NCBI GenBank assembly: GCA_038087875.1
Contig: CM075977.1
Location: 187,984,001-188,048,000 of the forward strand
Direction: 5' to 3'
DNA: 64,000 nucleotides
DNA from: Malacoraja senta
Lineage: Eukaryota
A program made the position numbers and the translations under genes. Under the pieces are notes generated by a model. The model made no database searches and was not told where the DNA came from. It was given only the letters and a program-made list of their open reading frames with translations. Shown in pieces: positions 1 to 64,000 of this stretch (the stretch's first letter is position 1; the number at the start of each line of letters is the position of its first letter).

Positions 1-42
1 ATCCCTTTAAACCACCTGAGACTATAGGTGGAGCATCACTCT

Positions 43-240
43 AGATAATAGACAATAGACAATAGATAATAGGTGCAGGAGTAGGCCATTCGGTCCTTCG
101 AACCAGCACCGCCATTCACTGTGATCATGGCTGATCATCCACAATCAGTACACCGTTCCTGCCTTCTCCTCATATCCCATATCCTCATTATCTTTAAGTG
201 CCCTATTTAACTTTCCAACACACAGCTCTATCTAACTCTC
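43..240 (-). mobile_element. CR1 LINE 3' end fragment
   Basis: (ATAGACA)n tail followed by GGTGCAGGAGTAGGCCATTCGG...GATCATGGCTGATCATCC, the reverse complement of the CR1 3'UTR seen at 58600-58700. Confidence 0.85.
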
Positions 241-1035
241 CAACATACCATTACTTCCACTTTCCGTGCAGATTGACAGTAAATAATGACAGTGGTATGA
301 AATGATAATGACAATGCTCCTAATAATGTGCACGTGGAACGTTGTTTTATGCCGCTGTTATTTCAAAGAAATATTCACTGGTAGGCTATTACAATGCGGC
401 ACATAACAGGAATGCAATCAGAGCCAGCCAATACATCTGAATCTAAAATATGGGCAATTAGATAGGTTTATATACTGTCAGTTGTAAAATTTTATCAGGC
501 ATGTTTGGAATGTTATTAGTGTGCAATAAATGCCATCAGTGTTATGAGAATGTAAGATATATGGCGACACTTTTGGAGTCTGAGAAATGATGGCAATGCC
601 AATCCAACAAACACTGGCAGGGCTATCAAACTTCTGTGACAGTGCTATCAGAGTATGATGTAAGCTGACAATGGTATTAGAATCTGAAATAAAATAAAAA
701 TGCAGTCACAGAATAATATGTTCAGGTGGCACTGTTAGACTGTGATATACAATGCCAACGCAAGTGGGCTGTGGTAAATAGTGACTGTTAATCAACTGTG
801 GAGCATGCCAGCAATCATCTATGGAGAGAAATAGAAAACAGAAGCAGGAGAAGATCTTACATCCCCTTGAGTCTGTCCCAACATTCAATACATCTGAACT
901 GATCGTTGATTGCTGGTCAGCATTCCAGCTTGAGCCCCACATTGCTTGAATCCTTTAAAGTTCCTAATTTTGATCAACTATATACTGAATAATTGAGTTT
1001 CAGCTGTACTCAACGTTAAAAAATTCCAGACTCAC

Positions 1036-1398
1036 TATAAAATCATGGGAGGAATAGCTCGGGTAGATGCAGAGTCTCTTGTCCAGAGTAGGAGAATCGA
1101 GGACCAGAGGACATAGGTTTAAGGTGAAGGGGAAAAGATTTAATAGGAATCTGAGGGGTAACTTTTTCACACAAAGGGTGGTGGGTTTATGGAACAAGCT
1201 GCCAGAGGAGGTAGTTGAGGCAGGGACTATCCTAACGTTTAGGAAACAGTTAGACAGATACATGGATAGGACAGGTTTGGAGGGATATGGACCAAACGCG
1301 GGCAGGTGGGACTAATGTAGTTGGGACATGTTGCACGGTGTGGGCAAGTTGGGCCGAAGGGCCTGTTTCCACATTGTATCTCTCTATGACTATGACTA
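1036..1398 (+). mobile_element. CR1 LINE 3' end fragment (second subfamily, CTATGA tail)
   Basis: ORF 1067-1315 (SRTRGH..FFTQRVVGLWNKLP) is a CR1 ORF2 C-terminus; ends in GGGCCGAAGGGCCTGTTTCC...CTATGACTATGA. Confidence 0.85.
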
Positions 1399-1965
1399 AC
1401 CCTCCAAGTGAAAGAATTACTGCTTGCCTCAGTGAAAATGGTGCTACCCTTAAGCTTTGGGTATAATCCTCCAGATAGCACGAACAACCTCTTAGCATCT
1501 ACTCAGTCAAGCTTTCTTACAACATCATTGATATACAGAGTTGTTAGAACAATGAGTATAAAGATAATTAAAATGTTATATCAAATAGTTGAACTTAGTA
1601 TAAACTAACAATGTTGGTTACACTTGCTCTTGCAGATTCAGTTTTTGCAGTTTTATGCATGCAGATTACTGTATGGGTGAGCTGATAATGTCACAGTGAA
1701 CGAAATAGGCCATCCAGGACCTGCATAGGATGAGGAAATAATCCTTCAGCTCCTCACAGAATCACACATGAGGACTGGGCACGGGCAAAGCTATAATCAC
1801 TGAAATTTTAATGCCAACTCAAGGTGGTGAAATAAAGAGAGTGAAAGAAAAACTGGATGACAAGAAAAAAGGATAGTTAAGTAGGATGTTTTTAAAGCCT
1901 GACGAAAAAGAATCCTTGTTCTCATTTAACACTTGGCAAGTTGATTTTCAGTAATTAACACAGCC

Positions 1966-4581
1966 AGCTTGTTCAGTCCTTTTATAATTTTATATGTTTC
2001 TATAAGATCCCCCTCATCCTTCTAAACTGCAGTGAATAAAAGCCTAGTCTTTTCAATCTTTCCTCATATGACAGTTCCGCCATCCCAGGGATCAATCTCG
2101 TGAACCTACGCTGCACTGCCTCAATCACAAGGTTGTCCTTCCTCAAATTAGGAGACCAAAACTGTACACAATACTCCAGATGTGGTCTTACCAGAGCCCT
2201 ATACAACTGCAGAAGAACCTCTTTACTCCTGTACTGAAATCCTCTTGTTATGAAGGCCAACATTCCATTAGCTTTCTTCACTGCCTGCTGTACCTGCATG
2301 CCAACTTTCAGTGACTGGTGTACAAGCACACCCAGGTCTCGCTGCACCTCTCCCTTACCTAACCTAACGCCATTGAGATAATAATCAGCCCCCTATATAT
2401 GGTAAACAGTTGTGGCCTCAACACCGAGCCTTGCGGCACTCCACTCGCCACTGCCTGCCATTCTGAAAAGGACCCGTTCACTCTTACTCTTTGCTTCCTG
2501 TCTGCCAACCAATTTTCAACACCCTACCCCCAATACCATGTGCTCTAATTTTAGTCACCAGTCTCCCATGTGGGACCTTATCAAAGGCTTTCTGAAAGTC
2601 TAGATACACTACATCCACTGGCTCCCCTTCCAGAAGATTAGTCAAGCATGATTTCCCTTTCATAAATCCATGTTGACTTGGACTAATCCTTTGGACTGCT
2701 ATCCAAATGCCTCATTATTAACTCTTTGATAATTGACTCCAGCATCTTTCCCACCACCGAAGTCAGGCTAACTGGTCTGTAATTCCCCGTTTTCTCTCTC
2801 GCTCCTTTCTTGAAAAGTGGGATGACATTAGCTATCCTCCAGTCCACAAGAACTGATCCTGAATCTATTGAACATTGGAAAATGATCACCAATGCGTCCA
2901 CTATTTCTAGAGCCACCTCCCTGAGGACCCTGGGATGAAGACCACCCGGCCCAGGGGATTTATCATTCTTTAGTCCCATTAGCCTACCCAATACTATTTC
3001 TCGCCTAATGAAAATTTATTTCAGTTCCTCTACTCCCTTAGATCCTCTGTCCTCCAGTACATCTGGGAGATTGTTTGTGTCTTCCTTAGTGAAGACAGAT
3101 CCGAAGTACCTGTTCAACTCTTCTGCCATTTCCTTGTTACCCATAATAATTTCACCTGTGTCTGACTTCAAGGGACCCACATTTGACTTTGCAACTCTTT
3201 TTCCTTTAACATATCTAAAGAAGCTTTTACTGTCCTTTATATTTCTGGCCAGCTTCCCCTCGTACTTCATCTTTTTAGCCTGTATTGCCCGTTTTGTTTC
3301 CTTCTGTTGTCCTATGAAAGTTTCCCAATCCTCTGGCTTCCGGTTACTCTTTGCTGTGTTATACATCTTTTCTTTTAGTTTTATTCTATCCCTAACTTCT
3401 CTTGTCAGCCACGGTTGCCTCCTATTCCCCTTAGAATCTTTCTTCCTTTTTGGAATGAAATGATCCTATGTCTTCTGGATTATGCCCAGAAATTCCTGCC
3501 ATTGCTGTTCCACCGTCATTCCTGCTAGGATCCCTTTCCAGTCTACCTTGGTCAGCTCCTCTCTCATGCCTTCATAGTCACCATTGTTCAACTGCATCAC
3601 TGACACTTCCGATTTAACCTTCTCCTTCTCAAATTGCAGATTAAAACTAATCATATTATGATCACTACCTCCAAGCGGTTCCTTTACCTCGAGTTTTCTT
3701 ATCAAATCTGGTTCATTAGACAACATTAAATTGCCTTTTCTCTGGTCGGCTCCATTACAAGGTGTTCTAAGAATCCATCTAGGAGGCACTCTCTTTCTTG
3801 GGGTCCTGAACCAACCTGATTTTCCCAGTCTACCTGCATATTGAAATCCCCCATCACCACAGTGGCATTACCTTTGTTACATGCCAGTTTTAACTCCTGC
3901 TGCAACTTACACCCTACATCCGGGCTATTATTTGGGGGTCTGTAGATAACACCAATTAGTGTATTTTTGCCTTTACAATTCCTCAACTCAATCGACAGTG
4001 ACTCTACCTCTTCAGTCCCTATGTCTTCCTTCGCAAGGGACTGAATTCCATCCCTCAACAGCAGAGCTAACCCCCTGCCTGTCTTTTCTATAGGATGTAT
4101 AACCCTGAATATTAAGTTCCCAGGCCCGATCCTCCTGCAGCCATGTCTCAGTAATATCTCAGTCATATCTACCAACCTCTAACTGAGCCTCAAGCTCATC
4201 TACTTTACTTCTTATACTTCGCGCATTCATATACAATACTTTTAATTCCTTACGCATCTCACCTTTCACATCAATCCCAATTAAACTTGGCCATACTCTC
4301 CTATCCCTTTGTGAGCTTTCTTTCCCATTAATTCTGGGGTCATTACCTATCCCTTTACTCTCTTTCCCTTTAACTCCGTCTTTGACTATCCCATTTGACA
4401 ACCCCCCTCCCCTTATTTAGTTTAAAACCACCCGTGTAGCAGTGGCAAACCTGCCTGCCAGAAAGCTGGTCCCCCACCTGTTAAGGTGCAATCCGTCCCT
4501 TTTGAACAGTTCCCCCTTACTCCAAAACAGATCCCAGTGGTCTAAGAATCTAAATCCCTGTCCCCGGCACCAGTTCCTCAG
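1966..4581 (-). mobile_element. Degenerate CR1 LINE body (ORF1 esterase end, APE, RT), inverted relative to its own 3' end
   Basis: Minus-strand ORF pieces with DGLHLN (ORF1), YRPP and GDFN (APE), KSPGP..HPRVL, NYRPVSLTS and RPHLEYCVQFWSP (RT); many frameshifts and deletions. Confidence 0.92.
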
Positions 4582-4585
4582 TCCT

Positions 4586-4930
4586 GATGCAGGAAAAATG
4601 TACCCAATGTTGGGCAAGTCCAGAACTAGGGGCCACATTCTTAGAATAAAGGGGAGGCCTTTTAAGACTGAGGTGAGAAAAAACGTTTTCACCCAGAGAG
4701 TTGTGAATTTGTGTAATTCCCTGCCACAGAGGGCAGTGGAGGCCAAATCACTGGATGGATTTAAGAGAGAGTTAGATAGAGCTCTAGGGGCTAGTGGAAT
4801 CAAGGGATATGGGGAGAAGGCAGGCACGGGTTATTGATTGGGGATGATCAGCCATGATCACAATGAATGGCGGTGCTGGCTCAAAGGGCCGAATGACCTC
4901 CTCCTGCACCTATTTTCTATGTTTCTATGT
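4586..4930 (+). mobile_element. CR1 3' end (non-inverted part of the 1966-4930 insertion)
   Basis: DAGKMYPMLGKSRTRGH...GYGEKAGTGY, then 3'UTR and TTTCTATG tail; begins where the inverted part stops in element coordinates. Confidence 0.9.
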
Positions 4931-5138
4931 AAGGGGGGAGGGGAAGAACAATGGAGGACCTGGCATGAGGGAACTGTTGGTGGGGGGGGGGAGGGGGGGA
5001 CAAAAGGAGGAGCCGGCATGCTTTGTAGTTTTGTCAGCGCCATAGGTGGCCACTATTTGTATACATTGTGTATGCAAGCAAATAATCTAATTGTGCCTAG
5101 TCACATGTGACAATAAAGTATTCCTATTCCTATTCCTA
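4931..5138 (+). mobile_element. Short non-LTR element 3' end with Rex1/L2-type tail
   Basis: GCAAGCAAA...CACATGTGACAATAAA plus (TATTCC)n, the same tail type as 31100-31175. Confidence 0.5.
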
Positions 5139-5869
5139 ATTTTGTTAATAAGGTACTTAGAAATCAGCAGTTTTGTTTGTTGGGGTGATTTTGTCTATGT
5201 TTACTGTACTTCATTCTGCTCAATGCATTTTGATGGCAAGAGAGAATGTAAAATGACATTTTAATTAAGTTAACAGAGATACAGTACATCTTCAACAATT
5301 ACTTTCGGATTTCCGCTTGGCCTCATCTGAAGTTGCTGTATCATTGAAACGTGAATAATAGGTATTGTCATTGGATTTACCATTATTTCAATTACAAATT
5401 ATATTTTTAATGCACTGTACTGGCTATTATTGTGATACATCCTCTTATGTTCATGTAATGTAATACAAACTTGTAGCATTATTGGAAAGAGATGTTTATT
5501 ATTAATGTTGAGTTAGAATATGGTAAATATTGACAGTACACTGTGATGAAGGTTATTCTAGCATTGCCATTTTATTGCTTGGGTTATATAAAACTACAAC
5601 ATTTATCTCACTACATTATCACAGTTGTTAATGTGATGCTCTGAGTTCTGCTCAGAATTCAGGGCCAAGTTAGACTTGTGTTTGCTTCTATGCTCAGTTT
5701 TACTATGCTGAGCTCTTGTGCCAAACATTCTCCTTAATTAGTTGCAGTTTATCCATTCTCCCTTAAAGATGCAGTGAAAACATTGGATGTATCAGTGTTT
5801 CGATGTGAGCAACATGAGACGTCAACCACATATCTGTGCTCTTAGTGTTTATCAAGTCAAACAGAGTTA

Positions 5870-6666
5870 TTGGCCTGTCTCACTTAGGCGATTGTTCAGC
5901 GGACTGCCGGCGACTGTCAAGTTGCTGGCAGTCGCCTGAAAAACCGGGAACTGGAACGGCGACTGTCAGAGTGGAACACACACACACAAACACATCGCAA
6001 AGGCGGGGCCAGGGCAAGCGGGGGGAGCGCTGTCTGAAATTCACACGGTGCAAAGCCAAGGTGATACAGACACACACCGCGATGAACAGGAAGGTTGGCG
6101 CTGTAATTAAGACGGCTAGCACAGAGTACGGCAAGTCCTTTAAAAGAGAGGGGGAGAGGGGGGGAGTGGGAGAAGGGGGGAGGAGGAGTGGAGACAACTT
6201 TTAAGAAGCCAGACAACTTTTAAGAAGCCAGAGATACACAGCTGTGCAGTTCGGCGGACATTTACCATTGCCGATCGGTTATCCTTGGTTCTGAAAACTA
6301 CTGCTCACGTTTTTCTTCCTCAATAAGCCATTGAAAATGACTGGTCAGCAAAGTTGATTAACTAAAACTACCTATGACTACCTTGACTGCCTACAACTAC
6401 ATGGCGACCCCACCACAACTGCACCCATGACTACAGGATTATCGATTATCTCCATGGCGACCAATTTTTGGCCGCAGAAAATGTTTCAACATGTTGAAAA
6501 ATTTGCGGTGACCATACTGAGGCCGCAACTAGTTCCCAGAATGCGGGAACTGCTCGCGACCATGAAGGAGACTCACCAGAGACCACCAGTAAACATGTGA
6601 CGACCATGTGGTGAGCGGAGAGTCTCCTGCACTCGCCTAAAAAGTCGCCTAAGTGGGACAGGCCCA
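5870..6666. mobile_element. Non-autonomous TIR DNA transposon (PIF/Harbinger-like), ~800 bp
   Basis: TIRs GGCCTGTCTCACTTAGGCGA / TCGCCTAAGTGGGACAGGCC with TTA on both flanks; inverted homologue at 21370-22471. Confidence 0.85.
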
Positions 6667-6793
6667 TTAGAAAACCAATGCAATATTTCCAAGAACATTA
6701 TAATCCCACACACTCACATGCATATATTTTTTAAATTAATAATTATGCAATATTGGTTTTAAACTTCCAGGTATGAACCTTAATATCTTTTAT

Positions 6794-7226
6794 ACATAGA
6801 TACATAGAAAATAGGTGCAGGAGTAGGCCATTCGGCCCTTCGAGCCTGCACCGCCATTCAATATGATCATGGCTGATCATCCAACTCAGTATCCCGTACC
6901 TGCCTTCTCTCCATACCCCCTGATCCCTTTAGCCACAAGGGCCACATCTAACTCCCTCTTAAATATAGCCAATGAACTGGCGTCAACTACCCTCTGTGGC
7001 AGAGAGTTCCAGAGATTCACCACTCTCTGTGTGAAAAAGTTTTTCCTCATCTCGGTCTTAAAGGATTTCCCCCTTATCCTTAAGCTGTGACCCCTTGTCC
7101 TGGACTTCCCCAACATCGGGAACAATCTTCCTGCATCTAGCCTGTCCAACCCCATAAGAATTTTGTACGTTTCTATAAGATCCCCTCTCAATCTCCTAAA
7201 TTCTAGCGAGTATAAGCGAGTATAAG
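6794..7226 (-). mobile_element. Young CR1 3' fragment
   Basis: ORF 6886-7191 and its DNA are nearly identical to the 3' end of the long copy at 58600-59015. Confidence 0.92.
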
Positions 7227-10050
7227 TACTGCATGATCGATCTGTCGATATTCAAAAAAATGGGAACATATTGTGCATATTACTTTTACATCAATCTCAC
7301 CCAAAATTGCCTAATAAACTGTCAGCTCAAAAGAAATGTCAAGCCCTGTGGAGAGGGGACTCACCTAAGAACGGTGGTGGGTGGGGTGCAGTGGGGGTTG
7401 TAATGTGAGAAGACATTGAACTTGAGCAAAAACAGACACATATTATCGATCATTAATAACTTTTTATGAAAGATTTATAAAAAGTCACAAATACAAAACA
7501 GCATAAGAAAGATATTGTTTCTCAAACAACATTCAAGACCTTTGGTAATATTCTTCCTTTTTTAACTCAAACATATCATTAGCTTAATAAAAGCTGTCAT
7601 GAGATCTGTAGTAAATGATTAAACCCGTCCTACATAAATTAGACGGTGTTCAAACTACATCTGTGCAGTAATCATTTTGGGACTCTTTGAATTGCCTCTG
7701 TTTTCTTTGAGGAAAGTTGATAGAACACTGGCGCAATATTGATTGTGCAGTAACAATAAATTTCAGAAATTCCGACAACTAGAAGAAGGATAAATGAAGG
7801 GTTTTGGAAATTAAATCAACAAATTCACAAAAAATGACTGAACTTTTCTTATTTCTCCTTTGCTAATGTAAAGGTGCTTAAGTGAGAACATCTGATATCA
7901 TGTAGGAACCTTGGTCGAAAGACATATTGTTCAAGAGACAGCAAGAACTGAATCAATTTGTTGTAAGTTGACATGATTGCTGAATGATGTGGTTAACAGC
8001 TCCAACCATCGATGGTAATTTAGGCTATTTATCAGCAACTCATTGAAGCTGCCTTGCTAGCATAACATCAAATACTCAAAGCTCCAGCCATCTCCTGTGG
8101 ACTGCACTTCTTCCCATTGCAAGAGGAATATTTGCTTATTTGCCTAACACCATTTTCACAGAAAAGGCCAGATAGAAGAACAGTTTGCTCATGAAAGCCT
8201 TTTATGTGGAGATGAACTGACCATTTGATTTTGTATACAATATATTTCCTTGCAAGCTTTACTGGATAGATGTCAGGAACAGATATATCAGCTGATATAA
8301 TGTTTTCCCCCCATGGCCTCCATTTTCCCCCCATCCTTGGCCTTCTCCTCATGCTAGTCAGTTAATCAGCTCTAACAACAGTTCCCCTCAGTCAGTTTAG
8401 TTAACTCAACACATGGAGAAGTCAAATATTGGATTTTTATACCTCTTTGACTGAATAACATTTACCAATGGAACAAACAGGGATCTTAACTGATTGCTTT
8501 AAAATATATACAACACTAAGTTATTTGACAAACTAAGTATGGGCACTGTTTCAGATAGAGAAGATAATTATGTGGTTGTAATTGGACACACAAAACATAC
8601 AAAAAGAGTTAACATAATATGTACAATGCAGCAAAATGAAACAGAATGCAGATACATACCACAGCAAATCGAGATCATTCTTGAATCATTTGATGTTCTG
8701 TACTCTCAGAATGAGGACCATCTTCGATCAGCTGCAAACAGAATGTTTAAGATTAAATCTTGTGCTGATATAATGCAATTAATCTCTTCCACAGTCATCG
8801 GCATGTTTTTGATGGGCAAGATTTCTACTTTCTTTAAAGCACTGTGCTCACTTTTTATCTGACAGCCTCCTCTGCAAGAGACTCACCAGCATCTAAGAAC
8901 TGCCTGGCGTGAGTTTACACTTGTTAAATTACGACCAGTTAGACTCTGCTTTTCTAATCCATTTCTTGAATTTGAGATCTAGATATTTTCCCCTACAGCA
9001 CATGGTGTCTACTGTTTTATTTATTCTGCCCTTTGTGTGGTTGGCTGCTTTCAGCTTGTACATGGAACCATGAGATTAGACTACGTGTCGCTTTTGATTG
9101 AGAATCCATTTAGCATTTGAATGTTTACTGTCAATCAGATTAACAGAAGTGTGTTAAAGCTAACCTTACCAGACTAAAGAGAGAGAGAGACAGAGACAGG
9201 AGGAACGTATTAAGGATAGAAAATAACATCAGACAAATCTTCCTGCAAAGTGCTTTCTGGATCAGTTAGAATCCCAGTCACCTAAAACAAAATCACATGC
9301 AAAGCTATCATTGTATATAGATGTTGGGGTTATGGGGGTGGGGAACTGCTCCAAAACACTGCATTGATACCTTTCTGGCACCCGAGAAGAGTTTTAAAAA
9401 CAATATATATTTGAATTTTGTGGCATGTTTCCTTTTGGGGTTAATAGCTGCCATAGCAACAATCAGAGCAGCAGCTGCTGATTTAAATATATTAAAATGT
9501 TGACTGTGATCCAACCAACTGCCGTGTGTATCTGAGACATTTGTTAAAGGATGGGGTAAAAATACAGTACCTTTTTGTATTTTGACAGTGTTGCTATGGT
9601 CATTGTTCTAATAACATTAGGTACTCCCTAGTATTAAGCTCCTTATGCATGCAAGCAACCCCTCCTCTTGGTATTAGAAACATTGTCAGGAATAATATCT
9701 TCTAATCAAACGGTTCCTGGTTCAGACTTTGAGCTTGCTAAGAAAAAAGGCTTGTCAACCTATTGAATTGTTCCTCATCAATTTTCTATGTGCAGGTTAT
9801 TAGCTCCTTTATAAAATGTGGCAGCAACATTGGCTGAAGAATTTACTGTAGTTGCATTCATTGCAAGAGTGTGACGTTGCGAGATACAGTCTGTAAAGAG
9901 AGAGGAAGGTGTTGAATCAATACTGTTATTCATCTAATGGATCTTTCTTCACCCAGAATGTCGAAGCTACAGTGCTGAACCAGGCCATTTGGCCAGCTAG
10001 ATCACCGTGACGTTCCATGTCCCTCTTCTATCTAGTCCACCATTTCAATT

Positions 10051-10233
10051 AGATAGGCACAAAAAGCTGGAGTAACTCAGCGGGTCAGACAGCATCTCTG
10101 GAGTAAAGGAATAGGTGACATTCCAGGTCGAGAAGAGATGTCTGAAGAAGGATCTCAACCCGAAACGTCACCTATTCCTTTTCTTCAGAGATGCTACCTG
10201 ACCTGCTGAGTTACTCCAGCTTTCTAACTATCT
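10051..10233. mobile_element. Penelope-derived palindromic short element with hammerhead-like core
   Basis: Inverted arms AAAGCTGGAGTAACTCAGC..GGAATAGGTGAC / GTCACCTATTCC..GCTGAGTTACTCCAGCTTT; CTGAAGA-stem-GAAAC-GTC at 10142-10169. Confidence 0.8.
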
Positions 10234-10717
10234 CTGAGGAGTCAGCTATCAACTCCGGCCCATTGGCCCATTGTTGATTTAGTAAATTATCTGGAGAGTG
10301 CAGTGGCTATGAACATATGCAATGCCTCCTGAAGGTTATGGAAGGGAGCCAAACAGAATGAAACCATTTCCAAAACTTGACAGTATATATATATATATAT
10401 ATGTATAAAAACAAAGAATCAGAGAAACAGCTTTGTTTCTCCTGTTCTAATCTCGGCACTGAATTTACAAAGAAGTCCAAAAATGATTTATGTTTTTCTT
10501 TGTGCTCAAGCTACTTGCTTTTGGCCATTTTCTTCTCTCCATATTATTTTTAAATGTTCCAGATGGATGTCATATAAAACAGTTTTATTTTTTAATACAA
10601 TTTTTCAGAAGTGTTAAGCAATGATGTTGAAAGCTCTCTACTTAAAAACGTAGTTACTGATAGACCACTCAACAATGCCTTCACCAGTTAGCCATTATGG
10701 GTTCCATATTGGGGAAG

Positions 10718-11048
10718 AGTTTAGTTTATTTAATTTAGTTTAGAGCTACAGCACAGAAACAGGCCTTTCGGCCCACCGAGTTCGCACAGACTAGCAATCC
10801 CTGCACGTTAACACAATCCTACACACGCTAGGGACAATTTACACATACACCAAGCCAATTAACCTACATACAGGTACCTGTACGTCTTTGGAGTGTGTGA
10901 GGAACAAAGATCTCAGAGAAAACCCACGCGGTCAAGGGGAGAACGTACAAACTCCGTACAGACAGCGCTCGTAGTCGGGATCGAACCCCAGTCTCCGGCG
11001 CTGCAAGCGCTGTAAGGCAGCAACTCTACCACTGCGCCACCATGGCCA
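10718..11048 (-). mobile_element. tRNA-derived V-SINE (HE1-like)
   Basis: Reverse strand shows A box TGGCGCAGTGG, B box GGTTCGATCC, V-domain GGAGTTTGTACGTTCTCCCC, a CR1-like 3' end and a (CTAAA)n tail. Confidence 0.85.
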
Positions 11049-11392
11049 CCCACTTTTTTAGTTTAAACTAAACTAAAAGAGTTATGTCAGCATTACTGGC
11101 ATTCTAATACAGAGACTGAAGTTCAAATCCAACCAGGACAGTCAGTGAACTACAAGTAGGAGGAGGCTGCTTGCTTTTTCAAGCCTCCTCAATCATGTAA
11201 TAAGATCATAGCACATCATCTGTACCCTCTGCTCCACGTCCCAATCAAACTCGAATTATCTTTGTTTCCCTTACCTTTCTGGAATATATCAACTTCTGTT
11301 TAAAAATATTCAAATACTGCTTCCACCGCCCCTTGAAAGGATTTCCAACTTTCCACCCATATCCCTCACCACAGCCTTTCCAGCAGTTGATT

Positions 11393-11530
11393 AGTACGGG
11401 TGTCAGAGGTTATGGGGAGAAGGCAGGAGAATGGGGTTAGAGGGGGGGAGAGATAGATCAGCCATGATTGAATGTTGGAGTAGACTTGATGGGCCAAATG
11501 ACCTAATTCTGCTCCTATCACTTATGATCT
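11393..11530 (+). mobile_element. CR1 3' end fragment
   Basis: GGTTATGGGGAGAAGGCAGG..GATCAGCCATGATTGAATG..GGGCCAAATGACCTAATTCTGCTCCTA. Confidence 0.75.
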
Positions 11531-12580
11531 TACCCTCTACTCCATCAGTTTGAAGAAGGGACCTGACCCAAATCATTGTCTGTTCTCTCCACAGATGCTC
11601 TGATCCTTCAGCACGTTGTTATTTTGTCCAGAAAGTGACTTATTTCTCTCTCAGATGCGCAAGCCCAAACTGTTCAACAGCAATCCCTAGTTCTTGACTG
11701 CCTCGTAGGAAATGTATTCTGCACGGCTGCTCGATTAAGACCACACAGGTTCTTATGTTTCAATTAATTTGCCCCTCACTCTTTAAAATGCAATTAATTG
11801 AATACATTTGGAATAAAAAGCCAGTATTAGGCTGTCCATGCACTGGACTGTGGTGAGAGCCCAACTTGATCAATGATCACTAATTAATTTTAGGTAAATG
11901 AATCTGATGTGGTTAAGACTATCTTAGTATCTGGTTGGCATGTACACACTTCACACATTCTTCACGTACATTCGTTATTCAAAGCAATATCATGCTCCAC
12001 ACATTGGAAAAAGCTGGCAATAACTAGTCCATGAAAACACCTACAGAGTATGAATCATGATCCTCAGGAGAAGGGATAAAGCATGGACTGACTCAAATTG
12101 CTTGCAGTTTTATTTTAGAAATTGTTATTTATATTTACTGCAGTTTTTAAATGTCTGAAAGTGTCCATAAGAATTGGTCTTCTACACCTCTTTATTCCCT
12201 TTTGCTAATAGAATGGGCCTGTTGGTCTTGTGCCAAATTTTCACGTCCGTTGGTCTGATTGTATACGCCTGGATAATCTGGGTAGTCTGTAGTCCACCAT
12301 GAGAAATCCAGGAGTTATGCACAGCAGTTTCAAGAGTGCTGATCAGTTGAGCAGAATTTACAGACTTCCATCTCTGCTTAGTTGTCCTAAGTTTCTGCAA
12401 TGATTATGTAGGTAAAGTTGGTAGTTCCAAGACAGTCTGCCAACTTCTAACCTCAATATCTAGGCCATTTTATATACATTCAAATATATCGTATCAATAT
12501 TATTTCATTGGGTTTTGATGATGGAGTTAATTTCTGAATTGTGTGTTCCTCGGGGGTCATTTTCAAAAATACTGGAGCTA

Positions 12581-13030
12581 TATAGAAACATAGAAACATA
12601 GAAACTAGGTGCAGGGGTAGGCCATTCGGCCTTTTGAGCCAGCACTGACATTCAATATGATCATGGCTGATCATCCAAAATCAGTATCCTGTTCCTGCTT
12701 TTTCCCACATATCCCTTGATTCCATTAGCCCGAGGAGCTAAATCTAACTCTCTCTTGAAAGCATCCAGAGAATTGGCCTCCACTGCCTTCTGAGGCAGAA
12801 GATTCCACAGATTCACAACCTTCTGTGTGAAAATGTTTTTCCTCATCTCCGTTCTAAATGGCCTACCCCTTATTCTTAAACTGTAACCCCTGGCTCTGGA
12901 CTCCCCCAATATTGGGAACATTTTTTCTGCATCTCGCCTGTCCAATCCCTTAAGAGTTTTATATGTTTCCATAAGATCCCCTCTCAACCGTCTAAATTCC
13001 AGTGAATTTAAGTCCAGCCGATCCATTCAA
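12581..13030 (-). mobile_element. CR1 3' fragment flanked by a ~80-bp direct duplication
   Basis: ORF 12661-13026 is a CR1 C-terminus; (CATAGAAA)n tail; flanks 12494-12578 and 13027-13101 are homologous. Confidence 0.9.
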
Positions 13031-13629
13031 TATTATTTCGATGATGGAGTTAATTTCTGAATTGTGTGTTCCTCGAGGGTTGTTGTAAAAAGTACTGGAG
13101 CATTAAATAACTCCACTCTGATGTTTGCTCTCATTGAAATGTGGATGATGAGTTGTCTGCGAGTGATGAATGACTTCCTGCAGTGGTTGAATACAGAATA
13201 AACAATAGGCAAATTGAAAATTTTGATGTAAGTCATTGAAGGGTTACATCAAAAAGCACTTTGTCATTCAAATAGACCTCCCACTTGTCAGCAATCTGCT
13301 CTGTAATAAGAGCTGTGTTCCTTCTCAATTGTCCAGGAAGGGCAATGTTCAATGACATTTGTGTGTGCCATATGTGTTTCCATCTTGAATTGCTCGAAAA
13401 AGCTCAGGATTAAATCAAATCAATTTAGGTCAGGTCAAGGTTATCATCATGCATACGTAAGTTGAGGTATAATGAAAATCATGCTTGCAGCAGTATCAAA
13501 GGCACATGGACTCAGATCACACACAGAAACATAAACTGTACATAAATTACACATAAGTTGTACAAGCCAGTGAAAAAACTGTGCAAAAAAAACAAATCAG
13601 AAATCAATTTGTTGTTTTTTTATTAGAAT

Positions 13630-14132
13630 CCAAGAAGGCTCCCAAGATGTGCATGCAGAGGTGAATGAAGAAAGACTCAGCAGACCGCCGCAGAGGAAGA
13701 GCTGGGGGGGGGTGCTTACAGCCACATGCAGTGCAGGCCGGGCTCACTGCCATGAACTAAGACCCAGCGAGCCGCTGCCTGCAGGGGGAGAGATTGGAAG
13801 CTGCCGAGCTCAGCCCCGAACACCGGAGAGCTGAGGTGGAGGGAGCCTCTAGCCGGAAGGAGAGGGACCAGGGTATTGCCTCCAGTGCCTTCATGGTCAT
13901 CTGCAGGAGGCATCCCTGGGACACAAAGGTGGTCAGGCGAGGAGAGGTACATTGGTTAAAGGGCAGTGGATTGGGGCCTTGTCGGATCTGGACGTGCTCC
14001 TGTATATTGAGCACGTGGACCGGACTTGGGACTTTGGACTAAATGGCATCAAAATATGGTAACTCATGCTTGTTTGAACAGAATTTCACTATGCAGTGCA
14101 TACGTGATAATAAAGAATCATTGTACCATTGA
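13630..14132 (+). mobile_element. GC-rich non-coding retroposon with Rex1/L2-type 3' tail
   Basis: GC-rich body ending in GAATTTCACTATGC..ACGTGATAATAAA and a CATTG repeat. Confidence 0.5.
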
Positions 14133-14607
14133 GGTTTATGATAGTGCAAGAAGAGGTCTGTAGAGTTTTGTTGTGAGATAGGATTATGGTTTGTGCAGGT
14201 CTTTGAGCTTGGGCAGAAGTTATCAACAGTTATTCAAGAACCTAATGGTTGTAGGAAACTCTTATCTGTCCATCTGTTGCTGCCGCTCCTCTGGCTGCCA
14301 ATTTCTGCTTTAAAAGGTCAGAATGTGAGTAGACAGTTCTCCTGCAAGCTGCCTGCAAAACGTCACCTCTCTCCAGCACCATTATATATAATCCCTGTTG
14401 ATAACTTCTGCCCATGCTCAAAGGCAATGCATGATGTGGCCTACATGTGCCTCAGTTGGTGAAGTTTCTTCCGCTTTTTGCTTTGTTTTACCAGTATGGT
14501 GCTCCTTGTGCACCTCTGTTTGATCGAACCCGGGTCTCTGGCACTGTGAGGCAGCAGCCAACCAGCTGTGCTGCTGTGCTGCTGATAGTGAAATGAATGA
14601 GGAATAA

Positions 14608-15110
14608 GATATACACAAAAGGCTGGAGTGACTCAGTGGGACAGGCAGCATCTTTGCAGAGAAGGAATGGGTGATCTCTCGGGTCAAGACTCTTCTTCGG
14701 ACTAGTCGGGGGGAAAGGGAAACGAGAGATATAGACAGTGATGTGGAGAGATAAAAAACAATGAATGAAAGATATGCAAAAGTAACGATGATAAAGGAAA
14801 CAGGCCATTGTTAGCTGTTTATTGGGTGAAAACGAGAAGCAGATGTGACTTGGGTGGGGGAGGGATGGAGAGAGAGGGAATGCCGGGGTTACTTGAAGTT
14901 AGAGAAATCCATATTCATACCACTGGGCTGTAAGCTGCCGAAGCGAAATATGAGATGCTGTTCCTCCAATTTGCATTTAGCCTCACTCTGACAATGGAGG
15001 AGACCAAGGACAGCAAGGTCAGTGTGTGAATGGGAAGCAGAATTAAAGTATTTAGCAACCGGGAGGTAAGGTAGGTCCAGGCGAACTGAGCGAAGGTGAA
15101 CAACCGGGCG
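14608..15110 (-). mobile_element. Penelope-like element 3' end (GIY-YIG C-terminus and terminal repeat)
   Basis: Reverse strand encodes VAKYFNSASHSHTDLAVLGLLHCQSEAKCKLEEQHLIFR, homologous to 62630-62745, followed by the terminal repeat with a degenerate hammerhead core. Confidence 0.8.
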
Positions 15111-15214
15111 ATCAGGGGTGCATTTCTAATGGGGCAGAGAGAACAAGTTCAAAACTTGTATAGAAAATGAACTGAAAGAGCAGTGAACCGTTGGAAAGGT
15201 TGTTGTAGATTCTA

Positions 15215-15535
15215 GTTGGGGAGTCTAGTACCAGGGTCCACAGTTTAAGAATAAGGGGTAAGCCATTTAGAACGGAGATGAGGAAAAAATTTTCACACAG
15301 AGGGTTGTGAATCTGTGGAATATTCTGCCTCAGAAGGCAGTGGAGGCCAATTCTTTGGATGCTTTCAAGAGAGAATTAGGTAGAGCTCTTAAAGATAGTG
15401 GAGTCCGGGGATATGGGGAGAAGGCAGGAGGAACAGGGTTCTGATTGTGGATGATCAACCATGATCACTGTGAATGGCGATGCTGGCTCGAAAGGCCGAA
15501 TAGCCTACTCCTGCACCTATTGTCTATTGTCTATA
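15215..15535 (+). mobile_element. CR1 3' fragment
   Basis: SRTRG-like and FFTQRVVNLWN-like coding remnants, 3'UTR and (CTATTGT)n tail. Confidence 0.85.
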
Positions 15536-16151
15536 GTACACAGACACTTTGGTGAAATAGTTGAATACATGGGATTCTATACAACAATGCTGAAAAGTGA
15601 GAGTTAATACATGTTACTGGAAGGATGTGGAGAGAGAATACAAGCTGAATACTATAATTTTAAATCAAATACAGAAATAGAGAAGATTCATCATCTTTGT
15701 GTGTAAGGCATTTGAAAGGACCAAGGGATAAATCAGTTAATAAAGGTATCTCCCAGCATTTCAAATTAGAGTCATGGACCAAGAAATTCATTAGCACAAC
15801 TCAGAACAGAGCAATTTTCATGGTATCGCAGCCCCAGGGTAAAATTCAACACCTAACCTTTTTGGATGGTAGTCAATCTTCTCAGCATGATTGTAATGGC
15901 TTTAAACTTCCCCAAGTAACATCAATAGCAGTGTATTTTGCAAAATCTGCCTCCAAATTTTCAACCTCACTCATACAATAACTCAATTTCCCCTGAGACC
16001 ATTCTCTATAACAACCAACATACAAACTGTAATCTTTGCCTTTACTGAAACCTGTGACCTCCTCCATCCCCAAAACTACCTCACATGTCACAACTGCTTT
16101 GGAATTCAGGAGCACAGTCACTTTCTGTTTCCTAGTCTCAGGATCAATGCC

Positions 16152-16378
16152 ATACCATATAACCATATAACCATCACAGCACGGAAACAGGCCATCTCGG
16201 CCCTTCAAGTCCGTGCCGAACATTTTTTTTTATTTTTAACTTCCCCCTAGTCCCATCTACCTGCACTCAGACCATAACCCTCCATTCCTTTCCCGTCCAT
16301 ATACCCATCCAATCTATTTTTAAAGGATAAAATCGAACCAACCTCCACCACTTCCACTGGAAGCTCATTCCACACAGC
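16152..16378 (-). mobile_element. CR1 3' fragment (ATATGGTT tail subfamily)
   Basis: (AACCATAT)n tail, then GCACGGAAACAGGCC...GGAAGCTCATTCCACACA. Confidence 0.7.
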
Positions 16379-17557
16379 ACACCTTTCAGTTTGCTGCTGA
16401 ATGCTGCATTACAAATGATCATTGTCAAGGAGACACCATTGACTTTCCCACAGCGGTGGATAGAATGAGCACAGACATTTGTCTACAATGCAGGTTTCTC
16501 TGATGTAGGCATTGATCAACTGTATTCATTTCCTTCTCATGACCTCTTTGACAAGCTCCTGCCAGGAGCACCTGGATGTGACTATGGAGAGTCTTTGTGG
16601 CCTCTCACACTATAAACATGCATCCTGTTGGTGCTATTCTTCTCCAGCCAAACAGTTGCCACTGTCTCCTACATTCTATCATTGCAGCTTCTTGTCCTTC
16701 ACTGGAAGAGTGTTGTTTGCATTGTGCTATGTCCTTTAGGAGCAGCATAAAATACATCAGTACGGATGAATGCTGAAAGATGCAACGGATCAATGGAGAA
16801 CATTGCTCTGAAACTAACCAAGTGTGGCTTGAGCAGAGGAATTAAACAGGAATGTTTTGGGAATAAGAAAGATCTTGTCATTTATGCAATTTTCACAAAC
16901 ATTGTTATGGTGTTCCTGAACTTTGTTTTAACACCATTAAAAGTAAAACAATTTCTGGTGGAGAGAAAGTTATGTTAAAACTATTTAAAAACTGTTAAAC
17001 TCTTGCTGGAGTACATTGTATATAATTCCAGACTTCATCATTTAGAAAAGGCAATAGATTTTGAGATTCTACAAGAGAGATTTTGTGATGCAGGATAGCA
17101 TGATTGAAAAGTACTTTCCCTCCACAGAGAAGAGAATGCTTGGAGGAGATATGGCAGAGCTGATCAAAACAATAAAGTGCTTTAGATAAAGTAAATAAAG
17201 GGCAACTATTTCCATTTCTGGAAGTCAATGAAACCAAAAGAAATAGGTTCAAAGTGATTGGCAAAAAAACGGACATAACATAAGGGAGTTTCTTGTCCCC
17301 AGAATGGATAGTTAGCATTTAGAAAGTAATGCATGACAGGATGCTGTAAATAGAGTCAATAGCAGCCTTTAAACAGAAATACTGTAGATGCATACCTGCA
17401 GGAGACAAACGTTTAGGAATAGGAAGAAAGAATGGAAATAGATTGCACTTTGGGGAAAAAAACAACACAGACTGGATGGGTTGAATGATCTGCTGTTAAT
17501 CAATAAGATTCTCTGCTTCTCATTTTCCATTATTTTACAGATATTTAACAAAAAATA

Positions 17558-17868
17558 TGGTGGGCGCCGTGGAGCAGCGGTAGAATTGCTGCATTACAGC
17601 ACCAGAGACCCAGGTTTGATCCTGACAATGGGTGCTATCTGTATGGAGTTTGTACATTCTCCCTGTGACTGTATGGGTTTTCTTTGGGTGCCCTGGTTTC
17701 CTGCCACACTCCAAAGACCTATAGGTTTGTAGGTTTATTGGCTTTGGTATATAATGTAAAATTGTCTCTAGTGTGTAAGATAGTGTTAATGTGCAGCGTG
17801 ACTGCTGGTCAGTGCAGACTTGGTGGGCTGAAGAGCCTGTTTCCGCGCTGTTTCTCTGAAGTCTAAAT
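17558..17868 (+). mobile_element. V-SINE (HE1-like)
   Basis: A/B-box-like motifs, V-domain and CR1-type 3' end. Confidence 0.85.
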
Positions 17869-18196
17869 CCATAAGATATGGAGCCAAGGCCAGGAGAATA
17901 TCCCTCAGTGGGTAAAATGCATTCATCATATATCATAATTAACTTTAATGCTCTTGTGCTTTACTCATTCTCCTGTAAACATGTCATTTCTGCGAGTTAC
18001 AGAAAATGGTCTGACCATTTACACCCATACATTAAACTTGAACAACCTGATGTATCTGTGCCATCTCTTTGAAAGAGCTGTCTGACTGGTCTCAAATCTC
18101 ATTTGCACTCATCTTCTCCGATTCCTTCCTTGCAGCTTCCAAAGTACATTACAAGACATTTAGTCAGCTAATTCATTGACTGCTGTAAATTGCCTC

Positions 18197-18510
18197 TAGT
18201 TTAGTTTAGTACAGAGATTGAGCATGGAAAGAGGCGATTCGGCCGACTGAGTTGACACTGGCAATTGATCACATGTTCGCACTAATTCTATCTTATCTCA
18301 TTTTCTCATCCATTCCATACACATCTGCGGCAATTTTATGTAGGCCATTTAACCTATAAACCCACATGTGGGTGGAAACCTGCATACCCGGTCAAAACAC
18401 ATGCATCACAGGGAGAATATGCAAACTCCACACACAGGATCAGATAGGCCAGGATCGAACCCTGGTCTCTGATGCTGGGGCAGCAGCTCTTTGTCTGCAT
18501 TGTGCCATCC
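18197..18510 (-). mobile_element. V-SINE (older copy)
   Basis: TAGTT tail, GGGAGAATATGCAAACTCCA and GGATCGAACC (B box on the reverse strand). Confidence 0.75.
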
Positions 18511-18667
18511 ATAGTGTGCGAAGGTGAGTGGTCGAATTTGTGATAGTTGACAGGAATGTGAGGGGGAAAATGTGATTATTGTTAGAAGAGTGTAAATTCT
18601 TGATAGCTGGTATGGACGGTGAGCTGAAAGGCTTGTTTACGTGCTGTACAACTCTATAACTCTATAG

Positions 18668-18968
18668 GGTGGCATGGTGGCACAGCGGTGCTGCATAGAG
18701 TTGCTGCCTTACAACGCAGGCAGCAAGCCGGGTTCGATCCCAACTACGGGTGCTGTCTGTATGGAGTTTGTATGTTCTCCCCGTGACTGCGTGGATACTC
18801 AGTTTTCTCCCACACTCCAAAGATATACAGGTTTGTAGGTTGATTGGTTTGGTATAAGTGTAAATTGTGTGTAGGATACTGCTAATAGGCGGGGATTGCT
18901 GGACGGTGGGCCGACGGGTCTGTTTCCGCGCTGTATCTCTAAACTAAATTACAAACTAAACTCTAAAC
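18668..18968 (+). mobile_element. V-SINE (HE1-like)
   Basis: TGGCACAGCGG A box, GGTTCGATCC B box, V-domain and CTAAA tail. Confidence 0.85.
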
Positions 18969-19494
18969 CATTGACTCATCCAAAAAACAATAATAATAAT
19001 AATAGATTAAGTGGAGAGATGAAACAGGTAAAATATTTATTCACAATTTCATGCAATCATGGACTTACATAAAGAGACAGAGGTATTTTGCTTTCCATTC
19101 ATGCCTCGTTAGCTCTTGCTCCTTGGCATTATCATTATCAGGCCGTTCCTGAGAACGTGGCTTCACCTTGGATTGAGATTTAAATTTAGTCTTTTATTGA
19201 CCAGGGCGCAATGAAAAAGGTTCAAACAACAGATGCTCACAGTCAAACTCATTAGCATCATTATCTGCGGCCATAAAATTAGTGCACCTGGTTTCAAATT
19301 GGAGCCGCTGGTCCTTTTGTTGCTCAGCTTCTCAGCCAAAAGTCGGCAGAATACTGTAACACTGAGCAGTTACTTTGGAGAGCTGACCAGCTGCCATTGG
19401 CGGTAGAGCAGTGTACAATGTCTGGCTCTTTGGCTAAGCTTGGTAACAGACCTAAATTCAATGATGCCAACACTGCAAAATCACAATGCAAGAA

Positions 19495-19660
19495 AGAGAA
19501 TTAGCTCTTAGGGCTAAAGGAGTCAAGGGATGTGGGGGAAAAAGCAGTAACGGGGTACTGATTTTAGATGATCAGCCATGATCATATTGTATGGTGGTGC
19601 TGGCTCGAAGGACCGAATGGCCTACTCCTGCACCTATTTTTCTATGTTTCTATGTTTCTA
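19495..19660 (+). mobile_element. CR1 3' end fragment
   Basis: CR1 3'UTR and (TTTCTATG)n tail. Confidence 0.85.
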
Positions 19661-20275
19661 AATCACAAATGTTTTCTGTAGCAGATATCATTGATTTGTG
19701 GATACTTGATTTGTGGATCTCTTTCCTAAAACAGGTGCAATGTTACAATGTCCCCTGGCCCAGGTACCTCAGAGCAGTCAATTGGTAGAGAGTTTGAAGA
19801 AACTTGGGGATATCTGTTAGAGAGGAGGGTACACAAGCAAGAAAAAGGGCGAGTTCATACAAAGGTGGATAGTTGGAAATGTTTCCCCCATAGCAATGAC
19901 ATCTAAAACTAGAGGACATGGGTGTAGGGCAAGAGATTTAACAGGGATCTGAGGAAGATAATTTTCCATCCACTGGTGGTTGGAATCCAGCATGAACTAC
20001 CTTAATGGTTGGTGGAGGCAAATATTCTCTCAATTTTAATCTCATCAATGAATAGAAGGCTATTAATCAAGTGCCAGTAAATGGGAAAGTATAGGTATGT
20101 ACTTGATAGTCAGCATGGAACTGATACTGAAGGGCCTGATTCCATGTTCTCTGACTCTAGGATAATTAGAATAAATGTTGAGTGCAGACAGAACCGGGAG
20201 TACTAGTTCTAAAATCCCTGAAGATGGCAGGGCAGGTAGATAAAATATCTGAGAAGGCATATTGATGTATTCTGC

Positions 20276-20455
20276 GGTACACAAAAATGCTGGAGAAACT
20301 CAGCGAGTGCAGCAGCATCTATGGAGCGAAGGAGATAGGCAACGTTTCAGGCCGAAACCCTTCTTGAGTCTGAAGATGCTGCTGCACCCGCTGAATTTCT
20401 CCAGCATTTTTGTGTACCTTTGATTTTCCAGCATCTGCAGTTCCTTCTTTAACAC
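20276..20455 (+). mobile_element. Penelope-derived palindromic element with a 14-bp TSD
   Basis: Arms GGTACACAAAAATGCTGGAGAAACTCAGC / GCTGAATTTCTCCAGCATTTTTGTGTACC; TTGATGTATTCTGC at both 20262-20275 and 20456-20469. Confidence 0.85.
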
Positions 20456-21369
20456 TTGATGTATTCTGCCCTGACTTTGAGGCAGAGACTATCGGTCAAG
20501 GCAGGCATGCTACCACAGTTTTAGACCACAGTTGGAACAGTGTCTGCAGTTTTCTTCACATTGCAGGATTTAATAGCACAGGAGATATTTCCATAAAGGT
20601 TTGTTGTGAGTAAAGATTCATATTTTCTCTGGAAGCAAAGAGCTGAAGAGAGATTTAAGGAAGGTCGAAACAGAATAAACAGGAAGATTTTAATTTTTGC
20701 AGCTAAGTGGTCAATGACAAAGGGACATAGATTTAAGATAATAGAATGATTAGAGGGGAATTGAGAAACTGTCCAAAGGTTATTGGGGGAGGAATCTGGA
20801 AATCATTGTGTGAAAGAATAGTGGAGGTAAAAACGCCATTAAAAATGGCCAGAATATCCAATTTTATTTTAACATAACCAAAGAAAAAACAATGCCAGTG
20901 GGATTCATATCTTTCCAGCTAGAATGGCCATAAACATCTGAGGACTTTCTTTGTCCTAATAATTCTGATCTACATTAGTCTTAACCACTTAATGATAAAA
21001 TAACTTGCACCTAAGATTGTTTTCATCACATCAATCTACTGAAGTACTTCAGGATTGATGAGATATTTTCTAAAGTACGATCACAAATAGAAGGAGTCAA
21101 TTAAATTGCACACAGCCATAAGGTAATGACTAAGCAACAGCTGTTTTTTTGCTGAGGGGTACTATCCAAACTCAGTCCAGAACCTGTGCTGGAATGAGTA
21201 TGCTTTGCTTTCTAATTTTGCTGCTAATATGGGATAACACTGTAAAAAAAACTGTCAAATAAACAGCAAAATCCAGTGATAAATATCAATCCAAAATGTG
21301 CGGAAAATGTAGCTGTTCTTCAAAACACAGCTCAAGGACCCTTTAATCGGGAGCTTTGCTTTACAGTTA

Positions 21370-22471
21370 AGGGCCTGTCCCACTTAGGCAAACTTTTAGG
21401 CAAGTGCAGGAAACTCTGTGCTCGCCTCATGATTGCCACATGGTCGCCACATGTTCACTGGTGGTCTCTGGTGAGTCTCCTTCATGGTCGGGAGGAGTTC
21501 CCGCATTCTGGGAACTATTCGCGGCCTCAGTATGGTTGCCGCAAATTTGTCAACGTTGAAAAATTTCCGCAACCAAAAATTGGTCGCCATGGAGGAAATC
21601 AATAATCCTGTAGTCGTAGGTACAGTTGTAGTGGGGTCGCCATGTAGTTATGGATAGTCGAGGTAGTCGTAGGTAGTTTTAGTTAATCGCCTTTGCTGAC
21701 CGGGCATTTTCATTGGCTCATTGGGGAAATATAACGTAAGCACGAGTTTTCAGAACCAAGGATAACCGACCGGTAATGTTAAATGCCCGCCAAACTTCAC
21801 AGCTGTGTATCTCTGGCTTATTAAAAGTTGTCTGGCTTCCTAAAAATGTCTCCACTCCTTCTCCCCACCCACCCCCCCCCCTTCTCCCCTCCACCCTCTT
21901 TTAAAGGACTTACCGTACACTGTGCTAGCTGTCTTAACCTTCCTGTTCATCGCACTGTGTGTCTGTATTACCTTGGCTTTGCACCGTGTGAATTTCAGAC
22001 AGCGCTCCCCCGCTTGCCCTGGCACNNNNNNNNNNNNNNNNNNNNNNNNNNNNNNNNNNNNNNNNNNNNNNNNNNNNNNNNNNNNNNNNNNNNNNNNNNN
22101 NNNNNNNNNNNNNNNNNNNNNNNNNNNNNNNNNNNNNNNNNNNNNNNNNNNNNNNNNNNNNNNNNNNNNNNNNNNNNNNNNNNNNNNNNNNNNNNNNNNN
22201 NNNNNNNNNNNNNNNNNNNNNNNNNNNNNNNNNNNNNNNNNNNNNNNNNNNNNNNNNNNNNNNNNNNNNNNNNNNNNNNNNNNNNNNNNNNNNNNNNNNN
22301 NNNNNNNNNNNNNNNNNNNNNNNNNNNNNNNNNNNNNNNNNNNNNNNNNNNNNNNNNNNNNNNNNNNNNNNNNNNNNNNNNNNGTTCTAGTTCCCGGTTT
22401 TTCAGGCGAGTGCCGCGAACTTGACAGTCGCCGGTAGTCCGCTGAAAAATCGCCTAAGTGGGACAGGCCCT
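21370..22471. mobile_element. Non-autonomous TIR DNA transposon, inverted copy of 5870-6666 (contains an N gap)
   Basis: TIRs AGGGCCTGTCCCACTTAGGC / GCCTAAGTGGGACAGGCCCT; internal sequence is the reverse complement of 5870-6666. Confidence 0.88.
22026..22383. other. N gap (others at 26815-27014, 27073-27285 and 43983-44156)
   Basis: Runs of N; ORFs spanning them are artefacts. Confidence 1.
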
Positions 22472-23766
22472 TAACTCTGTATCACTTCCTAATGAGCAGT
22501 AGTTTCTCTCTATGGCATTGTAATGTCCAGCTGGTCTTTACACTCAAGTCTTTGTCCTTAGACTTGAAACCTCATCCCTTCTAATTCAGCAGTAAGTCTG
22601 CTATCATTAAGCTATGACTGACATTTGGGACTGATTGAGCACTTAATTATATATTTATTGAGCGAAATGCCACACACAAATGAAATCATAAATTAACAGC
22701 ACCCATTAATTGTGTGAATTTATCTTACTGATGAATTACAGTGCCCAAAATATATACTGCCTTTTCATTTCATGCAATATTGCAGAATTATCATGAACTT
22801 TTTAGGCAGTTCCGTGGTGTTGCGAATGACTTGCAGTCTCTCTACTTCTGAGAGTGGAAGATGTCTATGTGTTAAATAGAGTCGATGTTGCAAGCCACCT
22901 ACCACTCAAGCATGACTGAGTGTGGTCTTGGTCCAATGACGAGAGGTCCAAAATGGTTGGAGATTTAGCAGACATGTACATTCATGGACACACACACATC
23001 ATTCATTTTTTTTCTCTCTCTCACTCTCTCTCCCTCTCTCCCTCTCTCCCTCTCTCCCTCTCTCCCTCCCTCCCCTTCAAATCACACACCCACCCCAATA
23101 ACTCCCCCAAGTACACAAAATGGCTGATAAAATGCATATTGAAGGACACAAACACATAGGATCACATCCTTTTCCTGGCTTTGTTGAGTGGTCTGACGGT
23201 ACTATTTTATTGAGCTCTGCAATGCTGGAAGTTGCATATGGCATTCCAAGGGATTATTTAGTGACTATTATCATGGCAATCTGTACGGTGAAGGCTTATG
23301 CGAATGCGAACAACTTTGATTGTAAAAGGCTTCATTGCCAAACATTCACTCCAGATTTTCATGCTAATGACATCTGCTACCCAGATGTCCTCTCAACAGA
23401 CAGTTGTCCATAATTACCTCAGTTTCACCTATTCCTACCACTGTTACACTAGAAGATCATGCACATTAATGGACATAAATGGAAAAAGAGCAAACCTGGC
23501 ACTGTTAATACCCACAACAACTTCACGGAGGTCAAGCGCATATAATTAAAATGGAAGCATTGCACAGTCCATGAACCAGGAATGCAGTGTAGAATTTATT
23601 TTTTGTTATGTCTGGAGGCGGGTTAAATGAAAATTGAAGAATTTTTGCTTTTAGATCAAAACCCAGATGCACTTTTTTTGTGTATCAATGAATGTAAACC
23701 ACATGATAGGAGATATCTTAAGAAAACTTTGGCACCTGTCCATAACCACAATATTTGGGTGACGTA

Positions 23767-24060
23767 TTCATGTTCATAAGTGATTGGAGCAGAATTAGGC
23801 CATTCGACCCATCAAGTCTACACCACCATTCAATCATGGCTGATCCATCTTCCCCTCTCAACCAAATTCTCCTGCCTTCTCCTCATAACCCCTGAAACTC
23901 ATACCAATCAAGAATCTATCTATCTCTGTCTTAAAAATATCCATTGACTTGGCCTCCACAGCCTTCTGTGGCAATTAATTCACAGATTCACCACTCTCAA
24001 ACGAAATAAATTGTTCCTTATCTCCTTTCTAAAGGAATGCCCTTTAATTCTGAGGCTATG
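23767..24060 (-). mobile_element. CR1 3' fragment
   Basis: GGAGCAGAATTAGGCCATTCG..CCATTCAATCATGGCTGATC..GGCCTCCACAGCCTTCTGTGG. Confidence 0.8.
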
Positions 24061-24439
24061 ATCAGTGATATTGTTGTGTTTACTGCCCTGATCTGCAAAC
24101 TGAATGCCTCATTTGGTTCTGGAATATTTACATATGAGACTGTTCCTGTTCACACAAACCGTCTTCATTATATTTAACAAATACCATGACATTCCTGCTT
24201 CGCCACCACAGGACTCCAGGAAAACGGGAGTGCAAATTGGATTACTAGATTTTGCAGCTCTGGATGACAAGAATAGGCAGCTAAAGCTTGTTGAGAAATG
24301 TGAGTAGTCCCACAGTAGTTCTCTGGGTGGCCAATGTCTATGAACTCCATGAGTTCATATCGAAACGCAAAAATCCCAAACATGTTGACAGATTGTAATG
24401 GGTAAATCTGTCAGTGGGTTTCATCACTGCAAGGGATAA

Positions 24440-25400
24440 AAGAGAAAGGCAGTGAGTCAATTCAGTCAAAAAGGCAAAAGAAGCATATGTAAGATTTAGG
24501 AAAATAAAATCAGACAGTTCCTTCAAGGAATATAAAGAAAGCAGGAAAGAACAAGTAGGGAATTTGTTAGGCCAAAGAGGGCATGGAATGTCCTTGCTAA
24601 ACAGGATTGAAGAGAATCTTTCAGGCACTTTATACATACTTTGAAAACAAGAGGGCAAGTGTCAAATGTTGCACTTTGGATGTGACAATAGAGTTACAGT
24701 AATTGCAGGACCCTTAATAGCACTGAAGAACAGAGGGATCTTGGATCTTGTTGAAGTCCATTACTCCCTGACAGTAGCAACAGATAGAGTGGTAACAAGG
24801 TGTGTGATATGCCCAGAGCATTGAGTATAAGAGTCAGGAAGTGATATTGTAGCTTTATAAAAGTTTGCTTTGGCCACGTTTAGAGTATTGTGTGCAGTTT
24901 TGGTTGTCCCATTGCAGGTAGCACATGGAGGCTTTGGAGTAGAGGTTTACCAGAATGCTGTTTGAATTTGAAGCTATTGGTTATAAGGAGGGCCTGGACA
25001 ATTGTGGCTTCTTTAAACTCTCCTCACTTGAAGAGAGACCTGATGGAAGTTTATAAAATTGTGAAAGGCTTAGATTGGGCAAACAATCAAAATTAATTTC
25101 CCAGGGTGGTAGGTCAAATATAATTGACGTAGCTTTGAGGTAGAGGGAAAACATTTAAAGAGATGAGCAGTATGTTGTTTTTCTGGGTGCTGGGTGCTTG
25201 GAACACTGTCAAAAATCATGGTGAAAGCAGATACAATAGTGGCATTTAAGAGACTTTTAGATAGGCAAATGAATGTGCAGGAAATGAGGGCTATGGGTCA
25301 CCTACAAATAGAAGGGATCAGTTTAATTTAGCATCATGTTCCACACAAGCATCATTGTCCAAAAGTCTGTTTCTGTGCTGTGCTGTTCCTTGCTGTAGGT
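24440..25400 (+). mobile_element. Old, heavily decayed CR1 ORF2 and 3' end
   Basis: Remnants such as GGCCACGTTTAGAGTATTGTGTGCAGTTTTGG (PHLEYCVQFW-like) and RDLMEVYKIVKGLD. Confidence 0.7.
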
Positions 25401-25544
25401 TCTATGTGGTTAGCGTAATAAAGTGATGGTCAGCCATGACTATACTGAATAGCAGAACAGACACAAGAGGCGCAATGGCGTACTCCCAGATCTATCACTG
25501 TATATCCAAACAATACAATGGGCTCCACTTAATAACAGCCAGCT

Positions 25545-25825
25545 CACAGCTCTGCACAAGACCGCAAAAAATTGCAGAGGGTAATATATGCCGCCCAGTG
25601 CATCACAGACCAGACTTCCCACCATTGATTCCACCTACACTTCACAGCTTCGGGAAAATTAGCAAACATAATCACATATTCTGCACCTCCCCTTTTGCCC
25701 TAGCCATTGCATTTGAGTTTGACTTAATTTTATTTTTGTATAGTATTATCTGATCTGATTGGATAGCCTGCAAAACCACGCCTTTCACTGTACCTCGGTA
25801 CACGTGGCAATAATATACCAAAACC
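25545..25825 (+). mobile_element. Rex1/Babar-type LINE 3' fragment (old)
   Basis: Similar to 30730-30800 (RKKLQRV..AQCIT) with a TTTCACTGTACCTCGGTACACGTGGCAATAA tail. Confidence 0.6.
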
Positions 25826-27285
25826 CCCTCTGCACTGATTGGCATTCACTAAAACATGATTATTTTATGATGTGGCTCTAAGCTACATCTCACTTTGCTG
25901 CAGACACCTGCTATTAGTGCTTGTTTTCTATTTGCGCATAATCACAGGTGAAGTTTGACATTAATTAGGTTTGGAAGACACAAACTTTGGTTATTCAGGT
26001 GTAATTCAGACAACATTAGAGTTAGCCTTTTGCTGCTGAGTTTTCGAGGCACATAGACCTCTCCTGTATGAAACCTGTCGATTAATGCAACTATGGAGAT
26101 TTTATTTATCCTGACAAAATTGAGATCAGTTTTAAAATAGAATCCAGGTTAATCTGAGGAATTGCCCTTCCTAAACATCTGTGGACAGTTTTTCAGTATT
26201 GTTGAGTTCTACAACTCTCATTCCAATACCATCACAGGTTCATCTTCACTTCATGAAGTTCAGGTGGTGAAGAACAATGCACCTGCTGAGAGGTGCTGCA
26301 GTCACTGTTGGGCATTTTAAGACTCCCAACACCAATATAATCACACTTCTTAATAGATCAAATAAGATTTTATTCTGGTCCTAATTTACACTTTTAGGGA
26401 GGGACACATTTTGTGCCTTATCCTGCACAGTGGAAATGTTGACACTGGTGTGAAACTGCCAATTGAAAAGCTTCCACAAAGAGAAGGGGAGGTCTGGGGT
26501 AGAAATTCATCCTCTGCAATGCTCGCTGGCTGAGTGATCCAGTGACATTGGTATTTGAACTCGGCTCTGAAAAGTTGATGGAAACACATTTTAGAAACTG
26601 AATGCAATGCATAAAGTTCACTGCACAACATTTGTATGAAGGAACTGCAGAGCAGAGGAGATGCTGCCTGTCCCACTGAGTAACTCCAACATTTTGAGTC
26701 TATCTTTACTACATAATATATTAGCCTGTACATTACAAGACAATTTTCTAAATTCTTTGGATTATGCAAATTTCAAGTTGGCTCCGACCAAATGAATATA
26801 GTTACCACATCCTCNNNNNNNNNNNNNNNNNNNNNNNNNNNNNNNNNNNNNNNNNNNNNNNNNNNNNNNNNNNNNNNNNNNNNNNNNNNNNNNNNNNNNN
26901 NNNNNNNNNNNNNNNNNNNNNNNNNNNNNNNNNNNNNNNNNNNNNNNNNNNNNNNNNNNNNNNNNNNNNNNNNNNNNNNNNNNNNNNNNNNNNNNNNNNN
27001 NNNNNNNNNNNNNNAGAGAAAGAGAGAAAGAGAGAAAGAGAGAAAGAGAGAAGGAGGAGAATCGAGAGGAAANNNNNNNNNNNNNNNNNNNNNNNNNNNN
27101 NNNNNNNNNNNNNNNNNNNNNNNNNNNNNNNNNNNNNNNNNNNNNNNNNNNNNNNNNNNNNNNNNNNNNNNNNNNNNNNNNNNNNNNNNNNNNNNNNNNN
27201 NNNNNNNNNNNNNNNNNNNNNNNNNNNNNNNNNNNNNNNNNNNNNNNNNNNNNNNNNNNNNNNNNNNNNNNNNNNNNNNNNNNNN

Positions 27286-27630
27286 ATACTCTGCCATTCT
27301 ATCATGGCTGATCTATCTTTCCCTCTTAACCACGTTCTCTTGCCGTCTATGTAACTGTTTGGCGCTCTTCCTAAGCAAGAATCTATCAATCTCCGATTTA
27401 AAAATACATAATGTCTTAGCCTCCACAGCCATCCATGGCAAAGAATTCCACAGATTCCCCACTCCCTAGCTTTAGAAATTCATCCTAATCTCCATTCTGA
27501 ATATGTCCTTTAATTATGAGGTTGTGCCCTCTGGCTCTAGACTCTCCCTTTAATTTGAAGTATCCTTTCCTCGTTCACTCTATCTAGGCCTTTCATTAAA
27601 CAGTAGGTTTCAATGAAATCCCCCATCATC
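27286..27630 (-). mobile_element. CR1 3' fragment
   Basis: ATCATGGCTGATC..GGCAAAGAATTCCACAGATTC..GTTTCAATGAAATCCCCC. Confidence 0.75.
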
Positions 27631-28060
27631 ATAACTTTTGATGAGGAATTAAACAGCTAAAATGCTCTGCACTCTTCCAAATATTGTCCCTCCATCTCAG
27701 TCTCAAAATCTCACTCTCATTGCTCTGTTGTGATGGATAGCATCATTAAATATCTTCGAAGGCCTCCAAATTTGCATATCAAAAATGATGCTAAACAATA
27801 AGGATGTTAAAATGACAACAGAAAAACTGGTTTGCAAAACTTTGAAAAAAATATTTATTTTTTGAGCGGTAAATGAATACTAAATTTATGTGACAGATTC
27901 ACACTGGTTTATTCACTTTGTAATCACACCACCAAATTGAAGAAGTACAGGACCTTCTCTTGCCTCCAGTCAAACTGGAGCCATCAGTAATGCTTCAGAA
28001 ATATTACTTAAATGACAAATAGAAAATATAACCCATGATGCCACCCCTTGCACTGCTATG

Positions 28061-28264
28061 TGCAGGAAGGAACTGCAGATGTAGGTTTAAACCGAAGATA
28101 GACACAAAAAGCTGGAGTAACTCAGCAAGTCAGACAGCATCTCTGGAGAAAAGGAATAGGCAATGTTTTGGGTTGAGACCCTTCTTCATGTGTTTCACCA
28201 ATTTATTCTCTCCAGAGATGCTGTCTGACCCGCTGAGTTGCTCCAGCTTTTTGGGTCTATCTTT
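28061..28264 (-). mobile_element. Penelope-derived palindromic element with a ~10-bp TSD
   Basis: Arms AAGATAGACACAAAAAGCTGGAG / CTCCAGCTTTTTGGGTCTATCTT; CACTGCTATG at 28051-28060 versus CACTACTATG at 28265-28274. Confidence 0.8.
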
Positions 28265-29794
28265 CACTACTATGCCAAGTACTGTGTTTTGGGAATTGGT
28301 CATTTTACTACTGTTTGGTAAAGGCCCTTTTGTCTTGCGGATTTTTAAATGCAAATCTCTTTCTCTCATTGTTCTTCAGTGAATGAATCAATGGTGACTT
28401 GGAACTCAGTCTCCAAAACCGCCAATGTCGGGGAGTTATCTGCAAACTGCTGCTCGGCGACAGAGGTTGCAGTGGCCTTGTTTCTGAAGTGGAGACAATG
28501 CTGGGCTGAACAATTTCCCTTTTATCCGAGAGATTTCCTCCACTCCAGCTGGAAGCTTGGCAAAGGTGAAGCATTGCCCTGAGATGATATCAGACCATTG
28601 ATGAAACCATACTTGACTCCAGTTGAGAAAGAAATTGGGTTAAGGTTAGGGAGGATAAAATGGAGGCAGACCATGGTGGCAGCTTTCCCTGTGCTAGCAG
28701 TAGGGAATTGTTTCACTACTATTCGGTTTATTTCCTTTCCTCGCATTGGCCATGATTACAGCCTTGTTGCGGTCCCCACGTATGCCTTCTGTGTCCAGCA
28801 GGGAGGGAATGGTTATGATTCGGTGACTGAAGTTCTTTCTCAACTGGTATTTATGATTGGTCGGATATGTAGCAAACTTGGATTATGTAGCGTGCTGTGC
28901 AATGGCAATACTGCCATGGATGGAATGTTCACATAAAGGACAGTGTCACAATTAAGGAATCTTCTAAGGACTATTTCCAGTTATCAATTCCCAGTGACGT
29001 CGTTAAATTCTCTTTCAGTCTTGGCTCTGAGCCTTGTGGGCTTATGGATATACACTCTGCAAATGGCCTTAACGGTGCTGAAGAACCCATGTACATCATG
29101 GTTGCTATTGAGTTGCTGAATCTTCAGCATTCCTTCCACCCACCTTGAATTCACAGGTTTTCTGTTGGACCTCAGCTTTCAGAGTTGTACCTTTTAGGGC
29201 ATTACATTGGCACAGCTAGGAAAGCCACTGGCTCACAGCACCAGAGACCTTGGTCCCATCCAGACCCTGTGCAAGCCTGTGTGGCGCTTACATGCTCTTA
29301 CTGTGAAGGATTTTCTTCCCACAACCCAAAGATGTGCGTAGTTTAATTTGCCACTGTAATTGCTGCGACTATGTAGGTGATGTGGGATCGGGGATGCCAC
29401 CAGGTTCGGCATTGACCACACCGACACTCCCAGTAAGATGAACTCATGTATATGTTTTATTTACGGTGACAAGAGAATCTAGGATTGCATGGGGGCGTTG
29501 TCTGGTGTACTCAGGGTGCAAGCAAGATGACGCAAGTGATCTTGTGTTGTCCTGGCACCTCGGTCCTGGTCTCAAAGGAGGAGGCGTGGCAATCTCAGGC
29601 TTCTTCATGCCGTTCACTCTTGCCTCAAGAGGAGGTGCTGGCAGTCCGAAGCTTATCCAGGCAGCTCAACTTTGGATCAGCTTGAACAGACAGAGCTGGC
29701 AGTCTCTGGATTTTCCTGGTGGCGCAGTCTGTGCCGCTGTATGGGCACAGTCCCTTGTTGCCTGTGGCAAGAGGAGACACTGGCAACTCAGGCT

Positions 29795-29960
29795 TAGACA
29801 ATAGACAATAGGTGCAGCAGTAGGCTATTCGGCCCTTCGAGCCAGCATCGCCATTCAATGTGATCATGGCGGATCATCCACAATCAGTACCACGTTCCTG
29901 CCTTCTCCCCATATCCCCTGACTCCGCTATCTTTAAGAGCCCTATCAAGCTCTCTCTTGC
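29795..29960 (-). mobile_element. CR1 3' fragment with a 16-bp TSD
   Basis: (TAGACAA)n tail and 3'UTR; GGCAACTCAGGCTTAG at 29782-29797 versus GGCAACTCAGCCTTAG at 29964-29979. Confidence 0.85.
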
Positions 29961-30599
29961 CCCGGCAACTCAGCCTTAGCCTCAGTAGAGGCACTGGCTT
30001 TTTAGGGCTTCTTTCCAGCAGCTCAGTCTTGACCACAAGGTGGCATCAGGTTTGTTCCAGTGGTTCAGTCTCCCTCGAACCTGCAACAGGAGAACTATAC
30101 TAGCAGGGAGGAATCTCGCTTCCCTCTCTCTCGAGAATGACTGGGTTTTATAGGGAGTAAGCTGACAAGGTTTGAATGTGAAAACCAATATCAACTAATT
30201 TGACCCAGTTGTTACCAATTATGCTGTGGATTGGCAGGGATCAGAGCAGCTTTTGAGGGAGGGGATGATGTCCCAGTGAGTAGAATAATCTGGGGAAAAC
30301 TTGATAGGAATATGGGGAGATTATTAAAATTGTATTAATGTAGGATTGGTGGAAATGGGTGGTTGATAGTCAGTGAAGTCTTGGTGGGACAAGGGGCCTG
30401 TTTCTGTATTGTGACTCTGACTGTGTCACTGACTATTTTCTTTCAAGACTTTCCATATTGAGAACATCTTGCATTTGCAGCTGGATCTCCTGGTCATTTT
30501 CTCGAAACCAGTCTCGTATTTTCTGGTAGAGAAGTCAAGAGTCCCTCCACACAGGTACAGTAGAGCAGACCCCTTCAACTACATGAATGGCAGAAGGAA

Positions 30600-31175
30600 A
30601 TCTAAATGGATCATCTCCTCGGTTTGTCAAGGAGTCGGTTTCTCAAGGAGGACTCTCTCTAACTTCTACAGGTGCACAGTAGAGAGCATGCTGACCGGCT
30701 GCATCGTGGCTTGGTTCGGCAACTTGAGCGCCCTGGAGAGGAAAAGACTACAAAACGTAGTAAACACTGCCCAGTCCATCATTGGCTCTGACCTCCCATC
30801 GAGGGGATCTATCACATTCGCTGCCTCAAAAAGGCTGGCAGTATCATCAAGGACCCACACCATCCTGGCCACACACTCATCTCCCTACTACCTTCAGGGA
30901 GAAGGTACAGGAGCCTGAAGACTGCAACGACCAGGTTCAGGAATAGCTACTTCCCCACAGCCATCAGGCTATTAAACCTGGCTCGGACATAACACTGAAC
31001 TTTATTAGCCAATACTGTTATTTGCACTTTATCAGTATATTGATTCATGTGTGTATATATTTATAGAATGCCTTGTAGTAAATGCCTACTATGTTCTGTT
31101 GAGCTGAAGCAAAGCAAGTATTTCATTGTCCTATCAGGGACACATGACAATAAACTCACTTGACTTGACTTGACT
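30600..31175 (+). mobile_element. Rex1/Babar-type LINE, 5'-truncated
   Basis: LSNFYRCTVESMLTGCIVAWFGN..RKRLQNVVNTAQSIIG, followed by HPGH- and RNSYFP-like motifs after a frameshift; TGACAATAAA and (CTTGA)n tail. Confidence 0.85.
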
Positions 31176-31467
31176 CCTCACTTCATCTGGCAATTCTTAG
31201 ATTTCTGCAGGTTACTTATAAATCAATGTCAATTGAGCAAACTTTTGAATTGACTAATTTAAATAAAACATACACGTGGAACTGAGTAGGATTATGTTTG
31301 CTCCCTCATTACATGTGAATAAATACGACATAGCCTCCAGCATAACACAATTCACATATTTCCAACAGAGAGGATATTTTCAGCAAGTGTGGGCGGTAGG
31401 TTTAAAGTGTTCATTATATCGGTTTGGGGGGGGGAGGGGTAAATCTTTTTGATAGTCTGAACAGTTA

Positions 31468-32015
31468 AGGGCCTGTCCCACGAGCATGCGACTGCATGCG
31501 GCTAGCGCGACCTAACGTGGTCGCGCTAGCCAAGCGGCCTCGTGGGGCCGGTCCCACTTTGATCGCCGGAGCCGTATGGAGTTGTGCGGAGCTGGTTCCG
31601 ACTCCGCGCGGGGCTCCGAAAAACTGACAGTGTTCAAAAATTTCGCGCGGCAAAGGCCTGCCGGCCCGTTGCAGCATGGAGGCCGCACACACCACCTCGA
31701 CGCCGCAAACACCGCCTCGACGCCGAACGCAGCGTCTTGACGGCATACGCCTATCGTGTGGCGTTGCGCGATGACGTCACCGCCCGGCATGCCGTTGCGT
31801 GATGACGTAACCGCCCGACGCCGTGCGACGTCCAAAATTCAGTCGGCCCGCCTCCTGCCCAGCTGATTGGTGAGTATGATGTCGGGACCAGCTCCGCACA
31901 ACTCCAGACGGCTCCGCGGTTGGAAGTGGGACCGGCCCCGCGAGGCCGTATGCCTCAAGCCACCACGTTTGGTCGCGCTAGACGCATGCAATCGCATGCT
32001 GGTGGGACAGGCCCT
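31468..32015. mobile_element. CpG-rich MITE with ~135-bp TIRs, same termini as the Harbinger-like family
   Basis: AGGGCCTGTCCCAC...GTGGGACAGGCCCT with long imperfect inverted arms; TTA/TAA flanks. Confidence 0.85.
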
Positions 32016-32499
32016 TAAGTGTTTGAACGTTTTCCACTTTAGCTGTCAATTGTCAGTACCTGATGTGCTTACCTTCGACGTGCCATGTTCAAAAGCAAGG
32101 AAGGCCACTCCCAGCAACTGTCTTGTATTTCCCTCATGGCATTGATATAAAGTGAGGATTTGTTTTGCAGGAAATAAGCTTTGTGCTTTTGGTTCCAAAT
32201 GAATCATCCATATTTTCTGCAGGGAAATGCCCGGTCGTCATGTTAACAGGAAGTCATGCTTGGGATAACACTGGTGACACACCTCCCATGTGGATAAACA
32301 ATCATTTAACTGATATGGACATCATCTGGCAAGATTAAACCAGTTACAGCTCTGGGATTGCTGTTCTCACCTGCAAGTCACTGAATTTACAGAAGCTGTC
32401 CAAGAAGGAAATTAATCTTTCTGAGGTAGTGGGATTCAACACAGCTAATTTCACCATCTTTCAGCCATTCCTCTAAGTGGTTCTTAATAATGGAAATGC

Positions 32500-32740
32500 A
32501 TGAAAATGCAGATGCTGAAATATTGATTCAATACACATAATGCTGGAGGAACTCAGCCAGCTCTACATGTACAAAACCCATCTGTGGAGGAAATGATCAG
32601 GCAACATTTTGAATCAAACTTAAGAAGTAACTTGACCTGAAATGTTCCCTCTTCATTCCTCCAAAGATGCTGCCTAACCCACTGAGTTGCTCCAGAAAAC
32701 CTGTGTTTTGGTCCTTGATAATGGCCAGTTGCATCTCTAC
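32500..32740. mobile_element. Old Penelope-derived palindrome
   Basis: GCTGGAGGAACTCAG / CTGAGTTGCTCCAG arms around a degenerate AAGAAG..GACCTGAAATGTT centre. Confidence 0.6.
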
Positions 32741-34129
32741 TCTGCAGACAGCATGGTGCATCAGTGACTCCACTCCCATTATCTGCAAAGGTGGTATAGA
32801 CATGTTTCTACTCCACGAGCTCTTTTTACAGAAAGATGATGCCAACTTCTATCTTTAAGAAGTACCTTTGAAGAGTATTTGTATCTCAAAACGTAATTGT
32901 GTACATTGTAAAGTGAATAAAGTCCCTTAAAATTTGTCGGCACAGCCTACGACCTGGAGGAGGGCTGGTGTTCTTTAATACCCTGATTGCTGGCTCCTCT
33001 ACAGCAGGCAAGAGTTTGTAACATCAGGATCTTTCCACTCAAGTTTGGGGCTTTACCTTGTATTGGTGTCATCTTTGAATGCAATCAGCGAAACACGCAG
33101 CACATTGCAAGCTCTATCACCGTGAAGACTAAAGAAGCCGCCCTTTGTTAATAATATTGTCCCAAGTTTCACACAGCTGGGTTGTTCTACATTGACCTGG
33201 TGCAGGGATGCCTATGACACTAACTAACCCTTATGTTGTATGGTATCTCATTGAGTTATAAAAGGCACTTTGTTTTTTAATTAACATCGATTATTATCTC
33301 TTCCTTTACAGTCTCTTTATCTCACCCACTCCCACTCCCGAACATCTTTATTGCTATACATTTCCTTAATCAGTGAAGCAATTGCAATTACCAAATAATG
33401 GTTATCAAACAAGTATGGGGTTGGATTGTACTGAGAAATAGCAGGTGGTAAATCCCCGGTGAATTGCTGTATAGCTCCAGTATGCGGACCAGCCTATTTA
33501 AGACTTAACTGCTTCTACATTACAGTACAGGGCTATATAGCATGTTGGAAACCAGATGCAAGTGCATCTGACTTTTTAGTTCATTCTTGAATTAATCACC
33601 ATGATCAGTGACATTATTGAAACAAGGGATTGAATGCACTTTGTATCTGGCCCTTAACCTATATTATGGTCATTGGTAGTGCTTCTTACATGGTCCCATT
33701 GATCTAAATAATGTCACTGATCTTCATTAAAAGGCATGTAATAGTTGTGTTTTGCACATGAATTAATATTGATGTGATTATTTAAACAAACCTATTTAAA
33801 TATATCAAGCAATCATGTATTTATTTTTATTGAGAATGATAAAATTATTGTGATGATTTAAATATTATAAAAAGGACTTTGAGTGAGTTGACAGAAGTTT
33901 GTCATGGGTGAGGTCCATGGGTGAGGGTAAGGTGGACATAGTCACATTCAGCAGACTGCCCCACCTTCCAGATTAACTGTCACGGTGAGGTAGACAGAAA
34001 ATCAGAACATGGTGGTGACCACCAGGGCAAGACCAGGCATTGCCAGTGCAATCTATAGAACAGTCTCATTTTATTCATGTGAAAGGTGTGTGGATCATTA
34101 GAAGGTCATGAAGGCTTATCCCATACTTA

Positions 34130-34308
34130 GAAACATAGAAACATAGAAAGTAGGTGCAGGAGCAGGCCATTTGGCCCTTCGCGCCAGCACTGCCATTCAA
34201 TATGATCATGGCTGATCATCCAGAATCAGTACCCTGTTCCTGCTATTTCCCCATATCCCTTGATTCCGTTAGCCCTAAGAGCTATATCTAACTCTCTTTT
34301 GAATACAT
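34130..34308 (-). mobile_element. CR1 3' fragment
   Basis: (AGAAACAT)n tail and CR1 3'UTR. Confidence 0.85.
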
Positions 34309-35163
34309 CACAAAAGCTATCACCGAGACAGTAAGGCAGCCAGAATGGAGCCTGCTCAGTTTGTGGTTATACCACCAAACCATTTTTGGTGATAGACACT
34401 AAAGTTCTCCTCCCAAACTGCAGTCTACGCTTATGCTGCTTTCAGCGTCTTTTCCAGATGCTGTTCACCAAGGTGAAACAGTGATACATCAGCTGAGGAA
34501 GTATGGTGGTTCATAAAGTGAATACGTTTTTTTTATCTGTGCCTGACCCGATGGCATGTGAATTCACGGCACCTGGAGCTAACAATGAGGAGTCACGATG
34601 CAATTTAGTTTAGCTTAGTTTATTTTCTTGTGTACCGAAGTACAGGGAAAAGCTTTTGTTGTGTGCCAATTCCTAACACATGACCTATCTTCAAGAATTG
34701 TGATGAAAAGGAGCTATACCAAGTTCAAGGGAAGAAGAAGAAAGATAAACAAACTATAACTTGGGTTCTGAACATTGTGAGCAACCGTACAATTTATGAA
34801 AGGAATATATTCCTGGAAAACGTTTTGTTAAGCAAAATTGCAGAAATCCAAAAGTCTGTTTGACATGCACTATAGGTATTTTGCTAACATTTGTTGTTGC
34901 ACAGAGATTGGTGTGCTATTTGTTAGAGGGGAAAAACAGCTTCATACATCAGCTTCATAATCCCAGGGTTAGTGGTGTTAAAGAAAAAATTGCTGAATGT
35001 GAACATTTAGAAAATGAGGAATATCTATTTTAATCTAATCGATGGTTAATGACAAATGTTTGAGCTGTTATGACATGAATGTGATAATGTTTATGCTTTG
35101 AAAGCATTTGTATAGTAAGTGGCTTGGAGATGCTACAAGAATAAACCTCAAAGTAGTTAAGAA

Positions 35164-35210
35164 TCTATCTATCTTCTATCTATTCTATTCTATTCTATTT
35201 TATTCTATTT
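35164..35210 (+). repeat. (CTATT/TCTA)n microsatellite, continuing at 40021-40066 after the DIRS insertion
   Basis: Read directly on both flanks of the element. Confidence 0.9.
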
Positions 35211-35639
35211 TACTTCGGAGTCACGTGAATGACTACGTGAAGAACCCCGTCAGGGCGCATGCGCGTCATTACGTCGGACGCATTGGTGCGAACAGCAGCA
35301 GGAGCACAGACGTCCTGCTGCAACGTGAGTAAATACAGCTCCACAAAAGTCGGGGAGACTTTGGAGGAGTTAGAGAAAAGTAAAGATATTGTTTCTGTGT
35401 GTTTTCCCCCCACATACAGGAACAAGGAAAAGGTGCAGGCTGCTGCCGACAAGGAGAGAGAGAGCTGCGGGAGAGCAGTCTCTGAAAGGCAGCCTGTCAC
35501 CTCGGGGGAGTCGCAAGCCGGTAGCGGTGCGGCGACAGACTTGGCAAAGTGCTCAGCCGGGTACACAGCCAACGCCAGTCGGGCGGTCGGCATAAGTTAA
35601 GTCAGTAAGGGCTATAGACTCCGCAGAGTCGGGCCACGA

Positions 35640-36700
35640 GAGTCCCGTCGGGGACAGGATACCGTTCCCCAGCGGTTATCCAAAAGGAGCAGCTCATACA
35701 GGGGCTGCTCCACAGAGACGCTCCAGGAGGAGTTGTGTGGGCGGGAAGTCATAGGTAAGGCTCCGCTGGCAGTGCCTAGGAGAGGTCTGCCTCATAAAGC
35801 CACAACTCCAGGAGGAGTAGTGCAGGCGGGAAGCCTTAGGGAAGGCTCCGCTGGCAGTGCCTAGGAGAGGCCTGCTTCATAAAGCCATACTCCAGGAGGA
35901 GTTGTGCAGGCGGGAGGCCGTGGGGACGGCTCTGCTGGCAGTGCCTAGTAGAGGCCTGCTTGAAAGCACCCTCTTTGCAAGAGGTGAGTGCAGAAGGGCA
36001 GATACGCTCTGACCCTGAGTCCGACGACTTCCAAAGGGAGGGCAGGCAGCTGTCAGAGCTGACACCGTGTGCAGCACGGTTTGCCATGTCGTCGGATGCT
36101 GGTGAGCCTCTGGGTGAGGAACTTGCCACCAGCATAAATTACCAAGTCTCACATCAGCTACAGGAGCTGACAATGGATGAGACAGTAACGAAGTATGAAG
36201 CCCCAATCAACTGTGGACTGTTAAAAGTTCCTGTTGGGAACAGGAAGAATTGGGGTAAGATGGGCATACTAATGAAAGCCCAGGAGCATGTGAAGCTCCA
36301 GCATATTTTTAAAGTTGCTGGCATCTGGTATAACGAGCTTTGCCAGGATGGTGGATGGAGAGGGCATGACAAATTACAACAAAAGGCGCTATTGTGGAGT
36401 GCCCACTTTGAGATCAATTGCCTCCGCAAGATGCGATTAGACCAACCATCAATGCTAAATATGCTTCACTCTGCCAGCCTGGCACAGTGCAACTGGCACA
36501 GCTGTTTGGCGAGGATTTCGCACAGCAGGTGAAGGAGCTGGAGGAGGAGGCTAAGACGGCAGCCACATATTCACCAAAGCGGAAGTATCCCTATAAGGGA
36601 GCAGACTGGTCCGGGCAAGGGACGAGTCCAGCTACGATGCAGCGCAGTTGGCGTTCGGCTGTAGCACCGCCACGGAGGTGAGATATCCAGCTCAAGGCCG
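35640..36700 (+). pseudogene. DIRS gag-like ORF1 remnant
   Basis: Fragmented frames (KYEAPINCGLLKVP..; AIRPTINAKYASLC..LFGEDFAQQVKEL) upstream of the RT. Confidence 0.6.
35721..35961 (+). repeat. ~85-bp tandem repeat, three units, inside DIRS ORF1
   Basis: CTCCAGGAGGAG units start at 35721, 35806 and 35890. Confidence 0.9.
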
Positions 36701-38100
36701 GGGAAGAATGCCAGGTGGTAAGGAGTTAAGAGGGTCTGGTTCTCATGTAGACAGATCTAATGTGATACAATTAAATGTTTACCTCAGATATGTTTATACT
36801 GAAGGTTATTCAAGGGCATCGAATAAAGCTTAATGCAAATTCTGATTTACCCATGCAACATGTTCCAAAAAAGGAGTTGACTTCAGTATCACTGAACAAT
36901 TGGAAGTTCAGCTGGAACTTGCAAGCTTATGTAATAAAGGTGTAATTGCTAAGGCAGTTTACCAAAGCCATCAGTTTGTGTCCAATATCTTTCCCAGACC
37001 AAAAAAGGATGGGGGGATGCAGAATTATACAGACCTGAATAGTCTTAACCCTTTTGTACGGTATAGACATTTTAAGATGGAAACGTTTGGGAAGGAGATC
37101 TTAAAGATGCGGATTCAGTGTCTGTTCATTTGCAGGATAGAAGATTTAAAATTCAGCTGGATGGGGCAATTATGCCAATACAATCCACTGCCTAATGGTT
37201 TCTCTTCAGCTCCTAGAGGGACTACAAAGTTGTTAAAACCTATTCTAGGCATGATGAGAAGTCAAGGTCATGTGTTCATGGTTTAACTAGATAATATCTT
37301 GATTGTAGGACAATCAAAGGAAACAGCTGAAGCATCAGTGGCAGTTGGTAAAACCATTTTTTAATTGGGCTTTATAAGCTATCCAGAGAAATCTAAATTT
37401 ATACCTGTGACACAATTTGACTAGTTGGGTTCACAATGGACTTAATCAACATCATTGTGACCTTGCCCAGGCAAAAAAGGGTAGAGCAAATTAAGAGCTA
37501 TATCAAGTTAATTGCTAACACACAGCCTTCAATTAGCCAGGTGACAAGTCTGCTGTGGTAATGGCTGGCAGCATTTTGAGCAGTTCAATATGGCCACTTT
37601 ATTATCTACAATTACAAAGGTCAAAGGAACAAGCATTGAGGATACATTGGGGTCATTATAATAGACCTATGCTTCTATCAATAGAGGCTGTTGCTGATGT
37701 ACAATGGTGGATTCAGCATGTGTCCACTAGTAGTTCCAAAGTGTTATTGGACCAAGCTTCCATGATTTGCAGACAGATGTCAGAGCACTTGGGTAGGGTG
37801 CTACTGATACAAGATCCAGCGGTGGAGACAGATGAACATTGCTTCTGCAAACATGGGGAATTAACCAAGAGTATTTTATGGACTCAAGGCTTATGGCACT
37901 AACTAAACTAGTTTGCATGTGCAGTGCAAAATAGACAACACTACAGCAGTTGCTGATATGAATCACATGGGTGGAATCAAATTGTTATCATGTGACAGGT
38001 TGGCAAATACAATTGGACCTGGAGTAGAGATAGAGAGATTTGGATTGGAGGTATCTATCTGCCAGGGAAACTTAATGTAGTACCAGATGGCAGCTCATGA
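36700..38100 (+). pseudogene. DIRS reverse transcriptase / RNase H remnant
   Basis: FVSNIFPRPKKDGG, LNPFVRYRHFKME, LPNGFSSAPR; YLDD decayed to *LDN at 37284; RNase H motifs TD, IDNTTAVA and YLPGKLN. Confidence 0.9.
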
Positions 38101-38114
38101 AAATTCCATCATAA

Positions 38115-38493
38115 CACAGAGTGGATGTGGAACCAGGATGTGTTCAAGAACATAGTACTTCTATATGGAAGGCCAAAATATGTTTCATAGGCACCAGATC
38201 CAGGGGCAGTGACAATTGATGCTATTTCACTAAATTGGGATGATATGTTTGTGTACATTTTCCCACCATTCTGCCTCATAGGTCGGTGTTTGAGAAAATC
38301 AAGCAGGATGCCGCTTCAGGGGTTTTGGTGATACCAAATTGCCTGATTCAACCATGGATTCCTTTGATGTTACAGATAGCAATCCAACCTCTTTTTTGCT
38401 GATTCCAAACAGTAGGAATTTGCTGGAGCATCCAGTAACGCATTAAGTTCATCCGTTATGTGATGGTATGGATCTTTTAATTTGCAGGTTTTA
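38115..38493 (+). pseudogene. DIRS N6-adenine methyltransferase-like domain remnant
   Basis: TEWMWNQDVF..PDPGAVTIDAISLNWDDMFVYIFPPFCLIGRCL (YxFPP motif at 38254-38268). Confidence 0.8.
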
Positions 38494-38496
38494 AGA

Positions 38497-39474
38497 ATGC
38501 CTTACATTGGTCGAGGACTTTCTAGGCCAACGGTGGATATACTCACTGCAGCCTGGAGAAAGAGTACTCAAAAGCAGTATATGACTTATGTAAAAAATGG
38601 GAACAATATGGTGTTCAAAAGAATATTCAATATGATACTGTAGTTATTGCAAATGTGTTAGAGTTTATCTACACTTTATTATGATGAAGGTCTTAGCTAT
38701 ACTGCTATCAATACAGCTAGAAGTGCTTTGTCCGCATATCTTGTAATAGGTACACGGACACAAAGTATAGGTTCTCACCCTCTCATATCTAGGTTGATGA
38801 AAGGAATCTAATTCCAAACTGCCTAAGCCTAGGTATATGGTAATCTGCGAGGTAAGCGTTGTTCGTAACATACTTCGTGATTAGGTCCCTGTCATGGCTA
38901 TAACTTTGTTAAAATTAACCATGAAATTGGCTATGCTAATGGCATTGGTGTCATTGCCATTACAGAGAGTGCAGACTTTCCAAAAAACTTCAGTTCGAGA
39001 GAATGGAAGTGAATACAGAGAATGTTCTGTTTTATATTTCTGACCTGCTCAAACAAAGCGGGCCAGGTGTGACAGGTTTTAAGATTGTGTTCTCAGCATA
39101 TCCTACAGCTCCATGTTTATGTGTAAGGACACATTTGTTACATTACATTGAAGCCACAAGGGCTTTAAGACAAGAAGAAACAGGATTATTTGTCAGTTAC
39201 AAAAAGCCAACATAAAAGAGTGGCAGTTCAGACTATCTCAAGGTGGTTAAAGCAAGAGTTGGTTCAGGCAGGAATTAACATTTATGTGTTTACATCTCAT
39301 TCCACTAGCGCAGTAGCAACATCCGCGGCCAGGGCGATGGACGTTCCCATCGACCATATATTAAAAGCCGCAGGTTGGAAAAATGAACTTGTGTTTCAGC
39401 AATACTACCATCGGCCGATTGCCGATGGAGGGCTGTTTGCTAACTCAATATTGAGTGCTGTTGCTATTGTTTAA
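38497..39474 (+). pseudogene. DIRS tyrosine recombinase remnant
   Basis: RGLS..AAWRKSTQKQY, QRVQT, QTISRWLK, HSTS (canonical HSTR altered), ILKAAGW..VFQQYYHR; frameshifted. Confidence 0.92.
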
Positions 39475-39684
39475 AGTCTGTTTTCAATACTGTTTTCATT
39501 CTGTTTCGTTTGTTGCCCTACATCAAGAGGGTTTATTGGTTGTTTTATGACCAAAAATAAAACTGTTTTGTTTTTGCATGATATGCAATGTCATGTTTAC
39601 AGCATTATTGATGCTACTCAGAGTCAATCGATGCAGTGAGAAGCCGGGATTTTGATCTGCGGCATAAAAATCAGAGCTTTAAAA

Positions 39685-39796
39685 TCTTCACGTAGTCACT
39701 CACGTGACTCCGAAGTAAAATAGTAAGATTAAACGAGAACTTACCAGTTTGAAGTTTGATCTTTATTTTATGAGGAGTTACGTTGGTGATTACGTG
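39685..39796. repeat. DIRS internal complementary region (ICR)
   Basis: The 5' half is the reverse complement of the left terminus (1 mismatch) and the 3' half is the reverse complement of the right terminus (no mismatch seen); they overlap at AATAG (39719-39723). Confidence 0.95.
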
Positions 39797-40074
39797 CCCG
39801 CCACGCCCAACCCTCTCTCATAGAAAAAAGGTCATAATGGTAGTTCTCATGTTGATCATCTTAATATGTTACTTCAATTATGGTGTTGTCTGTGATTTCA
39901 TACCGCTGCTTTGAAGATTGACGCGCATGCGCCCTGACGGGGTTCTTCACGTAATCACCAACGTAACTCCTCATAAAATAAAGATCAAACTTCAAACTGG
40001 TAAGTTCTCGTTTAATCTTACTATTCTATTCTATTTTATTCTATCTATTCTATTCTACCTATCTATACCGTGTG

Positions 40075-41107
40075 CGGACGGGACGTCAAAGGACGAGAAG
40101 CCGAAGCCAAGAAGTGGAAGCCAGGATACCAAACGGACATGACGCCGAAAGGACACGAAACCGAATGGACACGACGCTGAAAGGATACAAAACCGAATGG
40201 AAACCACGCCGCAAAGACAAGACGCAGAACGGACATGATGTCGAAAAGCCGCCGAATGGACATGACGTCTCCGGGGACGGGATTTGTCCGAGACCTTGTC
40301 AGCGATTGGTCCAGATTCGTCCATCACTTCACTGGCCAGGGGGAGACGGGAGGGTGGTGGGGGGGGGGGGAGCTTGAGCTTGCGTTTGTAAAATGGTGGC
40401 AGTGACTCCAAGCTGCTACAATTGCCACAGAGGCAGTGATGTGATGGACGTCGCGGGGGTCTGGATCAATCGCTGACCTTTATCGATGACTGAAAAGGTG
40501 TCGGAACAATCCCATCCCCGGAGACGTACAAGGTACAACAATTTAACCATTTCAAAATGTAACAAGGTACAACAATTCTTGCAGCCAATCTAGATTTTTT
40601 AAAGTGTTTCATACCTATTTATCATTTTGGCTTCATGTGCGTTCGGCGTCAGATTGTTTTTCGGCTTAAAATGTGATGGGGAATGAACATGACGTCGAAC
40701 AGCATCAGTGGCAATCGCAGCAGTTTGGAGTCACTGCCCCATTTTACAAACGCAAGCTCAAGCTCCACCCCACCCTCCCGCCTCCCCCCCGGCCAATGAT
40801 GTGATGGACGCGGGGGGTCTGGAACAATCGCTGACCTTTGTCGATGACTGACAAGGTGTCGGACCAATCCCGTCTCCGGAGACGTCATGTCCGTTCGGTG
40901 GCGTTTCGACAACATGTCCGTTCTGCGTTTTGTCTTTGCGACATGGTGTCCGTTCGGATTCGTATCCTTTCTGCGCGATGCACTTTTGGCTTCTTGTCCT
41001 TTCGGCATGATGTACTTTCGATATTTTGGCTTTTCGGCATGATGTACTTTCAGTATCTTGGCTTCCACTTCTTGGCTTCGGCTTCTCGTCCTTCAACTTC
41101 CCGTCTG
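40075..41107. mobile_element. Foldback-type TIR element (MuDR/Foldback-like) with 16-bp subterminal repeats
   Basis: Inverted arms at 40075-40428 and 40708-41107; tandem units resembling GGACAYGACGCCGAAW. Confidence 0.8.
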
Positions 41108-41114
41108 GGTGCCA

Positions 41115-41606
41115 TCTATACATTACTGAAACTGCAGTTGGGGGAGAGTTCCCATGTGCATCTTTACTGCCATCGCAAAGGGCACCTGACAGGTCATCGG
41201 CCACTCCTGCGCAGATTGCGGCGGCGGCGGCGATAGGGATAGTGGTGGGGGTGTAGGGGGACGTGAAGTGGGGGAGGTGGGGGATAGAGGGATAGGAGGT
41301 GGGTAGGGAGGGGAGAGGAGTTATGGAGGGAGGGAGTGAGTAACTGAGGGTAGGGGAAAGGAGAGGGAGGGAGAGGTGAGTGTGGGATTGGGGGAGGGGA
41401 GGAGGAGAGGTGAAAGAAGAGGGATGGTGAAGAGGAGAGGGAGGATATGCTGGGGGCTGATGGGAAATGAGCCGTACCTGCGCAGTTGGGGGCTATGGGT
41501 AAGTGGTGGAATATTGCTTTGGGGGAATGGGTTGCGTTGGGGGAACGGGTGAGTGGTGGAATATTGCATTGGGGGAACGGGGCCCAACGGGTCCCACTTG
41601 GTCGAG
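41115..41606 (+). mobile_element. Non-autonomous Helitron-like element
   Basis: A|TCTATACATTACT 5' end; 3' hairpin GGGGCCC-AAC-GGGTCCC followed by CGAG|T (variant of CTRR); no TSD. Confidence 0.6.
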
Positions 41607-43382
41607 TAGCTATTAAATTAGTGTTCTTCTTCTTCTCAATAAAGGATCAGTGTTCATGCCGTAAATACAAGTTTGATACATCAGGAGTGTTCATTTGATA
41701 CTGAGTAAATTAATTTCAAGTGCTCACTGTCCAACCGCTTTTCTCCCACTGCCATACATTTTTTTTCATATTTCCAACTTTAAAAAAAAATCTGATTATG
41801 TGCTGCTATCACAGAGCAGTAGAAAATGCAAAAATACTGGTGTTCATAAAATAGCAAACTTGTTCATTAGTTAATTTGAAAATCTGAATTACTCAAGTGC
41901 AAATGTTGGAAATTAATAAGAGAGAACTAACTAATGCCTGACTGACTATACTTATGTTAATTATCACACCAACAAAAAAAAGACAACGCTGCAATATCAT
42001 TTATGGCCCCTGAAGCCTATTCCACCGTTCACTAAGATCATGCCAGATCCAAATTTAAGAAGGTCTGCAAGGACAAGCCAGGGAGCTTCAAGCTGGTGAG
42101 CTGAACATCAGTAATGGGTAAGTTACTGAAAGGGTTTCTGAGAGACAGGATAAGTGCTGAATGCTGCTGATAAGTGCTGTTCAATATTATGTTTGAGGCT
42201 GGGATCAGAAACAACTGGCAGAGTATTCGTACAGCTTGAAGATTTTGGAACATAATTTTCATATTCATCTCAAAGCAAAAGTAATATAAAATAAATCTGT
42301 AAAGTAAATTATGTGCAGAATTTAAAGTTGTGTTATCTTTTAATGGAAATGTTGAAGGACTGGTGAATCAAAGTATGAGTGCAAACGATAAATTGATTTA
42401 AATGATTACTTAATCTATTATTAGAAAAAATAATCATTATTTTAGTCTGTGCTACATATTGTTGCAAATGGAATTTTATGACAGTTTGTATGCTGGTTAG
42501 TAATTGCTCCAAATTGGTCAAAATAGGTGATATGGATGTAAATGTTAGCTTGCTTAAATATTAATATTTGGTGATTAATTTCAATTGATTGGATAAATAG
42601 ACTTTTGTTAACTTAAAGTTAGTTGCATTTCATAAAAGGATGATCTGAGATAAATAGAAATGGTGTTGTGCATCATTCAACAAGTGCTGACCATGGGGAG
42701 AAAGAGCAGAGCAGAGCGTGCTTGTAACAAAATTGTGAAGGAAAAAATAGTTCCTGCATCCCAATAAGATGGGGTGTAGGAGGCTATTGAAGCAAGCTGT
42801 GATGTCAGTGGGAATAGAGAATCATGGAACTTGATGGCGGAAGGTTAACCAAATTATTCAAATGCCATGCTGCAAAAGTTTTAATGATCTGGCATGATTA
42901 TTCAAGGTCAGTAAATATGATCTATTTGTATTTCCCTCATGTACTGTTGAACAGGTATAATGAAAGCAGTGGAAGGCAGTTTATATGGAGCACAAATAGT
43001 GCAAGTCACCACTTGGGCTAAATATGCCGTAAATTGAAATAATTCAATGTATTTAAGGAGGAGCTGGAGAAATTACCCTAATACATTGGCCAATAGTTAT
43101 TTTCAAGCAACATGATAATTTACATTGTTTTTATTGGGACCTTTCTTTTCCAACTATTCTCTACATTGCTATAGTGTTTACTTGGCTGTAAAATACTGTG
43201 GCTGATTGTGATCTTCACACAATTCCAAGTTTTCCTCAAGACAAACAAAATATCTTGTGCCGATAAATATATTCATTTTATATATGGCAGATGACAGATG
43301 CGTTGATGATGTGACTCACAGGAGATGGCCGATTTGCAAATTGCTTTCGCTGACTGGCTGAAGGTTTTAAACAGAAACTAAA

Positions 43383-45495
43383 TAGGCAGTGGGCCGAGGA
43401 GCTTTATTCCAGTGTTTCGTGACCCAAGTCACCAAACTACATGAAATTTTAACATATTGTGTAGAAATATTATATAAATCACCCCTGAAACTCGTGATGA
43501 ACAAGACTTGCACATTTTTATTAAATTAGAGAAAAAACGGAAAATTGTCGGGTATTTTTAGTCCAATCAAAGCACGTTTAACATTGAGTTGTATGCCAGT
43601 TGGCCAATCACGCGCTTTGTTTCAGGCTAGCTAGGCAGGGAGCACTGAGAGGGCTTCACTGATGCCTGTTTTACTGGATATTTCGATGAAGATTCTTTCT
43701 AGTTCTGTGGAATACATGTCGTGGAAACTTGCAGCAGGGTAATTGAATTTAGTGAGAAAAGCATTAAGAAGTCTGAAGAATGTGCTGCTAAGTGGATGGA
43801 AGTGGAACAAAGCCTTGAAAGCAAAGTCGCTGCTGAGGTGCTGCAACACAAAGGGGACAGCCAGGAATCAACACTAATGGAAAGGTGAGATCTAAAGTCT
43901 GAATTTATGAAAATCTATCTGTATGGACTTTAATTAATTTAATTGCACCCTTTTATAATGTGAAAAAATGAGATTTGGAGGTNNNNNNNNNNNNNNNNNN
44001 NNNNNNNNNNNNNNNNNNNNNNNNNNNNNNNNNNNNNNNNNNNNNNNNNNNNNNNNNNNNNNNNNNNNNNNNNNNNNNNNNNNNNNNNNNNNNNNNNNNN
44101 NNNNNNNNNNNNNNNNNNNNNNNNNNNNNNNNNNNNNNNNNNNNNNNNNNNNNNNNCTTAACAGCTGCAGCCCGCCTGCAGTCCGTCTGTTTTTTCTTTT
44201 TTTTTTGTTCCCTTGTCCTGTTTTTAGTTAATTTTGCTTTATTAGGTTGTGTATGTGTGTGGGGTGGGAGAAACATGTTTTTGTCTCTTCCTCGAGGGGG
44301 GGCGACTTTTTTTCTGTCGTATTCCCCGTCTCCGTCTCCGTCTGCGCCGAGGCCTAATGGCGGAGCTGGCGGCCTCGGAGCTGTGGCAGTGTTCCAGTGG
44401 CAGCGGCAGCGGCGACCCGACTCAGTCTTGGAGCTGTGGCGGCGGCAGCAGCAGCAGCGGTAGCGGTAGCGGCGACCCGACTCGGCCTCGGAGCTGTGGC
44501 GGCGGCAGCTGCGACCCGACTCGGCCTTGGAGCTGTGGCTGTGGCGGCGGCAGCGGCAGTGGCCCGACCTCGGAGGCTCGGCCGCGGGCCCAGTGGACGA
44601 CATCGTCGGGAGCTCGCGGTTCACAGGTTGGTGACCTGTTTTTCCGGAGCTCCCGCAATGACAGCTTCGTCCGCTGGTCTGGAGGGCGGCAGCTCCGGCA
44701 GCTTCGACCACCCCGGGCCGCGGAGTTTGAACCGGCCCGTTCGCGGAGCACGGTTGAGCCGCGGGACTGACTTACTTACCATCACCCGGTGGGGTCACAA
44801 CATCTGAAGCCTGGAGCGCCTCGGCACAGAGGGAGAACAAGGAGGAAGAGACAGAGACTTTAAGATTTTGCCTTCCATCACATTGAGGAGGTGCCTGGTG
44901 AACTCACTGTGGTGGATGTTAAATTTGTGTTTATTGTGTGTTTTTGTCATTTTTATTATATGTATGACTGCAGGCAACGAAATTTCGTTCAGACCGAAAG
45001 GTCGGAATGAAAAAATAAAATTCAATTCAATTCAATTCATTCATTCATTCATTCATTCATTCACTCACAACCCATTAATTAGGCTGGTTCAGGAGCAGGA
45101 CCTCTGCGACTGTCATTAAAAAAACACTCACAATTATATTCATCATATTATTTTTATATAATATAATTATAATTAATTATATATGATTAGTCATATTTAC
45201 AAGTTATATATATATATTTATATAGGTATAATAATATATAGTTTAAATGGACTGCAACACAGAAATAGGCTGCCCATGGTGTAATATGGGCATTGGCCAG
45301 TAGATGGCGCTCACTTTCCCGATCTCATTTTCTAATTAGTTTAATTAATTAATGTGCAGCTTTTGGCAATGACGAGTTATGACTTCCTTCTCAATTATAT
45401 TTCATCTAAATCTGTGGAAAATGTCATGTAGTTTGGTGACTTGGATCACAAAAACTGATTTCTAGACACATTTTTGATGCTCGGCCCACAGCCTA
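43383..45495. mobile_element. Unclassified TIR DNA transposon carrying a nested retroposon
   Basis: TAGGCAGTGGGCCGAG / CTCGGCCCACAGCCTA termini plus inner inverted repeats (CCAAGTCACCAAACTACATGA) at ~43412-43450 and ~45418-45454. Confidence 0.75.
44157..45066 (+). mobile_element. Composite non-coding retroposon with GC-rich VNTR and Rex1/L2-type tail
   Basis: Repeated GGAGCTGTGGC..GACCCGACTC units; 3' GAAATTTCGTTCAGACCGAAAGGTCGGAATGA..AATAAA and (TTCAA)/(TTCA)n. Confidence 0.65.
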
Positions 45496-47189
45496 AAAGG
45501 AATGTGGACATTTGACATGTCTATTGTTACTCATTTCAAAGAAATGATATAGAAGTTTTCATTTGCAAGTTTGCTGTGCATGGCAGTGAATTAGTATGCA
45601 GATTATGCCTCTGTTCTGTCATTGCCAAATAACTGTGAGAGTATTACCATGAGTCAGGCTCTCATAAAGCAATGGAAAATTACTGTATTCTCAGTCCAGG
45701 CTTCAAGCTAATAATAGCAGGTCATAGAAAATATGTACAATTAGTAAAATATAAAACCATATTCCAATAACTTGCAAACCTTTGATGCATAGTTAGTATT
45801 TTGAGATGTTCAAATTGTTTCCACATTGTTATCTGTAGATTCAGACTTTTACGTGCCCATCAAAGAATTTCTCCCTACACATTTTATCAACTGTTCTCTG
45901 TAACAGAATAATCTAAAGTTGTTTTAAATATACAATTCTAGTCAATCACAGCTTGACAGAAATTTCATCTAACGCTGTCAAGAAAAATGTGGGAAAAATA
46001 TATTTTTTACCTGTTTCACAAATCTCAGCTTTCTTGGAGATGTTTAATGAGAATTCTTATGCCTTAATTGGACGTTAAAGCAATCAAACCTCCTTACGGC
46101 CTTTAACTACTCCTATAACATATCTTTGCAATTGTAGAAAGCTATTTCCAAGGTATACTGAAAATATTTCAATGGTTGCTTAGTTGCTTGAAGTTTTTGC
46201 AATTGAACTCCACATGTCCATTAGTGAGACAGCACTGGGAACATCGCAGGAAGAGAAGATAGGCAGATGCAATGAAAACTAGTAATACTGCTGTCTTGGA
46301 TAAAATGGTACATTATGCACTTGGGGCTAAGTGCACTCACATTCATTTTTCTGTACATACTATTGTATATTTTCTTTACATTTCCTGCTGCAGGAGGAGG
46401 ACTGTTTTTTATTTATAAATGATCTGATAACACATATTTTTCCTATAACTATCTCCCATTTCTAAACTCCAATTGAACAGCCCTTATCTCAAACCTTTTA
46501 TAGAATTTGAGATTGTTGTTTTTTTTTTTACCATTCATGACATCTTTTGAAAATATTGTCATTCCATTGAAAATGTTTTAAAAAAAACACAAAAATGAAG
46601 CACCAGCAAATCTGTGGAGTCGTTTTGCAAACAGTTATGATTCAGTTGGCCTTTGGATGTATACAGCAGGAACAAAAGTGATGTCTCCATTAGACATCAG
46701 TGGGGTCAGCACATAACATAATTTTACCAACTTTGCTAACTCAATATTTGTAGACTGGGAAATGCTGATCGAATAGAATGACTATATGGAAAATAGAATT
46801 ATATACTGGGAAATATCACTAAACAGGAGTTAAAATTGAATGTACAAACATATAAGCTGGAATTGAAATCATAAATAATACATTTAAAACAATATCACTA
46901 TCAGATGGCAATTTCTTTGAATGGGTACAATTATAATAGATTGAAGAAAAATATGCAGTGCTAAGGAGGGTAATTTTTGACACTAAGCAAAGCAGACGAG
47001 TAATTTCTGGCTGTCCTGTCAATGTACACTATCCTCAGTCCATGTTCCTCTGCATTGAGATTGTCTACGTTACACTAGAACCAAAACCAATAATCATCAA
47101 TGTATTTTTTAGATTGACCCTGTCATTTCCAAGATTGAGCAGGTAGATCACATGAAGATATGAAGACAAGTAGCACAACATGTTGGTGG

Positions 47190-47640
47190 ACGACGTTACT
47201 GTGATTCTGCGATGAAGTATAGATTAAATGATTGGGCAAAAATCTGGTAAATCAAGTTTAACAAGGGGTTGTATGAGGTCGTAAGAGGAATCATACACAT
47301 AAGACCCTACTGGGGTACTTACAGGATAGATGTTGATGAGTGAGAAAGTCACAAACAAGGGAAGATGATACAAAATAAGGAGCGGGCCATTTAAAACTGA
47401 GGTGTGTGGAGATTTCTTCTCTCAGAGTGTAGTAGATCTCTGAAATTCTATGCCCCATATCATTGTGGAGGCCAGATCATTTAATACATTTAAAATAGAG
47501 ACAGGTATATTTAAAAAAAGAGGAATTTATGATTATGGGGAACTGGCACTGAATAGAAGTTGAAGCCAACATAATCGTAGTGAACAGCACAGTAGTCTTG
47601 TGCAGACTAGTACCCTACTCCTGCTCTACTTTCTTGTGTA
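47190..47640 (+). mobile_element. Old CR1 fragment
   Basis: GGGCCATTTAAAACTGAGG..TTCTTCTCTCAGAG..GGAGGCCAGATCA..CCTACTCCTGCTC; similar old pieces lie at ~17040-17500, 19860-20160, 50930-51500 and 56680-57090. Confidence 0.6.
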
Positions 47641-48454
47641 AGAAGAATAGCAATGATGATAAGCAAGATATTGTTTAAGTTCTTTGCAGTAATAATTCAT
47701 TATGTTATGAGAGAATTTAACAGCACAGAAGGAAACCATTCTGTCCACTGTGCATCCAAGACCTCTGAAACTAATCCCCACCTCGGTTTCCTATCTCCTT
47801 ATCCTGCAAACTCAGCCTTTTCCAGTACATTAGCCTCTCTAGGTGCAACAAGTCAATGAAGGATGGATGAGGAGATTGATCCAATGCTACTTCCTACATA
47901 TAATTTGTAAATCTGAGCTGGAGAGGAAGTGTGATGAATAAATAATGAGACGTGATCCTTGAAATGTCAGACTTTGACTACACAAGTGAAGAATTTTGAA
48001 CCTGCACGGAAAATTGCCACTGAATTGTAGTATCTCTTGATAATAATGAAAGCCTGGACATACAATAACTTACAATGCACTGCCAAAGCTGTTGTGGTTA
48101 GAGCTATTAGAACTTTGGCCAAAACATCTGGTAAACTTTCCAGATCCTTTCAGCATATTGTTACGTGATGCTTCACACCAACATGAAACGTTCTAGAATG
48201 GGCAAATTGTTAGCCATCTAGCTGAAGGATGATCATTTTAACAATATAGCACATTAGTTTAGATTGTGACTTTGAATGCTATGTGTTGTTAATGTATGAC
48301 CAAACGACAAAGACACTACAAGTCCATCCAACAGGACATGCTGACATATAATAACAAGCAAATACCGTGCCTAGGTTGAATTCTTCAATGCTTATAACAC
48401 TTAAAAGTAGCAGAATGAGCCATTTAGTTCTCTGCTTTTTTGAACAAATGGAAT

Positions 48455-48722
48455 ATAGTCATAGTCATACAGCATTGAAACAGGCCCTTTGGCCAACTTG
48501 CCCACACTGGCCAACATGTCCCAGCTACACCAGTCCCATCTGCCTGCGTTTGGCCCGTATCCCTCCAAACCTGTCCTATCCATGTACCTGTCTATCTGTT
48601 TCTTAAACATTGGGATAATCCCTGCCTCAACTACCTCCTCTGGCAGCTCGTTCCATACACCCACCAGTCTTTGTGTGAAAAAAATCCTTTTAAATATTTC
48701 TCCCTTCACCTTAACCCTATGG
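48455..48722 (-). mobile_element. CR1 3' fragment, same subfamily as 1036-1398
   Basis: ORF 48401-48775 contains FFTQRLVGVWNELPEEVVEAG..GYGPNAGRWD; ATAGTC tail. Confidence 0.85.
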
Positions 48723-49452
48723 AATCTAGTCCTCCTGGAGAAAATAGTCTTTCTCATAACAAATGGAACTAGCAACTTTCAGGAGGTGAAGTCACCCTTT
48801 ACTGTGAAGACAAGTTTCTAGGCTTTCATGCTAATGTGAGGGAATAGTAGAATGTGAAAAATCAAACACAGTGATATGTTAAACCATGTGCATTTCTTTT
48901 ATGGCAGATTTTACTTGCAAGCTTAAAGGAATAGTTTGCAAAGTTTCACATAACTCCTAAAGGTAAAAATAGAAGAAAAGGAAAGATACCCAATTCTTCT
49001 GGACCTGCCAATGTCTATCTGCAAATGTACAAGTTCCCTCAGCAAGTTTGCTTTTTACATAGTCTGTTCCAAATCAATAGGAACTGGAAGAAACTGAGGT
49101 ATGCTACTGTCAGTAAAGGTGCGAACATTTGCAGTGGAATGGTAATTGGGCAGAGTTCACTATATATTTGTATTTTTCATCAACCTCTGAAAAAATAATT
49201 TCATAAAAAAATAGAAACAGTGGGGGTCTATTTGGGTCTTCAACTCAGCTCTGTCATTCAATAAGATCAAGAGTCAAGAGTGTTTTATTGTCATATGTCC
49301 CAGACACTGTCTAACAATGAAATTCTTACTTGCAGCAGTACAACAGAATATGTAAACATAGTACACTGTAAACAATATAATAAACGAGAGTAAAACAAGT
49401 TCAGTGTGTGTATATATACAAATACTCACAAATACACGAATATATAGATCAT

Positions 49453-49945
49453 AGATAGACACAAATATCTGGAGTAACTCAGCGGGACAGGCAGCATCTC
49501 TGGAGAGAAGGAATTGGGTGACATTTCGGGTCGACACCCTTCTTCAGACATTGTGCCTTTTTTGTGTAAAGAAAGTTGCCCCTCAGGTTCCTATTAAATT
49601 ATTCCCTCATCACCTTAAGCCTATATCATCTAGTTTTAGGGTCCCTTATTCTGGGTAAAATATTCTGTGCAATTACCCCATCTATTTCCCTCATAACCTT
49701 ATACACCTCCACAAGATCACCCCTCAGTCTCCTGCGTGCCAAGGAATAAAGTATTTCATTCATTTGTTCTATATCTCTCTACATCACCGTCTATATCCCT
49801 TGTTTCCTTTTCCCCTGACTCTCAGTCTGAAGAAGGGTCTCGACCTAAAACCCATTCCTCTCCAGAGATGCTGCCTGCCCCGCTGAGTTACTCCAGCTTT
49901 TTATGTCCATCTTCGGTTTAAACCAGCATTTGCAGTTCCTTCCAA
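49453..49945. mobile_element. Penelope inverted terminal arms enclosing an internal CR1 fragment, nested in a Rex-tailed element (49262-50010, minus strand)
   Basis: Left arm 49453-49548 is inverted relative to 49825-49912; 49560-49752 is CR1 ORF2 sequence on the minus strand. Confidence 0.7.
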
Positions 49946-52900
49946 CAAATAAAAATCATATATATACACACACAAAAAACAAACAATTATAGTGCAATAA
50001 TAACAATAATCATGATGATCATTGTCTATAAAATTTAAATACAAATTTAAATAAGAATCTTTCACAAGGATTGAGTATTTTTACACTTAGAATCTATCTG
50101 GTGGACTTCTTATGATATAAATATATCTATTGCTCTTTCAAATTCACCCCACCGATCTTATCCATGAAAGAAGAGTTGTGCCTTTTTTTTTTACCTGCAC
50201 AGGAATCTATGCCAAAGCTATTGTCCAAATTCCTATCCTCATGTTCTGAATCCCATAGGAACTTGAAATGGTGCCAGTTCTTTTCAACTATTATCCCTCA
50301 GCTGAATTGCAAGTGAACTTTTAGCAAACATATACGGAATGACAAAATAATTGTAGTATAGGATCGCAGCTGAAAATACAGCTCTCATGCTTGAGTCTAC
50401 TTCCTATAAGATTTCCCTGCTCAAGAAAAGGTTTTTTGCTTATACATTAAGTTGTGTTTGCAGGTAACAATTATATTGCAATTCTCTTTTTGTCCTTTAA
50501 TTCATTTTTAGACATGTTAATTAAATAATGCATGGCCACTTATATTAAATTCTGAATGCTAACTGAACCATTTTCCATGAACCAAATCTATTACTAGTTA
50601 TTTTGCAGCAAATGCATAATGAAAGCAGACTTGTTTGATCATCTCTTATTATTGCTGTTTATCCTGAGGGACTGTGCTGATCATTATTGATTGCACATTT
50701 TCTGAGCAAAGTAGTTAGTTTTAAAAGTAAACGTATCATATTCCGATTTCACAACATGAAAAGCTTGTTCCTTGTTTTACCTAAAAATGTAGGAGCATGA
50801 TGAGCTCAAGCATGTTAATTGGTTTAACTCCCAGTCATCCAACTACATGAGGAAATGGAAGAAGATGTAGACTGCTGGATCTGCACAACTTCAGTGCATT
50901 TCCACTAGTTCTCTGTGAGTATGGAATAAGCAGAGCAGATAAAGGGAGACCAGCATATCTGGTTTATTTGGACTACTATAAGGCATTTGACAAGGTGTGA
51001 CACAGAGGGTGGTGCATAAGAGTAAGTCGGGAGGAAGTCTGTCAGCATAGATTGGAAATTGGTCATTGCATAGTAATCATAACTGGAATACATGGGTCCC
51101 TGTCAGGTTGAAGGCTGTAACATGTAATGACCCCAGAGATCATTGGAGCCTGGGATCACTCCAACCGCTGCCTGCGGACTTTACATCGGGAGCTCGCAGT
51201 CGTGGGAGAGGCCTTGGATGTTGGGAGCTCTAACGTCGCGGAAGGTTCAACCAGTGCCGACGCAGGGTTCGATCGTCGGTCATTTCAAACTGAGGTACAT
51301 AGGAATTTCTCCTCAGAAGATAGTGAATTACTGGAATTCTCTACCCCAGAAGATCATTAGAGACCAGATCATTGGTAGAATTTAAAGTGGAGGTAGATAA
51401 CTATTTGAAAGATCATGGAATTAAAGGGTATAATTCTAGCACAGAAGAGAAATTGTAGCCTTAGCTAAATGAATCACAATGTTGTGTACTTCTGTTTTTA
51501 TTTGTGTTCTTGTCTACATTATCTCCTTTTTTCCAGCTGGATATGATTCCAGATTCTCAGTTTGCCTGATGTGATCCAAGGAACTTCAACGCTTTGATGA
51601 ACAACACTGCATTCAAGTCTGATTCCAACCTTACCCGACCTGAATATACAATTTCTTCAGACAATCTCAGTGGCACCTCCAGTTAAATTATTTTTGCTGA
51701 ATCCAAGTGATTGGTCATTCTCAGCCTTCATAATGACACACTCCCTAAAGATGAAGTCAGTGATCCTCATATAAACTCCTTGGATATAGACAAATGAGAC
51801 CAGAGCAGGTGAGCTATTCAGTGTGTCTTCTGTGGAAAGAACCTCAATAGTCAAACAAACACTGTTGAGCTTGTTACTGCAGAGGTATCTCCAGTATGGA
51901 GAGAACTTGGAAAATATCAGTTTCCATTGCATTTAATAAGAGGTGGAGAGAGAGACCAGGGGAACCGTGCAGTCTATCCACGATGCTGCCAGCAACGGCA
52001 GTGCTCACTGCCTCAGTCAGGGTACACCCCTCAATGCCACATCGTGCTGCTGAGTGGTTGCATTGCTCACCCTGGCCCATCCACAGCCGTCCCCCTAAGG
52101 CAGTTTCTCTATACTGAGCCATGGTCGATTCATTGCTGGGGGATACCAGGGAGGAGAGTAAGGTTTCATGACATCTTGTTTAAAGTGTAACATGATCTTG
52201 TGTGTGTTTAAACTGTAGGATCAATAGCACTGTAATGAATCCACGCACGGAGGAATGGTCCGCAGCAGGGTAGGTATGCTTCATGATCAAAGTGTTTAAT
52301 AACCATTAGAATAAAACATGTATTATATCTAATTCTGGCTATTCTTCAGTTGTAATTATGTTCCCCATGGACCTTCTCCAAAGCATTCTCATTTAACTCT
52401 CAGGTAACCTTCTATCCCCTTTTCCAAGTGCTTCATATCCCCTTTTCCAAGTGCTTCATGTTAATTGCAAATACAAAAAACTGCAGATGTTACAAGGATC
52501 AGACAAAGGTCCTGGATGTGAAACATTAACTGTGATGTTTACAACATTTTAAATTATTTATTCTATAGGCAAAAATAAGCCCAATATTTATTATTGATCT
52601 TTCATCTTAATTTTCGGCGAGAGCAAATGAAAAAAATGTATTTTTGATTCCTGAGTCTAAAATGATATTATAGTTGTGAGAATAATCTTCAGCCAAATCA
52701 TCTGCTTTGTTTTGTTCAAGCTATATTTTTTTCAAAATGGAGTGACAGCTTGTAAAAATACAATGAAGCTAATTAACACATGGGAGTACAACATTATCAG
52801 CAATGTCATGATGACCAGAACATTTGTTATTCTGAGAAATATAAATATTGGTCAAAAGATAACACCCCATCTGCTTTTTCATTACAATGCCTCCAGATTC

Positions 52901-53504
52901 TCCACATCCAACAGAGAGAACACAGAATGCCCATTGTTTTATTGATTCATCTGAAAGGCAATTCCATCTAAAATTATTCCCCTGAGGCATCAGGATGGAG
53001 TTTGTGTTCAGGTCTCCGGATGAGAGTTAACCTCACAGGGAGAAATGAACAAGTAACCAAATGTGCCATTTGTTCTAAACTGTGATTATTACAGTATTGA
53101 TACTTGAAAAAAAGTCAACAACACTAACTTTTAAAAGGGTAGCACCTGGAAGCTGGTAAACAGCCAACCACAGTCTGAAAGGAATTGACTGATCAACTGT
53201 AACAGGCTTGCATTAAAAAATTGACTTTTCTAATTGGTTTTATCTCTTTATATCAGATATATATCACTGATAAGCACAAAGATTCTTCTGAAGAGGGGTC
53301 TCTGACCTGGAATGTTAACTTTCTTTCTCCTACAGATGCTGCCTGACCTGCTAAGAACTTTTAGGATTTTCTGTTTTTTATTTCAGATTTGCTGTTCTGC
53401 AAAATTTTATTTTTCCGTGTCCTAATATTTATTGCCCACCTCTAATTGCCTTTGAGGAAGTGGTGATGAGCTGTCATCTTCTATAGTCCTTCTACCGAAT
53501 GAGT

Positions 53505-53825
53505 TTACTTTAGTTTAGTTCAGGGTTACAGCATGGAAACAAGAACTTCGGCCTACCTTGTCTGCACCAGCCATCGATCACCCATTCACACTAATTCAAT
53601 GTTATCCCACTTTCCCACTCCCTGCACTCTAGGGGCAATATACATGGGCTAATTAGCCTGCAAACCAGCAGGTCTTTGGGATGTGGGAGGAAACCACTCG
53701 GGAGAAACCCATGTGGTTCCAGGGAGAACGTTCAAACTCCGCACAGGGAGCACCCGAGGTAAGAATCCAACCCGGGTCTCTGGTGCTGTGAGGCAGCAGC
53801 TCTACTAGCTGTTACATTTGTGCTG
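53505..53825 (-). mobile_element. V-SINE
   Basis: TTTAG tail, CTTTGGGATGTGGGAGGAAACC, GGGAGAACGTTCAAACTCC, CCCGGGTCTCTGGTGCTGTGAGGCAGC. Confidence 0.8.
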
Positions 53826-53921
53826 TCCAGATATGTTCCCAGAATGTCATGGAAGGAATTCCAGGTTTTAGGAAGAAGAGTCCCATTCAAAAAGGTTATT
53901 TGTCCTGGATAGTTTTGAAAC

Positions 53922-54865
53922 CTGGAGCATCGTACGCTTACCTGGAAGGATCTGTGGGAAATGGATGGAAGTCATCTTAACTTCATCATCAGAGCCACCT
54001 ACGATGTTCTTCCCACACCCAAGAACCTAAACCAGTGGCTTGGAGAAGATCCATCATGTTCTCTCTGCCAAACCCCAGCAACATTAAGGCACATCCTCAC
54101 AGGCTGCAAAACCTGACTTTCACAAGGCCGCTACACCTGGAGGGACAATCAGGTCCTGCAACAACTGGCGATTATCTTGGAAGGAAGGAGAACTACCACC
54201 AATGCCCTCCCTCCACCAATGCCTGTTTTTTCGAACACCACCCCTTTTGTAAAGACAGGACAACTTCCAGAGAAGCCATTTGCAAGAAAGGAACCGACCC
54301 TCCTGGATACTGCCCGGGACTGGAAAATGCAGGCTGATCTAGACCAGAAGCTCATCTTTCCACCAGAGATCATCACAACTAATCTCAGGCCAGACCTTAT
54401 CTTGTGGTCAACCTCACAGAAGTCCCTGTACATCATGGAGTTCACTGTTCCTTGGGAGGGTGCAGTTGGTGAAGCGCATGAACGCAAATGTCTGAAGTAT
54501 TCAGACTTAGCAGCCGAGGCAGAACAACGTGGCTGGCGTACCCAGGTGTTCCCTGTAGAGGTTGGTTGTAAAGGGTTTGTAGCCCAGTCAACAACCAGAC
54601 TCCTGAAGGGAATGGGAGTTCGAGGACAGGCCTTCCGGCAAGCCGTCAGGTCGCTGTCAGAGGCTGCTGAGCGAAGCAGCAACTGGCTGTGGCTGAAGAG
54701 GAAGGACTCCAACTGGGCTGCAAAATGACCAGCAAGAGGGGTAAAATGGAGGGGAGCACACCTGGGATGCCAGGTGTTGCTGTTGAGCCCTCTGGAGGTG
54801 TCGTGGGTCGATCAATGAAACACCAAGGAAGGAGGGTGCCCACCTGATGACCCCAATGAAGTCTT
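53922..54865 (+). mobile_element. 5'-truncated RLE-type non-LTR retrotransposon (HERO/R2 group)
   Basis: One frame 53922-54728 with a single stop: YDVLPTP, CCHC knuckle CSLC-x7-H-x4-C, restriction-like endonuclease RPDLILW..IMEFTVPWE..ERKCLKY..VEVGCKGF; then a structured 3'UTR. Confidence 0.9.
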
Positions 54866-55219
54866 TACCCCTACCCCCACTCAAGATATTAAGAAGGTGC
54901 CAATTATTGTAATATCAAGTCCTATAAGCTTAACTGAGCTTCTGAATTTGGAGTTGGATTTGGAATATTGAAGTTGTGCTCATCAAACTCCTGACTTGGG
55001 TGTTAAAGATGGTATAAATGCTTAAGGGGAAGATGTGAATGATGGAGGGTGTGGTTAGAATGTGTCAGGTGAAGTCTCGGCCTCTGCCAAATCTTACAGC
55101 CACAGTCATGCTTCCCATCATTCGTAACCTTATCAATGAAGATTAATGAAAAATGGTTAGGCTCTCTCACGCTGGATATGGTCATTGTCCAGTCCTTTTG
55201 TGGCATGAATGCTACCGGT

Positions 55220-55686
55220 CACTTTTTCACACAAAGGGTGGTGGATGTATTGAATGAACTGCTGAAGGAGGTAGTTGAGGCAAATACTCTTGCAATTTTT
55301 TAAGAAACATTTAGACAGCTACATGGCTAGAGCAGGTATAGAGGGATATAGGCCAAATGCAGGCAGGTGGGACTTGTGTAGATTAGATGTATTGGCCGGT
55401 GTGGGCCGAAGGGCCTGTTTCCACACAGTAAATCTATATGACTGTCTATTGAGGAGTTGCTAAATGGAGCTGAACATGTGCTATCATCAGGAATATCCCC
55501 ATTTCTGACATGATAGAATGAAGGTGATTAGATACAGTTCTTAAAGATAGCCGAGTCCAGGGATATGGGGAGAAGGCAGGAACGGGGTACTGATTGTGGA
55601 TGATCAGCCATGATCACATTGAATGGCGGTGCTGGCTCGAAGGGCCGAATGGTCTACTCCTGCACCTATTGTCTATTGTCTATTGA
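55220..55686 (+). mobile_element. Two adjacent CR1 3' fragments (55220-55445 and 55527-55686)
   Basis: Two different CR1 3'UTRs and tails. Confidence 0.8.
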
Positions 55687-57835
55687 TGAATCAGAAGATG
55701 GTTGGACTCTGGCCACTGAACTGAGGATCTCCTGCAACAAAGTTTCTCAACAATCAAACTACTGTCCCGTTTGCATGGCAGGTCTCCAGTAAAGGATGCC
55801 ATTGGACATCACTAGGGCGCCTTGATGCTACACTCAGTCTAACATTGCTTTGATGTTTGTGACAATCGCTCTCACCTAATCTCAGGATTTCATCTCTTCT
55901 GTCTACGTTTGGACGAAGATGGTGATGAAGCCGAAACCCACTCTAGGCAATGGTGATCAGGTCACCCTGAATACACGTCAGGAACACATGAAAGCAATGC
56001 AACAATGACATAACCTACTTGTATGATAATAACCATACCAGTCCAGATATTAGGAAGCATTTATTCACAATTATAACATGGGAGCCATTAAAAGACCCAT
56101 GTGGTCGAGGTATACTGTTTCCTATGAAGAAGGGCCATCAGTATTGATGGCAATGCCAGGATTTTCCACTAACCAAAGAGTCCTTAGCAGAGAAACAGTC
56201 CCTTTGAGTACAGCATTTACACCAACCAAAGAGCACACGTTTATGCCAAATCAATATTTCCTCTTACCATCACTTCCCTTCCTCCTGACCTCACTTACCC
56301 CAGCAGAAATTTACAACAGAAAATTAACTTGCCATTCATCACACTTTCAGAATGTCGAAGGAAACCTGAGCATCCAGCGGACACCCATGCTGTTACACGG
56401 GGAAACGTCTACATTCTGTAATGACAGCACCTGAGGTCTGGATTGAAGTTTTCTGGAGCCGTGAGACGGTAGTACTACTTGCTGCACCACAATGATGCCC
56501 TCTGTCTGTTTCTTATTTCAAGCCTTCTTTCCCCTCTCTTTATGCCTGATTATGCATATAAGGAATGACAAGAGGTTTATGTGGAAGGTAAACACAGCCA
56601 ATAATGTACCAATCATGTGTACAATGAGGAAAAATATTAATATATTGAAATTGTGAGATGGCTTACTGCATTAATACCTGCAATAGCTGGGTTGTCCCGT
56701 GAACAAATATTAGACAGGCAAGGGTTGTAATTGGTGGAGTTTAGAAGAGTGAGAAGGGAATTAATTGAAACATGCAACCTGACACACTGAGGGTGGATGA
56801 AAAGAGAATGCTTCCACTTGTTGGAGAATCAGAAAATGTTGTGTAATTATTTGATCTGGTAATTTGCCACCTTAGAGAACTCTCAGAGGGTTAAGAATCG
56901 TTGAAACTTCTTTACTCTAATGGTTGAGGAAGAAGAGTCATTGAATATGTCTAAGGCAGAGACAGATAGATTTTTGATGTGGGGGGATAGACATGAATGG
57001 GGAGTTGACATTACAGTTAAGCCAACCACCATCTTGTTGAATACCATTGCAGACTTGAGTGGCCTACCTTGCTCCTAATCTGTTCATTCATAAACATACA
57101 CACATATAAATGCATAATTGGAGCAAATGGCCAAATTCTAAGTGACAAGTACTTGGTAATTCCTTGCATTATACTTTAAAATAACATCAGCTTCTTGTCA
57201 GATTAGAATCTTCTCACATTTTCACTGAAAAGCTGAGGCTGGATTTCAATCATTCCCAATAAATTGAAATTCATTAATGACCTACATTTATGTACTGGAA
57301 ATACACACGATGACAAGGAGGACATAGGCCATTGATGAGCAACACAATATTCTCTACACCATGCATGTCTTACAGAGATAAATCACATTAGAGTTTTAGC
57401 ACAAACACTGTGAGTGATAATAGCCCAGTTTATCTTTCATGTAATTAGAACCCTATTGTTTTTTCATTAATTAATTACAGCGGCATGCTTGAAAAATAGT
57501 TATTTATTTATCAGACCCATGTCATTTAAGATTTTATTTAGTTTCACCGGATTGACACTTAGGTGTCATATGAACATCAGTGAATGGATGCCTTTTTTCA
57601 AAATCTTCAGTGCAGAACCATGGCAGGCAGGGAAGCGCATCATGAATTTTTAGCTTTTCGGCTTAAGTGGAAATGAGAATGTATTCAATTGACATAAAGG
57701 CAGCTGGCAAACAGGGAGAATGGACTGTGAGCTTGTTCTCCCTCTGTGAGCGTCAAATCCTTGCAGCTGGCAGTAAGAAATGCTCTCAATGCTGACCAAG
57801 TCCCCACTGGTTAGATAGAAACCAGGAGAGACTAA

Positions 57836-57930
57836 AGGGCCTGTCCCACTTGGGCGTCATTTGCGCTTCGTGACGCGTAAATGATGTCGCATAAATTATG
57901 CGCAAATGACGCCCAAGTGGGACAGGTCCT
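57836..57930. mobile_element. 95-bp MITE with Harbinger-like termini and TAA TSD
   Basis: 31-bp TIR AGGGCCTGTCCCACTTGGGCGTCATTTGCGC with 1 mismatch; TAA on both sides. Confidence 0.88.
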
Positions 57931-58390
57931 TAACTCATTTTGAAAGGGAATAACCATTGAGCAAGATATTACTTTTATTTGATCATGAAAAACGAGAACT
58001 GCCTTTGGCTTTGAAACATTAATTTAAAATTCTTAGAAGAGAAAATGAGGGTCATGAGAGGAGAGCAAGAAGAAATTGTGTTGCTGTCATTGAGATGCAT
58101 CTTTTGGAATTTGGAAGGAATGATTCAGTTCAGAGGTCAAGAATCTCAGGAGGTTAATGGTATTTTGTTTAAGAAAGCATGCCCTCTCGTAACAGACAAA
58201 GGGGAAGTGGCGTAATGGTCACCTGCTGGTCTGGACTATTGATTCAGAGATAGGAGCATGAACCTTACTCAAACATTTGGACAATCTAAGTTAATGCCAT
58301 TAAGGAAATCTGGAATAATAGAGCCAGTACAGGTATTAAAGGGCAAGTACTAAATTATTGTTTTGTCCCTTAGGAAAAACATCAGGACTC

Positions 58391-58585
58391 CTCCGACTCC
58401 TCCCACTTCCTTCAAATCAAAGGCGTAGCTTTGGGCACTTGCAAGGGCTCCAGCTATGCCTGCTTCTTAACAACCCCTGTTCCAGGCATACACTGGCCCT
58501 ATCCCCAAACTCTATCTTTGTTACATGGACGACTGCATTGACGCTCCTTCCTGCACCCATTGCAGAAATCATGGACTTTCATAAA
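58391..58585 (+). mobile_element. Penelope-like RT fragment (left part, interrupted by CR1)
   Basis: Homologous to 63370-63575 (GVAMG..PSYA..YxDD region). Confidence 0.8.
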
Positions 58586-58684
58586 CATAGAAACATAGAA
58601 ACATAGAAATTAGGCGCAGGAGTAGGCCATTCGGCACTTCGAGCCTGCACCGCCATTCAATATGATCATGGCTGATCATCCAAC

Positions 58685-61496
58685 TCAGTATCCCGTACCT
58701 GCCTTCTCTCCATACCCTCTGATCCCTTTAGCCACAAGGGCCACATCTAACTCCCTCTTAAATATAGCCAATGAACTGGCCTCGACTACCCTCTGTGGCA
58801 GAGAGTTCCAGAGATTCACCACTCTCTGTGTGAAAAAAGTTCTTCTCATCTCGGTTTTAAAGGATTTCCCCCTTATCCTTAAGCTGTGACCCCTTGTCCT
58901 GGACTTCCCCAACATCCGGAGCAATCTTCCTGCATCTAGCCTGTCCAACCCCTTAAGAATTTTGTACGTTTCTATAAGATCCCCTCTCAATCTCCTAAAT
59001 TCTAGAGAGTATAAACCAAGTCTATCCAGTCTTTCTTCATAAGACAGTCCTGACATCCCAGGAATCAGTCTGGTGAACCTTCTCTGCACTCCCTCTATGG
59101 CAATAATGTCCTTCCTCAGATTTGGAGACCAAAACTGTACGCAATACTCCAGGTGTGGTCTCACCAAGACCCTGTACAACTGCAGTAGAACCTCCCTGCT
59201 CCTATACTCAAATCCTTTTGCTATGAAAGCTAACATACCATTCGCTTTCTTCACTGCTTGCTGCACCTGCATGCCTACTTTCAATGACTGGTGTACCATG
59301 TCTCGCTGCATCTCCCCTTTTGCTAGTCGGCCACCATTTAGATAATAGTCTGCTTTCCTGTTTTTGCCACCAAAATGGATAACCTCACATTTATCCACAT
59401 TATACTGCATCTGCCAAACATTTGCCCACTCACCCAGCCTATCCAAGTCACCTTGCAGTCTCCCAGCATCCTCCTCACAGCTAACACTGCCCCCCAGCTT
59501 AGTGTCATCCGCAAACTTGGAGATATTGCCTTCAATTCCCTCATCCAGCTCATTGATATATATTGTAAATAGCTGGGGTCCCAGCACTGAGCCTTGCGGT
59601 ACCCCACTAGTCACTGCCTGCCATTGTGAAAAGGACCCGTTTACTCCTACTCTTTGCTTCCTGTTTGCCAGCCAGTTCTCTATCCACATCAATACTGAAC
59701 CCCCAATGACATGTGCTTTAAGTTTGTATACTAATCTCTTATGTGGGACCTTGTCGAAAGCCTTCTGGAAGTCCAGATACACCACATCCACTGGTTCTCC
59801 CCTATCCACGCTACTAGTTACATCCTCGAAAAATTCTATGAGATTCGTCAGACATGATTTACCTTTCGTAAATCCATGCTGACTTTGTCCAATGATTTCA
59901 CCACTTTCCAAATGTGCTGCTATCCCATCTTTAATAACTGACTCTAGCAGTTTCCCCACTACCGATGTTAGACTAACTGGTCTGTAATTCCCCGTTTTCT
60001 CTCTCCCTCCCTTCTTAAAAAGTGGGGTTACGTTTGCTACCCGCCAATCCTCAGGAACTACTCCAGAATCTAAAGAGTTTTGAAAGATTATTACTAATGC
60101 ATCCACCATTTCTGGAGCTACTTCCTTAAGTACTCTGGGATGCAGCCTATCTGGCCCTGGGGATTTATCGGCCTTTAATCCATTCAATTTACCCAAAACC
60201 ACTTCCCGACTAACCTGGATTTCACTCAATTCCTCCAACTCCTTTGACCCGCGGTCCCCTACTATTTCCGGCAGATTATTTATGTCTTCCTTAGTGAAGA
60301 CGGAACCAAAGTAATTATTCAATTGGTCCGCCATATCCTTGTTCCCCATGATCAACTCACCTGTTTCTGACTGCAAGGGACCTACATTTGTTTTAACTAA
60401 TCTCTTTCTTTTTACATATCTATAAAAACATTTGCAGGCAGTTTTTATGTTCCCTGCCAGTTTTCTTTCATAATCTATTTTTCCTTTCCTAATTAAGCCC
60501 TTTGTCCTCCTCTGCTGGTCTCTGAATTTCTCCCAGTCCTCCGGTATGCTGCTTTTTCTGGCTAATTTGTACGCATCATCCTTCGCTTTGATACCATCCC
60601 TGATTTCCCTTGTTATCCACGGATGCACTACCTTCCCTGATTTATTCTTTTGCCAAACTGGGATGAACAATTTTTGTAGTTCATCCATGCAGTCTTTAAA
60701 TGTCTTCCATTGCATGTCCACCGTCAACCCTTTTAGAATTAATTGCCAGTCAATCTTGGCCAATTCAAGTCTCATACCCTCAAAGTTACCTTTCTTTAAG
60801 TTCAGAACCATTGTTTCTGAATTAACAATGTCACTCTCCATCCTAATGAAGAACTCAACCATATTATGGTCACTCTTGCCCAAGGGGGCACGTACAACAA
60901 GACTGCTAACTAACCCTTCCTCATTACTCAATACCCAGTCTAAAATAGCCTGCTCTCTCGTTGGTTCCTCTACATGTTGATTTAGATAACTATCCCGCAT
61001 ACATTCCAAGAAATCCTCTTCCTCAGCACCCCTGCCAATTTGATTGTAGATTGAAGTCACCCATTATAACTGTTTTGCCTTTGTCACACGCTTTTCTAAT
61101 TTCCTGTTTGACACCATCTCCAACTTCACTACTACTGTTAGGTGGCCTGTACACAACACCCACCAGCGTTTTCTGCCCCTTAGTGTTTCGCAGCTCTACC
61201 CATACCGATTCCACATCCTCGAACCTAATGTCCTTCCTTTCCATTGCGTTAATCTCCTCTCTAATCAGCAACGCTACCTCACCTCCTTTTCCTTTCTCTC
61301 TATCCCTCCTGAATATTGAATATCCCTGGATGTTCAGCTCCCAGCCTTGGTCACCCTGGAGCCATGTCTCCGTGATCCCAACTATATCATAGTCATTAAT
61401 AGCTATCTGCACATTCAACTCATCCACCTTATTACGAATGCTCCTTGCATTGAGACACAAAGCCTTCAGGCTTGTTTTTACAACACTCTTATACAA
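58685..61496 (-). pseudogene. CR1 ORF2 (AP endonuclease and reverse transcriptase), frameshifted near 61045
   Basis: 157-aa APE part (NARS, ITETW, YRPP, GDFN) and 791-aa part (SDH, QHGF, YLDFQKAFD, GVPQGSVLGP, KFADD). Confidence 0.95.
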
Positions 61497-61686
61497 TTAT
61501 GTTGAAAAGTGGCCCTTTTTGATTTTTGCCCTGGTTTTGTCTGCCTGCCACTTTTACTTTTCACCTTGCTACCTATTGCTTCTACCCTCATTTTACACCC
61601 CTCTGTCTCTACGCTCACACATTTAAGAAACCCTTTCCCTTTAACTCCATCCTCCACTATCCCATTCGACACCCCACCCCCCTTAT

Positions 61687-62150
61687 TCAGTTTAAAACCA
61701 CCCGTGTAGCAGTGGCAAACCTGCCTGCCAGAATGCTGGTCCCACACCTGTTAAGATGCAATCCGTCCCTTTTGTACAGTTCCCCCTTACCCCAAAACAG
61801 ATCCCAGTGATCTAAGAATCTAAATCCCTGCCCCGTGCACCAGTTCCTCAGCCACACGTTCAGGTCCCGTATCTCACTGTTCCTGCTCTCGCCAGCACGA
61901 GGAACTGGAAGCAAACCGGAGATAACAACCCTGGAGGTCCTGCTTTTCAGCATTTTTCCGAGCTCTCTAAAGTCACGCTGCAGAATATTCATCCCCTTCT
62001 TTCCGAAATCGTTTGTGCCGACATGCACTACCACTTCCGGATGTTCACCTTCGCCCTTGAGGATTTTCTGCACTCTGTCCGTGACATCCTGGATCCTGGC
62101 ACCAGGAAGGCAGCACACCATCCTCGCATCCCGTCTGTTGCCACAGAAAC
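61687..62150 (-). pseudogene. CR1 ORF1 SGNH/GDSL esterase-like domain (truncated)
   Basis: CLPGARIQDV, VVVHVGTND and DGLHLN. Confidence 0.9.
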
Positions 62151-62745
62151 TTCACCACCAATTCCACATCCCGCACTCAAATTAACTTGGACCATCTCCG
62201 ACACCTCCCTCCCCTTTCTTGATCTCACCGTCTCCATCACAGGAGATTGACTATTGACTGTCGTCTATTACAAACCCACTGACTCCCACAACTATCTCGA
62301 GTACATTTCTTCCCAAGCTGCTTCCTGCAAAGACTCTATCCCCTACTCCCAATTCCTCCGCCTACGCCGTATCTGCACCCAAGATGAGGTGATCCATACC
62401 AGGACATCCGAGATATCCTCATTCTTTTGGGAACAGGGGTTCCCCTCTTCCTTCATATATGAGGCCCTCATATGTGTCTCCTCGATACCCCACAGCTCTG
62501 CCCTTTCTCCCCCTAGTCGCAACAGGGACAGAGTCCCCCTAGTCCTTACCTTTCACCCCAACAGCCATCGGATACAATACCGAATCCTCCGACATTTTTG
62601 CCACCTCCAACGGGATCCCCCCACGTGTCTCCCAGTTGCCAAACACTTTAATTCCCCTTCCCATTCCCACACTGACCTTTCTGTCCTAAGCCTCATCCAT
62701 TGTCAGATTGAGGCTAATCACAAATTGGAGGAACATCATCTCATA
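62147..62745 (+). mobile_element. Penelope-like element (right part): RT thumb and GIY-YIG C-terminus with an internal deletion
   Basis: LPFLDL, YYKPTD, SIPYSQFLRLRRIC, PLVLTFHP and PVAKHFN. Confidence 0.88.
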
Positions 62746-64000
62746 TGTTCAAGAAGGAACTGCAGATGCTGGAAAATCCAAGGTAGACAAATATGCTGGA
62801 GAAACTCAGCGGATGCGGCAGCTTCTATGGAGCGAAGGAAATAGGCAACGTTTTGGGCCAAAACCCTTCTTCACACTGATGCAGGTTGGGGGGGCAGGAA
62901 GAAGAAAGGAAGAGGGCTGAGGGAGAGCTGAGAACGGGAAGAGACAGCAAGGGCTACCGGAAATTGGAGAAGTCAATGTTCAGGCCATTGGGGTGCAGAC
63001 TGCCCAAGCGGAATATGAGGTGCTGCTCCTCCAATTTCAGGAGTCGAGGTATGTGGAAATAAACTCGGTAAGTTCGGCACCGAACTTATTTCCACATACC
63101 TCGACTCCATCCTATCCCCCCTGGTTAAATCCCTCCCGACCTATGTTCAAGACACCTCAGACACTCTCCGTCGTCTCCGGGCGTTCCATTCTCTAGACCC
63201 TCATCCACTCATCTTCACCAAGGACGTCCAGTCACTCTACACCTCCATCCCCCAACATAATGGTCTCAAAGCCCTCCGGTTCTTCCTCGACCGGACAACC
63301 AACCGATACCCGTCCGCGAGACCCGTCCGCCTCGCGGAGTGGGTCCTTACCCTTAATAACTTTTCGTTTGACTCCTCCCATTTCCTCCAAACACAAGGCG
63401 TAGCTATGGGCAAATGCATGGGCCCCAGCTATGCCTGCCTCTTTGTAGGGTACGTCGAACAATCCTTGTTCGAGACATACCAGTGCCCCATCCCCGACCT
63501 CTACCTCTGCTACATCGACGATTGGCATTGGTGCTACCTCCTGCACCCACACACAACTCACTAACTTCATCAACTTCGCCACGAACTTCCATCCGGCACT
63601 CAAATACACCTGGACCATTTCTGACACTTCCCTACCATTTCTTGACCTCACTATCTCCATCGCAGGTGATAGACTTTTGACCGACATCCACTATAAACCC
63701 ACTGACTCCCATGGCTATCTGGACTACACTTCTTCCCACCCTGCTTCCTGTAAGGACTCCATCCCCTACTCCCAATTCCTCCGTCTATGCCGCATCTGCT
63801 CCCAGGATGAGGTGTTCCACATCAGGGCATCGGAAATGTCCTCATTCTTCAGGGAACGGGAGTTCCCCTCCCTTACCATAGACGAGGCTCTCACCAGGGT
63901 CTCTTCAATACCCCGCAACACTGCTCTCTCTCCCCATTCCCCCACTCGGAACAAGGGCAGAGTCCCCCAGTCCTCACCTTCCACCCCACTAGCCGTCACA
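62746..64000 (+). mobile_element. Second Penelope-like element: inverted terminal repeat (62746-63040), hairpin junction, 5'-truncated RT body running off the window
   Basis: DVQSLYTSIP, QTQGVAMG, YIDD, PFLDL, YKPTD and IPYSQFLRL; the upstream piece is the reverse complement of the PLE 3' end. Confidence 0.9.

What the first reader, a model, noticed from the sequence alone, without database searches (positions are those of the whole stretch)
35205..40025. DIRS1 element with dead ORFs but near-pristine cis-replication sequences: a recently trans-mobilised non-autonomous YR retrotransposon
Seen: every coding domain carries stops, frameshifts or deletions (YLDD to *LDN, HSTR to HSTS, part of the MT domain lost). 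Yet the ICR matches the left terminus with 1 mismatch over ~39 bp and the right terminus with none over ~78 bp, and the CpG-rich 35-bp ITR pair is perfect. Established: in the DIRS1 replication model the termini are re-templated through the ICR each cycle, so their divergence dates the insertion. Inference: the coding lesions predate this insertion, so a defective full-length lineage is being propagated by an active helper DIRS in this genome.
Basis: partly seen in the sequence, partly recalled or inferred. Interest (0 to 1): 0.8.

Follow-up and report, generated by a model that had tools for sequence, protein, structure and literature searches.

The report
Coding-dead DIRS retrotransposon copied by helpers
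This 4.8-kb stretch is one of roughly a thousand scattered copies of a tyrosine-recombinase (DIRS1-like) retrotransposon whose genes were already dead when the copies were made. Its end sequences are identical to those of a rare, still-coding relative in the same genome, so other elements' proteins must have copied it.

Summary
Window 35207-40025 is a complete DIRS1-like element with a 35-bp perfect ITR core. Its internal complementary region (ICR) pairs with the left end (1 mismatch in 37) and with the right end (0 in 78). ATT flanks both sides, and every reading frame is broken.

- **Shared lesions:** almost all lesions occur in 20-23 of 23 other dispersed full-length copies. These include the stop at the YLDD tyrosine, D>N, HSTR>HSTS, deletions of 41, 40 and 42 bp, and about 30 frameshifts.
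- **Genome-wide counts:** the RT deletion junction occurs 764 times and the *LDN motif 1,333 times.
- **Candidate helper:** a low-copy sister family (6-7 copies) includes a copy with open gag-RT-RH-MT (1,055 aa) and YR (332 aa) frames. The two families differ by about 7% fixed substitutions inside. They have none in the first 97 bp and one in the last 440 bp.

- This copy is not especially pristine. Its end blocks have decayed like its interior (0.56% against 0.77%).
- It belongs to an older, basal subfamily.
- Present-day activity is not shown, because no RNA runs were found.

Non-autonomous DIRS elements are known (TOC1), so this is a new member of a known kind. Two other first-reader notes of this scan flagged the same idea on other DNA of this genome.

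The parts
35174..35209 (.). Left half of a (TTCTA)n microsatellite that the element split. It contains the target ATT.
   Evidence: 7.4 units; the right half is at 40021-40057 (7.6 units)
35207..35209 (+). Left flanking/terminal ATT trinucleotide (crossover core)
   Evidence: ATT precedes TTACTTCGG in all 24 family copies. It appears once in the ICR as AAT.
35207..35268 (+). Left inverted terminal repeat. The outer 37 nt (35207-35243) are complementary to the ICR. 35234-35268 is the perfect 35-bp ITR core.
35207..35303 (+). 5' conserved cis block: no fixed substitution between the dead family and the coding-competent sister family
35721..35971 (+). Three tandem copies of an 84-85-bp unit inside the former gag N-terminus. 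The sister family has one copy.
35426..36700 (+). gag-like remnant, broken by a stop at 35593 and many 1-bp frameshifts. Its longest frame (190 aa, 35960-36532) is open in 22 of 24 copies.
36780..38490 (+). RT-RNase H-methyltransferase remnant. It has deletions of 41 bp (36778), 40 bp (37095) and 42 bp (38171). The former YLDD now reads stop-L-D-N at 37284-37295.
38482..39474 (+). Tyrosine recombinase remnant. Frameshifts lie at 38663, 38806, 38982 and 39209. The HxxR arginine is replaced (AGC at 39307-39309).
   Evidence: (weak PF00589 hit on the last 94 aa)
39586..40025 (+). 3' conserved cis block: one fixed substitution (39882) against the sister family in 440 bp
39685..39796 (+). Internal complementary region. 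39685-39721 pairs with the left end and 39719-39796 with the right end. The circle-junction AAT is at 39719-39721.
39919..40025 (+). Right inverted terminal repeat (39919-39989) plus right extension. 39948-40025 is complementary to the ICR, and the terminal ATT is at 40023-40025.

Best explanation
The window holds one insertion of a non-autonomous, full-length DIRS1-like retrotransposon family (called N here).

Inferred origin: the ancestor of N lost reverse transcriptase first, through a stop at the YLDD tyrosine. The lineage then lost every other frame step by step, yet it kept being transcribed, reverse-transcribed, circularised through its ICR, and inserted at ATT sites. The proteins came from coding-competent relatives that share its terminal and ICR sequences (family A and perhaps others).

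Shown:
- The lesions are inherited, not acquired in place.
- The copies are dispersed, with precise ATT-bounded ends.
- The first 97 bp and last 440 bp carry no fixed substitution and one, respectively, between N and A, while the interior differs by about 7% plus many indels.
- After insertion, these blocks decay like the rest of the element.

Inferred:
- The conserved blocks are the cis signals that the helper proteins need.
- All four protein functions (Gag, RT/RNase H, MT if required, YR) were supplied in trans.
- Family A or a close relative was the helper.
For: Structure and membership
- ITRs, ICR and ATT flanks are present.
- Sister copy L045 carries RVT_1 (83 bits) and Phage_integrase (36.8 bits). 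A Dam-like domain scores 29.1 bits in L044.

Inherited lesions
- 8 of 11 gag-pol stops are shared by 21-23 of 23 copies, as are nearly all indels, including the 41-, 40- and 42-bp deletions.
- In all 24 copies the YLDD tyrosine codon is a stop and HSTR reads HSTS.
- None of 150 scored RT matches has an open frame above 229 aa.

Amplification
- The RT deletion junction occurs 764 times and *LDN 1,333 times. The undeleted A-type segment has 6 exact matches and the A-type YLDD motif has 7.
- Flanks are unrelated.

Repeated cycles
- There are 150 parsimony-informative sites and a ladder-like tree.
- Subfamily-shared indels exist.
- Intermediates carry the stop but not the deletion.

Helper
- L045 has open frames of 1,055 and 332 aa.

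Cis constraint
- Fixed differences are 0 in the left ITR, the ICR and the right ITR.
- The two conserved blocks together hold 1 fixed substitution in 537 bp against about 7% inside. The Poisson P is about 2e-15.
- N lost 37 conserved pol residues, against 2 lost by A.

ICR clock
- There are 28 ICR/terminus mismatches in 24 copies, about 1% per pair, roughly twice the singleton rate.

Literature
- The ICR is essential and RT acts in trans in Dictyostelium (PMC7192593).
- ATT termini are typical of DIRS1-like elements (PMC3266345).
Against: - There is no direct sign of mobility: no RNA run, no empty-site allele, no circle junction.
- The helper is not pinned down. The same ICR junction occurs 12,512 times, and several other DIRS families have open frames.
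- Divergence from A is uneven: fixed N/A differences, indel columns included, are 16% of alignment columns in pol, 4.3% in YR and 2.8% in the 3'UTR. Recombination or template switching with a coding lineage may therefore have renewed the 3' end, rather than selection alone.
- One shared ICR variant (39737 in L008 and L012) is not mirrored at the terminus. Re-templating may cover only the outermost bases.
- In Dictyostelium, a truncated DIRS-1 did not complete a cycle in trans (PMC7192593).
Confidence: 0.85

Rival explanations
1. Re-armed fossil. An old, long-dead copy regained fresh termini and ICR in one event: template switching during reverse transcription of co-packaged RNAs, or ectopic recombination with an active element. 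It then amplified in a short burst. On this reading, the identity of the end blocks to family A reflects recent descent, not long-term selection on a parasitic lineage. Mobilisation is still in trans.
For: - Divergence from A falls stepwise towards the 3' end: fixed N/A differences, indel columns included, are 16% of columns in pol, 4.3% in YR, 2.8% in the 3'UTR and 0 in the ICR.
- In the Cappello model the left end is rebuilt from the right ITR and the ICR (PMC7192593). One switch near the 3' end would therefore renew both ends.
Against: - Graded intermediates each have many copies: stop-LDD without deletion, then *LDN (1,333), then *LDN plus the 40-bp deletion (764).
- The tree is ladder-like with 150 informative sites.
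- The 3'UTR and YR still carry fixed differences while the adjacent 440 bp carry one.
Confidence: 0.1
2. The copies were autonomous when they inserted and decayed independently afterwards. Alternatively, their similarity comes from segmental duplication, gene conversion or assembly collapse rather than transposition.
For: - One pair (L019/L022) has identical flanks and 0.17% divergence. It is an assembly or segmental duplicate.
Against: - Identical stops, frameshifts and deletions occur in copies with unrelated flanks on many chromosomes.
- Ends are precise and ATT-bounded in 24 of 24 copies.
- Private changes are only 0.2-0.85% per copy, while there are more than 40 shared lesions.
Confidence: 0.02
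3. DNA-level mobilisation. The tyrosine recombinase of a helper excises and reinserts N as a DNA circle, Crypton-like, without an RNA step.
For: - The ATT-to-ATT structure fits site-specific recombination.
- One inherited ICR/terminus mismatch (L008/L012) is what DNA copying would give.
Against: - Cut-and-paste does not by itself raise copy number to about 1,000.
- ICR/terminus mismatches are otherwise private, at the rate expected if ends were perfect at insertion.
- The ICR is conserved as strongly as the termini. That only makes sense if the ICR is used, which in the tested system means the cDNA route (PMC7192593).
Confidence: 0.03

Closest known systems
DIRS1-like retrotransposons (order DIRS: DIRS-1 of Dictyostelium, DrDIRS1, XtDIRS, and the 42 families reported in Anolis carolinensis; PMC3266345)
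   Same: - Inverted terminal repeats.
- An ICR complementary to both outer ends.
- No target-site duplication, and ATT at both ends matching the 3-bp circle junction.
- gag, RT-RNase H-methyltransferase and an overlapping tyrosine recombinase frame in the coding-competent sister copies.
   Different: The window copy and its whole family have no intact frame. The family is 100-200 times more numerous than its closest coding-competent sister family.
TOC1 of Chlamydomonas reinhardtii, described as a non-autonomous DIRS retrotransposon (PMC9940879, citing Day et al. 1988)
   Same: It is a DIRS-order element without its own protein machinery, and it varies in copy number. It is therefore taken to be mobilised by relatives.
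   Different: N is a vertebrate-type DIRS1-like element that keeps full length (4.8 kb against 4.8 kb for its partner), with decayed frames rather than lost ones. Here the partner and the conserved cis blocks are identified by sequence. I did not compare the sequences with TOC1.
Non-autonomous LTR-retrotransposon families mobilised in trans (LARD, TRIM, BARE2, Dasheng with RIRE2; from my own knowledge, not checked here) and the Ty1 helper-donor system (cited in PMC7192593)
   Same: The ends and primer or packaging signals are kept under selection while the interior is free to decay. The parasite outnumbers the autonomous partner.
   Different: Integration is by tyrosine recombinase through a circle junction, and the ends are regenerated via an ICR rather than by LTR strand transfers.

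Membership tests
DIRS1-like retrotransposon | Inverted terminal repeats | tested here: met
   The arms are 71 nt at 80% identity, with a perfect 35-bp core.
DIRS1-like retrotransposon | Internal complementary region that pairs with both outer termini, adjacent to each other | tested here: met
   39685-39796 pairs with 35207-35243 (1 mismatch) and with 39948-40025 (0 mismatches). The same holds in all 28 copies, with 0-3 mismatches.
DIRS1-like retrotransposon | No target-site duplication; the element begins and ends with the trinucleotide of the circle junction (NTT, mostly ATT) | tested here: met
   ATT is present at the left end in 24 of 24 copies and at the right end in 23 of 24. AAT appears once in the ICR. 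The literature rule is in PMC3266345.
DIRS1-like retrotransposon | RT/RNase H plus a Dam-like methyltransferase domain | tested here: met
   In the window copy only remnants remain, seen by tblastn to DIRS pol proteins. Pfam on the pieces gave nothing. Sister copies do score: RVT_1 at 83 bits, Dam at 29.1 bits in L044 and 19.3 bits in L045.
DIRS1-like retrotransposon | Tyrosine recombinase instead of a DDE integrase | tested here: met
   The last 94 aa of the window remnant hit PF00589 weakly (E 0.002). The sister YR frame scores 36.8 bits against a cut-off of 27.1.
Non-autonomous element mobilised in trans | No copy of the family can encode the proteins; lesions are shared and so predate insertion | tested here: met
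   Shared lesions are shown. All 150 of 150 scored RT matches have frames of 229 aa or less. Only the best 150 of 17,479 candidates were scored.
Non-autonomous element mobilised in trans | Many dispersed copies with the insertion signature of the autonomous kind | tested here: met
   Diagnostic junctions occur 764 and 1,333 times. Flanks are unrelated and ends are ATT-bounded.
Non-autonomous element mobilised in trans | A coding-competent partner with matching cis sequences in the same genome | tested here: met
   L045 has open frames of 1,055 and 332 aa. There are 0 fixed differences in the ITRs and the ICR.
Non-autonomous element mobilised in trans | Direct evidence of mobilisation (transcripts, cDNA, polymorphic or new insertions, helper-dependent transposition) | not testable with these tools
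   No RNA runs were found. Only low-coverage contigs were available, and they cannot show empty sites across a microsatellite.

The most novel reading that the evidence does not exclude
N is a long-lived parasite lineage that reached full dependence in steps.

- Reverse transcriptase was lost first. Copies with the YLDD stop but no 40-bp deletion still carry an open 332-aa recombinase frame.
- The remaining frames were lost later, and the lineage amplified at each stage.

If so, it is natural proof that every DIRS protein can act in trans, and that the first ~97 bp and last ~440 bp are the only sequence the machinery needs. It also hints that the recombinase was kept longer than RT, for example through a preference for acting in cis.
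Probability: 0.3. Interest if true: 0.6.

Novelty: new member of a known kind. Interest (0 to 1): 0.42.

Why it matters
The DIRS replication cycle is known mostly from one model and from experiments in Dictyostelium. There, trans action was shown only for reverse transcriptase, and a truncated element failed to complete a cycle.

A vertebrate family of about 1,000 dead full-length copies gives a natural map of the cis-acting parts of a DIRS1-like element. Its ends are identical to those of a handful of coding copies. It also argues that the whole cycle can be driven in trans.

For annotation, it matters that most 'full-length' DIRS copies of this clade cannot be autonomous. Counts of 'potentially active' elements based on intact termini would therefore be misleading. 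Beyond transposon biology the finding is ordinary.

Tried and rejected
- Pfam on the stop-free pieces of the window copy gave only one weak integrase hit. The pieces are too short.
- A protein search with the RT piece returned only the dead family itself among the 150 scored matches, so it could not find a helper. A search with the Dam-like Pfam family found one.
- Distant DIRS pol proteins (30-47% identity) were too far to map single lesions. They served only as outgroups.
- The sequencing-run search found no RNA run. Laying contigs of four runs gave no usable joints for empty sites or circle junctions. The 'joints' near 39685 and 39941 are explained by the ITR/ICR self-similarity.
- Summed contig depths are not copy numbers, so I used pattern counts instead.
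Their status rests on pattern and protein-search tables only.
- I considered selection on the 190-aa gag-derived frame, which is open in 22 of 24 copies. At this low divergence that is expected by chance, so I dropped it.
- I built no consensus and repaired no frame.
Full report
**What is in the window**

The stretch 35207-40025 is a complete DIRS1-like element.
- It has inverted terminal repeats of 71 nt at 80% identity, with a perfect 35-bp CpG-rich core (35234-35268 against 39919-39953).
- Its internal complementary region (ICR, 39685-39796) has a left part that pairs with the left end (35207-35243, one mismatch). Its right part pairs with the right end (39948-40025, no mismatch). The two parts share AAT at 39719-39721.
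- ATT lies at both borders, and the element splits a (TTCTA)n microsatellite.
- This matches the published rule that DIRS1-like elements begin and end with NTT, mostly ATT, complementary to the 3-bp circle junction, and make no target duplication (PMC3266345).
- All three forward frames are full of stops.

**The family**

A DNA search of the window's own assembly (1.94 Gb) returned at least 24 full-length copies at 97-98% identity, on many chromosomes and with unrelated flanks. Only 31 of 4,648 candidates were scored.
- Mean pairwise divergence is 1.86%.
- Private (singleton) changes per copy are 0.06-0.85%. The window copy has 0.77%.
- One pair (L019/L022) is a duplicate locus.
- All 24 copies have ATT on the left and 23 have it on the right. 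The target favours ATT followed by CT.
- Four of the 24 sit at the same ATT of an older short interspersed repeat.

**A coding-competent relative**

A search of the genome with the Dam-like Pfam family, which marks DIRS1 pol, gave one match. It led to a sister family, called A here.
- Family A is 86% identical to the window element over its whole length and has the same length.
- Of four A copies read, one (L045) has an open 1,055-aa gag-RT-RNase H-methyltransferase frame and an overlapping open 332-aa recombinase frame. The others have one to a few breaks.
- Pfam finds RVT_1 (83 bits) and Phage_integrase (36.8 bits) in L045. The Dam-like domain scores 29.1 bits in L044.
- A census with the two proteins found a second A copy without stops and several more distant DIRS families with open frames. 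About 30 of 121 scored matches have an open recombinase frame.
- I describe these copies only as evidence that helpers exist.

**Are the lesions inherited?**

I walked the L045 frames along a pairwise alignment with the window copy. Against gag-pol, the window copy has:
- 11 in-frame stops;
- about 30 frameshifting indels;
- deletions of 41, 40 and 42 bp;
- a 167-bp gain of two extra 84-bp repeat units.

Against the recombinase frame it has five frameshifts.

Nearly all of these are shared by 20-23 of the 23 other copies. A few are private or subfamily-specific: the stops at 37577, 38098 and 38882, the 6-bp insertion at 38952, and 1-2-bp indels at 36871, 38392 and 38591.

- The YLDD tyrosine codon is a stop in all 24 copies. 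It is TAG in 20 and TAA in 4, including the window copy.
- The second aspartate reads N in nearly all copies.
- HSTR reads HSTS in all copies, and the 42-bp methyltransferase deletion is in all.

None of the 150 scored RT matches of this family has an open frame above 229 aa.

**Copy numbers**

Counts come from exact-pattern searches whose reversed-pattern controls all gave zero matches. Each pattern matched all sampled copies of the family it is meant to mark, bar one family A copy for the left-ITR 33-mer.

| Pattern | Matches in the genome |
|---|---|
| N-specific junction of the 40-bp RT deletion | 764 |
| stop-L-D-N motif | 1,333 |
| Undeleted RT segment, exact | 6 |
| Undeleted RT segment, up to 3 mismatches | 431 |
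| A-type YLDD motif, exact | 7 |

- Some copies with the stop-L-D-N motif still have the undeleted RT segment.
- A further set reads stop-L-D-D.
- Decay therefore went in steps, with amplification at each step.
- Within the sampled N copies there are 150 parsimony-informative sites, subfamily-shared indels and a ladder-like tree. The window copy lies in a basal subfamily.
- Daughters thus became sources repeatedly, after coding death.

**Which lineage decayed**

- At 251 pol positions conserved among 12 distant DIRS proteins, A and N differ at 45. A keeps the conserved residue 37 times and N keeps it twice.
- Codon-position differences between N and A are 93/80/151 in gag-pol and 15/20/31 in the recombinase. 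This fits one neutral branch plus one constrained branch.

**The cis sequences**

| Region | N-A divergence |
|---|---|
| 5'UTR, gag, pol | 11-17% |
| Recombinase | 7% |
| 3'UTR | 5.7% |
| Left ITR | 1.4% |
| ICR | 0.6% |
| Spacer | 2.7% |
| Right ITR | 3.2% |

- The values in the ITRs and the ICR are no higher than variation within either family; the spacer is somewhat above it (2.7% against 1.0-1.2%).
- Fixed substitutions number zero in 35207-35303 and one (39882) in 39586-40025, against about 7 per 100 bp elsewhere. The Poisson probability is about 2e-15.
- After insertion the same blocks decay like the interior. Family-wide singletons are 0.40% against 0.48% per bp (P 0.12). The window copy has 3 in 537 bp against 33 in 4,282 bp.
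- The constraint therefore acts on which copies reproduce, not on resident copies. The window copy's 'pristine' ends simply reflect its age.

**The ICR as a clock**

- Across 24 copies there are 28 ICR/terminus mismatches, about 1% per pair. That is roughly twice the singleton rate, as expected if the ends were perfectly complementary at insertion.
- This agrees with the Cappello model and with the experiment showing that the ICR is essential (PMC7192593).
- One exception: sister copies L008 and L012 share an ICR change (39737) that is not mirrored at 40007. Re-templating may therefore cover only the outermost bases.

**Activity**

- No run on record as RNA holds the sequence.
- Contigs from runs labelled as two other organisms carry N-type sequence across the deletion sites, at about 98.5-99% and 96-98% identity. 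The family is therefore shared with relatives.
- Present-day movement is not shown.
- DIRS insertions are known to be polymorphic in Anolis carolinensis (PMC7561263). I do not know whether this genome is an anole.

**Comparison with what is known**

- Non-autonomous DIRS elements are known: TOC1 of Chlamydomonas is described as one (PMC9940879).
- In Dictyostelium, RT acts in trans, but a truncated DIRS-1 did not complete a cycle (PMC7192593).
- I found no paper describing a vertebrate non-autonomous DIRS family. The library is not exhaustive, and curated repeat libraries may hold such entries.
- I file this as a new member of a known kind.

**Earlier notes of this scan**

Two first-reader notes on other DNA of the same genome propose the same idea. 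They are unchecked, and I did not examine their loci.

**Verdict**

Noticed in passing
window 39704-39737; genome-wide: The ICR circle-junction 34-mer occurs 12,512 times in the assembly at up to 1 mismatch. The left-ITR 33-mer occurs only 613 times and the family's internal markers 764-1,333 times. Contig depth also rises about fourfold from 39550 onward. About 10,000 further elements or fragments therefore share this junction, and I could not identify them.
   Followed up: partly
G000:C1:219806397-219811126 and G000:C1:62479310-62483731 (not fetched): These copies carry the stop at the YLDD tyrosine but not the 40-bp RT deletion, and they keep an open 332-aa recombinase frame. They look like RT-dead, recombinase-open intermediates.
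   Followed up: partly
L008 and L012, positions aligned to window 39737 and 40007: Two sister copies share an ICR change that is not mirrored in the paired terminal base, which lies 19 nt from the right end. This suggests that only the outermost bases are rebuilt from the ICR.
   Followed up: partly
window 35721-35971: The dead family has three tandem copies of an 84-85-bp unit where the coding-competent sister family has one. The gain lies in the former gag N-terminus or leader.
   Followed up: no
L004, L013, L016, L024 flanks: Four of 24 copies are inserted at the same ATT of an older short interspersed repeat. Their flanks are 72-86% alike over about 100-200 bp. This points to a sequence preference beyond ATT.
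   Followed up: partly
window 40072-41064: Another repeat lies directly beside the element. It has arrays of 16/32-bp units at 40128-40219 and, in inverted orientation, at 40930-41064, with inverted repeats between them (40265-40788).
   Followed up: no
G000:C1:356698142-356706026 and C1:384930246-384934534: These are clusters of partial copies of the family joined head to tail or with an inverted 3' end. They could be nested insertions or recombinase-made rearrangements.
   Followed up: no
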